NCBI GenBank assembly: GCA_963771275.1
Contig: CAVYSW010000003.1
Coordinates: 224,001 to 288,000, forward strand
Length of the DNA stretch: 64,000 nucleotides
Source: an uncultured Gemmatimonadales bacterium
GTDB taxonomy: Bacteria; Gemmatimonadota; Gemmatimonadetes; Gemmatimonadales; GWC2-71-9
Reading direction: 5' to 3'
Each line of letters starts with the position of its first letter. The stretch's first letter is position 1. Positions 1 to 64,000 of this stretch are shown here, in pieces. Position numbers and translations under genes: made by a program. The notes under the pieces are model-generated. The model worked only from the letters and a program-made list of their open reading frames with translations, was not told where the DNA came from and made no database searches.

Positions 1-984
1 CTCGCTGGCGGGCAGGAGTCCCATCGCGTCGCGGACGGCCCGCATCGTCTCGCTGGCGATGGCATGCGCGCGCGCCGCCCCCGTGCGGAGCGCCTCCCGC
101 ACGCGCTCCGGCTCCCGCGTGAGGGCCGCGGCCCGCTCGCGCGTCTCCGCGAAATGCGCCGCGAGGTTGTCGGCCAGCACGCGCTTGCAGTCGAGGCAGC
201 CCCACCCAGCGGCCCGGCACTTCGCCGCCACCTCGGTCACCGTCCCGGGCGGCGAGAAGTACTGGTGCAGCGTGTAGAGATTGCACCGCTCGGGATCGCC
301 CGGATCCTTCCGGGTGACGCGTGCCGGATCGGTCTTGGCAGGGCGCAGCAACTCCCAGATCCGCTCGGGCGGATCGAGGATGCCGATCGTGTTCCCCAGG
401 CTCTTCGACATCTTGGCCTCGCCGTCGAGCCCCACGATGCGCTTGGCGTGGCTCAGCGTCGCCTGCGGCTCCGGGAAGAACCCGGGGCCGAACCGCGCGT
501 TCCACTTGCGTGCGATTTCGCGCATCAGCTCGAGGTGCTGCACCTGATCCTCGCCCACGGGAACGATCTCCGCCCGGTAGAGCAGGACATCGGCCGCCTG
601 GAGCACGGGGTAGTTGAGCAGCCCGGCAAGCACGCTTTCTTGGCGCTGCGCCTTGTCCTTAAATTGCGTCATGCGCTCGAGCTCCCCAAGCGGGGTCACG
701 GTCGTGAGGACCCACGACAGTTCCGTGTGCTCGGGCACGTGCGACTGCACGAAGAGGATGCAGCGCTGAGGGTCGAGCCCCGAAGCGAGCAGGCTGACGG
801 CCATCTCGAAGGTGCGGGTCTCCAGCCGGGCGGGATCGAAGTCCTGCGTGATGGCGTGGTAGTCCACGATGCAGAAGATGCACTCGTGCCGGGCCTGGAG
901 CGCCACCCAGTTGGCGATCGCACCAAGGTAGTTGCCGATGTGCAGCTCGCCGGACGGCTGGATGCCGGAAAAGACGCGCGCCAT
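1..984 (-). CDS. trpS: Tryptophan--tRNA ligase (3' end runs off window)
   Basis: Not in ORF track. Manual translation from ATG 984 gives MARVFSGIQPSGELHIGNYLGA (HIGH-type motif) and EAKMSKSLGN; frame still open at position 1. Confidence 0.95.
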   Translation of the reverse strand, partial: MARVFSGIQPSGELHIGNYLGAIANWVALQARHECIFCIVDYHAITQDFDPARLETRTFEMAVSLLASGLDPQRCILFVQSHVPEHTELSWVLTTVTPLGELERMTQFKDKAQRQESVLAGLLNYPVLQAADVLLYRAEIVPVGEDQVQHLELMREIARKWNARFGPGFFPEPQATLSHAKRIVGLDGEAKMSKSLGNTIGILDPPERIWELLRPAKTDPARVTRKDPGDPERCNLYTLHQYFSPPGTVTEVAAKCRAAGWGCLDCKRVLADNLAAHFAETRERAAALTREPERVREALRTGAARAHAIASETMRAVRDAMGLLPASE

Positions 985-1020
985 GGTCACAAGCTACGGA
1001 GGGTGGTAAAGGGGGGCAAG

Positions 1021-1848
1021 ATGGCCCAGCATCGTGACTTACTCGCTGTCGCCACGCGCGCCGCGGAACGGGCGGCGGACCTGATCCGTGGGGCCAGGCC
1101 ACCCGATCCCGCCGCGTGGGACCGCAAGGCACCGAGCGACTTCGTCACCGAGGTCGACCGCGCGTCGGAGCGCCTCATCGGCCACATCCTGACCGATGCG
1201 TTCCCGCATTGCGTGGTGCTGGGCGAGGAGCTGACCCCCGACGCGCCGCAGCTCGCCGGGATCGTGTGGATCGTGGATCCGCTCGACGGCACCACGAACT
1301 TCCTCCACGGGTATCCCGCCTGCGCGGTGTCCATCGCCGCCGTGGTCGATGGAGAGCCCGTCGCCGCCGCCGTGGCGGACGTGGGCCGCGCGGTGCTCTA
1401 CACGGCGACCGCCGGCGGAGGCGCGTGGTGCGGCGAGCGGCGGCTCCAGGTCTCCGCCGTCGCGGACCCGGCGTACGCGCTGATCGGCACTGGCTTCCCG
1501 TTCAAGCATCCGGCGAGCGAGCGGCTCGACGAGTACCTCGAGCAGTTCCGGCGCATCCTGCCGCGATCGAGCGGCATCCGGCGCGCGGGGTCGGCCGCGC
1601 TCGACCTCGCCCACGTGGCGGAGGGCCGCCTCGACGGCTTCTGGGAGCTCTGGCTCGCTCCCTGGGATGTCGCGGCGGGGGTGCTGCTGGTGCGGGAGGC
1701 GGGCGGCGTGATCACGGATCTGGCGGGCGATCCGGCGCGCGTGGCGCCGGGCGCGTTCGTGGCGGGGAACCCCGCCGTCCACCGGTGGCTGCTCGCTCAG
1801 CTCATCCCCGAACCGCCCGACCAACCCGTTATCGGCCCGCGTGCGTGA
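1021..1848 (+). CDS. suhB: Inositol monophosphatase family protein
   Basis: DFVTEVD, GEE, WIVDPLDGTTNF, RRAGSAALDLA and WDVAAG motifs; start set to ATG 1021. Confidence 0.9.
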   Translation: MAQHRDLLAVATRAAERAADLIRGARPPDPAAWDRKAPSDFVTEVDRASERLIGHILTDAFPHCVVLGEELTPDAPQLAGIVWIVDPLDGTTNFLHGYPACAVSIAAVVDGEPVAAAVADVGRAVLYTATAGGGAWCGERRLQVSAVADPAYALIGTGFPFKHPASERLDEYLEQFRRILPRSSGIRRAGSAALDLAHVAEGRLDGFWELWLAPWDVAAGVLLVREAGGVITDLAGDPARVAPGAFVAGNPAVHRWLLAQLIPEPPDQPVIGPRA

Positions 1849-2575
1849 GCGAGGCGAGCCGCGAACTCAGGTCGGGGTCCTCGACCTCGGAGAGACCCGG
1901 CCGGATCGCCTCGAGCAACGCGTTCAACCCGGGGGTCGCAAACGAATACCCTTGGCGCAAAACTCCCGTAGGGGGTACGCCGCACCGCCGGCGCACCCGC
2001 ATGTGCTCGAGGCGGCGGTCGAGGATGGCGTTGGGAAAGCGCGCCTCGACGTCAGCCGCGAACGCGTTCACGTTCGTGCCGAAGCTGGCCGTCTGCCGGG
2101 GTCCCATGCCGCCGAAGCCGGTCACGCCCTGGAGGACCGTCCACCGTGTGGGCGGACCCGTCGTGGTCGGGTACAGATCGAGAAACGACGCCGGTTGCGG
2201 CCCCTTGGCATCGGCGAGCCGGGGGCTGAACAGGACGGCCACCATCGGCGTATCGTACGATAGCGTGCGCTCGCCGGCGTCATCCCGCAGCCACAGGCCC
2301 TCCGCGCCGAATTCGAAAGCGGCAATCGGGCGGTGCGCGGGAATCCCGGCGAGGGCCGCGCCCGGCACGGCAACCACACTTACGTGGGCCCCCCGCAGCA
2401 GCTCCGCCGCCTTGCGTGCCGCAGCAGGATCGGCGGCGAGCCAGATCTCCGGGACCGGGTAGTTGACCTTGAGCCGCACGTCCACCGGGGCGATGCCCAG
2501 GACGAGCGCCGCCGACTGCACATCCACCTCGCCCCGGTGCGGCGGATTGGCGATGACGAGGCCCAGGCCACCCAT
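1829..2575 (-). CDS. Hypothetical protein (~248 aa)
   Basis: C-terminal part of ORF 1829..3250 has protein-like composition and fills the gap between map and suhB; start uncertain. Confidence 0.6.
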   Translation of the reverse strand: MGGLGLVIANPPHRGEVDVQSAALVLGIAPVDVRLKVNYPVPEIWLAADPAAARKAAELLRGAHVSVVAVPGAALAGIPAHRPIAAFEFGAEGLWLRDDAGERTLSYDTPMVAVLFSPRLADAKGPQPASFLDLYPTTTGPPTRWTVLQGVTGFGGMGPRQTASFGTNVNAFAADVEARFPNAILDRRLEHMRVRRRCGVPPTGVLRQGYSFATPGLNALLEAIRPGLSEVEDPDLSSRLASLTHAGR

Positions 2576-2682
2576 GCCGCCCAATGTAGGGCGGCGGTGC
2601 GACGGCTGTCCATCCCGTAACGCAGCGCGGGGGCTCATCGCCCCCGCGCCCCGACCCGCGGCACCGTCCCGCTGCGTCGGCG

Positions 2683-3453
2683 CTAGGCCCGCACGCCCGC
2701 CGGGAGCTGCGTGAGGATCCGGTGGCCCCCCTCTTCGATCACCACCGTGTGCTCGAAATGCGCGGACAGCGACCCGTCCCGCGTCACCACCGTCCACTTG
2801 TCCTCGAGGGTGCGGATCTCCGGGCGCCCGCGGTTCACCATCGGCTCGATGGCGATCGTCATGCCGCGCGTGAGGCGGACGCCGCGCTTGGGTTTGCCGT
2901 AGTTCGGGATCTGCGGCTCTTCGTGGAAGCTCGTACCGATGCCGTGGCCCACCAGCTCGCGGACGACGCTGCAGCCCGCCGCCTCGGCCACCCGCTGCAC
3001 CGCGTGGCCGATGTCGCCCACGTGATTGCCCGCCTTGGCCTCCGCCAGCCCCGCCTCCAGCGCCGCCTGCGTGACGTGGAGCAGCTCGCGGGTCGCGTCC
3101 GCCACGGATCCCACCGGCACCGTGATGGCGCTGTCGGCGTGGAGTCCCTCGAGACACACACCGCAGTCCACGCTCACGATGTCCCCGTCGCGCAGGACTC
3201 GCTTGGCCGACGGGATGCCGTGCACGATCTCCTGGTTGATCGAGGTGCACAGCGACTTGGGAAAGTCGTACAGGCCCTTGAACGACGGCAGGGCGCCGGG
3301 GTGGCTGCGGATGAAGTCTTCGGCGAGATCGTCGAGCTGCAGGGTCGAGACGCCCGGCTTGGCGTGCGTGGCCACGAGATGGAGCGTCTCGGCCACGATC
3401 GCGCCCGCCGCCGCCATGATCTCGACCTCGCGCGGCGACTTGATGGTGATCAT
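2683..3453 (-). CDS. map: Methionine aminopeptidase type I
   Basis: CTSINQEIVHGIP, GHGIG..HEEP, AIEPM and SAHFEHT motifs; follows adk. Confidence 0.96.
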   Translation of the reverse strand: MITIKSPREVEIMAAAGAIVAETLHLVATHAKPGVSTLQLDDLAEDFIRSHPGALPSFKGLYDFPKSLCTSINQEIVHGIPSAKRVLRDGDIVSVDCGVCLEGLHADSAITVPVGSVADATRELLHVTQAALEAGLAEAKAGNHVGDIGHAVQRVAEAAGCSVVRELVGHGIGTSFHEEPQIPNYGKPKRGVRLTRGMTIAIEPMVNRGRPEIRTLEDKWTVVTRDGSLSAHFEHTVVIEEGGHRILTQLPAGVRA

Positions 3454-4013
3454 CGGCCGAGGCTTCCGACCATCCGCTGCGCGATCTCCTCGACGGTGCC
3501 GGTCCCGGGAATGGCCGTCATGACGCCCTGCGCCCGATAGTGCGCGATCAGCGGCTCCGTCTGCTCGCGGAACACGGCGAGCCGCTTGCGGATCGTCTCC
3601 GGCGTATCGTCGCTGCGCCCTTCCTGGGCCGCGCGCCCGAGCATGCGCCGCACCAGCTCCTCCTCGGGCACATCGATCAGCAGCACGCGGTCGACGCGGC
3701 GCCCACCCGCGGCAAGCAGCTTGTCGACGGCCGACGCCTGGGGAATGGTGCGCGGGAATCCATCCATGATCACGCCGCCGCGCGCCGCGGGCGACGTGAC
3801 GACCTCCTCGATCAGCCCCATGATGATCTCATCGGGCACGAGGAGGCCCTGCTCCATGTACCGCTGCGCCTTCCGCCCGAGCGGCGTCCCGTCGCGCACC
3901 GCCGCGCGCAGCAGGTCACCCGTGGCGATCTTGGGAATGCCAAGCCGGGTCGAGAGCAGGGCCCCCTGCGTGCCCTTTCCCGAGCCCGGCGCGCCGAGCA
4001 GGATCAGATTCAC
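3450..4013 (-). CDS. adk: Adenylate kinase (short LID form)
   Basis: GAPGSGKGTQ, TGDLLR, MDGFPRT, GRSDD. Confidence 0.96.
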   Translation of the reverse strand: MNLILLGAPGSGKGTQGALLSTRLGIPKIATGDLLRAAVRDGTPLGRKAQRYMEQGLLVPDEIIMGLIEEVVTSPAARGGVIMDGFPRTIPQASAVDKLLAAGGRRVDRVLLIDVPEEELVRRMLGRAAQEGRSDDTPETIRKRLAVFREQTEPLIAHYRAQGVMTAIPGTGTVEEIAQRMVGSLGR

Positions 4014-4027
4014 GCCCCCCCCTATCC

Positions 4028-5341
4028 CTACATGTAGCGCCGGCGTCCGCGGAACTTGACGCGGCCCTGTTTCATGAAGTCGTCATAGTGGCGCAGGTGC
4101 AAGTGCTGCTGCATCTGGATCCACGTGTCGAGTCCCACCCCCACCACGATCAGGATCGCCGTCCCGCCGAAGAAGAACGGCACGTTGAACCAGTCGAAGA
4201 TGAAGAACGGGAGCAGCGCGATGAGCGTGAGGAACAGGGCGCCCGGCAGGGTCACGCGACTCAGGACGTCGTCGATGTAGTCGGCCGTCGCCGCGCCGGG
4301 CTTCACGCCCGGGATGAACCCGCCCTGCTTCTTCAGATTCTCCGCCAGGTCCACGGGGTTGAAGATGATGGACGTGTAGAAGTAGGTGAAGAAGACGATC
4401 AGGACGCCGTACGTCGTGTAGTACGCCGCGGTCTGCGGGGCGAAGACGTCGGAGAATGCCTTGAGCCACGGGACGGTCGTGAACGCCGCCAGCGTGCCCG
4501 GCACGATGATCAGCGATTGGGCGAAGATGATCGGCATCACGCCGGCCGAGTTGATCCGGATCGGGATGAACGTCTTCTGGCCTTCCCGGATCCGGCCGCG
4601 CCCCATCACCTTGCGCGGGATCTGGATCGGGATGCGCCGGGCCGCCACCGTCATCGCGATCACGGCCGCCACGACGGCCACCATCACGGCCCCGAGGATG
4701 ATCAGGCGCAGCGGCGTGATGATGCCGGTCTTGAGGAAGCTGATCGTCTGGGCGGTGCCCGGGACCATGCCGTCCATGATCGAGAAGAAGATCATGAGGC
4801 TCATCCCGTTCCCGATCCCCCGCTCCGTGATCTGCTCGCCGAGCCACATGATGAACACGGCGCCCGTGGTGAGCGTGAGGACCGTCAGAACGCGGAAGCC
4901 CCACAGCGACTGCATCGACACCGCCTGGAGCGACTCCGTGAAGATCGAGAACCCGTAGGCCTGACCGGCCGCCAGCACCACGGTCACGTAGCGGGTCCAC
5001 TGCGTGATCTTCTTCCGCCCGTCCTCTTCCTTCTGGAGCTTGTCCACCGTGGGGAACACCGCTCCGGCCAGCTGGAAGATGATCGACGCGGAGATGTACG
5101 GCATGATGCCCAGCGCCAGGACCGTCGCGCGGCGCAGGCCGCCGCCCACGAACAGATCGTAGACGCCGAACAGCGTGCCGCCCGCCTGATTCCGGATGAA
5201 GTCCGCGAGCACCTGGACATTCACGCCGGGGGTCGCGATGTGCGCGCCCGCCCGGTAGATGCCGAGGCACAACAGCGTGAAGAGGATCTTGTCCTTGAGC
5301 TCCGGGTCGCGGAAGAAGTTGGGGATGCGGGGTCCCGTCAT
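4028..5341 (-). CDS. secY: Preprotein translocase subunit SecY
   Basis: LGIMPYISASII, WLGEQITERGIGNG, GVMPIIFA, GGFIPGVKPG. Confidence 0.97.
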   Translation of the reverse strand: MTGPRIPNFFRDPELKDKILFTLLCLGIYRAGAHIATPGVNVQVLADFIRNQAGGTLFGVYDLFVGGGLRRATVLALGIMPYISASIIFQLAGAVFPTVDKLQKEEDGRKKITQWTRYVTVVLAAGQAYGFSIFTESLQAVSMQSLWGFRVLTVLTLTTGAVFIMWLGEQITERGIGNGMSLMIFFSIMDGMVPGTAQTISFLKTGIITPLRLIILGAVMVAVVAAVIAMTVAARRIPIQIPRKVMGRGRIREGQKTFIPIRINSAGVMPIIFAQSLIIVPGTLAAFTTVPWLKAFSDVFAPQTAAYYTTYGVLIVFFTYFYTSIIFNPVDLAENLKKQGGFIPGVKPGAATADYIDDVLSRVTLPGALFLTLIALLPFFIFDWFNVPFFFGGTAILIVVGVGLDTWIQMQQHLHLRHYDDFMKQGRVKFRGRRRYM

Positions 5342-5345
5342 CGGT

Positions 5346-5810
5346 TCATGCCTCGATCCGGCCGCCTGCCTGTTCGATCTTGGCGCGCGCGCTCTCGGAG
5401 CACGCGCAGCCCGTCACCGCGTACGCCCGCTCCACCGCCCCCATGCCGAGCAGCTTGACCGGGTGATCGCCGTGGTTCACGATCCCCGCCGCCACGAGCG
5501 TGGCAGGGGAGACGTCGGTCCCCGGCAGCCGCGCGAGGTCCCGCAGGTTCACCACCTGCGCCGCCGTGCGCGCCGGGTTGTGGAACCCGCGCTTGGGCAG
5601 GCGCCGGATGATCGGCATCTGCCCGCCCTCGAAGCCCGGGCGGACGTTGCCGCTCTTGCGCGCGCGCTGTCCCTTGTGCCCGCGGCCCGCCGTCTTGCCC
5701 AACCCGGAGCCCGGGCCGCGGCCCTTGCGCTTCGGCACCGTGGTCGCACCCCGCGGCTTCGGCAGGTTGTGCAGTCCGAGCACTCCCGGCCCCTGCGTCT
5801 CGTCCATCAC
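5346..5810 (-). CDS. rplO: 50S ribosomal protein L15
   Basis: GRGPGSGLGKTAGRGHKGQ and GFEGGQMP. Confidence 0.96.
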   Translation of the reverse strand: MMDETQGPGVLGLHNLPKPRGATTVPKRKGRGPGSGLGKTAGRGHKGQRARKSGNVRPGFEGGQMPIIRRLPKRGFHNPARTAAQVVNLRDLARLPGTDVSPATLVAAGIVNHGDHPVKLLGMGAVERAYAVTGCACSESARAKIEQAGGRIEA

Positions 5811-6034
5811 GCCTCCTCACGCGTCACGCGCACGAGGTGACGCACCTTGTTCAGCATGCCCCGCACCGTCGGCGTGTCGCCCACCACGATCTCGTGCTGG
5901 TGGTGCCGGAGCCCCAGGGCGCGGAGCGTGCGCCGGTACGTCTCGGCGTGCCCGATCCCGGAGCGCACCTGCTTCACCCGCAGGGGCGCCGCCCCAGTGT
6001 CCCGCTGCCGCTTGCGCTTGGCCGCGTCAGGCAC
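5807..6034 (-). CDS. rpmD: 50S ribosomal protein L30
   Basis: VKQVRSGIG...TLRALGLR...[11 protein letters not shown]; synteny. Confidence 0.93.
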
Positions 6035-6611
6035 GGGCCACCTCCTGCCGTCCCCTGAACGGGATCGCCTCGACCGGCAGGTCGCGCTCGCGCGCCACCT
6101 GCTCGACGGTCACGAGGTGCTGCAGACCATCCACCGTCGCCCACACCATGTTGTGCGGGTTGGTGGATCCGAGCGACTTGGTCAGAATGTCGGTGACGCC
6201 CGCGCAGTCGAGCACCGCGCGCACCGCCCCCCCGGCGATGACGCCCGTCCCCGACGTGGCCGGCTTGAGCAGCACCCGGCCGGCCCCGTGTGCCCCGAGC
6301 ACTTCGTGCGGAATCGTCGAGCCGACGCGCGGCACCTTGAGCATCGCCTTGCGTGCGGCATCGACCGCCTTGCGCACGGCGTCCGAAACCTCGTTGGCCT
6401 TGCCCGTACCGACCCCGACCATCCCGTTGCGGTCGCCGACGGCCACCAGGGCGGTGAACGAGAACCGGCGTCCGCCCTTCACCACCTTCGCCACCCGGTT
6501 GATCGCGATCACGTTCTCGAGGAGGTCCGAGTCTCGCTCCCGGTCCCGATCCCGATCGCGGCGGTCACGCCGCGGAGGCCGCTGCTCGCGCTGCTGCTTG
6601 TCGCCAGCCAT
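6027..6611 (-). CDS. rpsE: 30S ribosomal protein S5
   Basis: [24 protein letters not shown] and GTGVIAGG. Confidence 0.97.
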
Positions 6612-6614
6612 GTC

Positions 6615-6986
6615 CTAGAGCTCCAGTCCGCCGTGCCGCGCGCCTTCGGCCACCGCCTTGACGCGCCCGTGATACGGATACCCGCCGCGATCGAAGACGA
6701 CCGCGGTGATGCCGCGCTCGCGGGCACGTGCCGCCAGCAGCTTGCCGACGGCGAGTCCGACCGCGACCTTGCCCGTCCCGCCCACCTCGACGCCCGCCGT
6801 GCGGTCGCTGACGCCGAGCAGCGTCTGCCCCCGGTCGTCGTCCACCAGCTGCGCGTACACGTGCTTCAGGGACCGGAACACCACCATCCGGGGGCGCTCC
6901 GCCGTCCCGCTCACTTTCTTGCGCAGGCGCAGGTGCCGGCGCGCGCGCCGCTCCCGCCGCGTCTTGGGCTTGCGAATCGGCCGCAT
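6615..6986 (-). CDS. rplR: 50S ribosomal protein L18
   Basis: RPRMVVFRSLKHVYAQ and VVFDRGGYPYHGRV. Confidence 0.96.
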   Translation of the reverse strand: MRPIRKPKTRRERRARRHLRLRKKVSGTAERPRMVVFRSLKHVYAQLVDDDRGQTLLGVSDRTAGVEVGGTGKVAVGLAVGKLLAARARERGITAVVFDRGGYPYHGRVKAVAEGARHGGLEL

Positions 6987-7526
6987 TTACTTCGCCCCCG
7001 TCTTCCCGGCCTTCCGCCGGACGTGCTCGCCCAGGTATCGGATGCCTTTGCCCTTGTACGGCTCGGGCGGCCGTACCTTGCGGATCTCGGCAGCCACCTG
7101 GCCGACCAGCTCCTTGTCGATGCCCGTGATCTTGATCTGCGTGTTGTTCTCGACCGCCAGGGCGATGCCCGCCGGCGCCGGGAACTCCACCGGGTGCGAC
7201 AGCCCGACGACCAGGCGCAGCCCCTTGGGGTTGGCCTCGGCCTTGTACCCCACGCCGTGCAGCTCGAGCTGGCGGAAGTAACCCTTGGTGACGCCCTCCA
7301 CCATGTTGTGCAGCAGCGCCCGCGTCAGGCCGTGCAGGGCGCGATGCTGGCGCGCGTCGCTCGGGCGCGCGACCGTGACGTGCCCGTCCTCGAGCGCGAT
7401 CCGCATCTCCGGGTGGCACGTCCGCGTCAGGGTCCCTTTGGGCCCTTGTACCGTCACCGTCTGCCCCGCGACACTCACCGTCACGCCCGCAGGGATGGGC
7501 AGCGGCTTCTTGCCGATCCGCGACAT
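6987..7526 (-). CDS. rplF: 50S ribosomal protein L6
   Basis: MSRIGKKP and [13 protein letters not shown]. Confidence 0.97.
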
Positions 7527-7536
7527 GGCTCCTCCT

Positions 7537-7932
7537 CTACCAGACCACGGCGAGCAGCTCGCCGCCCAGGCGGGCGCTGCGCGCCTCGCGGTCCGTCATC
7601 AGGCCGCGGGGGGTGGAGAGAATCGCCATCCCGAGGCCGTTCTTCACACGCGGGATCTGCCGCACGTTGACATACCGCCGCAGGCCGGGCGTGGAGACGC
7701 GTTGCAGCTCGCGGATCACCGGGGAGTCCCCGTGATACCGCAGATAGAGCCGCAGCAGGCCGTGCCGGCCGTCATCCAGGAGCTTGTAATCCTGGATGTA
7801 GTGGTTGTCGCGCAGCAGCCGCGCGATCTCGACCTTGAGTTTCGACACCGGCACATCGACCCGACGATGCCCCGCCATACAGGCGTTGCGAATGTGGGTC
7901 AGCATGTCGGCAACGGGATCAGTCATGCTCAT
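7537..7932 (-). CDS. rpsH: 30S ribosomal protein S8
   Basis: [33 protein letters not shown]. Confidence 0.96.
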
Positions 7933-7950
7933 AGCGTCGGACTCGATCCT

Positions 7951-8136
7951 TTACCAGCTGGCCTTGCGCACCCCCGGGATTTCCCCCCGGAGCGCCATTT
8001 CTCGGAAACAGATGCGGCACATCCCGAACTTCCGCAGATACGCCCGCGGCCGGCCGCACCGCTGACAGCGCCGATACTTGCGCACCGCGAACTTGGGGGT
8101 GCGCTTCGCCTTCACGACCAACGACTTCTTCGCCAT
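7951..8136 (-). CDS. rpsN: 30S ribosomal protein S14, type Z (zinc-binding)
   Basis: 61 aa; CQRC...[15 protein letters not shown]. Confidence 0.96.
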
Positions 8137-8144
8137 GCCCGCTC

Positions 8145-8774
8145 CTAGCCGACGGTGACCGGCGTCTCGCCGCGGAATGGCATCCCCAGCTCCCGCAGGA
8201 GCGCCATCGCCACGTCGTCCCGACCTGCACTCGTCACGAACGTGATGTCCATGCCGTGGATCTTCTCGACCTTGTCGTAGTCGATTTCCGGGAAGATCAT
8301 CTGCTCCTTGACTCCCACCGAGTAGTTCCCGCGCCCGTCGAACGACCGGGTCGGCAGGCCGCGAAAGTCACGCACCCGCGGGATCGCGATGCCGATGAAC
8401 CGGTCGAGGAACTCGTACATCCGCACGCCGCGCAGCGTCACCGAGGCGCCGATCGCCATGCCCTGCCGGAGGTTGAAGTTCGCGATCGACTTCTTGGCGC
8501 GCGTCACGACGGCCCGCTGTCCCGTGATCCGGCCCAGCTCGTCCACGATCGCGTCGAGCAGCTTCGCGTTCTTCATGCCCTCGCCTTCGCCGACGTTCAG
8601 CACGATCTTCACGAGCCGCGGGATCTGGTGCGGGTTCGCAAAGCCGAACTGCTGCGCGAGCTTCGGCCGGACCGCCTGCAGGTAGTACACCTTGAGGCGG
8701 GGCGGCGGCACCGGGGCGGCCGGGGCGGCCGGGGCCGTCTGCGGCGCCGGGGCTTTCGTCTTGGTTTTCGCCAT
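8145..8774 (-). CDS. rplE: 50S ribosomal protein L5
   Basis: [27 protein letters not shown]; Pro/Ala-rich N-terminal extension. Confidence 0.97.
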
Positions 8775-8778
8775 ACCG

Positions 8779-9162
8779 TCAGCGCTTCCTCGGAATCGGC
8801 TGGCCCGACTGCGCGCTCAGGCGCTCGACCGAGCCGTCCTCGTTCCGCTTCCGTCGCACCCGCGTCGGTTCGGCCGACTTCGGGTCGAGCAGCATCACGT
8901 TCGAGGCGTGGATCGGCGCGGCGTGGGAGATGATGCCCCCCTCCTCGCCGGCCTGCGTCGCCTTGCGGTGGCGCTTCACGACGTTCACGCCCTCGATCAC
9001 CACACGGTTCGCCTTGGGAAGCACCCGGAGCACGACGCCCTCCTTGCCGGCGTCGTCACCGCGCACCACCCGCACCGTGTCGCCCTTGGTGATGTGCATC
9101 TTGTGTCGCACCACCGGCTTCTGGCGCACGCGCTTGGCCTTGTGGAACACCAGCGGCTTCAT
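8779..9162 (-). CDS. rplX: 50S ribosomal protein L24
   Basis: [17 protein letters not shown] (KOW) and APIHASNV. Confidence 0.95.
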
Positions 9163-9530
9163 CAGATCACCTCCGGCGCGAGCGACACGATCTTCATGAA
9201 CTTCTTCTCGCGCAGCTCGCGCCCCACCGGGCCGAAGATGCGCGTCGCCCGCGGCTCGCCCTGGTCCGTGATCAGCACGGCGGCGTTCTCATCGAACCGG
9301 ATGTAGCTGCCGTCCCGACGGCGGGTCTCTTTCGCCGTCCGCACCACGACGGCCCTGGCCACCTCACCCTTCTTCACCTGGCCCGTGGGCAGCGCGTCCT
9401 TGATCGCCACCACCACTATGTCCCCCAGGCCGGCGTAGCGGCGTCGGCTGCCGCCCAGCACGCGGATCACGAGCGCGCGTCGCGCGCCCGAATTGTCCGC
9501 GATCTTGAGAATCGTCTCCTGCTGTACCAC
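9162..9530 (-). CDS. rplN: 50S ribosomal protein L14
   Basis: [30 protein letters not shown]. Confidence 0.97.
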
Positions 9531-9545
9531 GCGATCCCCCCTGGC

Positions 9546-9812
9546 CTACTGGGCCCGCTGGACGATCTCGACGACCCGCCAGCGCTTCGTTTTCGACAGC
9601 GGTCGCGTCTCCATGATGCGTACCGTGTCGCCCGCCTTGGCACCGTGCACGTCGTGCGCCGCGACGCGCTTCGTGCGCGTCACCCGCTTGCCGTACAGGG
9701 GATCCGCGAACTGACGCGTGAGCCGCACGACTACCGTCTTCGCCATCTTGTCGCTCACCACCACGCCAGTCCGTGTCTTCCGGCGCGGGCGGGCGCTCGT
9801 TTGCTCGCTCAT
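9546..9812 (-). CDS. rpsQ: 30S ribosomal protein S17
   Basis: [14 protein letters not shown] and [11 protein letters not shown]. Confidence 0.96.
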
Positions 9813-10036
9813 CCTCGCGTCCTCTCGCGCAGCACCGTCTCGATGCGCGCGATGTTGCGGCGCATCGTCCGGAATCGCATCGGGTTCTCGCCCGAGATGT
9901 CCTCGGTCGCCGCCCGGAACCGCAGCCGGAAGCCCGCCTCCTTGAGCCGCACCAGCTCCGTGTGCAGCTCGTCCTCGGGCAACTCGCGCAGCGCCTCCAT
10001 GTCGAACGCCTTCCGATCCGTGTCCTTGAGCGCCAT
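9809..10036 (-). CDS. rpmC: 50S ribosomal protein L29
   Basis: LREL..EL..L....FRLRF...[13 protein letters not shown]; synteny. Confidence 0.93.
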
Positions 10037-10040
10037 GACC

Positions 10041-10454
10041 TTACGTCTCCTCCCGCCGAACGAAGCGCGTCGTCACGGGGAGCTTGGCCGCCGCCAGCGC
10101 GAGGGCTTCGCGCGCCACCTTCTCCTCGACGCCCTCGAGCTCGAACATCACGCGTCCGGGCTTCACCACCGCGACCCACCCCTCGGGGTTCCCCTTGCCC
10201 TTCCCCATCCGGGTCTCGGCCGGCTTCTTCGTGATCGGCTTGTCGGGAAACAGCCGAATCCACACCTTGCCGCCGCGCTTCATCGCGCGGGTGAGCGCCA
10301 CACGGGCCGCCTCGAGCTGACGATTCGAGATCCAGCCCGGCTCGAGCGTGATCAGCCCGAAGTGGCCAAAGGCCACAGTGTTGCCCCGCGTGGCCTGGCC
10401 ACGCGTGCGGCCCTTCATCTGCTTGCGGTACTTCACCCGCTTCGGCGCGAGCAT
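10041..10454 (-). CDS. rplP: 50S ribosomal protein L16
   Basis: [12 protein letters not shown] and [12 protein letters not shown]. Confidence 0.97.
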
Positions 10455-10456
10455 GG

Positions 10457-11116
10457 TCACGCCCCCGTGCTGTACGTGCGGCCGCGGGCGTCCTCAACCA
10501 CCTCGCCCTTGAAGATCCAGACCTTCACCCCGATCGTGCCGAAGGTCGTCTTCGCCGTGCTGGTCGAATAGTCCACGTCGGCGCGCAGGGTGTGGAGCGG
10601 CACCCGCCCCTCGTGATAGCCCTCGGTGCGCGCGATCTCCGCGCCGCCGAGCCGCCCCGAAGCGCGGACCTTGATCCCTTGCGCGCCCATCCGCATCGCG
10701 CTCTGGACCGCCCGCTTCATCGCTCGGCGGAACGACACCCGCTGCGTGAGCTGATGGGCCACGTTGTCCGCCACCAGCTGGGCGTCGAGCTCGGGCCGCT
10801 TGATCTCTTCGACGTTGATCCCGATCTCCTTGCCGGTCAGCTGGGCCAGCTCGTCGCGCAGCTTGTCCACCTCCGCCCCGCGCTTGCCGATCACCACCCC
10901 CGGCCGGCCCGTGAAGATCGTGACCGAGACCTTCCCCGGCCGGCGATCGATGTGCACGTCGGAGATCGCGGCGTGCCCCAGCCGCGTCTTCAGGTACTTG
11001 CGGATCAGCTCGTCTTCCCGGAGCAGCTCGGCGAACTCGCCGCGCGCGAACCAGCGGGACCTCCACGGCTTGACGATGCCGAGGCGGAAGCCGTACGGAT
11101 GCGTCTTCTGGCCCAC
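10457..11116 (-). CDS. rpsC: 30S ribosomal protein S3
   Basis: GTG 11116 gives [22 protein letters not shown] and [10 protein letters not shown]. Confidence 0.97.
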
Positions 11117-11469
11117 TACTCCTCCTTCTCCGCCACGCGGATCTCCACCGTGCTCATCCGCTTGTGAATCGGGGTCGCACGCCCGTGCGCCGCGGCGTGC
11201 CACCGCTTCAGCGTCGGCCCTTCGTTGACCACCGCGTACGCCACGATCAGCTTGTCCACGTCGAACGCCCGGTTCGCCCGGAGCGCGTCCTGCTCGGCAT
11301 TCGACACCGCCGATCGAAGCACCTTCTCGATTTGCTGGGCCGCCCGCTTCTTCGAGTGCTTCAACAGCGCGTACGCCCCGTTCACGTCCAGGCCCCGCAC
11401 CTCGTCGATCACGAGCCGCATCTTCCGCGCAGACTGGCGCACCCAGCGCTGTGTCGCTCTCGCCGCCAT
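11116..11469 (-). CDS. rplV: 50S ribosomal protein L22
   Basis: [24 protein letters not shown]. Confidence 0.96.
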
Positions 11470-11478
11470 GAGGCCTCC

Positions 11479-11838
11479 TTACCGCTTCGCCGACGGCCCG
11501 GCGGGTGCCGGCGACGCCGGAGCTGCCGCGGGCGTGGCGGGTGCGCCGCCCGCCGGCCCCTTGTCCGGCGCCGCCGTCGGCCTGCCACCGTGGCCGCGGA
11601 ACAACCGGGTCGGCGAGAACTCGCCCAGGTGGTGTCCGACCATGTTCTCCGACACGTACACCGGGACGAACTTGTTCCCGTTGTGCACCGCAATCGTATG
11701 CCCGACGAACTCGGGCGTAATGGTCGAACGCCGCGACCAGGTCTTCAGCACGCGGCGCTCGTTCGCCGCGTTGAGACCCTGGATCTTGCGGAGGAGCGCC
11801 TCCTCCACGAACGGGCCCTTCTTGATGCTCCGTGCCAT
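11479..11838 (-). CDS. rpsS: 30S ribosomal protein S19 with Pro/Ala-rich C-terminal tail
   Basis: [29 protein letters not shown]. Confidence 0.97.
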
Positions 11839-11856
11839 ACGCGCTCTCGTTGCCCC

Positions 11857-12696
11857 TTACTGCGTCGCTTTGCCGCGCCGGCGCCCGCGGACGATGAGCC
11901 GGGTGCTCGATTTCTTCCGCTTGCGCGTCTTTCGCCCCTCGGGCTTCCCCCACGGCGAGCACGGCGGGCGCCCGCCGGAGGACTTGCCCTCACCGCCACC
12001 CAGCGGGTGGTCTACCGGATTCCGTGCCACACCGCGCACCCGCGGCCGCCGTCCGAGCCAACGGGACTTGCCCGCCTTGCCGACGCGCACCAGCTCGTGC
12101 TCGGCGTTCCCCACCTCGCCGATCGTCGCCCAGCACTCGCCGCGCACCATCCGCACTTCCCCGCTGCGCAGCTTGAGCGTCACGTGGACGCCCTCCTTCG
12201 CCACCACCTGGGCGCCAGCGCCCGCCGAGCGGCAGAGCTGCGCGCCGCGACCCGGCTTGAGCTCGATACAGTGTACCGTCGTGCCAAGCGGGATCTCGTT
12301 GAGCGGCAGGGCGTTGCCGTTGCGGATGTCGCTGCCCGACCCGGCCACCACGGTCTCCCCCGCCCGCAGCCCCTTGGGATGCAGGATGTAGCGCTTCTCC
12401 CCGTCCGCGTACGTGAGCAGCGCGATCCGCGCCGTCCGGTTCGGATCGTACTCGATTTCGGCGACCCGGGCCGGAATGCCGGGCTTGGCCCGCCGGAAAT
12501 CGATCCGCCGGTAGCGCCGCTTGTGCCCGCCCCCGCGGTACCGCGCGGAGACATGGCCCTTGCTGTCGCGCCCGCCACCCTGGGGCAGCGGCTCCACCAG
12601 CGAGGCTTCGGGCTCGGCCCGCGTCAGCTCCGCAAAGTCGGAGACGGAGCGCAGCCGGCTGCCGGCGCTGGTCGGTCGAAACTGTCGGACGCCCAT
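11857..12696 (-). CDS. rplB: 50S ribosomal protein L2
   Basis: [13 protein letters not shown] and [12 protein letters not shown]. Confidence 0.97.
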
Positions 12697-12700
12697 GGCT

Positions 12701-12988
12701 TCAGCCCTCGAACACCGGGATCGTGTCGCCTTCCTTCAGCCGCACGAACGCCTTCTTCCAGGCGGGACGCCGGCCCACGGATTTCCCGCGAGTCCGCCGT
12801 TTCGCGCGCTGCATCAGCGTCCGCACGTGCACCACCTGCACACCGAACATCTGCTGGATCGCCGCGCGGATCAGCGGCTTCGTCGCGTCCGGATGCACTT
12901 CGAACGCGTACTCCTTGAGCGCGCCCCACTGGCTCGAGGATTTCTCGGTGACTACCGGCCGCACCAGCGTGTGGTACACGTCAGGCAT
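12701..12988 (-). CDS. rplW: 50S ribosomal protein L23
   Basis: [27 protein letters not shown]. Confidence 0.95.
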
Positions 12989-13772
12989 CGCTGCCACCCT
13001 TCTTCTTCGACGGCTTCGTCGCCTTGGCCGCCTTGGCGCCCTTGCCCGCCGCCGGCTTCCGCGCGGGCTTCTTGCGCGCGCGCTTCACAACCGGCTTGCG
13101 GACCGCCTCCGCCTTCTTCGCGCGCTTCGCACGGGGCGCGTCCTTCCGCGCCGTGCCGGCGATCACGTGCCCGCCGATCGCCGCCTCCTCCACCACCAGC
13201 GCATCGGCCCGCAACACCTCGTACGCCGACGCGTCCCGATACCGCTGGACCTCCACCCCCGGGATGTTGCGCGCCGAGAGGTAGATGTGCGGGTTGGCCT
13301 CGGCCGTGAGCACCAGCACGGACCGGCCCGCCAGCCCGAGCGTCTCCAGCAGCTCGGCCATCTGCCGCGTCTTGGGCGCCGTGAACTCGAACCCCTCGAC
13401 GACGTGGATCACCCCGGCCTGCGCCCGCGCGTTCAGCGCCGAGCGGCGCGCCAGCTGCCGCACCTTGCGCGGCAGCTCGGTGCGGTAGCTCCGCGGCGTC
13501 GGGCCGAACACCGTCCCCCCGCCCGGCCAGTGCGGCGCCCGGTTCGACCCCTGCCGCGCCCGGCCCGTGCCCTTCTGCCGCCACGGCTTCTGGTTGCCGC
13601 CCGAGACGAACCCGCGGGTCTTGGTCGCGTGGGTCCCTTGCCGCTGGTTGTTCAGGAACGCCCGCACCGCGTGGTACAGCGCCCCCTGATTCACCACGCC
13701 GTCGTACTCGGCCGGCAGGGCATAGCTGCCCTTCTTCTTCGCCGCCGCCGTGTAGTGATGGGCCTCAAGCAT
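12981..13772 (-). CDS. rplD: 50S ribosomal protein L4 with Lys/Ala/Arg-rich C-terminal tail
   Basis: [15 protein letters not shown] and GGGTVFGP. Confidence 0.97.
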
Positions 13773-14400
13773 ACCGGCTCCGCTTCCCCTGCTTGCGAAT
13801 CAGCACGATGCCCCGCATCGGGCCCGGCACCGCGCCCCGGACGAAGAGCAGGTTGTTCTCGGCATCGACCTTGACCACGCGGAGCCCGGTCTCGGTGTGG
13901 CGCGCCGCCCCGTGATGCCCCGGCAGCTTCTTGCCCTTGAGCACCCGCGAAGGGTCAGTCCCCGGTCCGATGCTGCCGGGCTTCCGGTAGCGCGTGTTGC
14001 CGTGGGACGCCGGACCGCCGCTAAACCCGTGACGCTTGACGACGCCTTGGAACCCGCGGCCCTTGGTCGTCCCGGTCACCTTCACCCGGTCGCCCACCGC
14101 GAAGATGCCGACCGTTACGGTCTCCCCGGTGGCGGGGAGGGCCCCGGCCACACGGAATTCCCGCAGCACCGCGACGCCTCCCTCGACGCCGGCCGCCTTC
14201 AGGTGTCCCAACTGGGCTTTGGCGACGCGCTTGGCCTTCCGCGCGCCGAACCCCAGCTGGACCGCCGCCCCGCCCGGCGCGGCGCCGCGCACCCGCACAA
14301 CCGGGCACGGCCCCGCCTCGATCACCGTCACCGGGTGGACCTGGCCGTCTTCCTCGAAGAAGCGCGACATGCCGAGCTTCCGGCCAATGAGTTCGTTCAT
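13765..14400 (-). CDS. rplC: 50S ribosomal protein L3
   Basis: [33 protein letters not shown]. Confidence 0.97.
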
Positions 14401-14403
14401 GCG

Positions 14404-14715
14404 CTACCCGACCTTGATCTCCACGTCCACGCCCGCCGGCAGATCCAGCTTCGTCAGCGCATCCACGGTCTGCGGGCGCGAGTCGTGGATGTCGATCAGC
14501 CGCTTGTGCGTCTTCAGCTCGAACTGCTCGCGGCTCTTCTTGTCGATGTGCGGGCTCCGCAGCACCGTCCAGCGCTGCACCTTCGTGGGCAGCGGGATGG
14601 GACCCGAGATCGTCGCCCCGGTCTTCTCCACCGTGCGCACGATGTCCGACGTCGCCTGGTCCAGGACCGCGTAGTCGAACGCCTTCAACCGGATTCGGAT
14701 TTGCTGGCCCGCCAT
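14404..14715 (-). CDS. rpsJ: 30S ribosomal protein S10
   Basis: [30 protein letters not shown]. Confidence 0.97.
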
Positions 14716-14737
14716 ATAGTCCGCTCGTTTCGCCTGG

Positions 14738-15937
<1,200 letters not shown>

Positions 15938-15949
15938 TGGTCGCTGCCC

Positions 15950-18049
<2,100 letters not shown>

Positions 18050-18229
18050 ATCCCTTCAAGCGCTCGCGCGCGGTGACCGTCTCTGTTGCCCGGGCCCCAT
18101 GCAGGGCACGAAAAACGCGGGGCGACCGTCGTCTGCACGCAGACAGGTCTCGCTCCGCCACCGTCCGGGTCTCACCCTGCAACGTGGGTCCCGCCTTCGG
18201 ACCCGCGAGTTGTCGCTACCGCCGGCCGA

Positions 18230-18696
18230 CTACCAGCGGTAATGGGCGAACGCGCGGTTCGCCTCCGCCATCTTGTGCGTGTCTTCCTTCTTCTTGATGG
18301 CGTTGCCCTCGCCCTTCGAGGCGAGCACCAGCTCCGCTGCGAGCCGTTCGGCCATGGACTTCTCGCCGCGCTGACGCGCGTACTGCAGAATCCAGCGCAT
18401 CGCCAGCGCGGTCCGCCGCTCCGGTCGCACCTCGACCGGCACCTGGTACGTGGCACCACCCACGCGCCGACTCTTCACCTCGAGCGCGGGCTTCGTGTTG
18501 TTTAGCGCCTGCTTGAACACGTTCACGCCGGGCTGGCCGGTGCGCTGCTCGATCAGGTCCATCGCCCGGTAGAAGATCCCCTCGGCCACCGACTTGTTGC
18601 CCGCCGTCATCAGGTTGTTCAGGAACTTGCTGACGGTCTGGCTGTCGTAGCGCGGATCGGCCGGCACCGGCCGCCGAACGGCCTTCTGCCGCCGAC

Positions 18697-18700
<4 letters not shown>
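18230..18700 (-). CDS. rpsG: 30S ribosomal protein S7
   Basis: [12 protein letters not shown] and [15 protein letters not shown]. Confidence 0.97.
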
Positions 18701-19068
<368 letters not shown>

Positions 19069-19116
19069 ATGCGATCCGACGCCCACCTCGCAAACGCGGT
19101 TTCCAGAGAGACTTGA

Positions 19117-19145
19117 AACTTATCGGACCCGGATAGACGGGTCAA
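19117..19145 (-). promoter_or_regulatory. Sigma70-type promoter for the rpsL (str/S10/spc) transcript
   Basis: TTGACC-N17-TAAGTT on the minus strand in the rpoC-rpsL spacer. Confidence 0.6.
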
Positions 19146-19149
19146 CCCC

Positions 19150-23442
<4,293 letters not shown>

Positions 23443-23456
23443 CGGTCGCTTCCCCC

Positions 23457-27938
<4,482 letters not shown>

Positions 27939-28123
27939 CAACCGTCCTCAGGCAACGCGAACGGCCCCGTCCGCTCCCGCCCAGTGCGGGTGGAACACGG
28001 CATCGGGGCTCGCCTCGCGAGCAGGGTGATACGAACGACGTCGATCCTGGTGCATACCGTCCCGGCTGAAGTTCAGGTCCGCGGGCGCCCGTCCCGCACG
28101 GGCGGCGCGTCCCGGGGCCCGGG

Positions 28124-28516
28124 CTACTTCAACTCGACGGTCGCTCCCTGCTCCTCGAGCTTTTTCTTGACAGCTTCCGCCTCGTCCTTCGTCACGCCTT
28201 CCTTCACGGTGCCCGGCGCGTTGTCCACCAGGTCCTTGGCCTCTTTCAGGCCGAGCGTCGTCACCTCGCGCACGGCCTTGATCACCTGGATCTTCTTGGC
28301 TCCCACTTCCTTGAGAACCACGGTGAACTCCGTCTTCTCTTCCGCCGCGGGCGCCGCGTCCCCGCCACCGCCCGCCGCCGCCGCGGCCACCGGCGCCGCC
28401 GCGATCGTGACGTTGAACTTCTCCTTGAACGCCTCGATCAGATCAGCCAGCTCCATGACCGTCATGTTGCTGATCGCCTCGAGGATCTCGCCCTTGCTCA
28501 GAGTCGTGGTGGCCAT
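28124..28516 (-). CDS. rplL: 50S ribosomal protein L7/L12
   Basis: ATG 28516; Ala/Gly hinge; [29 protein letters not shown]. Confidence 0.97.
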
Positions 28517-28542
28517 CGCGTGCTCTCTTTCCCCCAACCAGG

Positions 28543-29064
28543 TTACGCAGCTTCGGCGCGCTGCTTGTGGAGCGCCTCCAGGGCGCCAACCCATTGATAC
28601 AGCAACCCGTTCATGGCGCCCAGGAACCCCTGCAACGGCGCCTGCAAGCCACCCGCGAGCTGGCCGAGCAACTCGGCGCGCGACGGGAGCCTTGCGAGCT
28701 TCTGCACGTCCTGCGCGGTGATCGGCCGGCCTTCCACCAGCCCCGCCTTCACCGTGAACGCCTCGGCTTCCTTCTGGAAGTCGGTGATGATCTTCGCCGC
28801 CGTGACCGGATCCGCTGCGAACACGAACCCGGTGGGGCCCGCCAGCCGCTCCGCGAGTCCGGTGACCGTCGCCTCCGCAAACGCCCGCCCCGCCAGCGTG
28901 TTCTTCACGACGACGTACTCCAGCCCGGCCGCGCGCAGCCGCCGACGGAGATCCGTCATCTGCTTCACCCGGAGGCCGGTGAAGTCCGTGAGGTACAGGT
29001 TGGGCAGTCGCGCCAGCCGTTCGCGGATGTCGGCGACGATCGTGGCCTTCTCCGTGCGATTCAT
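28543..29064 (-). CDS. rplJ: 50S ribosomal protein L10
   Basis: [22 protein letters not shown]. Confidence 0.96.
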
Positions 29065-29747
29065 CGATACCCCGCCGTGTCGACCGGAACGCCCGGCCCC
29101 ATGGTGCTGGAAACGGTCACCGAGCGCAGGAACGTCCCCTTGGCGGCCGCAGGCTTCGCCCGCACGACCGCCTCCACGAAGACGTTGAGATTCTCGTGGA
29201 GCTGCTCCTTGGAGAACGAGACCTTGCCGATCGGGCCGTGGATGTTGCCGGTCTTGTCCACGCGGAACTCGATCTTGCCCGCCTTGATCTCCTTGATCGC
29301 CCGCGCGATGTCCATCGTGACCGTGCCGGACTTCGGATTCGGCATCAGGCCGCGCGGCCCCAGAATGCGGCCGAGCTGGCCGACCTGCCCCATCATGTCC
29401 GGCGTGGCCACAATCACGTCACAGTCCAGCCAGCCATCCTTGATCTTCTGGATGTACTCCGGCCCGACGCAGTCCGCGCCCGCCGCCTCGGCCTCCTTCG
29501 CCTTGTCCCCCTGGGCCAGGGCCAGCACCCGCACGGTCTTCCCCACCCCGTGCGGGAGTACCACCGTCCCGCGGACGATCTGATCGGCGTGCCGCGGATC
29601 CACCCCGAGATTCATCGCCACGTCCACCGATTCGTCGAACTTGGCGAATGCCGCCTTCTTGACGATCTCGACCGCCAGGCTCGGCACATACCGCTGCGTG
29701 CGATCGACCGTCGCCGCGGCGGTCCGGAACTGCTTGCCCGCCGGCAT
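29061..29747 (-). CDS. rplA: 50S ribosomal protein L1
   Basis: ATG 29747; [25 protein letters not shown]. Confidence 0.97.
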
Positions 29748-30172
29748 CAGTCCACCACCTCGATCCCCATGGACCGTGCGGTCCCCGCGATGATGCGCAT
29801 CGCCGCGTCGACGTCGTTCGCGTTCAAGTCCGGCATCTTGAGCTCGGCGATCCGGCGCACCTGGGCATGCGTCACCTTCGCCACCTTGTCGCGGTTGGGC
29901 GCCGGCGACCCCTTCTCGAGTCCCGCCTCTTTCTTGAGCAGCGCCGCCGCCGGTGGCGTCTTGGTGATGAAGGTGAAGCTCCGATCCTGGTAGATCGTCA
30001 CTTCCACCGGAATCACCATCCCCGGCTGGCTCTGGGTGCGCGCGTTGAACTGCTTGCAGAACTCCATGATGTTGACACCCTGCGGACCCAGGGCGGTACC
30101 AACCGGAGGCGCCGGCGTTGCTGCGCCAGCCGTGACCTGCAGCTTCACGAAGCCGATCTGCCGTTTCGCCAT
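29747..30172 (-). CDS. rplK: 50S ribosomal protein L11
   Basis: [29 protein letters not shown]. Confidence 0.97.
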
Positions 30173-30326
30173 GCACTCCTCACTCGCGCCGGGACCGGGT
30201 CCCTGGCTGCCACGTATGCCCCGTGGTCGTGGTACTGCCGCTCGATTCTCGCCCGCCGTCGTCGAACGGTGGCGTCCCTGCTCCGCTCCGCGCTGCCACC
30301 GCCCCCCGGTGCCGGGGAGGCCGGGG

Positions 30327-30869
30327 TCAGTGCCCCCGCAACTGCAGGTAGTCCAGCTCGACCGTCGTGGGGCGTCCGAACAGGCTCACGCTCACCCGCA
30401 CCTTCCCCTTGTCCGTGAGCACCTCTTCCACCGTGCCGCTGAAATCGGTGAACGGCCCTTCCATGATCTCCACGACCTGGCCCACGAGGAACGGGATCTC
30501 CTCGCGGGGCGCCGTCTCCGCCGCCGGCTCCACGATGCCGAGCAGCCGGTTGACCTCGTCCTGGCGCAGCGGCTGAGGCGTCCACCCCTGACCCACGAAC
30601 TTGATGACGCCCTGCAGGCTGTTGATGATATGGAGCGACTCCTGGGTCATGACCATCTCGACCAGCACGTACCCGGGATAGCGCTTCCGCTCAACCTGGA
30701 CCTTCTTGCCGTTCTTGATCTCGATCACCTGCTCCGTCGGGACCAGCGCCTGCCGAATGAGCCGGTCCTCCGGCGCCTTCGGATCCTGGTCGATCCGGCG
30801 CTGGATCAGCGAGCGGACCTTGTTCTCATGGCCCGCCGTCGTCTGAATCGCGTACCACCGCGCCTCCAT
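30327..30869 (-). CDS. nusG: Transcription termination/antitermination factor NusG
   Basis: [29 protein letters not shown] (KOW); alternative GTG start at 30884. Confidence 0.96.
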
Positions 30870-30880
30870 GCCGACCTCGA

Positions 30881-31138
30881 TCACCGCAGTGCACGGCCCA
30901 GGAGATCGATCAACACCCACGACGAGATCAGGTCCATCAGGCCGATGATCAGGCCGATGACGATCACGAACACGATGATCACGATCGTGGTCCGCCGCAG
31001 GTCGTCCCACGTGGGCCACGTGACCTTGTCGACCTCCGCGCGCACCTCGCGGACGTACGTCACGACCCGCTGCAGGAACCCGCCGACCCGGCGGGCAAGC
31101 CCCGTGCGCTCCTCAGCCCCCGTCGCCACGACCGCCAC
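30881..31138 (-). CDS. secE: Preprotein translocase subunit SecE
   Basis: EVRAEVDKVTWP followed by one TM helix; lies between rpmG and nusG. Confidence 0.92.
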   Translation of the reverse strand: MAVVATGAEERTGLARRVGGFLQRVVTYVREVRAEVDKVTWPTWDDLRRTTIVIIVFVIVIGLIIGLMDLISSWVLIDLLGRALR

Positions 31139-31139
31139 C

Positions 31140-31292
31140 TTACTTGGATTCCTTGTGGGGCTTGTACGTCCCACAGCGCGGGCAGAACTTCTTCCACTCG
31201 ACGCGCTCCGGGTGCTTCCGCCGGTTCTTCGTCGTGAAGTAGTTCCGACTCTTGCAGTCGGTGCATTCCATGATGATGTTCTCACGCGGCAT
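31140..31292 (-). CDS. rpmG: 50S ribosomal protein L33 (zinc-binding form)
   Basis: Not in ORF track. Manual translation: [50 protein letters not shown]. Confidence 0.95.
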
Positions 31293-31355
31293 ACGCGCCT
31301 CTCGCTGATCGGGGCCGCGCCGCGGCGCCGCCCCCCTGCTCCCGACTCACCCCAG

Positions 31356-31427
31356 AGCTCGCGATGGGGATTGAACCCATGGCCTCGTCCTTACCAAGGA
31401 CGCGCTCTACCACTGAGCTACGCGAGC
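31356..31427 (-). tRNA. tRNA-Thr(GGT)
   Basis: Cloverleaf GCTCGCG/CGCGAGC; anticodon loop TTGGTAA; GGTTCAATCC; CCA not encoded. Confidence 0.95.
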
Positions 31428-31432
31428 CTCTA

Positions 31433-31505
31433 AGCGGGCGACGGGACTCGAACCCGCGACCCTCAGCTTGGAAGGCTGATGCTCTACCAACTGAGCTACA
31501 CCCGC
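31433..31505 (-). tRNA. tRNA-Gly(TCC)
   Basis: GCGGGTG/CGCCCGC acceptor stem; loop CTTCCAA; GGTTCGAGTCC. Confidence 0.95.
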
Positions 31506-31568
31506 GGAGCCTGGCCCCACCGTCTGCCCCGATTACCAGACGTCGCGCTCCCGGGCGCGGCGCCCACA

Positions 31569-31651
<83 letters not shown>

Positions 31652-31736
31652 CTGCCCGCGCCAGTCCGCTCAGCAGACCACCCCGCAGGCAACGCGGGGT
31701 GGCCGTGCGCGCAGGACGAGCGCCTGCCTCGCATGC

Positions 31737-31812
31737 TGGAGCTGACGAAGGGACTCGAACCCTTAACCTGCTGATTACAAATCAGCTGCTCTGCCAGTTG
31801 AGCTACGTCAGC
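31737..31812 (-). tRNA. tRNA-Thr(TGT)
   Basis: GCTGACG/CGTCAGC acceptor stem; loop TTTGTAA; CCA encoded. Confidence 0.95.
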
Positions 31813-31838
31813 CTTGGGCCATTTTTTGCGAGACTTGT

Positions 31839-31867
31839 ACCTTAACCTGCGGTGGAAGGAGAGTCAA
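31839..31867 (-). promoter_or_regulatory. Sigma70-type promoter of the tRNA-rpmG-secE-nusG transcript
   Basis: TTGACT-N17-TAAGGT, 26 nt upstream of tRNA-Thr(TGT). Confidence 0.65.
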
Positions 31868-31886
31868 CGCCCCACCCGTCGCCAAC

Positions 31887-33428
31887 TTACGCGCCCCCCG
31901 CCTCCCTGCTCCCCGGTCCCGACCGCACCCGCCAGCGCGTCCCCTGCGGGGTGTCCTCCAGCTCGACCCCGCGCGCCGCGAGCTCGTCGCGAATCGCGTC
32001 CGCCCGGGCGAAGTCCCGCGCCTGCCGCGCGGCGCGGCGTTCCTCGACCTTGTCCGCCACCCAGCCCGCCAGCGCCGCATCGACAGCCGTCCCCTCCCCA
32101 GCAGTCGCCAGATCCGCCGACAGCTGCCCGGACCCGGACGGCCCTGCGCTGCTCGTGCCGCTGAGCACCCGGGGCACGACGTCCAGCAACTGCAGGATCG
32201 GATCGAGGACCCCCAGGGCCGCGGCTGCCTGCACCGGCGTCCACGCGCCCTCGTCCAGCACCCGGTTGGCCGCTCGGGCAAACGTGAACAGGGCCGCAAG
32301 TCCTTTGGGCGTATTGAGATCGTCGTCCAGGGCCGCGCGGAACTCGCGCTCCAGCTCGATCGCCTGCGACGGTGCGGGCCCGGGCCCGGAGGCGCCAGCC
32401 GCCGTCTCGAGCAGCCGGTCCCGCAGCATGCCCAGCCGCCGCGCTCCCTCCTCCGCGCCCCGGAGCGCGTCGTCCGTGTAATTCAGCTCCTGACGGTAGT
32501 GGGTGGAGCAGACGAGCAGGCGGAAGGCGGCCGGATCCACGCCTTCCTCACGCAGATCCCGCACGGTGAGGATGTTGCCGAACCGCTTGGACATCTTGGT
32601 CCCATGCACGGTGAGGAACTCCCCGTGCAGCCACACCCGGGCGAAGGTCGCCCCCGTCGCCCCCTCCGACTGCGCAATCTCGTTCTCGTGATGGGGGAAC
32701 ACGAGGTCCTTGCCCCCCGCGTGGATATCGAGCGTCTCGATGCCAAACCGGGTGCGGATTTCGCTGAGGGACATCGCCGAGCATTCCAGATGCCACCCCG
32801 GGCGGCCGCGCCCAAACGGGGCGTCCCACGCGGCGCCCACCGCCTCATCCACGGAGCCCGCGGCCTTCCACAGCGCGAAATCCCGCGCCTCCTCCTTGTC
32901 GTATTCGTCGCTAGCGACGCGGGCCCCCGCTTTCAGCTCCCGCGTGTCGAGCCGCGAGAGGCGGCCGTAGGTCGGAAACGCGCGCACGGCGAAGTACACC
33001 GACCCGTCCTCGCCGCGATAGGCCAGCCGTCGCTCGAGCAGCCGCTCCACCAGCGCCGTCATCGGGCCGATGTAGTCGGTGGCCCGTGGGTAGACATCGG
33101 CGGGCCGGATGCGCAGGAAATCCCGGTCCTCGAAGAACGCCCTGGTGTACCGCTCGGTGAAGTCCCGGATCGCCATGCCCTCCGCCGCGGCCGCCTTGAT
33201 GATGCGGTCGTCCACGTCGGTCAGGTTCATGATCAGGAAGACTTCGTACCCGACGTACTCGAGGTAGCGGCGCAGGATGTCGCCGACGAGGAAGGTCCGG
33301 AAGTTCCCGACGTGCGCGTAGTTCCACACGGTGGGGCCGCACATGTACATCGTGACCCGCGGCGGCGCGAGTGGCGCGAACGGCTCGACCCGGCGCGTGA
33401 GCGTGTTGAACAGGGCAAGCCCGCTCAT
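31887..33428 (-). CDS. cysS: Cysteine--tRNA ligase
   Basis: CGPTV..HVGN, DFALWK, GRPGWHLECS, FPHHENE; KMSKR in place of KMSKS. Confidence 0.97.
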   Translation of the reverse strand: MSGLALFNTLTRRVEPFAPLAPPRVTMYMCGPTVWNYAHVGNFRTFLVGDILRRYLEYVGYEVFLIMNLTDVDDRIIKAAAAEGMAIRDFTERYTRAFFEDRDFLRIRPADVYPRATDYIGPMTALVERLLERRLAYRGEDGSVYFAVRAFPTYGRLSRLDTRELKAGARVASDEYDKEEARDFALWKAAGSVDEAVGAAWDAPFGRGRPGWHLECSAMSLSEIRTRFGIETLDIHAGGKDLVFPHHENEIAQSEGATGATFARVWLHGEFLTVHGTKMSKRFGNILTVRDLREEGVDPAAFRLLVCSTHYRQELNYTDDALRGAEEGARRLGMLRDRLLETAAGASGPGPAPSQAIELEREFRAALDDDLNTPKGLAALFTFARAANRVLDEGAWTPVQAAAALGVLDPILQLLDVVPRVLSGTSSAGPSGSGQLSADLATAGEGTAVDAALAGWVADKVEERRAARQARDFARADAIRDELAARGVELEDTPQGTRWRVRSGPGSREAGGA

Positions 33429-33583
33429 CGGCGGTGGCCCAAGTTAATGATTGACATGGAGTTCCAAGCGCGGAACCGAAGGCGCACCGGTGCAGACGTC
33501 AACGGTCTGACGGGGAATGGGCTGAGGCGAGCGCGCGGGGTCCGTGACGCCAGCCGGCGGCCCGCCGTCACATCCCGTACTGC

Positions 33584-34366
33584 TCACTTCTTGTCGGGGC
33601 CGTCGTCCTCTTCCACCAGCTCCGCGTCGTGGATCGGCTCGCTCCCGGCCGTGCCGGCGGAGAGCTGCTGCGGCGCTTTCGTCTCCCCCGCACCCAGCAG
33701 TCCCATCTTCTGCTTCAGCTCCAGCAGCCGCTGATCGGCGGATCCGTGGTACTCGAGCGCCGCGAACTCCTGCTGCAACGTGTCGCCGCTCAACTCCCCG
33801 GCGAGCTCGGCGGCCGCCAGGGCCTGGCGCTCCATATCGTCGATCTTCTCCTCCATCCGCGCGAACGTGTCGAACGCGCTCTGGTCACTCATCGAGTGCA
33901 TCGTCTGCTGGATGCGCTGCTGGGCCTCGGCGCGCTTCTGCCGGGCAACCAGGACGTTCTTCTTGCGCTTCAGCTCTTCGATCCGGTCGTTCATCTGGCG
34001 GAGGGAGCCCTTCAGGTTCTCCGTGTCCGCCTTGTGGCGCACCCAGGTCTCGTGGAGCTGCGTCGCGTTCTGCACGTGCTCCGACTGCCGCATGAGGGCC
34101 TGCTTGGCGAGATCGTCGCGCCCTTCCTGGACCGCCAGCATCGCGCGCCGCTCCCAATCCTCTGCCTGCTTCTTCTCGCGCTCCGATTGCGCCTGGAGCT
34201 TCTTCTCGTCGGCGATCGCCCCGGCCACGTCCTGCTTGGTCTTCGCAAGCTGGGTCCGCGCGTCGATCAGGGACTGCTCGAGGACCTTGGAGGGGTCCTC
34301 GGCGCGGCCGATGAGCGCGTTGATGTTCGCTTTGATCACAGTCATCAAGCGCTGGAAGATCCCCAT
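33584..34366 (-). CDS. pspA: PspA/IM30 family protein
   Basis: MGIFQRLMTVIKANIN..AEDP amphipathic N-terminus; WERRAMLA..GRDDLAKQAL; FARMEEKI; coiled coil. Confidence 0.93.
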   Translation of the reverse strand: MGIFQRLMTVIKANINALIGRAEDPSKVLEQSLIDARTQLAKTKQDVAGAIADEKKLQAQSEREKKQAEDWERRAMLAVQEGRDDLAKQALMRQSEHVQNATQLHETWVRHKADTENLKGSLRQMNDRIEELKRKKNVLVARQKRAEAQQRIQQTMHSMSDQSAFDTFARMEEKIDDMERQALAAAELAGELSGDTLQQEFAALEYHGSADQRLLELKQKMGLLGAGETKAPQQLSAGTAGSEPIHDAELVEEDDGPDKK

Positions 34367-34512
34367 GGCTCCCCTACGCCTCCCGCGCCAGCCCTGTTCC
34401 GGCCGCGCGTCTCACAACGGGTTGAGTACTGCGACCGGCCGGGCGCTGCCCGGCGCTCCATTGGCCTGCTGGAAGATCGGCATCGGCACGCCTTTACGCC
34501 ACCGGCCGGGCG

Positions 34513-34806
34513 CTAGCGGGCCGCCGGGCTCCCGTCCGGCGGCAGGACCCCCTGCCGCTGCTGGGCCAGAAGGCGCTCAGCGAAATCCAGCCGCTCGTGC
34601 ACCTCCGCGACATCCTGGCGCAGCTCCTCCATCTCGTCCATCACCGCCTGGTTGGAGGCCTCGAGCCGCTGGACCACCTCGTCCGACGTGACCGCCTTGC
34701 CCTGAATCCGCGCAGCGAAGGCTCGACCCACCGGGGAGATCGCGAGCAAGAACAGCGTCCCGCCACCGAAGATGAACGTGATTGCGAGAATGCCTTCCAT
34801 ATCCAT
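34513..34806 (-). CDS. Small single-TM coiled-coil protein (paralog 5)
   Basis: N-terminal hydrophobic helix; EVHERLDFAERLL. Confidence 0.85.
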   Translation of the reverse strand: MDMEGILAITFIFGGGTLFLLAISPVGRAFAARIQGKAVTSDEVVQRLEASNQAVMDEMEELRQDVAEVHERLDFAERLLAQQRQGVLPPDGSPAAR

Positions 34807-34809
34807 GCC

Positions 34810-35109
34810 TCAATGCTCTCCTTCGATCAGGGGGCGCTGGGCGTGCTGCGCCAGCATGCGCTCGGCGAATTCCAGGCGCTCCTCCAGCTCCTCCCAGCGG
34901 TACGTCTTCCCTTCGAGCTGCTCGATCCGCTGCTGCAACCGCTGCAACTCCTCGCCGACCCCCGGCCCAGCCTCACCGAGGCGAGCGTCGTGCCGCCGGT
35001 CGAGGAACTTGTTCGCGATCCGGTAGATCCCGAACAGGACGAACCCGCCCATCCCCATGCCGATGATGGGGAACACGACATTCTGGACCCACACCCAGTC
35101 GCTGAACAC
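34810..35109 (-). CDS. Small single-TM coiled-coil protein (paralog 4)
   Basis: GTG 35109 just after the stop of paralog 3; TM helix; ELEERLEFAERML. Confidence 0.85.
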   Translation of the reverse strand: MFSDWVWVQNVVFPIIGMGMGGFVLFGIYRIANKFLDRRHDARLGEAGPGVGEELQRLQQRIEQLEGKTYRWEELEERLEFAERMLAQHAQRPLIEGEH

Positions 35110-35110
35110 C

Positions 35111-35380
35111 TCACGAGCCTCCGGGAAGTCCCTCGCGCCGCTGCTGCGCCAGCAGCCGCTCGGCAAAGTCCACCCGCTCTTCGAGCTCCGCCACCCGATC
35201 GACCATGGTCCCCAGTGCCTCCACCTCACCGCGCAGCCGTTCCAGCTCTTCGGCGGATGCCCCGCTCCCTACCTGGCGCCGGTCGATCCAGCGGACGATC
35301 AGCTTGTACGTCACCACCAGGAACACGATCCCGGTGGCCATCCCACCGAACGGTACGAGGAATACCCAGTCAGGGGGCAC
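35111..35380 (-). CDS. Small single-TM coiled-coil protein (paralog 3)
   Basis: TM helix; ELEERVDFAERLL. Confidence 0.85.
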   Translation of the reverse strand: MPPDWVFLVPFGGMATGIVFLVVTYKLIVRWIDRRQVGSGASAEELERLRGEVEALGTMVDRVAELEERVDFAERLLAQQRREGLPGGS

Positions 35381-35654
35381 GGGAGCCTCCGGACGGGCCC
35401 AAGTCGCCGTGCTCGCGTGCCCGGGTCAGCATCCGCTCCGTGAAGTCCTGACGCTCCTCGAGCTCGGCCAGGCGCTGCTTCAGGTTGTCGAGCTCGAGCA
35501 GGGCCTCCGCGGCGATGTCCGCGCTGCGCCCGTCGGGGGGCAGGCCGCGCCGGGCGATGCGATCCGCCAGGGCCCGGCCGAGCGGGCCGCGCAGGATCAC
35601 CGCGCCGGCGATGCCCAGGATCGCCACGACCGGAACGAGAACGTCCGGCCCCAT
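35370..35654 (-). CDS. Small single-TM coiled-coil protein (paralog 2)
   Basis: TM helix; ELEERQDFTERML. Confidence 0.85.
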   Translation of the reverse strand: MGPDVLVPVVAILGIAGAVILRGPLGRALADRIARRGLPPDGRSADIAAEALLELDNLKQRLAELEERQDFTERMLTRAREHGDLGPSGGSRAP

Positions 35655-35655
35655 G

Positions 35656-35973
35656 CTACTCGCCCCCCCGCTCGATCCGCTCCGGCTCCTTGCGGGCGGT
35701 CAGCACCCGCTCCGCAAAGTCCAGCCGCTCGTGCAGCTCCATGACCTCGGCGCTGAGCTGCCGAACGGTCTGTCGCAGCTCCTGCGTGGCCTGCCCGTCG
35801 GCGGGGACCTGGACGGTCCACCGTCGCACCAGCCCGCGCACGAGCGTCCACAGGATCCCCATGCCCCCGACCGACGCCACCACGATCACGACCGCGATCG
35901 CGATGTTGACCGGGTCCGGGCCCTGATGAACGATGAAGTCCGGCAACTGCGGCGGTGCGGGGACCTGCTGCAT
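35656..35973 (-). CDS. Small single-TM coiled-coil protein (paralog 1)
   Basis: GGAGG RBS; TM helix; ELHERLDFAERVL. Confidence 0.85.
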   Translation of the reverse strand: MQQVPAPPQLPDFIVHQGPDPVNIAIAVVIVVASVGGMGILWTLVRGLVRRWTVQVPADGQATQELRQTVRQLSAEVMELHERLDFAERVLTARKEPERIERGGE

Positions 35974-36055
35974 GCGTCATTCCTCCGTCGTCCGAGACCC
36001 CCTACGTCCACTGTTTCAAAAAGTGTCGCTCGCGCGGGAAAAGTAAAGGCGTGGG

Positions 36056-38884
36056 TCAGCGCCGGAGCAGCGGCGCGAGATAGCGGGCCGTATGGGAGTG
36101 CGGCGCGCGCGCGACGTCCTCCGGAGACCCCTGCGCGACGATCGCGCCGCCCGCCGCCCCGCCCTCGGGCCCGAGATCGATCACCCAATCGGCGGTCTTC
36201 ACGACCTCGAGGTTGTGCTCGATCACCACCACGGTGTTGCCACGGTCCACGAGGCGGTGCAGCACATCGAGCAGCAGGCGCACGTCCTCGAAATGCAGCC
36301 CCGTGGTCGGCTCGTCAAGGATGTACATCGTCCGCCCGGTGTCGCGCTTGGCCAGCTCGGTGGCGAGCTTGACCCGCTGGGCCTCGCCGCCCGACAGCGT
36401 GGTGGCGCTCTGGCCCAGGTGGACATAGCCCAGACCGACGTCGTTCAGCACCTCGAGCCGCCCCCGGATCCGCGGCTGCGCCTCGAAGAACTCGAGCGCA
36501 TCGGCCACCGTCATGTCGAGCACGTCGGCGATCGATCGGCCCTTGTAGCGGACGTCGAGCGTCTCCCGGTTGTAGCGCCGGCCCTTGCACACCTCGCACG
36601 GCACGTAGACGTCCGGCAGGAAGTGCATCTCGATGCGCACGAGCCCGTCGCCCTGGCAGGACTCGCACCGCCCGCCCTTCACGTTGAACGAGAACCGTCC
36701 CGGCCCGTACCCGCGAATCCGCGACTCGGCCAGCTGGGCGAACAGATCGCGGATCGGCGTGAACAGCCCCGCGTAGGTCGCCGGGTTCGAGCGCGGCGTC
36801 CGGCCGATCGGGCTCTGGTCGATCGCGAGGACCTTGTCGAGCTGCTCCAGACCCTCGATCCGGTCGTGCGCGCCGGGCAGGGTCTTCGTCCGGTAGAGAT
36901 GCCGGGCCAGCCCGTGGTACAGGATGTCGGTGACCAGGGTGGACTTCCCGGAGCCCGAGACGCCCGTCACCGCGATGAACGCGCCGATCGGGAACGCGAC
37001 GTCGAGGTTCTGCAGGTTGTGCTGCCGCGCCCCCACGACGCGGACGGCCCGGGTGGGGAGCACGGCCCGGCGGGCCGCGGGCTGCGGGATCCGCAGTTCG
37101 CCCCGCAGATACCTGCCGGTGAGCGACGTCGGGTGCCGCACGACATCGTCGACCGACCCCTCCGCGACCACCTCACCCCCGAACCGCCCCGCACGTGGCC
37201 CGAGATCGATCACGTGGTCGGCGGCGCGGATCGTGTCGGCATCGTGCTCGACCACGATCACCGTGTTGCCCAGGTCGCGCAGCCCGCGCAGCGTGTCGAG
37301 CAGCCGGCCGTTGTCGCGCGGGTGGAGTCCGATGGACGGCTCGTCGAGGATGTACAGCACGCCGACCAGCCGGCTGCCGATTTGCGTGGCGAGGCGGATG
37401 CGCTGCGCTTCCCCGCCCGAGAGCGACTCGGCCGCACGGCCCAACGTGAGGTAGGCGAGACCCACGTCGCGGAGGAACGCCAGCCGCTCGACGACCTCGC
37501 GCAGGATCGGGCCCGCGATCTCGCGATCGATGGTGCCGCCGGGCTGGCCGCGCAGCGGGATCTGCTCGAAGAACTGCAGCGCCTCGGACACCGACAGGGC
37601 CACGATGTCGCCGAGGCTCCGGCCGTGGACCAGCACGCTGAGGCTCTCCGGCTTGAGCCGCCGGCCGCCGCACGCGTCGCACAGGATCTCGGTCATGAAC
37701 TCACCGAGCTGCTCGCGCACGGCATCCGAGCTGGTCTCGCGGTAGCGGCGCTCGACGTTCTTGATGATGCCCTCCCAGACGCTCTCGTAGGTGGCGCCGC
37801 CGCTCCCCGCGGGGAACCTCAGCTTGCGGTCCGGCAGGCCGTCGAGCAGCAGCCGGCGGACCCGTTCGGACAGCGCTCCCCACGGCGCCTCCAGGCGGAA
37901 CCGGAACGTCGTCGCGAGCGTCGGCAGCACCACCTTGCGCAGGTACCCCGTGGGCTCGCCCCACGGCAGGACCACGCCTTCGAGCAGGGAGATCTGCGGA
38001 TCGCCCAGCACCAGGGCCTCGCTCACCTCCCGCCGGGTGCCGAGCCCGCCGCACGCGGGACACGCACCGTAGGGCGAGTTGAACGAGAACTGGCGCGGCT
38101 CGAGCTCCGCCAGCGAATAGCCACACTGGGGGCAGGCGAACCGCTCGGAGAAGAGCGTCTTCTGGCCGTCCCGCACGACCTCGACCAGCCCGTCCGCGGC
38201 TTTGAGGGCCGTCTCGATCGAATCGTGCAGCCGGCCGCGATCCGCCGGGCGCACCACCAGCCGGTCGACGATCAGGCCGATGTCGTGGCTCACCCGGCGG
38301 TTGAGCCGCGGCGGGGACGCGAGCTCGTGGACCGCGCCGTCCACGCGTGCCCGGACGAAGCCCTGGCGGCGCGCGCCCTCGAACAGATCGTGGAACTCGC
38401 CCTTGCGCCCGCGGACCAGCGGGGCCACGACCTCGATCCGCGTCCCCTCCGGCCACTGCAGCACCGCCTCACTGATCTGCGAGGCGGTCTGTCGCCGGAT
38501 GGCCGCGCCGTCGTGCGGACAGTGGGGGATGCCGACGCGCGCCCAGAGGAGCCGCAGGTAGTCGTAGATCTCCGTCACGGTCCCGACGGTCGATCGCGGG
38601 TTCTGCCCCGCCGTCTTCTGCTCGATCGAGATCGCCGGCGACAGCCCCTCGATGGCGTCGACGTCCGGCTTCTCCATGAGGCCGAGGAATTGGCGGGCGT
38701 ACGCCGACAGCGACTCCACGTAGCGGCGTTGCCCCTCGGCGTAGATCGTGTCGAACGCGAGGGACGACTTGCCGGAGCCCGAGAGTCCGGTGATCACGGT
38801 GAGCCGGTTGCGCGGGATTTCCACGGTGATATTACGCAGGTTGTGCACCCGCGCGCCGCGCACGACGAGGCGGTCGTCGGCCAT
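36056..38884 (-). CDS. uvrA: Excinuclease ABC subunit A
   Basis: ATG 38884 ([16 protein letters not shown]); two Walker A motifs ([16 protein letters not shown]); two LSGGEAQR; Zn fingers. Confidence 0.97.
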
Positions 38885-38892
38885 AGCCGTCG

Positions 38893-38922
38893 AACGTAGT
38901 GGCACCGGGAACCCGCGGTCAA
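38893..38922 (-). promoter_or_regulatory. Putative sigma70 promoter of uvrA
   Basis: TTGACC-N18-TACGTT, ending 8 nt before the ATG. Confidence 0.45.
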
Positions 38923-38965
38923 CGGGCGGGGGCGCGCCGCGGACCGGGGGCGGACCGGACCTGTC

Positions 38966-38994
38966 TTGCCACACCCGGGGCGCCGGGATACTTT
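38966..38994 (+). promoter_or_regulatory. Putative sigma70 promoter of the cutA operon
   Basis: TTGCCA-N17-TACTTT. Confidence 0.5.
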
Positions 38995-39028
38995 GGCGGT
39001 CCCTGCTGCGCGAGGCGATCCGCGAGCC

Positions 39029-39376
39029 ATGGCCGCGCCCGATGTCAGCGACGCCGTGATGGTGTTCACGATGCTCGAGACCCCCGACGCCGCCCGGCTC
39101 CTGGTGGAGCGCCTCGTCGAGCAGCGCATCGTGGCCTGCGGCACGATCGTTCCGGCCGCAACGTCGGTGTACCGCTGGGAGGGCACGATCACCACCGCGA
39201 GCGAAGCGCTGGTCCTGCTGAAGACGACGCGCGATCGCTGGCCCGCCCTCCGCGCGGCGGTCGATCGCCATCACCCGTATCGCGTTCCCGAGCTGCTCGC
39301 CGTGCCGGTGGTGCACGGCCTGCCCGCCTACCTGGCATGGGTCGCGGCGGAAACCACACCCGGAGAAACTCCGTGA
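39029..39376 (+). CDS. cutA: Divalent-cation tolerance protein CutA
   Basis: [32 protein letters not shown]. Confidence 0.9.
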
Positions 39377-40182
39377 CACGGCGCCATCGACGCCGGGCTC
39401 GACGCCGCCGGGGCTACACCCCAGTGGCGCGGCAGCCCGCCGAGTCCGCCGGGGCCTCGCCCTCGCGCCCCGCATTGCCGTTCGAGCTGGTCGAGCCGGC
39501 CCCCCTGGCGGCATCGGACGGGACGCCCGCCCCGGAGGTGACGGCCGTCGCCGGGACGTCGCTGCCCAGTGAGGAGGTGTTGTATCGCGCGGCGCAGCAA
39601 GCGGCGCAGCGCGGCGACGCGGTGCGCGCACAGGCGATCTACCGGGAGCTCCTCGTGGCGTGCCCCGGCCACGTCGACGCGCGCAGCAGCTTCGCCCTGC
39701 TGCTCGACCGTCTTGGCCAGCACGACACGGCGCTGGCCGAGCTCGACCTCTGCCTCGAGCATGCGCCCGACGATCCCGGCGCGCTGATCCGGCGCGGGAC
39801 GCTGCGCAGCTCGCTGGGACTGTTCGCGCAGGCGGAGACCGATCTGCGCCGCGCGCTGCGGCTGGATCCGGCCAGCGCGGACGGGCACCTTGCCCTGGGG
39901 CTGGTCCTGTCGCGCAAAGGCCTGTGGCGGGACGCGATTCCGCACCTGCGGCGCGTGCTGGAAGTCGACCCCAGTCGGGCGACCGCATGGGATGCGCTCG
40001 GGGAAGCCCTCAACCACATGGACGATCTCGATGGAGCGCTGCAGGCGTTCCAGCGCTCCGCGGAGCTGCGCCCGACCAACGCCCGGGCCCTGCGCGGACT
40101 GGGCGTCGTCTATGACCGGTTGAACCGGCCGCGCGAGGCGGCACTCATGTATCGTCGCTCGCGGGAGCTCACGGGCACGTGA
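39373..40182 (+). CDS. Tetratricopeptide repeat protein
   Basis: About 5-6 TPR-like units (e.g. DLRRALRLDP..LALGLVL, ALQAFQRSAELRP) after a low-complexity N-terminus; GTG start overlaps the cutA stop. Confidence 0.8.
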   Translation: MTRRHRRRARRRRGYTPVARQPAESAGASPSRPALPFELVEPAPLAASDGTPAPEVTAVAGTSLPSEEVLYRAAQQAAQRGDAVRAQAIYRELLVACPGHVDARSSFALLLDRLGQHDTALAELDLCLEHAPDDPGALIRRGTLRSSLGLFAQAETDLRRALRLDPASADGHLALGLVLSRKGLWRDAIPHLRRVLEVDPSRATAWDALGEALNHMDDLDGALQAFQRSAELRPTNARALRGLGVVYDRLNRPREAALMYRRSRELTGT

Positions 40183-40682
40183 TCAGGGTGGTGGTGGACG
40201 ATCTCGCGTTCGTGGCCGCCGACGCGATCGTCCGACCCGCCACGGACTTCCTCGAGCCGACCACCCCGAGCCTGCGCCGTCTCGAGCAGGTGGGCGGGCC
40301 GGCGTTCTGGGACCATCTCAAGGTCGAGCGACCGCTCGCGGTCGGATCCGCCGTCGTGACCCCCGGCGGGAGCCTCCCGGCGGAGCTCGTCATCCATGCT
40401 ATCATTCGGAGCGCCACGGAGCCGGTGTCCGAGCGCTCGGTTCGGCGGGCGCTGACCACGGCCCTGCAGCGCACCGCCGACTGGGCGCTCGCCCACGTGG
40501 CGGTGCCACCGGTGGGCATCGGCGCCGGAAACCTCACCCTCGAGGACGCGGCTCGGACCATGGCCGGGGTCTTCGCGGGCGTGCCGGGCGCGTCCGGCTA
40601 CCCCCGCGACGTGACGATCGTGGTCGAAACGGAGGACGAGCGCCGCGTGTTCGAGACCTACTTCCGGACCAACGGCTCGTGA
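40179..40682 (+). CDS. Macro domain protein (degenerate motifs)
   Basis: ADAIV, GSAVVTPGGSLPAELVIHA, VAVPPVGIGAG. Confidence 0.82.
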   Translation: MIRVVVDDLAFVAADAIVRPATDFLEPTTPSLRRLEQVGGPAFWDHLKVERPLAVGSAVVTPGGSLPAELVIHAIIRSATEPVSERSVRRALTTALQRTADWALAHVAVPPVGIGAGNLTLEDAARTMAGVFAGVPGASGYPRDVTIVVETEDERRVFETYFRTNGS

Positions 40683-42226
40683 GCCGCCGCGTCATCGCGG
40701 CGGTCGTCGTCGTGGCGTGGCTGGCGTCGCTCGCCCTGCTGCTCCGGCGGGAGTACTGGCGGCCGCCTGCCCAGGTGCTGGCGGAAGCGGCGTCGAACCT
40801 GCCGCCGGGCGCGGCGTACTATGCGGTGAGCCTGGGCACCGACCAGATCGGCTACGCCTCGAGCACGATCGACACCCTGGGTGACACGCTCAGTCTCGGC
40901 GACATCGTGGTGCTCGAGATCCCCGTGCTTGGGACGGTGCAGCGCACCGAGGCGCGCACGACCATCTTCCTGACGCGGGGCCTCCGGCTCCGCTCGTTCA
41001 CGGCGTCGCTGCACTCCGAGAGCGCGCAGTTCGACGCGACCGGCCGGATCGAAGGCGACTCGCTGCTCGTGCTCGAGATCGCGTCAACGGACAGCCGGGA
41101 AACCCGCCGCATCCGACTCCCGGAGCCGATTGTCCTGCCCCAGCTGCTGCCGCTCGCGGTGGCGTTGGGGGGCGCGCTCCAGACGGGGCGATCCTTCACG
41201 ATGCAGGTGTTCGACCCGTTGCTGCTGAGCACGCGACGGGTCACGGTAGCGGTGACCGCCGAATCCACGTTCACCTTCGCGGACAGCGCGGTGTTCGATA
41301 CCGCCGCGGGGCGCTTCGTCCCGATCCTCACGGACACCGTCCGAGGGTGGCAGCTGCGCGAGGCGCATGGCGACGTCCCCATCGACACCTGGATGGACCG
41401 TCGCGGGCAGGTGATCGCGATGACCTCACCGATGGGGTTCCGGCTCGAGCGCACCGCGTTCGAGGTGGCGTACGAGAACTTCCGCCGGTTTCGCACGCCC
41501 GCGGCCGGCACGGCCCCGCGGCGCGGCATCGACCTGATCCGCCAGACGGCGATCGCCTCGAACGTGACGCTGGCCAGGGACACGCTGACGCTCCTGCAGG
41601 TCCGGCTCGGTGGCCTGGGCCTCACCGGCTTCGACCTCGACGGCGACCGGCAGCACCTCTCGGGCGACACGCTGACGGTTCGCCGGGAGGATGCGGCGGC
41701 CCGGCGGGCGTCGTACCGGCTGCCCGCGACCCTGCCGGCGCTGCGTCCCTTCCTGCAGCCGGAGCCGCTGGTGCAGAGCGACGACCCGCGCATTCAGGCC
41801 CAGGCGCGCCAGATCATCGGACGCACCCGACGCCCTGAGCGCGCCGCCGAGCTGCTCACCCGCTGGGTGGACGAGCGCGTGCGGAAGGAGGTCACGCTCA
41901 GCGTGCCGAGCGCGCTGGACGTCTACCAGCGTCGGCGCGGCGACTGCAACGAGCACACGGTGCTGTTCGTCGCGCTCGCCCGGGCGGTCGGCCTGCCGTC
42001 CCGGACAGCCGCCGGGCTCGTCTATCTCGACGGAACCTTCTACTATCACGCGTGGGCCGAGGTGTACCTCAACGGCTGGGTGGCGGTGGATCCGACGTTC
42101 GGACAGTTCCCCGCCGATGCCGCGCACGTGCGGTTCACCATCGGCGGCCTCGCGCGCCAGCTCGAACTGATCCGGCTGATCGGCCGGCTGACCATCGACG
42201 TGATGAGGACCGACTCGCTGCCATGA
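40679..42226 (+). CDS. Membrane-anchored transglutaminase-like (papain-fold) protein
   Basis: N-terminal TM/signal; GDCNEH, YHAWAEVY and WVAVDPT (Cys-His-Asp triad). Confidence 0.88.
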   Translation: MSRRVIAAVVVVAWLASLALLLRREYWRPPAQVLAEAASNLPPGAAYYAVSLGTDQIGYASSTIDTLGDTLSLGDIVVLEIPVLGTVQRTEARTTIFLTRGLRLRSFTASLHSESAQFDATGRIEGDSLLVLEIASTDSRETRRIRLPEPIVLPQLLPLAVALGGALQTGRSFTMQVFDPLLLSTRRVTVAVTAESTFTFADSAVFDTAAGRFVPILTDTVRGWQLREAHGDVPIDTWMDRRGQVIAMTSPMGFRLERTAFEVAYENFRRFRTPAAGTAPRRGIDLIRQTAIASNVTLARDTLTLLQVRLGGLGLTGFDLDGDRQHLSGDTLTVRREDAAARRASYRLPATLPALRPFLQPEPLVQSDDPRIQAQARQIIGRTRRPERAAELLTRWVDERVRKEVTLSVPSALDVYQRRRGDCNEHTVLFVALARAVGLPSRTAAGLVYLDGTFYYHAWAEVYLNGWVAVDPTFGQFPADAAHVRFTIGGLARQLELIRLIGRLTIDVMRTDSLP

Positions 42227-42981
42227 TCCGTCTCGAAGGGCTGACGAAGCGGTACGGGACGTTCGTGGCGGTCGACCAGATCGCGCTGCACGTGCCGCGG
42301 GGGCAGCTGTTCGGCTTTCTCGGGCCGAACGGCGCCGGGAAGACGACGACCCTCCGGATGATCGCCGGGATCCTGCGGCCGACGGCGGGGCGCATCTGGC
42401 TGGGTGACGACGATCTCCTGGCGCGCCCGATGGTCGCCAAGGCGCGACTCGGGTTCATCCCGGACCGGCCGTTCCTCTACGAGAAGCTCACCGGCGGGGA
42501 GTTCCTCCGGTTCGTGGCGGGGCTGTACGGCCAGGACGGCAGCGCGATCGAGCGGCGCATCGACCAGCTGCTCGACGTGTTCGAGCTGACCACCTGGAAG
42601 GACGAGCTGATCGAGGCCTACAGCCACGGGATGCGGCAGAAGCTGATCATCTCCAGCGCGCTGGTCCACCGGCCGGAGCTCATCGTCGTGGACGAGCCGA
42701 TGGTCGGGCTCGATCCGCGGGCCGCGCGGCTGCTCAAGGACATCTTCCGGCAGTTCGTGGGTCGCGGCGGCACGGTGCTGATGAGCACGCACACGCTCGA
42801 GGTCGCCGAGGCGATGTGCGACCGGATCGCGATCATCCAGGCGGGCCGCATCGTGGCCGAGGGCACGATCGCGGATTTGCGGGAGCAGACGCGGGCCGGC
42901 GACGCGTCGCTCGAGGATTTGTTTCTCAGGCTCACCGGCGGGAGCTCGGGCCGGGAGCTCGGGGCCATTCTGGGAGACTGA
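42223..42981 (+). CDS. ABC transporter ATP-binding protein
   Basis: GPNGAGKTT, YSHGMRQK, IVVDEP, STH; ATG 42223. Confidence 0.95.
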   Translation: MIRLEGLTKRYGTFVAVDQIALHVPRGQLFGFLGPNGAGKTTTLRMIAGILRPTAGRIWLGDDDLLARPMVAKARLGFIPDRPFLYEKLTGGEFLRFVAGLYGQDGSAIERRIDQLLDVFELTTWKDELIEAYSHGMRQKLIISSALVHRPELIVVDEPMVGLDPRAARLLKDIFRQFVGRGGTVLMSTHTLEVAEAMCDRIAIIQAGRIVAEGTIADLREQTRAGDASLEDLFLRLTGGSSGRELGAILGD

Positions 42982-42982
42982 G

Positions 42983-44668
42983 GTGGAGTCGCTCGCCCAC
43001 GTGCTCGGCCCCAAGTGGCGCACGGCGCGCGCCCGGCTGCGGCAGGAGCGCCAGGCCGGTGGGCGTGGCAAGCTCGTGCTGCTGGCGGTCGTCGGCCTGG
43101 CGTTTTGGCTCGCCGTGTTCGGCGTGCTCTACCGCGTGCTGGCCTACTTTCGGGGGGTCGCGGAGATCGGCCCGCTGCTGGCCGGCAAGCTGCTGGGCCT
43201 CGTGCTCCTCTCGTTTCTCTCGATTTTGCTGCTGTCCAACCTGATCACGGCCCTCTCGTCGTTCTTCCTGGCCAAGGACCTGGACCTCCTGGTGTCCGCC
43301 CCGGTGGACAGGGTGCACTTGTACCTCGCCAAGCTGGGCGAGACCCTGGTGCACAGCTCGTGGATGGTGGCCCTCATGAGCGTGCCGATCTTCGCGGCGT
43401 ATGGCGTGGTCTACGGCGGCGGCTGGGCGTTCGTCCCCCTGGTCGTGGCGGTGTTCCTGCCGCTGGTGGTGGTGCCTGCGGTGATCGGGAGCGCCACGAC
43501 GCTAGTGCTGGTGAACGTGTTCCCCGCCCGCCGCACGCGCGACCTGCTGTCCGTCGTCACGATCGCGGCGGCGGGACTCCTGATCCTGATGTTCCGCGTC
43601 ATGCGGCCGGAGCAGCTCGCCCGGCCGGAGGGCTTCCGCAACCTGCTCGATTTCATCACCGTGCTGCGCACGCCCACCACGCCGTTCCTGCCGAGCGAGT
43701 GGGCCACCGAGACGGTGATGAGCTATCTCGTGGGGCCGTTCGACTGGCTGGGACTGGCGCTGCTGTGGTCCACCGCGGGCGTGCTGGTCGTGGGCGGCGC
43801 CGCCCTGCACGGGCGCCTCTATCCGATCGGCTACACCAAGGCGCAGGAAGGCGCCGAGCGGTTCGTCCACGGCTGGGTCTGGCAGACCCTGCTCGCGCCG
43901 CTGGGGACCGTGTTCTCCGTGGCGAAGCGCGAGTTCATCGTGAAGGACATCAAGCTGTTCTTCCGCGACACCACGCAGTGGAGCCAGCTGATCCTCTTGG
44001 GCGTGCTGGTGGTGATCTACCTGTTCAACATCCGCGCGCTGCCGCTGTTCTCGGGCGAGCAGGTCCCATTCTACTTCATGAGCCTCGTGGCGTTCCTCAA
44101 CCTGGGCCTTGCGGGGTTCGTGCTCGCGTCGATCGCGGCACGGTTCATCTTTCCCATGGTCTCGCTCGAAGGGCGCCAGATGTGGCTGCTGCGGTCCAGC
44201 CCGCTCGATCTGCGGGCGTTGCTCTGGTCGAAGTACTGGACCGGCACCGTGCCGCTCCTGGCGCTGGCGCTCGTCATCACGGCGTTCACGAACCTGCTGC
44301 TCAAGACGACGCCGTTCATGATGGCGGTGGCGGTGGGCACGATCATTCTGCTCACACTGGCGATCGGGGCGCTCGCCCTGGGATTCGGCGCCGTGTACCC
44401 GCAGTTCGAGACGGAGAACGCGGCCCAGATCCCCACGTCGTTCGGCGGGCTCGTCTTCATGATGAGCACGATCGTCCTGCTCGCCGCGGTGATCGTGGTG
44501 GAGGCAGTACCGGTCTACCAGTATCTGCAGGCGGTGTACCGGCGGGAGCCCGTCGTGCTGGACTGGCGGATGTATGCGGCGTTCGGGGCGGTCGTCGGGA
44601 TCTGCACCGCCGCGACGGTCGTCCCGCTGCGCGTGGGGCTCAGACGGATGGAGCAGTTCGAGTTCTAG
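42983..44668 (+). CDS. Putative ABC exporter permease (~12 TM)
   Basis: Highly hydrophobic with two-half architecture; follows the ABC ATPase. Confidence 0.8.
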   Translation: MESLAHVLGPKWRTARARLRQERQAGGRGKLVLLAVVGLAFWLAVFGVLYRVLAYFRGVAEIGPLLAGKLLGLVLLSFLSILLLSNLITALSSFFLAKDLDLLVSAPVDRVHLYLAKLGETLVHSSWMVALMSVPIFAAYGVVYGGGWAFVPLVVAVFLPLVVVPAVIGSATTLVLVNVFPARRTRDLLSVVTIAAAGLLILMFRVMRPEQLARPEGFRNLLDFITVLRTPTTPFLPSEWATETVMSYLVGPFDWLGLALLWSTAGVLVVGGAALHGRLYPIGYTKAQEGAERFVHGWVWQTLLAPLGTVFSVAKREFIVKDIKLFFRDTTQWSQLILLGVLVVIYLFNIRALPLFSGEQVPFYFMSLVAFLNLGLAGFVLASIAARFIFPMVSLEGRQMWLLRSSPLDLRALLWSKYWTGTVPLLALALVITAFTNLLLKTTPFMMAVAVGTIILLTLAIGALALGFGAVYPQFETENAAQIPTSFGGLVFMMSTIVLLAAVIVVEAVPVYQYLQAVYRREPVVLDWRMYAAFGAVVGICTAATVVPLRVGLRRMEQFEF

Positions 44669-44767
44669 TCGATAGCCGATAGCCGATGGCCGATGGCCGT
44701 TGCGGAACGGCGGTGGGACGGCGCATCCGTCGCCCACCGCCGCTGTCGTTGGCCACCGGCTATCGAC
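44668..44767. repeat. Heptamer tandem repeat plus nested inverted repeats between convergent genes
   Basis: (GATRGCC)x4 at 44671-44698; GTCGATAGCCG/CGGCTATCGAC outer arms; CGGCGGTGGG/CCCACCGCCG inner stem. Confidence 0.7.
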
Positions 44768-44779
44768 CAACGCCAACCC

Positions 44780-45703
44780 CTACTCGATGCGGTAGGGAAT
44801 CGCCCAGACGTTGGCCCGGTAGTCGTCCTCGCTGTCCGTGTTGAACGTCTGCGAGTCGATCGCGTCCACCGTGATCCGCTCTCTCCCGGTGAACCGGGCC
44901 GTCCACTCGCGCACGAACACCCCGGCCTCGGTCTCCCGCATCGGCACGCGCACCCAGCCTCGGGCATCCGGACCGGCATGGTAGAGGTGCAGCAAGACGA
45001 ACGTCGCGGGCTCGTTGCCCGTGCCCGTCGTGTTGTCGACCGTCGCCGCGACCCGCACCACGTCACCGACGTGCAGCCGCGGGACCCGGTCGTTCACGTC
45101 GAACAACTCGGTCGGGTTCTCGACGACGAAGGCGAGCGTGCCGTTCACCCAGACGCCGACGCGGGTGAGGCGCACCGTCCGCTTCGCCTCGTCCGTCATC
45201 CTCCACTGATGCGGGCTCAGGGCCGCGAGGTGCCAGCGGCGCCCTGTGCCGTCCGGGTCCCCACGGACCAGCAGGGCGTGCTGCACGGCCTCCTCCTGCA
45301 GCGGTTTCGCCGTGGGGTTCCGCACGCCGTCGTCGGTCCGATCGAGCACGAACGTCCCGTCGAATCGCATGACGGCCCGGACGCGCGCGGTGTCGTTGGC
45401 CACGTCGACGCTCACCCGGCGTCCGATCGGCGGTCCAGGCTGCCGCCCCCAGGCCCGCACGAGCGGGACCGAGTCCGCCGCGCTCGGCGCGAGCCCGAGG
45501 TCGAAGCCGGCGGTGGCGCTCAGGGGGGCATTGTCGATCGCCCCATCGAGCCCGAAGTCGTCCGCAAACCAGCCGGACTGGTCGAGCGCGGTGAGGACTT
45601 CGCTGCGATCCTGCGGGTCGGCGTTGCCCGGGGCGGTGGCGTCACTGCACGCCGCCGCGGCCAGGGCCGCCACACATCCTATGGCGAAGGGTAGTCGCTG
45701 CAT
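44780..45703 (-). CDS. Hypothetical lipoprotein (beta-rich)
   Basis: Signal peptide ending LAAAAC-S (lipobox-like); GGAG RBS. Confidence 0.7.
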   Translation of the reverse strand: MQRLPFAIGCVAALAAAACSDATAPGNADPQDRSEVLTALDQSGWFADDFGLDGAIDNAPLSATAGFDLGLAPSAADSVPLVRAWGRQPGPPIGRRVSVDVANDTARVRAVMRFDGTFVLDRTDDGVRNPTAKPLQEEAVQHALLVRGDPDGTGRRWHLAALSPHQWRMTDEAKRTVRLTRVGVWVNGTLAFVVENPTELFDVNDRVPRLHVGDVVRVAATVDNTTGTGNEPATFVLLHLYHAGPDARGWVRVPMRETEAGVFVREWTARFTGRERITVDAIDSQTFNTDSEDDYRANVWAIPYRIE

Positions 45704-45797
45704 GATATCGCTCCCGGTCGAATGGGCTGGAGGGATAGGCTCCCGCGTTCGACCGTGAGACGTGCCGCCCGGCGCGGCGTTAAGCCGGTGAGCTAGA

Positions 45798-46241
45798 TCA
45801 CACCCCGAGGGGCCGGCCGCATTCGGAGCAGAACGCGGCCCCGGTCTCGGGTCGCGGCCCGCAGACGGGGCAGACGGACGCCTGGTTACGGGCCGCCAGG
45901 ATCAGGGCCTCCGCGGGATCGTCCGTGGCCTCGGCGGCGGCGACCGCGGTGGTTGCGGTGTCTTCGGCCTCGATCGCGGCCAGCGCCCGCTTCGCGTAGC
46001 GGGCCTTGAGGTGCTCGTAATCGTCGTCCGAGAGCTTGCCGGTCGCGCGGTCGAACTCGATCTCCTTGAGCGCCAGCAGGGCTTGCACCTTGGGGGACTC
46101 GGATTCCTCGAGCGGTGCAAAGTCCTCGTCGGCGTCGTCGTCGGCACCGGCCGGCGCGTCGGCGCGATTGCGGATGAGCGGCTCGAGCACGAGCGCGAGC
46201 GCGGCGAGCGCGACGGCGACGCCGGCAATCAGTTCCAGCAT
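45798..46241 (-). CDS. CcmI-like membrane protein with C-terminal zinc ribbon
   Basis: TM helix; LKEIEFDRATGKLSDDDYE..K; CPVC..FCSECG; last gene of the ccm operon. Confidence 0.7.
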   Translation of the reverse strand: MLELIAGVAVALAALALVLEPLIRNRADAPAGADDDADEDFAPLEESESPKVQALLALKEIEFDRATGKLSDDDYEHLKARYAKRALAAIEAEDTATTAVAAAEATDDPAEALILAARNQASVCPVCGPRPETGAAFCSECGRPLGV

Positions 46242-46242
46242 G

Positions 46243-46824
46243 TCAGCTCTCCAGGCGATCCAGCTCCGCCTTGAGGCGCGCGGCCTCGTCCGGTGAGAGC
46301 CCCACGCGCTCGGGCCCGGGCGCTGTGGCCGCGACGGTCGCCACGCGGGCGCGGCGGATCAGCACCGTGCCGATGACGACGCCCACGATCGTGATCACCA
46401 CGCCCGGCAGCAGGTACGCCGCCCAGTTGAACCCCTGCTTGGGCGGGGCCATCAACGCCGTCTCGCCGTACTTCGCCACGAAGGCGGCAATGACCTCGTC
46501 GGCGCTCTTGCCCTGCTGCACCAGTCCGACGATCTCGTGATGCAGGGCGGGCGAGTAGGTGCACGTAAAATCGGTCGTGCGGCACGTGTAGATGTCGAGG
46601 TTGCAGCCGCAGGTACAGCGCAGGCGCCGCTCGACCCCGATGATGAACGGATCGTTCTCGTAGTCGGTGATCGCGCCGCGCGGTCGCCCCGCCAGGTCGG
46701 GCTGCCACAGGCGGGCCGCCGCGGTGTCCCGCGTGGTGTCCTGCGGCGACTGCAGGCCCGCCACCGGTGCGAGGCCGAGCACGGCCGTCTGCCGCAGGAA
46801 CGCGCGCCGCCCCAACGCCTTCAC
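46243..46824 (-). CDS. ccmH: Cytochrome c biogenesis protein CcmH/CcmL-like
   Basis: LRCTCGC; GKSADEVIAAFVAKYG..LMAP..GFNW; C-terminal TM; GTG overlaps the ccmF stop. Confidence 0.8.
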   Translation of the reverse strand: MKALGRRAFLRQTAVLGLAPVAGLQSPQDTTRDTAAARLWQPDLAGRPRGAITDYENDPFIIGVERRLRCTCGCNLDIYTCRTTDFTCTYSPALHHEIVGLVQQGKSADEVIAAFVAKYGETALMAPPKQGFNWAAYLLPGVVITIVGVVIGTVLIRRARVATVAATAPGPERVGLSPDEAARLKAELDRLES

Positions 46825-48857
46825 GCGTCCACCGCCTCTCCCGCCAGCGACACCTGGTAGCCTTCCACCGCGCGGCGCCGGGCGGTCTCCGACGGCCCGC
46901 CACCGGGCCACAGCGTCACGACGCCACCGAACACGAGGATGGCCCCGCCGATCCAGACCCAGATGACGAGCGGGTTGATCGTGAACTTGTAGACGGCCTC
47001 CTCGGTGCCGTTGACCGCCCCGGCGAACACGATGTACAGGTCCTCGCGCGCCGACGAGCGGATCGCCGCCTCGGTGGACGGCTCGAACGTCTGGCGGCCG
47101 AACGAATCCACGTACTGGCGCTTCTCGCTCGTCATCACGCCCAGGCGCTTGCCGTCCTGGGTCACTTCCACGCTCGCCGCCGACACGAAGCGGTTGAGCG
47201 CCTCGTACTGCGACACGCCGATGTGCGTGAACGTGAGGGTGTTGCCGTACGGCGACCGCATCGTCACCGACTCACCCGGCTTGAGCGACGCCTCCTGCTC
47301 CTTCTTGAAGGCCAGGCCGGTGAAGGCGACGAAATACACCACGATGCCGAGGTGCACGATGTAGCCGCCGTACCGGCGCCGGTTGCGGCCGACGAGCCGC
47401 GCGAACGCGAGCGCGTAGTGCTCGCCGTGCAACCGGTGCCGGGCGCCCACGCCGCGCACGAACTCCTGCAGGATGGTCCCCACGACGAACGCGGCAAGCG
47501 TGATCGCCACGCCGGCAGAGAAGTTCGAGAGACGGAGCGCGATCAGCGTGGCCGCCATCGCCACCGCGGCGAGGCCCGGCACCACGAACTGGCGTCGCAG
47601 ATTGCGCGGGCTCGCCTTGCGCCACGCGATCAGCGGGCCAATGCCGGTGAGCGCCAACAGGGCGAGCCCGAGCGGCACGTTCACCTGATTGAAGAACGGC
47701 GGTCCCACCGTGACCTTCGTGCCGCGGACCGCCTCCGAGAGGATCGGGAACAGCGTCCCCCACAGCACCGAGAACGCGACCCCAACGAGGATCAGGTTGT
47801 TGAAGAAGAAGCTCGCCTCACGCGACAGCGCGCTCTCCAGCCTGGTCTCGGTGCGCAGCAGATCCCAGCGCGACCAGGTGAGCCAGCCCATGAAGCAGCC
47901 GCCGAGCACCAGGAAGCCGAGGAAGAAGTAGCCCACGTTCGACTGCGTGAACGAGTGGACGCTCGAAATGATGCCGCTCCGCGTGATGAACGTCCCGAGA
48001 ATGGACAGCATGAAGCTGATGCCGATCAGGACGATGTTCCAGCGCTTCAGCATGCCGCGCTTTTCCTGGATCATCACGGAATGGAGGAACGCCGTCATCG
48101 TGAGCCACGGCAAGAGGCTGGCGTTCTCCACCGGGTCCCACGCCCAGTAGCCGCCCCAGCCCAGCTCGACGTACGCCCACCACATCCCGAGCGTGATCCC
48201 CGCCGAGAGGAACACCCAGGACAACAGCGTCCACTTGCGGATCGCGTGGAGCCAGCCGATGTCGAGCCGCCGGGTCAGCAGCGCCGCGACCGAGAAGGCG
48301 TACGGGATGGCGATCGAGATGTAGCCGAGATAGAGCATCGGCGGATGGATCACCATCCCCGGGTTCTGGAGCTGCGGGTTCAGCCCACGCCCGTCCATCG
48401 GCGTATAGGCCAGCCGCGTGAACGGGTTGGCCGCGAACACCGAGACGGACACGAAGAAGGCCGCGATGACGCACGTGACCGCCGCGACGTACGGCATCAG
48501 ATACGCATACCGCCGCGGCGTGAGCAGCTGGGCCGCGGACGCGAACACGCTCAGCACCAGTGCCCAGAACAGGAGGCTCCCCGACTGCCCGCCGTAGAAC
48601 GCCGACAGCTTGTAGGCGAGCGGCAGGTTGCGGCTGCTGTAGCTCGCGACATAGGAGACGTTGAAGTCGTCCTTGAGGAGGGCCACCACGAGCGCCAGGG
48701 CCGCGACGGCGATGACCCCCGTCAGGGCGTAGACCGTGCGCCGGGCGCTGCGGATCAGCACGGGATCACCGCGGCGCCCGCCAACGATGCCGACCACCGC
48801 CCCCCATACGCCGAGGAGCAACGCCAGCCACAACGCGAGTTGTCCGAGAATGGTCAT
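46821..48857 (-). CDS. ccmF: Heme lyase CcmF
   Basis: IHPPMLYLGY, WGGYWAWDPVENAS, SVHSF; ATG 48857. Confidence 0.96.
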   Translation of the reverse strand: MTILGQLALWLALLLGVWGAVVGIVGGRRGDPVLIRSARRTVYALTGVIAVAALALVVALLKDDFNVSYVASYSSRNLPLAYKLSAFYGGQSGSLLFWALVLSVFASAAQLLTPRRYAYLMPYVAAVTCVIAAFFVSVSVFAANPFTRLAYTPMDGRGLNPQLQNPGMVIHPPMLYLGYISIAIPYAFSVAALLTRRLDIGWLHAIRKWTLLSWVFLSAGITLGMWWAYVELGWGGYWAWDPVENASLLPWLTMTAFLHSVMIQEKRGMLKRWNIVLIGISFMLSILGTFITRSGIISSVHSFTQSNVGYFFLGFLVLGGCFMGWLTWSRWDLLRTETRLESALSREASFFFNNLILVGVAFSVLWGTLFPILSEAVRGTKVTVGPPFFNQVNVPLGLALLALTGIGPLIAWRKASPRNLRRQFVVPGLAAVAMAATLIALRLSNFSAGVAITLAAFVVGTILQEFVRGVGARHRLHGEHYALAFARLVGRNRRRYGGYIVHLGIVVYFVAFTGLAFKKEQEASLKPGESVTMRSPYGNTLTFTHIGVSQYEALNRFVSAASVEVTQDGKRLGVMTSEKRQYVDSFGRQTFEPSTEAAIRSSAREDLYIVFAGAVNGTEEAVYKFTINPLVIWVWIGGAILVFGGVVTLWPGGGPSETARRRAVEGYQVSLAGEAVDA

Positions 48858-48861
48858 GGGA

Positions 48862-49266
48862 TCAGGCCTTCGGGACGGCCTCGTAGCGCGACCCGCACTT
48901 CGCGAGCAACGTGGTGGCGCGGAAGGTGCCGTCCGGCTGCAGGCGACCCTCCACCACAACCTCCACATCATCCGTGAACGTGTCGGGCGCCAGGCCGCGG
49001 TAGACGACCGGGTAGGTCACCTGGCCATCGGTGACATTGAAGCTGATCGTCTGCGTGGCGACGTCCCGCGCAATGGAGCCCGTCACGACCTTGGCGCCCA
49101 TCTTGACGCCCACGTCGTGGAACCCCGGGTCGGCCGCCACCTTGGCGGCAAGCTCCGAGGGGGTCAGGAAGTAGACCCCGGTTTCCTTGATGCCGGACGC
49201 CATCAGAAACCCCACGGTCCCCACCACCAGCACACCTGCCATCAGGACTTTCGTCGACGCGCGCAT
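48862..49266 (-). CDS. ccmE: Heme chaperone CcmE (CxxxY variant)
   Basis: VVYRGLAPDTF, VVVEG, LLAKCGSRY. Confidence 0.92.
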   Translation of the reverse strand: MRASTKVLMAGVLVVGTVGFLMASGIKETGVYFLTPSELAAKVAADPGFHDVGVKMGAKVVTGSIARDVATQTISFNVTDGQVTYPVVYRGLAPDTFTDDVEVVVEGRLQPDGTFRATTLLAKCGSRYEAVPKA

Positions 49267-49302
49267 GGCTCTCCCAACGCCCCATGATGAGAGTACGACA
49301 CG

Positions 49303-49362
49303 AATATAGACTACCGCGGGAGCGGGGAAAAGTTCATCGGGAGTTCATAAAGAAGGTTTCAT
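49303..49362 (-). promoter_or_regulatory. Putative activator-dependent ccm promoter
   Basis: -10 TATATT with weak -35; AGTTCAT direct repeats at 49331 and 49342 (11-bp period). Confidence 0.4.
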
Positions 49363-49620
49363 CCGGTCGCCCTAGCACCGGACACTGCCGGTGGACCGGC
49401 GGACGAGCCGGCCAGGCACGCCGCCCCCTCCTTTGCCGTATCCGACTACGCCGGGCTGACTTGCGTGGCCTTGACCGACCTGGCGACCGCGACTGGTTCA
49501 CACGCCATTAATCCTTTCTTAAGCGTGGGCCGCCTAGCGTATGACCACTGACTCTTGGGGGGCCCGCCATGGACCCGCCACCCTTGGGGTTTTCGTCCGG
49601 TCAGGCATTCGAGGTGACCC

Positions 49621-49971
49621 GTGCGGACGCTGTTCATCCTGAACGACCCGCCCTACGGCAGCGAGCGGTGTTACAACGCGCTTCGCCTTGCCGCGTCGCT
49701 CGCGACGCGTGAGGGGGAGCAGGTGTGGGTCTACCTCATGGGGGACGCGGGGTCGGGCGCCAAGGCCGGGCAGGAGGTGCCCCGGGGCTACTACAACATC
49801 GAGGCGATGCTCCGGCTGATCCTGTCGTACGGCGGCACCGTGGGGGCCTGCGGCACGTGCCTCGAGGCCCGCGGCCTGGCCGACAGCGAGTTGATCGACG
49901 GGGTCCAGAAGTGCACGCTCCAGGTCCTGACCGACTGGGTGCAGGAGGCGGACCGCGTCCTGCCGTTCTGA
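49621..49971 (+). CDS. DsrE/YchN-family sulfur-relay protein
   Basis: PPYGSERCYNALRLA, YLMGDA, CGTCLEARG, LTDW..ADRVL. Confidence 0.88.
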   Translation: MRTLFILNDPPYGSERCYNALRLAASLATREGEQVWVYLMGDAGSGAKAGQEVPRGYYNIEAMLRLILSYGGTVGACGTCLEARGLADSELIDGVQKCTLQVLTDWVQEADRVLPF

Positions 49972-50010
49972 GGCGCGGCGCCCCCACAGGGCGCCGCCGC
50001 CGCAGCCCGC

Positions 50011-51108
50011 CTACTTGGTGGGGTTCGCCGTGTACCCGAGGTACGTGAGCACGAGCATGTAGGCGATGATCGCGACCGCGATCCCGGTAAACAGCCGGCT
50101 CGGCCGGCCGCGCGCCGTCCGGCGATCGACAAACGGCACCAGCAGCAGGAACACGGCGGCGAGCCCGAAGCCCATGATGCCCACCGCCTCGCCCTCGAAG
50201 AACAGAATGTGCGCCGGCAGGTACTTCAACGTCTGGAACATGAACATGAAGTACCACTCCGGCCTGATCCCCGCGGGGGCCGACGCGAACGGATCGGCTT
50301 TGGTGCCCAGCTCCGCCGGCAGATAGGCCGCGAGCGCCGCCAGGATCGCCAGCGCGGTCAGCCACCCGACGAGATCCCGCAACAGGAAATTCGGGAAGAA
50401 CGGCATCACCCGCTTCGGGCCGCCCTCCTGCTGCACGCGCGGCGGCACGCTCATGCCGTGCTTCTGGACGAGGTAGAGGTGCAGGCCGACCAGCACGAGG
50501 GTCGTCGCGGGAAGCAGCGCCACATGGATCGCGTAGAACCGCGTCAGCGTGGCCCCGGTGACGTCGTCTCCTCCGCGCAGCACCCGGAGCAGGAACTCCC
50601 CGACCACCGGGACGACGCCGATGATCTGGGTCCCGACCCGCGTGGCGAAGTAGGCCAGCTCGTTCCACGGGAGCAGGTATCCCGTGAACCCGAAGGTCAT
50701 GGCGAGCCCGAGCAGGGCCACCCCGGACATCCAGGTCAGCTCCCGCGGCTTGGCGTACGACCGCAGCAAGAGCACGCTGAACAGATGCAGGAACAGCGTG
50801 AAGATCAGCAGGTTGGCGGCCCAGGCGTGAATCGACCGAATGAGCCAGCCGAACGGGACCTCGGCCATGAGAAACTGGACCGACTCGTAGGCCCCTTCCG
50901 CACTCGGCCGGTAGTAGATCAGCAGCAGCGCACCCGTGGACAGCTGGACGATGAACAGAAACAGCGTCATGCCGCCCAGGTAGTACCAGATGGTGTGCCG
51001 GTGGATCGGCACGTCCTTCTTCTTTGCCAGCGCGCCGACCGCCGCCAGCCCCAGCCGCTCGTCAAGCCAGGTCCAGACAGCCATCCAGGCACCGCGGAGT
51101 CGCGTCAT
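50011..51108 (-). CDS. Cytochrome b of a Rieske/cytochrome b complex
   Basis: [39 protein letters not shown]. Confidence 0.93.
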
Positions 51109-51110
51109 CG

Positions 51111-51566
51111 TCAACTCCCCTTGCTCACGACGATCTCGTCACCCCGCACATTCACGGTGAAGGCCTCGAGCGGCTTCGGGGGCGGGCCCGCGACATTCGT
51201 CCCGTTGAGATCGAAGTGGCCGTTGTGACAGGCACACCACAGCTGCTGCAGATCGGGTCGGTACTGCACGATGCACCCGAGATGGGTGCAGGTCGCGGAA
51301 AACGCCCGCAGGTCTCCGGTGGGGGTTCGCACGATGATCCCGGGGCGGTTGCCGAACTTGAAGATCCTGCCCGTGTCGGGCGCCAGGTCGTCGGGCTTGA
51401 TCGGGAGCGTCACGCTGGATGCCGCCGACTCGCCGCTGCGCGGCGGGACGAGGTAGCGTCCGGCCGGGTACACGATCGCGAGCAGCAGCCCGCCGACGCT
51501 CGTGCCAAGCAGCCAGTTGACGAACCGCCTGCGGGGCGGTGCGGGGGCCTGCGACGACTGAGCCAT
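51111..51566 (-). CDS. Rieske 2Fe-2S protein
   Basis: ATG 51566; Tat-like RRRF followed by TM; CTHLGC and CACH boxes; GPPPKPL. Confidence 0.93.
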
Positions 51567-51604
51567 GCCTGCTTCCTCCTGGGGCGTGCCCCGGTCCGGA
51601 CGGG

Positions 51605-52885
51605 TCATCGGCCGGCGCTCTCCAACTGACGGATCTTGAGGACGAGGCCGGTGATCAGCAGGACGATGATGCCCGTGGATACACCGAGCCCGATACGGCG
51701 GAACCGGAGGTCGCTCAGCGCAGCATGGCCCCACTTGACGGCGGTCGCCGTGATCACCAAGCCCTCGTCGACGTGTCGCGACACGGAGTCGGTCACGAAC
51801 GTGTGCACCGCGTTCCGCGCCTGCAGGAGGGTCGTCCGCGCGTTGCGGAGATCGAACTGCGGCTGGCTGACCTCCATGCCCGCATGCTCGGCGGCGGCCA
51901 GCAGCGAGTCGGCCGTCGCATAGTCGGTGCGCAGCGAGTCGATCGCGCTCCGCATCGCCGCTGCCGTGATCCCGCCACCCGCCCCCGCGACGTGGCAGCG
52001 ACCGCAGACCGACCCCGCCGCGACCCCGAGCATCGTGTCGGACGTGACCGTGATCGCGTGATTGCCGTGGCAGCCGACGCAGCCGGGCACACCGAGCTTC
52101 GTGAAGATCGACGAGTGCGGGCTCGCCGCGAAGTAGTCCGCCATCACGGAGTGGCACTGCCCGCACACGTTGCCCACCCAGCCGACGCCGGGGGGGGCCG
52201 CCCCATGATTGCCGTGGCAGTCGTTGCACGTCGGGGCCGAGCGGTCGCCGTCCACGGACAGGGCGTGCCAGTGCACGCTCTGCTCGTAGCGCTCCAGCTG
52301 ATCGGTCGGGATCCCGTAGTCACGCATGTAGGTCGTATCGGCATGACACGCGCCGCACGTGCGGGCGACGTTCACGGGGTTCACGCTGGAGCGGGGGTCA
52401 TTGGGCGGGCGAATGCGATGCGCGGGGTGGCAGCTCACACAGGTGGCGACTTTCCGATCCGCCATCCCGAGCAGCCGCTGGCCGTGGACCGACGTGGCGT
52501 ATTCCGCCGCCTGGTCCACGCGCAAGGCCGGATTGTACTGCCGCATGAACGCCGCGTCCGAGTGACACCGGCCGCAGACCTGGATGACCTGGCGCCCCAC
52601 GGGCCGACCCACGAACCCCTTGGCGGGGTCCATCGCGCCGAACCCGGCCACGGTGGGATCGCCGCCGTGGCAATCCGCGCAGCTGAAGCCGCGGGCCGCG
52701 TGAATGTCCTCCTGGAACGCCTTGACCGGCGCGGAAAGCCGCTCGACGGTCAGCATCTCATGACATGACCGACAGCTGTCTTCGCCACCACCCTGCGCCG
52801 CGGCGGGTCGCACCGCAACCACCGTCCCGATCGTCACCAGCAGCGGGAGCCACGGGGCTCCCCGCCCGGCATACGCGTTGTTCAT
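51605..52885 (-). CDS. Membrane-anchored multiheme cytochrome c (9 CxxCH)
   Basis: Signal peptide; CRSCH, CADCH, CGRCH, CVSCH, CGACH, CNDCH, CGQCH, CVGCH, CGRCH; C-terminal TM helix. Confidence 0.9.
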   Translation of the reverse strand: MNNAYAGRGAPWLPLLVTIGTVVAVRPAAAQGGGEDSCRSCHEMLTVERLSAPVKAFQEDIHAARGFSCADCHGGDPTVAGFGAMDPAKGFVGRPVGRQVIQVCGRCHSDAAFMRQYNPALRVDQAAEYATSVHGQRLLGMADRKVATCVSCHPAHRIRPPNDPRSSVNPVNVARTCGACHADTTYMRDYGIPTDQLERYEQSVHWHALSVDGDRSAPTCNDCHGNHGAAPPGVGWVGNVCGQCHSVMADYFAASPHSSIFTKLGVPGCVGCHGNHAITVTSDTMLGVAAGSVCGRCHVAGAGGGITAAAMRSAIDSLRTDYATADSLLAAAEHAGMEVSQPQFDLRNARTTLLQARNAVHTFVTDSVSRHVDEGLVITATAVKWGHAALSDLRFRRIGLGVSTGIIVLLITGLVLKIRQLESAGR

Positions 52886-54075
52886 CGTCCGCGCCCCTGC
52901 GTCGCAAAGTAGGCCACCAGGTCCGCGACCGCCCCCGGCTCGAGGGTGGGCCACGTCCGACTCCACGTGCTCTCCGGCAGCGCCACGTGATTCCAGAGCG
53001 CCGCGAGCACGGCCGCCCGGGTGCCGAGCCCCAAGCGCCCGGCGAGATCCCCCGCGCCGCCCGCTCCCGGCCCGCCGAACCCGTGGCACGACAGGCATCC
53101 TGCGGAGCGCAGCCGGTCGCGCCCGCGGGCCGCGCTGCCTTCCCCGGCCAGATACTGCGTCGTGCCAAGATACGCGACGAGGTCCGCCATCTCGGCGCCC
53201 GCGAGCTCCGGCACCGCGATGCCCGCCGTTCGCATCGCCTGGATCATCCCCGGGCTCTTGTTCCACATCGCGGCGGCGAACGCCATCGGGTCGCGGCGCG
53301 GCACCGCACCGAGGTCCGGTCCCCGGGTGCCGCCCTCGCCGCCGACCCGGTGACACCGGACACAGCCTTTCGTGCGGAACAGCGCACGCCCCGCGTCGGC
53401 GTTTCCGGGAAGCACGTTCACGGCGCCAGCCTCGGGAGACGGGCTACCAGCCCGCAGGAACGCGAGCAGGTCGTCCAAGTCCTGCCCGGTGAGGGCGGGC
53501 CGGGCGATGCCCCGTTCCTGCATCTCGTGCTCCATCGTCGCGGCGTGGTTCCAGAACGCTGCCGCGATGTCGATCGGCGACTCCGCGCGCAGACCGTCGA
53601 GCCGCGGGCCGATCACCCCGCCGATCCCGCGCGCCTGATGGCACATGATGCAGCGCTTCTCGCTGAACAGGCGGTGCCCCGCGGCGGAATCGCCGCGCGG
53701 GCTCACGTAGCCGGCCCAGAACAGGAACGCGACGAGATCCGCCGCCTCCCACGGGGCCACATGCGGGGCGGCCGCGCCGGTCGCCCGCATCCGCGACGCC
53801 ATGGCGGGGAGGTGGTTCCACATGAGCGCGGCCAGCCCGTAGACCGACGCGACCCCCCCTACACGGCCCAGATCGGGACCGATCGTCGCCCCGACTCCAT
53901 TGATCGCGTGGCACCCACTGCATCCCTTGGCCCCGAACACGCGTGCGCCCGCCGCGACATTCTGCGCCGGGGTCGTCGCCTCCTGGGCCGATGCGCTGCG
54001 CGGGACCAGCACACTGCAGGCGGCCGCGACCGCCAGGCCGCGGGCCATTCGCGCCGGATGCGAGGAAAAGGGCAT
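52882..54075 (-). CDS. Cytochrome c with four tandem monoheme domains
   Basis: Signal peptide; CSGCH, CIMCH, CVRCH, CLSCH, each followed by a WNH/WNK motif. Confidence 0.88.
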   Translation of the reverse strand: MPFSSHPARMARGLAVAAACSVLVPRSASAQEATTPAQNVAAGARVFGAKGCSGCHAINGVGATIGPDLGRVGGVASVYGLAALMWNHLPAMASRMRATGAAAPHVAPWEAADLVAFLFWAGYVSPRGDSAAGHRLFSEKRCIMCHQARGIGGVIGPRLDGLRAESPIDIAAAFWNHAATMEHEMQERGIARPALTGQDLDDLLAFLRAGSPSPEAGAVNVLPGNADAGRALFRTKGCVRCHRVGGEGGTRGPDLGAVPRRDPMAFAAAMWNKSPGMIQAMRTAGIAVPELAGAEMADLVAYLGTTQYLAGEGSAARGRDRLRSAGCLSCHGFGGPGAGGAGDLAGRLGLGTRAAVLAALWNHVALPESTWSRTWPTLEPGAVADLVAYFATQGRGR

Positions 54076-54184
54076 GTCACCCCCAAGATTGAAGCTCGCG
54101 TCGGGCAAACTTCGGGCGGGGTGGAACGGGGGCAAGTCTCGCTTGCCCCACTGGGTTCGCGCAAGAGGCCCGGCGACCGATGCG

Positions 54185-54952
54185 CTACGACGCCTGCACC
54201 GGACGGCTGGGCCAGGCCGCGGCGAGCAGGGCCGGCAACGCCTCGCCTGCGCGACCCACCACGTGGTGAATGCGCGGGCCGCTGCGCTGGCCCACAACTA
54301 CGGTGTTGATCACGATGACCTCCGCGCCCGCCGCCGCCGCGTGCCACGGCAGCGCCGCGGCGGGCTCGACGAGGTTGGAGGTCCCGACCGACAGGAAGAC
54401 ATCGCACACCGACGCCGCATCCCACGCGGCGCGCAGCGCCTCGGCCGGCACCGGCTCCCCGAACCACACGACGTCGGGCCGGAGCGGGGCCCCGCACGCC
54501 ACGCAGCGGGGCGGCACCTCCGGCCCGTCCGCCCAGCGCTCGACGACGCTGCCGTCGCGCGTGCAGCGCGCGCGCAGGATGTTCCCGTGCAGCTCGAGCA
54601 CGCGCGTGCTCCCGGCCCGCTGGTGCAGGCCGTCGACGTTCTGCGTCACGAGCACACAGGCCGGGGCGAGGCGCTCGAGCTGCGCGAGGGCGCGGTGGCC
54701 GGCATTCGGCTCGGCGTGCTGCACGATCGCGCGCCGCCAGGCGTACCACTCCCACACCAGCCGCGGGTCCCGGGCGAACGCCTCCGGCGTCGCGAGGTCC
54801 TCCGGCCGGTAGCGCGCCCACAGTCCGGTGAGCGCGTCGCGGAACGTGGGAATGCCGCTCTCCGCCGAGATGCCGGCGCCGGTGAGGACGGCAACGTGCC
54901 GCGCCGCGCGCAGCCGGTCCGCGCAGGCCGTGAGGACCGGGTCATCCATCAC
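54185..54952 (-). CDS. cobB: NAD-dependent deacylase (class III sirtuin)
   Basis: GAGISAESGIPTFR, WYAWRR, TQNVDGLH, LHG, RPDVVWFGE, GTS. Confidence 0.93.
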   Translation of the reverse strand: MMDDPVLTACADRLRAARHVAVLTGAGISAESGIPTFRDALTGLWARYRPEDLATPEAFARDPRLVWEWYAWRRAIVQHAEPNAGHRALAQLERLAPACVLVTQNVDGLHQRAGSTRVLELHGNILRARCTRDGSVVERWADGPEVPPRCVACGAPLRPDVVWFGEPVPAEALRAAWDAASVCDVFLSVGTSNLVEPAAALPWHAAAAGAEVIVINTVVVGQRSGPRIHHVVGRAGEALPALLAAAWPSRPVQAS

Positions 54953-55575
54953 GCCCCAGCCACCCGCTTGACGGCCAGCACCTGCACCACGGCGCCGCGG
55001 CCGTGGTGGCGCGGCCCTTCGCGGATGTCGCGCTCGATCTCACGGCCGATCACCACCTCGAGCCCGGCGAGCTCACGCCGGGCATCGGCGAGCGTGATGA
55101 GCAGCTCGGCCCGGCTCGGGCCCCCGGTGCCGAAGTGCAGCTGGCGCGGGGTGTACGCTTCGAGCACCAGCGCGCCGCCGGGCCGGAGCGCCCGCCCGAC
55201 CGCGGGGTAGAGCCGCGCCCGGATCTCCGGAGGCAGGTGGCAGAAGATCGACGTGACCGCGGCGAACGCGTGGTGCGGAATCGGGAACGCCGCGAGATCG
55301 GCGACCACCGCGGCGAGCCCGAGCCCCCGCTCCGCGGCGAGCCGCCCGGCCTTGGCAAGGCCGACGCGGGAGCGGTCCACGGCGACCACCCGGTGACCGC
55401 GCGCGGCCAGGAACGCTGCGTTGCGTCCCTCGCCCTCGCCGAGGCACAGGACCGGGCCCGGTGGCAGCCGCGGTGCCATCTCGACCAGGAAATCGTTCGG
55501 GGCCGTCCCGTATACGAAGCCGGGCGCCGCATAGCGCTCGTCCCACTCGGTCAGCTGCCGCCCGCGGCCGTTCAC
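54949..55575 (-). CDS. Class I SAM-dependent methyltransferase
   Basis: WDERY..YG..PNDFL, LCLGEGEGRNA, LRPGG; GTG 55575. Confidence 0.88.
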   Translation of the reverse strand: MNGRGRQLTEWDERYAAPGFVYGTAPNDFLVEMAPRLPPGPVLCLGEGEGRNAAFLAARGHRVVAVDRSRVGLAKAGRLAAERGLGLAAVVADLAAFPIPHHAFAAVTSIFCHLPPEIRARLYPAVGRALRPGGALVLEAYTPRQLHFGTGGPSRAELLITLADARRELAGLEVVIGREIERDIREGPRHHGRGAVVQVLAVKRVAGA

Positions 55576-55588
55576 CCGGTGCCCCCTG

Positions 55589-57001
55589 TCACGGGAAGGC
55601 GGGCGCCGCATCCCGAATGCGCCGCCACGCCGCCTCCACGTGCGCGCGTTGCGTGAGCGGGGCGCCAAGCGCGAGGCGCAGCACGAGCCGATCGCGCAGG
55701 CGGGTGTGCGTGAGGTACAGCGCGCCCGAGGCGTTGAGCGTATCGAGCAGCCGCTGGTTCACGGCGTCGCCACCCCGATGGCGGAAGCACACCAGATTCA
55801 CGACCACGGGCGCGGCGACCTCGAACCGCGGATCGTCCCGGACCCAGCCGGCGAACGCCTGCGCGAGGGCCACGTGGTGCCGGATGTGCCGTTGCAGACC
55901 CGCCACGCCGTACCAGCGGATCACGAACCAGAGCTTGAGCGCGCGGAACCGCCGCCCCAGGGGCACCTGCCAGTCGCGGTAATCGAGCACCGCCCCCGAC
56001 TCGGTGGCCTTGTTTTTCAGGTACTCCGGCAGGATGGAGAGCGCGCGGATCAGCGCGGCGCGGTCCGCCACATAGAAGCAGTCGCAGTCGAAGTTCGTGA
56101 GCAGCCACTTGTGGGGGTTGACGCAGTAGCTGTCCGCCAACTCCAGGCCGTCGTGTAGCCAGCGGAACTCGGGACAGATCGCGGCGTTTCCGGCAAGCGC
56201 GCCGTCCACGTGGAGCCAGACCCCGTGCCGGCGGCAGACTTCGCCGAGCGGGCGCACGGGGTCGACCGCGGTGCTCGACGTGGTGCCCACGGTGGCAACG
56301 ACGCAGCAGGGCGCGCGGCCGGCCGCGCGATCCTCGCCCAGCGCCGTGTCGAGCGCCTCCGGGCGCATGGCGCCAGCGGCGTCAACGGCAATGCGTCGCA
56401 GGTTGCGCCGGCCAAGGCCCGCGATGCCCACGGCCTTTTCCACCGAAGAGTGCGACTCGCTCGTCGCATAGACCGTGAGCGGACCAGTCACACCGGTCTC
56501 GTTGGCGGCGCCGCCGGTAGCGCGCTCGCGGGCGGCGAGCAGGGCGCAGAGCGTGGCGCTCGACGCGGTATCCTGGATCACCCCGCCGCCCGCCGTGCGG
56601 GACGTGAAGCGCTCCGGCAGGCCGAGCATCCCGGCCATCCAGTCGAGCACGTGGGTCTCGAGCTCCGTGCAGGCCGGGCTGGTGGCCCAGAGCATCCCCT
56701 GTACGCCGAGGCCGGACGCCACCAGGTCGCCCAGGATCGCCGGCCCCGAGGCGTTGGCCGGGAAGTAGGCGAAGAAATTGGGGGACTGCCAGTGCGTGAT
56801 GCCCGGCAGGATCACGCGGTCGAGGTCGCGCAGGATCTCGTCGAACGCCTCGCCGTGCTCCGGGGGCGCGGGCGGCAGCGCGGCCCGGACGTCGCCCGGC
56901 CGGACGCGCGACAGCACCGGGAACTCGTGCACCCGCTCCATGTAGCGCGCGACCCACTCGACCGCTTCCCGGCCGCGCCGCCGGAACTCGTCCGGGGTCA
57001 T
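55589..57001 (-). CDS. PLP-dependent aromatic-L-amino-acid decarboxylase (group II)
   Basis: PGITHWQSPNFFAYF, HVDGA, NPHKW, RDWQVPLGRRFRALKLWF. Confidence 0.92.
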   Translation of the reverse strand: MTPDEFRRRGREAVEWVARYMERVHEFPVLSRVRPGDVRAALPPAPPEHGEAFDEILRDLDRVILPGITHWQSPNFFAYFPANASGPAILGDLVASGLGVQGMLWATSPACTELETHVLDWMAGMLGLPERFTSRTAGGGVIQDTASSATLCALLAARERATGGAANETGVTGPLTVYATSESHSSVEKAVGIAGLGRRNLRRIAVDAAGAMRPEALDTALGEDRAAGRAPCCVVATVGTTSSTAVDPVRPLGEVCRRHGVWLHVDGALAGNAAICPEFRWLHDGLELADSYCVNPHKWLLTNFDCDCFYVADRAALIRALSILPEYLKNKATESGAVLDYRDWQVPLGRRFRALKLWFVIRWYGVAGLQRHIRHHVALAQAFAGWVRDDPRFEVAAPVVVNLVCFRHRGGDAVNQRLLDTLNASGALYLTHTRLRDRLVLRLALGAPLTQRAHVEAAWRRIRDAAPAFP

Positions 57002-57017
57002 GTGGGGCGCGCCGGAG

Positions 57018-58361
57018 TCAGGCACCGCCGCCGCCTGTCGGTTGCGGCGCGCCCGCGGCGAGCGCGGCCTGCCGCCGTCCCAGCCACAGCGCGATCGCCA
57101 GCCAGGCCGCGGCGAGCGGCACCATCACCCAGGAGATCGCCGCGATCCCGAGACCCAGGGCACCCACGAGCAGCCGGTCATACGACCACGCCGCCGTCTG
57201 GTCGCCGACCCGGTAGACGAGCGTGTCGTTGAAGTTCTTCGCCTTGTACTTGTCCTCGCGCGAGACGACGGTGTAGAGCGCTTCCCGAGCGGGACGCCCC
57301 ACCGCATACTCTCCGGCGCGCCGCAGCACCTGGAACACGACGAAGACGGCCAGCGTGGGCCAGATGCCGAGCGCGACGAAGCCGGCGGCGGTGAGCAGCG
57401 GCAGCAGGCCGAGCGTCAGCGGCAGGCCGAGCCACCGGATGATCCGGCCGGTGAGAAACACCTGGGTGAGCGCGGCGAGCATGTTGACCCAGAGATCGAT
57501 CCGCGCGAAGAACACCGTGCGGGCCGCCCGGTCCGCGAACGCCTCGGCGAATCGGGCCTGGTGGAAGTACAGCGCGGTCGAGCCGATGGTGTACAGCAGC
57601 ATGTACAGCGCGATGCCCAGGAGATAGGGCGAGCGCAACACGTGCAGCACGCCGGCAAAGGTGCTGCCGCCGATCGGGCGCTCGGGATCGGCGGCCGGTG
57701 TCGCAACGCGCGACACCCCCGTCCCGGGCGCGATCAGCCGCCCGGCGCACTGCACGGCGAGCTCGAGCAGCACCGCCGAGACGAGCAGCAGCTGCACCGG
57801 ACCGAGCGGCGCCGCGAGCAACGCCGTGGTCTTGGCGCCGGCTATCGCGCCCACCGTTCCGCCGACAGCGATGAAGCCAAACAGGCGCTTGCCCTGCTCC
57901 GAGCGGAACACGTCGACCAGGACGGCCCAGAGCGTCGACACGATGAACAGATTGAACACGCTGGTCCAGATGAAGAACGCACGGCCCACCCACACCTGTT
58001 GATCCGCCGGCACCATCCGCAGCAGCGCGAAGAACAGCAGCACGTTGAGCAGGAAGAACCGGTAGGTCAGCGTGACGAAGCGCCGGCGCGGCAGCCGGGC
58101 CACGAGGGCCGCAAACGGCGTGTGCAGCAGGAGCATCGCGACGACCGTGCCCAGGAACAGCCAGGGCAGGTTCCGCACGCCTCCGGCGACCCCCATTTCG
58201 TCCCGCAGCGGCCGGATGACGTAGTACGAGGCGAGCACGAAGAAGAAGTACGCCGCCGAGAGCAGCAGCGGCCGCAGCTCGTCCGGCCGCACGGCGACCA
58301 TGCGGCTCACGACGCGGCCGACGGGGCCGTGCCCGTCGGACCAAGTCCGCTCAGCCGCCAC
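57018..58361 (-). CDS. MFS transporter, NTP/NDP exchange (TLC-like) family
   Basis: YYVIRPLRDEMG, QGKRLFG, REDKYKAKN..DT.VYR.GD; ~12 TM; start uncertain. Confidence 0.8.
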   Translation of the reverse strand: MAAERTWSDGHGPVGRVVSRMVAVRPDELRPLLLSAAYFFFVLASYYVIRPLRDEMGVAGGVRNLPWLFLGTVVAMLLLHTPFAALVARLPRRRFVTLTYRFFLLNVLLFFALLRMVPADQQVWVGRAFFIWTSVFNLFIVSTLWAVLVDVFRSEQGKRLFGFIAVGGTVGAIAGAKTTALLAAPLGPVQLLLVSAVLLELAVQCAGRLIAPGTGVSRVATPAADPERPIGGSTFAGVLHVLRSPYLLGIALYMLLYTIGSTALYFHQARFAEAFADRAARTVFFARIDLWVNMLAALTQVFLTGRIIRWLGLPLTLGLLPLLTAAGFVALGIWPTLAVFVVFQVLRRAGEYAVGRPAREALYTVVSREDKYKAKNFNDTLVYRVGDQTAAWSYDRLLVGALGLGIAAISWVMVPLAAAWLAIALWLGRRQAALAAGAPQPTGGGGA

Positions 58362-58572
58362 AGGCGTGCCCGGCCGCCGCGGCGGCGTACCCGAACGACT
58401 CCCTGCGGCTCGTCGCCATGCATCTTCTCCGGGGGTCTGGTGGATCAGAAGTGTGCACCGGAACATGCAGGAACGTCAGGCCCCGGCCTGCTTCCCGGCC
58501 GGCGCCTGACGTTCGAGGTATTGCTGCGGCAGGGCCCACGCGGGCGCCACCGGTCCTACGGCTGCGACGCGA

Positions 58573-58980
58573 TCAGGTCTTGGGTGCGGCGTGGCACAGG
58601 GTGCAGGTCTTCACATCCCAGCCCTTGTGGTTCGCCGGAGCCGCCTTGATCCCCTCCATCGCGCCACCGTGGCACATCAGGCACTGTTCCTTGCCGGCCG
58701 GGGAGTGCGCCATCGCGGGCGCGGCCGCCGTCTGCATCGGCGAGTCCTTGGCATGGCACATCAGGCACTGGGCGTTGGTACGGCCCTGGTGGTCCTTCGG
58801 GGCCGCCTTGATGCCTTCCATGGCCCCACCGTGACACATCAGGCACTGCTCTTTCCCCGCTGCGTCATGCGCAATCACCGGGGGCTTCTTGGGCGCCGCG
58901 GCCTGTGCCCACGCCGGGGACGCGACAGCGACCGCGGCGAGCGACAGGCCAAAGGCAAACACGATTCTCACGGCCTTCAT
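58573..58980 (-). CDS. Small periplasmic tetraheme cytochrome c with internal duplication
   Basis: Signal peptide (AWA|Q); CLMCH x3 plus CTLCH; four additional His; GAGG RBS. Confidence 0.9.
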   Translation of the reverse strand: MKAVRIVFAFGLSLAAVAVASPAWAQAAAPKKPPVIAHDAAGKEQCLMCHGGAMEGIKAAPKDHQGRTNAQCLMCHAKDSPMQTAAAPAMAHSPAGKEQCLMCHGGAMEGIKAAPANHKGWDVKTCTLCHAAPKT

Positions 58981-59007
58981 TGTCCGGACCCTCCTCAGAA
59001 AGCGTTA

Positions 59008-59066
59008 CATCCGTAAAAAAACGGATGGGGGAGGGGGCACGCAAGGGCCGCGCACACGCCCCCTCC
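59008..59066 (-). terminator. Stem-loop with T-tract, plus a palindrome, between two cytochrome genes
   Basis: GGAGGGGGC/GCCCCCTCC stem followed on the minus strand by CCCATCCG-T7; CATCCGT-N6-ACGGATG inverted repeat. Confidence 0.45.
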
Positions 59067-59082
59067 GTAACCGGGCCAACCT

Positions 59083-59892
59083 TCAGCCGCCGCCCGGGAT
59101 CGCCGACCCGTGGCAAACCGCGCACATCTCGGGGTTCTTCTTTCTCATGCGCTCGGCGTCGAACCCCGGGCCGTGCGGGTTGAAGCGGAACTGCTGATTG
59201 CCGCCATGGCAGGCGAGGCAGTCGTTCTGGGCGTGGCAGGAGACGCAGCTTTCGAGGCTCTGCCGTGCCGCCTGGCCGTGGCCGCCGAGAAACGCCTGGT
59301 TGCGGTCGTGGAATCCTCCGCGCAGCGCGCCCTTGGCGGTGAGACCCGCCTGCTGGTGGCACGACGTGCAGAACTGGCCGGTGTTGTGGCAGTTGGCGCA
59401 CTCTACCTGCTGCGAATACGCCTGCGCGGGGTGCCCGGCGAGGAATCCGGCGGGGTGGTACCCGCTGGCCCGCGCGGGGTTGGGCCGGTGACACTCGAGG
59501 CAGTCGCTCCGGGTGTGGCAGCCGGCGCAGGTTTCGGCATGCGCGGACGCCTGCGCGCCATGGGTCTCCCGGAAATCGGCCACGTGGGACGCCGGGCGGT
59601 GGCGGGAGACCTGGACGCCCATCGCCTTGCCGGATGCGGCGGGGGCGAACCCGTTCGCGACACTCGGGGTCGCCCGGTGGCAGGTCAGACAGCTTTCCTG
59701 CTGGTGACACACCTGGCAGGCCGTCGCGTTCTTGCGCACCGTCGCGCCGTGGGTCTGGAGGAACGCGGGGTCCTTATGCGTGCTGGGGGCGCTGATCTGC
59801 GCGACCAGCGCGGCCGGAGCCAGCAGCGCGAGCGCCGCGACCAGGGTCGCGCCGCGCAGCTGCGCGGCGCGCGGGGTTTGGAGCCGTGTCAT
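59083..59892 (-). CDS. Periplasmic multiheme cytochrome c (9 CxxCH, paired motifs)
   Basis: Signal peptide; four CxxCH-x4/5-CxxCH pairs plus a terminal CAVCH. Confidence 0.9.
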   Translation of the reverse strand: MTRLQTPRAAQLRGATLVAALALLAPAALVAQISAPSTHKDPAFLQTHGATVRKNATACQVCHQQESCLTCHRATPSVANGFAPAASGKAMGVQVSRHRPASHVADFRETHGAQASAHAETCAGCHTRSDCLECHRPNPARASGYHPAGFLAGHPAQAYSQQVECANCHNTGQFCTSCHQQAGLTAKGALRGGFHDRNQAFLGGHGQAARQSLESCVSCHAQNDCLACHGGNQQFRFNPHGPGFDAERMRKKNPEMCAVCHGSAIPGGG

Positions 59893-61448
59893 CGCGCACC
59901 TCCCTCGGGAATCCGCAGGATTGCCGGCGGCAGGGTCGACCGGTCGGCGCTCGTGCCGAGCCCCAGGCGGATCCCGGCACTGAGCCGCACCTGGTTCCAG
60001 GAGAACTGCGCGGCATCGGGATACTCCGTTCCGCCGACGACCACCTTGCGGTCGCCCCCGCGCGCCTCATCGTAGTACAGCACGCCACCGAACACCCGGA
60101 GCTCGTCGAGCACCTGCGCATCGACGTCGAGGGCGTATTGCCAGACGCTCGCGTCGTTGAAGCGCAGCTCGAGCGCGCGCTGCAGGTTGGCGATGCTGCC
60201 GCGGACCGCCACCCGCGGGATCGGCCGCCAGAACACGCTGCCGTCGATCCCCAGCGCCCCGGCGCCCGGGCCGGTCTCGATGTGGTAGTCCGCCGTCGCG
60301 ATCAGATTCGCGGAGCGCATGTAGGTGGCCCCGAGACTGCCGCGCCAGCCGGACGTCTCGATCGAAACCAACGGCGTTGCGGTCTCGGTGTTGGCGTACT
60401 CGTAGACCTCGCCCCGCGCTCGCACCTGCACGCGGTTCATCAGGTGCATGGTGAGCGACCCGAACGCCGCGTGGTACGGGACGGGACTGAACACGCCCCA
60501 GATGCTCCACGAGTCGAAGTGCGGCCGATACCGCCGGCCGCCCACCGCAGCCGTCGCCCCGGTCCCCGGAATCGCGACCGCGAGCTGGCCTTCGGCGCTG
60601 CCCCACTCGCCGAACACCAGGTCGTAGTCCGCGCCCCCGGACACGGTGACCCCCCGCCACGGGCGCAGCACCACGTCCGCGCCGAGCTGCTCCGACGCGA
60701 CCCGGCTGGTGGTCCCCGACGGCCCCATGGCGTCCATCTCGCGTTCGTACAGGACCGTGGCCTGCATCCACCGCAGGTTCCAGCCGACGTCGCCGCCGAC
60801 CAGCACGCCGCGCTTGCTGGGACGAAACTCGTTCAGCGGATTGAGCAGGGAGTCGGTCACGCTCAGCAGGGCCCCGCGCGCCAGCGCCCACCCCCCGTAC
60901 ACCGCCGCGCTCACCTTGCCACTGAGCGGCCGCACACGGACTCGGGCCCCGTCAAAGCCGGTGTATCCCAGGCGCGACGTTTCGATCAGGCGCCCACCCT
61001 GCGCCATCGCCAGGCCGCGCACATACTCGGCGTAGCCTTCGACGAGCTGCAGCGTGGGCTGGGTGGCCGGCCACGCGTCCGGATTGGCCAGGTCGGTCAC
61101 CACGCGCGCGCGCGCCCGGGCGCTGAGCCCCGGAACGCCGAAGTCCCACGCGGACAAATCGGCCGTCGTGACGAACGGCTGGCCCTGCTGCGCGGCGCCT
61201 GGCGTGTAGTAGCGACAATACGCGTCGCCGGTCGGGCAGGTCACCGCGTACCCATCCGCGGTCTGCAGGCCGCCCCCCGGTCCCAGCACGACGTCCGTGA
61301 CCGGGACGCTGTCGAGCTGCCAGCCGCGATACTTCACGGACTGGAATCGCGACTCGATGCGCACGCGGTACCCCTGGCCCCAGAGTGGAGCCGTCTGGAG
61401 CGCGAGCCCCACGAGCACCGCCAGCGCGAACACCCTGGACCGTCTCAC
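59889..61448 (-). CDS. Putative outer-membrane beta-barrel (porin-like) protein
   Basis: GGAGG RBS and GTG 61448; signal peptide; many alternating amphipathic strands rich in G/Y/W; no heme motif; lies between multiheme genes. Confidence 0.65.
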   Translation of the reverse strand: MRRSRVFALAVLVGLALQTAPLWGQGYRVRIESRFQSVKYRGWQLDSVPVTDVVLGPGGGLQTADGYAVTCPTGDAYCRYYTPGAAQQGQPFVTTADLSAWDFGVPGLSARARARVVTDLANPDAWPATQPTLQLVEGYAEYVRGLAMAQGGRLIETSRLGYTGFDGARVRVRPLSGKVSAAVYGGWALARGALLSVTDSLLNPLNEFRPSKRGVLVGGDVGWNLRWMQATVLYEREMDAMGPSGTTSRVASEQLGADVVLRPWRGVTVSGGADYDLVFGEWGSAEGQLAVAIPGTGATAAVGGRRYRPHFDSWSIWGVFSPVPYHAAFGSLTMHLMNRVQVRARGEVYEYANTETATPLVSIETSGWRGSLGATYMRSANLIATADYHIETGPGAGALGIDGSVFWRPIPRVAVRGSIANLQRALELRFNDASVWQYALDVDAQVLDELRVFGGVLYYDEARGGDRKVVVGGTEYPDAAQFSWNQVRLSAGIRLGLGTSADRSTLPPAILRIPEGGAR

Positions 61449-61548
61449 CAGCCCTCCTCCGTGTGGGCAGCCCCGTCCGGCTGCCGGTTCCTCACCGATT
61501 CGCCTCACGCGTTCCGCCGTGAGGGCTCGCTCCGCCCCGCGGCGCGGG

Positions 61549-63999
61549 TCAGCGGTAGCCGAACAGCATCGAATAGACGATCAGCGCAATCAGGGTCAAC
61601 CCGACCGCCAGCGCGGTGAAGCCGAACACTTTGAACGCACGCTCCAGCTTGGTCGGATAGGGCTCCACGAGCGACTTCTCCAGCTCGCCGCTCCGGACGA
61701 GCTCCTCGTACTCACGTGGCTTGTCCCGCTTGAGCTCTTCCAGCGGTACCCGTCCCGTGAAGATGACCGGGTCCATCGGGAACTTGTCCGGTCGGAAGTG
61801 CGTGTTGAAGAAGTGCACCGTGAAGATGAACGCCACCGCCAGCAACGCCTCGTCGCTGTGCAGGATCGTCGCCACGTTCACGGTCCAGCCCGGCAGCACC
61901 TTCGTGAAGACCTCGGGGAACCACAGCAGCAGCCCCGTCGAGCCGATGATGAACATCCCCCAGAACACGGCGAAGTAGTCGAATTTCTCCCAGTACGTGA
62001 ACCGCCCGTACGCCGGTCGCGGGCCGCGGCCGAAGAACCACCGGACCGACTGCAGGAAATCCGTGAGATCCTGCTTGGTGAAGACCAGGGAGTCGTCGGT
62101 CTGCATGAAGCGCAGCCAGGAGAGCCCCGACGCGCGCTTGCGCGTGCGCACGTCCCACAGGTGCAGCGCGAAGATCGTGAGCAGTGTGACGGCGCCCAGG
62201 CGATGCAGGACGCCGGTCGTCGAGAAGCCCCCCACGAACGCCGCGGCGGCCTGGGCCCATCCCATGTAGGAGAACTTCAGCACCATGCCGGTCAGCGCGA
62301 GCGTGAAGAAGCTCAGCAGCATGACGCCGTGCATCGACCGTTCCCACACGCTGAACCGACGATGCAGCTTCTCGCCGGGCGCGGCGGCGCGGTGATAGCG
62401 CCATTGCTCGGGCTCGCGCCACAGCCGCCACAGCCACGCGAGCGTGTGCACGACGGCGAAGGTGAGGGTGCCGATGAGGAGCGCCGTCATGCCCCAGAAC
62501 GTCCAGAACAGGAACGGGTACTTCCGGGCGTCGTGGTGGGTCGCGTGGGTCAGATAGCCGGCGAACCGCCGGTTGGCGCCCGCGTGGCACTTGGCGCACG
62601 TGCCCACGATGTTCCGCCGGCTGAGCGTGGAGGCGGGCTCGTCCGGGGGCAGGATGTTGTGCGCGCCGTGGCAATCCGAGCACTTCGCGGCCCCGGCGTC
62701 GCCCAGGCGCGACACCTTGCCGTGGAACGTGTCGAAGAACCGCTCCGCTTCCTGCTCATGGCACTGGCCGCACTGGTTCATCATCATCAGCCGGAAGTTC
62801 CCCGCGTCGGTCCGGCTGATGGTGTGCGACGTGTGGCAGTCCCGGCAGCTCGGGAGCCGCTTCGTCGTGTCGCCCCCGAGATCCGCGGTGGCATGGATGC
62901 TCTGGAGGAACTGCGCCTCGATGCCGTCGTGGCAGGCGCCGCACGTCGTGCCGACGTTGCGCGGGTTGATCGTCGAGAGCGTGTCCTCGGGAGGCAGCGG
63001 CCGGTGCGCCGTGTGGCAGTTGCTGCAGGTGGCGGTCACCAGGAGGCCGCTCTGGATCAGGCCCTTGCCGTGGATGCTCTCCTGGTAGGACCGCACGATG
63101 TCGGGATGGTCGGCGGCAATCCGCACGGCGGCCTTCTCGCCCGCCCGGTGACAGCGGGCGCAGAGCGCGGGCACGTTGCGCGGGAACGTCGGTGACGTCG
63201 GGTCCGTCCGGCCCTTGGTCGCGTGGTCGTCGTGGCAATCGAGACACTTCGGCGCGTCGGGATCCCCCTGGGCCGCCAGCTGGCCGTGCCGGCTCACCTG
63301 GTTGTCCGCGACCTCCTGCGCGTGGCACACGCTGCAGTCCACCCGGTCCGCCCGGGAGGTGGAGCACGCGCGCACGCGCGACGGCGTGACATCGGTGTGG
63401 CACTGGGCGCAGGCCGTCTGGGCGTGCATCGAGGCGGCGTACGCCTCGGGATCCACGTACAGGGATGTGGAGTCGCCGTTCGCGATCCCGCGCAGCTCGG
63501 GGTTGGCGTGGCAGCGGAAACAGTCCTGATTCGCGGCGCCAGCCGTGTAGAGCACCCGGCGGATCTTGTGCGGCGAATGACAGTCGACGCAGGCCGGAAT
63601 TCGGTTGGGCTCGGACTCCCACAGGCGGCCTTCGATCACCTTGCGATGGACCTGTTCGATCAGCCCGTGACACTGGGTGCAGGTCTTGGCGATGTTCGCG
63701 CGGTTGATGCTCGAGCGCGGGTCCGTGTGGGGGAGGATGAGGTGGGACGTATGGCACGACGTACAGACCGCCGTGACGGTGAGCCCCTGCTGCAGCAGGC
63801 CCGCCCCATGGATCGACTCGGAGTAGTTCTCGAGGATCCGGTCCTGGGGAATGTTGAAGCTGCGCGAAACCGGCGTCCCCTCGTGATGGCACTCCCCGCA
63901 CAGGAACGGGATGTTGGTCACGGCCGTGCGGGACTTCGGGTCGCTGGGCGCCTTGACGTCGTGCGTCCCGTGGCAGTCGCGGCAGGTCGGCGCCAGCCG
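61549..63999 (-). CDS. Large multiheme cytochrome c fused to a b-type membrane domain (CbcL-like); 5' end outside window
   Basis: Frame open to the window edge; 16 CxxCH counted, including CRDCH upstream of the ORF-track start. C-terminal TM domain has ERSMH, LHRLG, YWEKFDYFAVFWG, LHSDEALLA and HFFNTH. Confidence 0.9.
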   Translation of the reverse strand, partial: RLAPTCRDCHGTHDVKAPSDPKSRTAVTNIPFLCGECHHEGTPVSRSFNIPQDRILENYSESIHGAGLLQQGLTVTAVCTSCHTSHLILPHTDPRSSINRANIAKTCTQCHGLIEQVHRKVIEGRLWESEPNRIPACVDCHSPHKIRRVLYTAGAANQDCFRCHANPELRGIANGDSTSLYVDPEAYAASMHAQTACAQCHTDVTPSRVRACSTSRADRVDCSVCHAQEVADNQVSRHGQLAAQGDPDAPKCLDCHDDHATKGRTDPTSPTFPRNVPALCARCHRAGEKAAVRIAADHPDIVRSYQESIHGKGLIQSGLLVTATCSNCHTAHRPLPPEDTLSTINPRNVGTTCGACHDGIEAQFLQSIHATADLGGDTTKRLPSCRDCHTSHTISRTDAGNFRLMMMNQCGQCHEQEAERFFDTFHGKVSRLGDAGAAKCSDCHGAHNILPPDEPASTLSRRNIVGTCAKCHAGANRRFAGYLTHATHHDARKYPFLFWTFWGMTALLIGTLTFAVVHTLAWLWRLWREPEQWRYHRAAAPGEKLHRRFSVWERSMHGVMLLSFFTLALTGMVLKFSYMGWAQAAAAFVGGFSTTGVLHRLGAVTLLTIFALHLWDVRTRKRASGLSWLRFMQTDDSLVFTKQDLTDFLQSVRWFFGRGPRPAYGRFTYWEKFDYFAVFWGMFIIGSTGLLLWFPEVFTKVLPGWTVNVATILHSDEALLAVAFIFTVHFFNTHFRPDKFPMDPVIFTGRVPLEELKRDKPREYEELVRSGELEKSLVEPYPTKLERAFKVFGFTALAVGLTLIALIVYSMLFGYR

Positions 64000-64000
64000 C

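Follow-up and report, generated by a model that had tools for sequence, protein, structure and literature searches.

PspA, IM30 and Vipp1 are bacterial relatives of ESCRT-III that act in membrane repair. PspB and PspC are the membrane-embedded partners of PspA in Proteobacteria, and LiaI has the same role in Bacillus; to our knowledge, membrane recruitment of PspA-family proteins is understood in only a few lineages. A 64,000-nucleotide stretch of the genome of an uncultured Gemmatimonadales bacterium (here, the window) carries a pspA gene behind five small genes, P1 to P5, which the initial annotation had proposed as an expanded set of PspB-like sensors or adaptors. We asked whether these genes form one family, how firmly they are tied to pspA, and whether their products could be the membrane partners of PspA in this order.

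ORF calls on the window gave five tandem minus-strand ORFs of 89 to 105 aa upstream of pspA (Table 1). Spacers of 1 nt separate P1 from P2 and P3 from P4, a 3-nt spacer separates P4 from P5, and P2 and P3 overlap by 11 nt, with the P3 start lying over the P2 stop; a GGAGG-like ribosome-binding site precedes each of the five starts. The mechanical ORF of P4 extends to 35229, and the 99-aa form, which is backed by homologues of that length, was chosen. The abutting or overlapping arrangement described earlier was thus confirmed, as was the presence of pspA as the next gene on the same strand. The pspA product matches PF04012 (E value of 1.4e-47; 162.6 bits against a cut-off of 33.9) over profile positions 1 to 217 of 220, which places it in the PspA/IM30 family, and this is the one PF04012 match genome-wide, indicating a single-copy gene.

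Table 1 Features of the array-pspA locus (positions in the window)
Feature	Position	Strand	Length	Description
uvrA stop-P1 start region	35974..36055	-	82 nt	Presumed array promoter region
P1	35656..35973	-	105 aa	ATG start; array member most distant from pspA; longer N-terminal tail; one TM helix; motif ELHERLDFAERVL
P2	35370..35654	-	94 aa	ATG start; one TM helix; motif ELEERQDFTERML
P3	35111..35380	-	89 aa	GTG start; motif ELEERVDFAERLL
P4	34810..35109	-	99 aa	GTG start; motif ELEERLEFAERML
P5	34513..34806	-	97 aa	ATG start; motif EVHERLDFAERLL; conserved "core" type (ILAITFIFGGG...SPVGRA)
P5-pspA gap	34367..34512	-	146 nt	
pspA	33584..34366	-	260 aa	PspA/IM30, ESCRT-III-like; PF04012

The 146-nt gap between P5 and pspA contains two short direct repeats, one of them a copy of the first 16 nt of pspA, and shuffled sequences fold equally well (z score of 0.54). 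No sigma-70-like promoter was found in this gap or in the 82-nt region between uvrA and P1, and no sigma-54 consensus site with ≤2 mismatches was present between positions 33300 and 36300. Two terminator-like matches were recovered, both within genes and in the number expected from shuffles; none was convincing in the 146-nt gap. We infer that the array and pspA are co-transcribed in this genome.

P1 to P5 share 28 to 33% identity in a five-way alignment. Their invariant residues cluster at E79, E82, R83, F86, E88, R89, and L91 (P1 numbering), forming a block, E-x2-E-R-x-D-F-x-E-R-x-L, that ends the cytoplasmic helix, while the transmembrane (TM) and juxtamembrane parts diverge strongly among paralogs. 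This similarity is beyond chance, since a profile built from the five proteins alone recovers four further paralogs elsewhere in the genome (E values of 3e-13 to 1.5e-8) and thousands of relatives (>7,264 clusters at 90% identity, all unnamed or "hypothetical"), and since P1 and P5 match each other by BLASTP (E value of 8e-8). By sequence, P1 to P5 are true paralogs of one family, for which no Pfam model was found. The profile and BLASTP matches agree with the paralogy first proposed for the five, every motif quoted at that time was located in its protein, and the description of one N-terminal TM helix per protein with otherwise diverged sequences also held.

An AlphaFold2 model of P5 (mean pLDDT of 77.5) contains helices at residues 3 to 23 (TM), 25 to 36, and 41 to 86. 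In the sequences of P1 to P5, basic residues lie directly behind every TM segment, from which the positive-inside rule gives a predicted N-out, C-in topology. Conserved residues occupy all faces of the helix. Searches of solved structures with the family profile returned generic coiled coils only (E values of 0.31 and 0.5), and the ESM Atlas returned only unnamed Gemmatimonadota clusters.

Linkage to pspA was examined in two samples. The first consisted of 27 genomes from the window's own family, representing 17 genera. Each of the 27 carries 4 to 16 copies of the small-protein family, and in each an array of 2 to 11 copies lies directly upstream of pspA on the same strand (pspA being the only copy or the best-matching copy in this count). 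The second sample comprised the best 80 genome loci reached via the small protein in genomes of other species, all of them from Gemmatimonadota. pspA was present in 53 of the 80, in every case on the array's strand and downstream of it, and the arrays held as many as 13 copies; in another 21, pspA was missing and no array was cut off by the end of a contig or locus. The place and strand of the array before pspA were constant (28/28 and 53/53 cases), and in the 25 loci that lack the CesT-like gene described below (window included), the gap between the last array gene and pspA was 0 to 30 nt in 14. These counts bear out the proposed link between array and pspA, which is strong: it is tight and recurrent. 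Conserved gene order reflects descent in part, since the sampled genomes are relatives. A fixed order of paralogs across arrays was considered and rejected: among 27 arrays, the P5 type is the sole type with clear counterparts in most others (best blastp match of 39 to 59% identity, and ≥47% in 21/27), and its position is variable.

The usual operon order in relatives is the array, a CesT_Tir_1/YbjN-like gene (PF22550; E value of 5.5e-26), and then pspA. This CesT-like gene directly precedes pspA in 11/27 family genomes and in 43/53 pspA-bearing loci. It is absent, with the array still before pspA, in 16/27 family loci, in 10/53 loci, and in the window; tblastn detected no counterpart in the window or anywhere else in that genome (best E value of 0.42), and the CesT/Tir-pspA adjacency does not occur here. 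Two sister-family genomes carry one weak S-like ORF (a relative of the small protein) at the same place, before the CesT-pspA pair. Matches resembling the family also turned up in family f10.

About half of all family copies do not lie beside pspA. This applies to 4 of the 9 copies in the window's genome, where a second array of three genes and a fusion to a TM2 domain are both located away from pspA. The three-gene array has as neighbors ORFs that, by their translations only, resemble penicillin acylase and a DinB-type protein. The pspA association first proposed stands for the array, which precedes pspA in all 27 sampled genomes of the family, and does not extend to roughly half of the copies. 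TM2-domain fusions with the family's C-terminal helix occur in this genome and at three other loci, and since the helix is found behind other membrane anchors, it behaves as a portable module positioned beside the membrane. Longer or fused forms number 12 in all. The S-S, S-CesT, and S-PspA forms were rejected as fusion evidence and treated as gene-call artefacts because they are singletons, one with a frame-shift-like junction. A LiaF-like_C fusion carrying the family helix (ORF L095:9578-10141; PF09922 E value of 1e-5, below the cut-off) was given no weight because it had 0 full-length matches in 81 genomes of the order.

Among described families, PspB comes closest. Of the five proteins, P3 scored highest with the PspB models (PF06667 E value of 6.1e-4, 20.2 bits against a cut-off of 25.6; TIGR02976 E value of 2.1e-5, 24.7 bits against 51.7); P1 reached an E value of 0.045 with TIGR02976. 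In a six-frame genome scan with TIGR02976, P3 ranked first (E value of 1e-3) and family members supplied 5 of the 9 matches at an E value of ≤10, none of them above the cut-off. Among 125 family members, TIGR02976 was the NCBIfam model matched by most (14 at an E value of ≤0.01; best, 7.6e-6), and Pfam PspB (PF06667) was second (9 at ≤0.01; best, 1.9e-4). Scores comparable to those of PspB come from unrelated coiled-coil models in these comparisons: THOC7 matches 20/125 members, and NF009344 reaches a best E value of 1.2e-5.

Alignment of the family profile with 106 diverse PspB sequences by hhalign covered 62 columns, from the TM helix through the motif, with a probability of 83.5% (P value of 8.3e-6). 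The invariant family residues R83 and E88 stand opposite R56 and E61, the two invariant residues of PspB; L64 of PspB pairs with L91, and P19 with a proline present in 91/123 members (P25 of P5). No family counterpart exists for L60 or for most of the positions that are near-invariant in PspB (W21, Y26, D65, W71, and R72; E. coli numbering). When the columns of the soluble part were shuffled 100 times, the real score was never reached (34.5 versus a maximum of 22.5). Likewise, with the soluble parts alone (probability of 38%), 0/99 shuffles reached it (22.2 versus 16.2); reversed PspB scored 21.5. The architecture is also that of PspB, a single N-terminal TM helix ahead of a helical domain in the cytoplasm, within ~75 to 100 aa, as judged from the P5 model helices and the basic residues. 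The likeness to PspB thus appears real but weak. Because all of the profile scores of P1 to P5 lie below the curated cut-offs, the family is not classed as PspB, and "PspB-like" in the initial annotation is retained for resemblance and dropped for membership.

As had been noted for the window, other Psp components are missing from it. PspC had no match at an E value of ≤1 in the genome (96.7% complete). No pspF-type gene lies nearby, and 0/11 strong sigma-54 activator matches in the genome (E value of ≤1e-64) fall within the window.

The arrangement is kept throughout the order, so the array probably represents the Gemmatimonadales' own membrane partners of PspA. The reading we favor, if by a modest measure, is that P1 to P5 are single-pass inner-membrane proteins, most likely co-expressed with PspA as its membrane-embedded partners. 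The long C-terminal helix would lie in the cytoplasm and the N terminus outside; the variable TM and juxtamembrane part would sit in the membrane and perhaps read its state; and the constant helix would contact another protein: PspA, the CesT/YbjN-like protein of relatives, or other array members. Docking of PspA on the conserved helix and a hetero-oligomer of the five, both suggested in the initial annotation, would be possible parts of this scheme, as would any sensing. A complex prediction for PspA residues 1 to 225 with P5 residues 26 to 97, each supplied as an alignment, reached scores of 0.29 and 0.01, where the mark was 0.32, and counts neither way. A bolder version, which we put forward tentatively, is that the array forms a bank of membrane-stress receptors for ESCRT-III-like PspA, in which differing TM and juxtamembrane segments are combined with one invariant cytoplasmic helix into a joint platform, possibly of mixed coiled-coil oligomers, that holds or nucleates PspA, alone or together with the CesT-like chaperone. 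If true, PspA recruitment would proceed here without PspC or PspF and evolve through copy number (2 to 13).

The conserved operon position would also fit if the small proteins were envelope-stress membrane proteins made with PspA and acting beside it without binding, for example as coiled-coil assemblies under the membrane or with the CesT/YbjN-like protein as the sole binding partner. Conserved residues on all helix faces fit helix-helix packing among paralogs, many copies are not next to pspA, and it is the CesT-like gene, not the array, that adjoins pspA in 43/53 loci. However, the array stays before pspA where the CesT-like gene is missing (10/53, 16/27, and the window), and the resemblance to PspB suggests a role tied to PspA; we consider this account possible but unlikely.

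Less probable still is that the gene order is inherited with no functional coupling, the family being a lineage-specific expansion with an unrelated role. All carriers belong to one order, so the array-pspA cases are not independent; there are orphan copies, and a second array lies beside unrelated ORFs (penicillin acylase- and DinB-type-like by translation); and the similarity to PspB is sub-threshold. Yet copy number and content vary freely (2 to 13) while place and strand are constant in 28/28 and 53/53 cases, gaps of 0 to 30 nt to pspA are frequent, and in sister families one weak relative occupies the same position. As small single-pass proteins whose genes form variable tandem arrays beside a membrane-repair gene, the array proteins could also be holin- or toxin-like agents that disturb the membrane, with PspA encoded alongside to counter the damage. 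This is very improbable: invariance resides in the cytoplasmic helix and not in the membrane segment, no holin or toxin family is among the 25 Pfam and 19 NCBIfam families listed for 125 members, and copies far from pspA have no obvious antidote gene.

If the small proteins are indeed PspA partners, the Gemmatimonadales, an order common in soil, have a conserved solution of their own: arrayed small PspB-like proteins, usually with a CesT-like protein, encoded before pspA. The members of this small-protein family run to thousands, and the family is unnamed. The 17-residue invariant helix offers a defined target for PspA-binding tests, and the arrays provide a natural series of 2 to 13 paralogs for asking what membrane segments sense. 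A search of the literature on PspA or phage shock protein in Gemmatimonadetes or Gemmatimonadota found no report of the array, and the phylum is absent from the main texts of two Psp comparative-genomics papers, one of them PMC11237479, and from a supplement of the latter.

Like PspB, the array proteins are small, with an N-terminal TM segment and a helical cytoplasmic part, and are encoded in a pspA operon; PMC11237479 describes PspB as anchored by an N-terminal TM segment, with a helical domain in the cytoplasm behind it. They lack the PxWLxLHY and C-terminal WR signatures of PspB. In pspABC the pspB gene lies downstream of pspA, whereas the array genes lie upstream in 2 to 13 copies, and PspB has 279 representative clusters at 50% identity while the array family has >7,264 at 90% identity. 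Proteobacterial pspABC also has the PspC partner and PspF, neither of which was found here (PspC genome-wide, PspF-type nearby).

In Bacillus subtilis, the gene for the small membrane anchor LiaI immediately precedes that for the PspA homologue LiaH. The array resembles LiaI-LiaH in the order of small membrane protein and PspA homologue and in the proposed anchor role. No sequence likeness was seen, with no Lia family among the 25 Pfam and 19 NCBIfam families listed for 125 members, and LiaI, unlike the array proteins, is not single-pass. LiaI is named as a small TM protein in PMC11237479. That paper has already described CesT/Tir-PspA pairs together with duplicated PspB (Ravi et al. 2024, PMC11237479). 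The CesT-like gene directly before pspA in relatives corresponds to these pairs; the window's genome differs in lacking that gene, and the passages of the paper that were consulted make no mention of a small membrane-protein array ahead of the pair. We regard the locus as a new, lineage-specific variant of the Psp system.

The five small open reading frames (ORFs) reported ahead of pspA were confirmed as paralogs: P1 to P5 are 28 to 33% identical to one another in a five-way alignment and share a conserved block. The pspA gene is unambiguous and, by genome-wide search, the sole copy in the genome. The array is tightly packed (intergenic spacers of 1, −11, 1, and 3 nt from P1 to P5), and a GGAGG-like site precedes the start of each packed gene, in a window with a G+C content of ~69%. 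The mechanically called ORF of P4 reaches 35229; we adopted a 99-aa form because homologs show it and because the longer frame would overlap P3 by 119 nt. Downstream of cysS, positions 30327 to 31812 form an ordinary housekeeping cluster that also holds nusG (TIGR00922, E = 1e-51) and a zinc-ribbon-like ORF of 50 aa that may encode ribosomal protein L33.

Features of the array-pspA locus and its flanks (window coordinates)
Feature	Position	Strand	Description
P1	35656-35973	minus	105 aa
P2	35370-35654	minus	94 aa
P3	35111-35380	minus	89 aa, GTG start
P4	34810-35109	minus	99 aa, GTG start
P5	34513-34806	minus	97 aa
pspA	33584-34366	minus	260 aa; PF04012, E = 1.4e-47
uvrA	from 36056 upward		flanks P1 side of array; NF001503, 1454 bits
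cysS	31887-33428		flanks pspA side, follows pspA; TIGR00435, 449.5 bits
tRNA genes Thr, Gly, Tyr, Thr	31355-31812	minus	n = 4, downstream of cysS

Nearly all residues invariant among P1 to P5 lie in one C-terminal block (E79, E82, R83, F86, E88, R89, and L91 in P1 numbering). Among 125 family members, E68, E71, R72, D74, F75, E77, R78, and L80 (P5 numbering) are invariant or nearly so, and one juxtamembrane arginine is likewise invariant. Since the conserved positions are spread over all sides of the cytoplasmic helix, it likely packs against other helices or against partners. An AlphaFold2 model of P5 (51 aligned sequences; mean pLDDT, 77.5) contains a transmembrane (TM) helix at residues 3 to 23, a short helix at 25 to 36, and a long helix at 41 to 86 with a pLDDT of 91 to 95 in its middle. 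Short acidic N termini and R/K clusters right behind the TM segment predict an N-out, C-in topology for P1 to P5. No related solved structure was found for the family.

A profile of P1 to P5 identified nine family copies in the window's genome. Besides the five described here, three paralogs form a second tandem array far from pspA and outside the window (contig C9, positions 50236 to 51077; locus L010, 7225 to 8090, minus strand). This trio is preceded by a 114-aa hydrophobic ORF without a Pfam match, probably a membrane protein, and by a penicillin acylase-like ORF, and it is followed by one resembling a DinB-type protein; the latter two names were read off the translations only. The ninth copy, also outside the window (contig C3, 1521407 to 1521673; locus L011, 7399 to 7833, minus strand), encodes a 144-aa protein with a TM2 domain (PF05154, E = 6.5e-19) in place of the single TM helix, before the conserved cytoplasmic helix. 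The same fusion was seen in several other genomes (loci L085, L090, and L115). At another locus (L095, 9578 to 10141, minus strand), a 187-aa ORF joins the family helix to a LiaF-like_C ("Toastrack"-type) domain assigned under the cutoff (PF09922, E = 1e-5); 81 genomes of the order yielded no full-length match to it. Rare long forms of the family protein look like gene-call artifacts.

In a 5.8-billion-protein collection, 7,264 of 8,000 scored candidates matched the family at an E value of ≤0.001. The 120 matches listed are unnamed, are called "hypothetical," or bear stray automatic names, and a single one of them (P0071, with PF08954) has a Pfam domain; ESM Atlas matches are unnamed Gemmatimonadota clusters. 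We surveyed 60 sampled genomes of the phylum. Within the window's own family (17 genera), 27/27 genomes carry these proteins, at 4 to 16 copies each; carriers number 4/10 in another family of the same order, 3/4 in other families of the class, and 0/19 in the rest of the phylum.

The proposed association of these proteins with pspA held well beyond the window. All 41 sampled genomes of the class encode PspA. In the window's family, 27/27 genomes have their main array (2 to 11 copies, counted at E ≤ 1e-3) immediately upstream of pspA and on its strand, the pspA gene being the only or best-matching copy. With the window included, the pspA-side arrays of 28 genomes hold 141 copies, versus 265 family matches genome-wide at a different threshold, so that about half of all copies fall within ~0.1% of the genome. 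The best 80 loci found via the small protein in species-representative genomes all come from Gemmatimonadota, Gemmatimonadales, or Gemmatimonadaceae MAGs. Among these 80 loci, all from genomes of other species, 53 include pspA, which without exception sits downstream in the same orientation; their arrays reach 13 copies. Six more are arrays truncated where the contig or locus ends, and 21 are without pspA, 19 of them single orphan copies that include several TM2 fusions.

A third gene belongs to this neighborhood. In families of the class other than the window's, pspA is preceded by a gene for a 129- to 148-aa CesT_Tir_1/YbjN-type protein (PF22550, E = 5.5e-26), usually after uvrA; the common order (L012 to L022) is uvrA, the CesT-like gene, pspA, and an AI-2E family transporter gene, whereas the window has cysS after pspA. 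Two of these genomes carry one weak small-protein relative ahead of the CesT-like gene (E = 6e-4 and 2e-3). The CesT-like gene lies between array and pspA in 11/27 genomes of the window's family and is present in 43 of the 53 pspA-bearing loci; it was not found anywhere in the window's genome (best tblastn E value, 0.42). The standard operon thus consists of the array, the CesT-like gene, and pspA, and the window carries a reduced version. The initial interpretation should widen to this conserved three-part operon of the order. In 14 of 25 loci without the CesT-like gene (window included), only 0 to 30 nt separate the last array gene from pspA (longest distance, 192 nt), and gaps of 0 to 30 nt argue for a single array-pspA transcript in the genomes that have them.

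The gap between P5 and pspA in the window measures 146 nt and contains two direct repeats. One (34351 to 34366 and 34468 to 34483; 16 nt, 88%) is a copy of the very start of pspA, displaced 117 nt upstream, and opens a short ORF whose product begins MPIFQQ (MGIFQR in pspA). The other (34431 to 34454 and 34498 to 34521; 24 nt, 83%) is G+C rich. These repeats may be the scar of CesT-like gene loss or a partial duplication.

The initial annotation read P1 to P5 as PspB-like. In single-sequence scans, P3, P1, and P4 matched PspB below threshold. Across the 125 members, TIGR02976 (PspB) was the NCBIfam model with the largest number of matching members (14/125; best E value, 7.6e-6), and the Pfam PspB model (PF06667) came second by members matched (9/125). 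We aligned the family by hhalign with 106 diverse PspB sequences from a 50%-identity representative library, which holds only 279 PspB representatives at E ≤ 0.001. The alignment (83.5% probability; P = 8.3e-6; 62 columns) pairs TM with TM and motif with motif: the invariant PspB residues R56 and E61 coincide with an invariant R and E of the family, and L64 coincides with L91. When the soluble PspB columns were shuffled and the TM part was kept, the maximum score was 22.5 versus a real score of 34.5 (0/100 reached it); for the soluble parts alone, the scores were 16.2 and 22.2 (38% probability; 0/99). Scanning the genome in six frames with TIGR02976 ranked P3 first, and family members supply five of the nine matches at E ≤ 10. 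Speaking against a relationship, 13/14 control genomes also give matches at so loose a threshold, reversed PspB still scored 21.5 in hhalign, and coiled-coil models match the family as well (THOC7, 20 members; NF009344, E = 1.2e-5). A weak likeness to PspB stands, but membership in the PspB family as defined does not: all HMM scores are far below curated cutoffs, and most signature residues are missing. By these comparisons, the family is probably a distant relative or a close structural analog of PspB. The reported absence of pspC and pspF from the window was borne out, with no PspC match at E ≤ 1 genome-wide and none of the genome's 11 strong sigma-54 activator matches (E ≤ 1e-64) within the window; no sigma-54 promoter motif was found near the locus.

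P5 is the one type with clear counterparts across most arrays (best blastp identity, 39 to 59%; ≥47% in 21/27 arrays), and its position varies from array to array; other members match at 26 to 62% identity without a fixed order. This pattern contradicts a fixed set of five subunits. The array is instead a core member with a changing set of duplicates, which makes a defined five-part hetero-oligomer less likely but fits a variable membrane part on a constant cytoplasmic helix. The initial annotation is right in outline (PspB-like and PspA linked); its mechanism, docking of PspA through the conserved helix, is an unproven proposal.

Our literature search found nothing on Psp in the phylum Gemmatimonadota. 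The string "Gemmatimon" is absent from the main text of Popp et al. 2022 (PMC9239133) and from the main text and one text supplement of Ravi et al. 2024 (PMC11237479); other supplements and web tables of the two papers may list such neighborhoods. Ravi et al. describe PspB as rare outside Proteobacteria, duplicated in some operons, and, in divergent form, fused to PspC, and they already describe the CesT/Tir-PspA pair. The array-pspA locus represents a new form, specific to its lineage, of an already known type of system.
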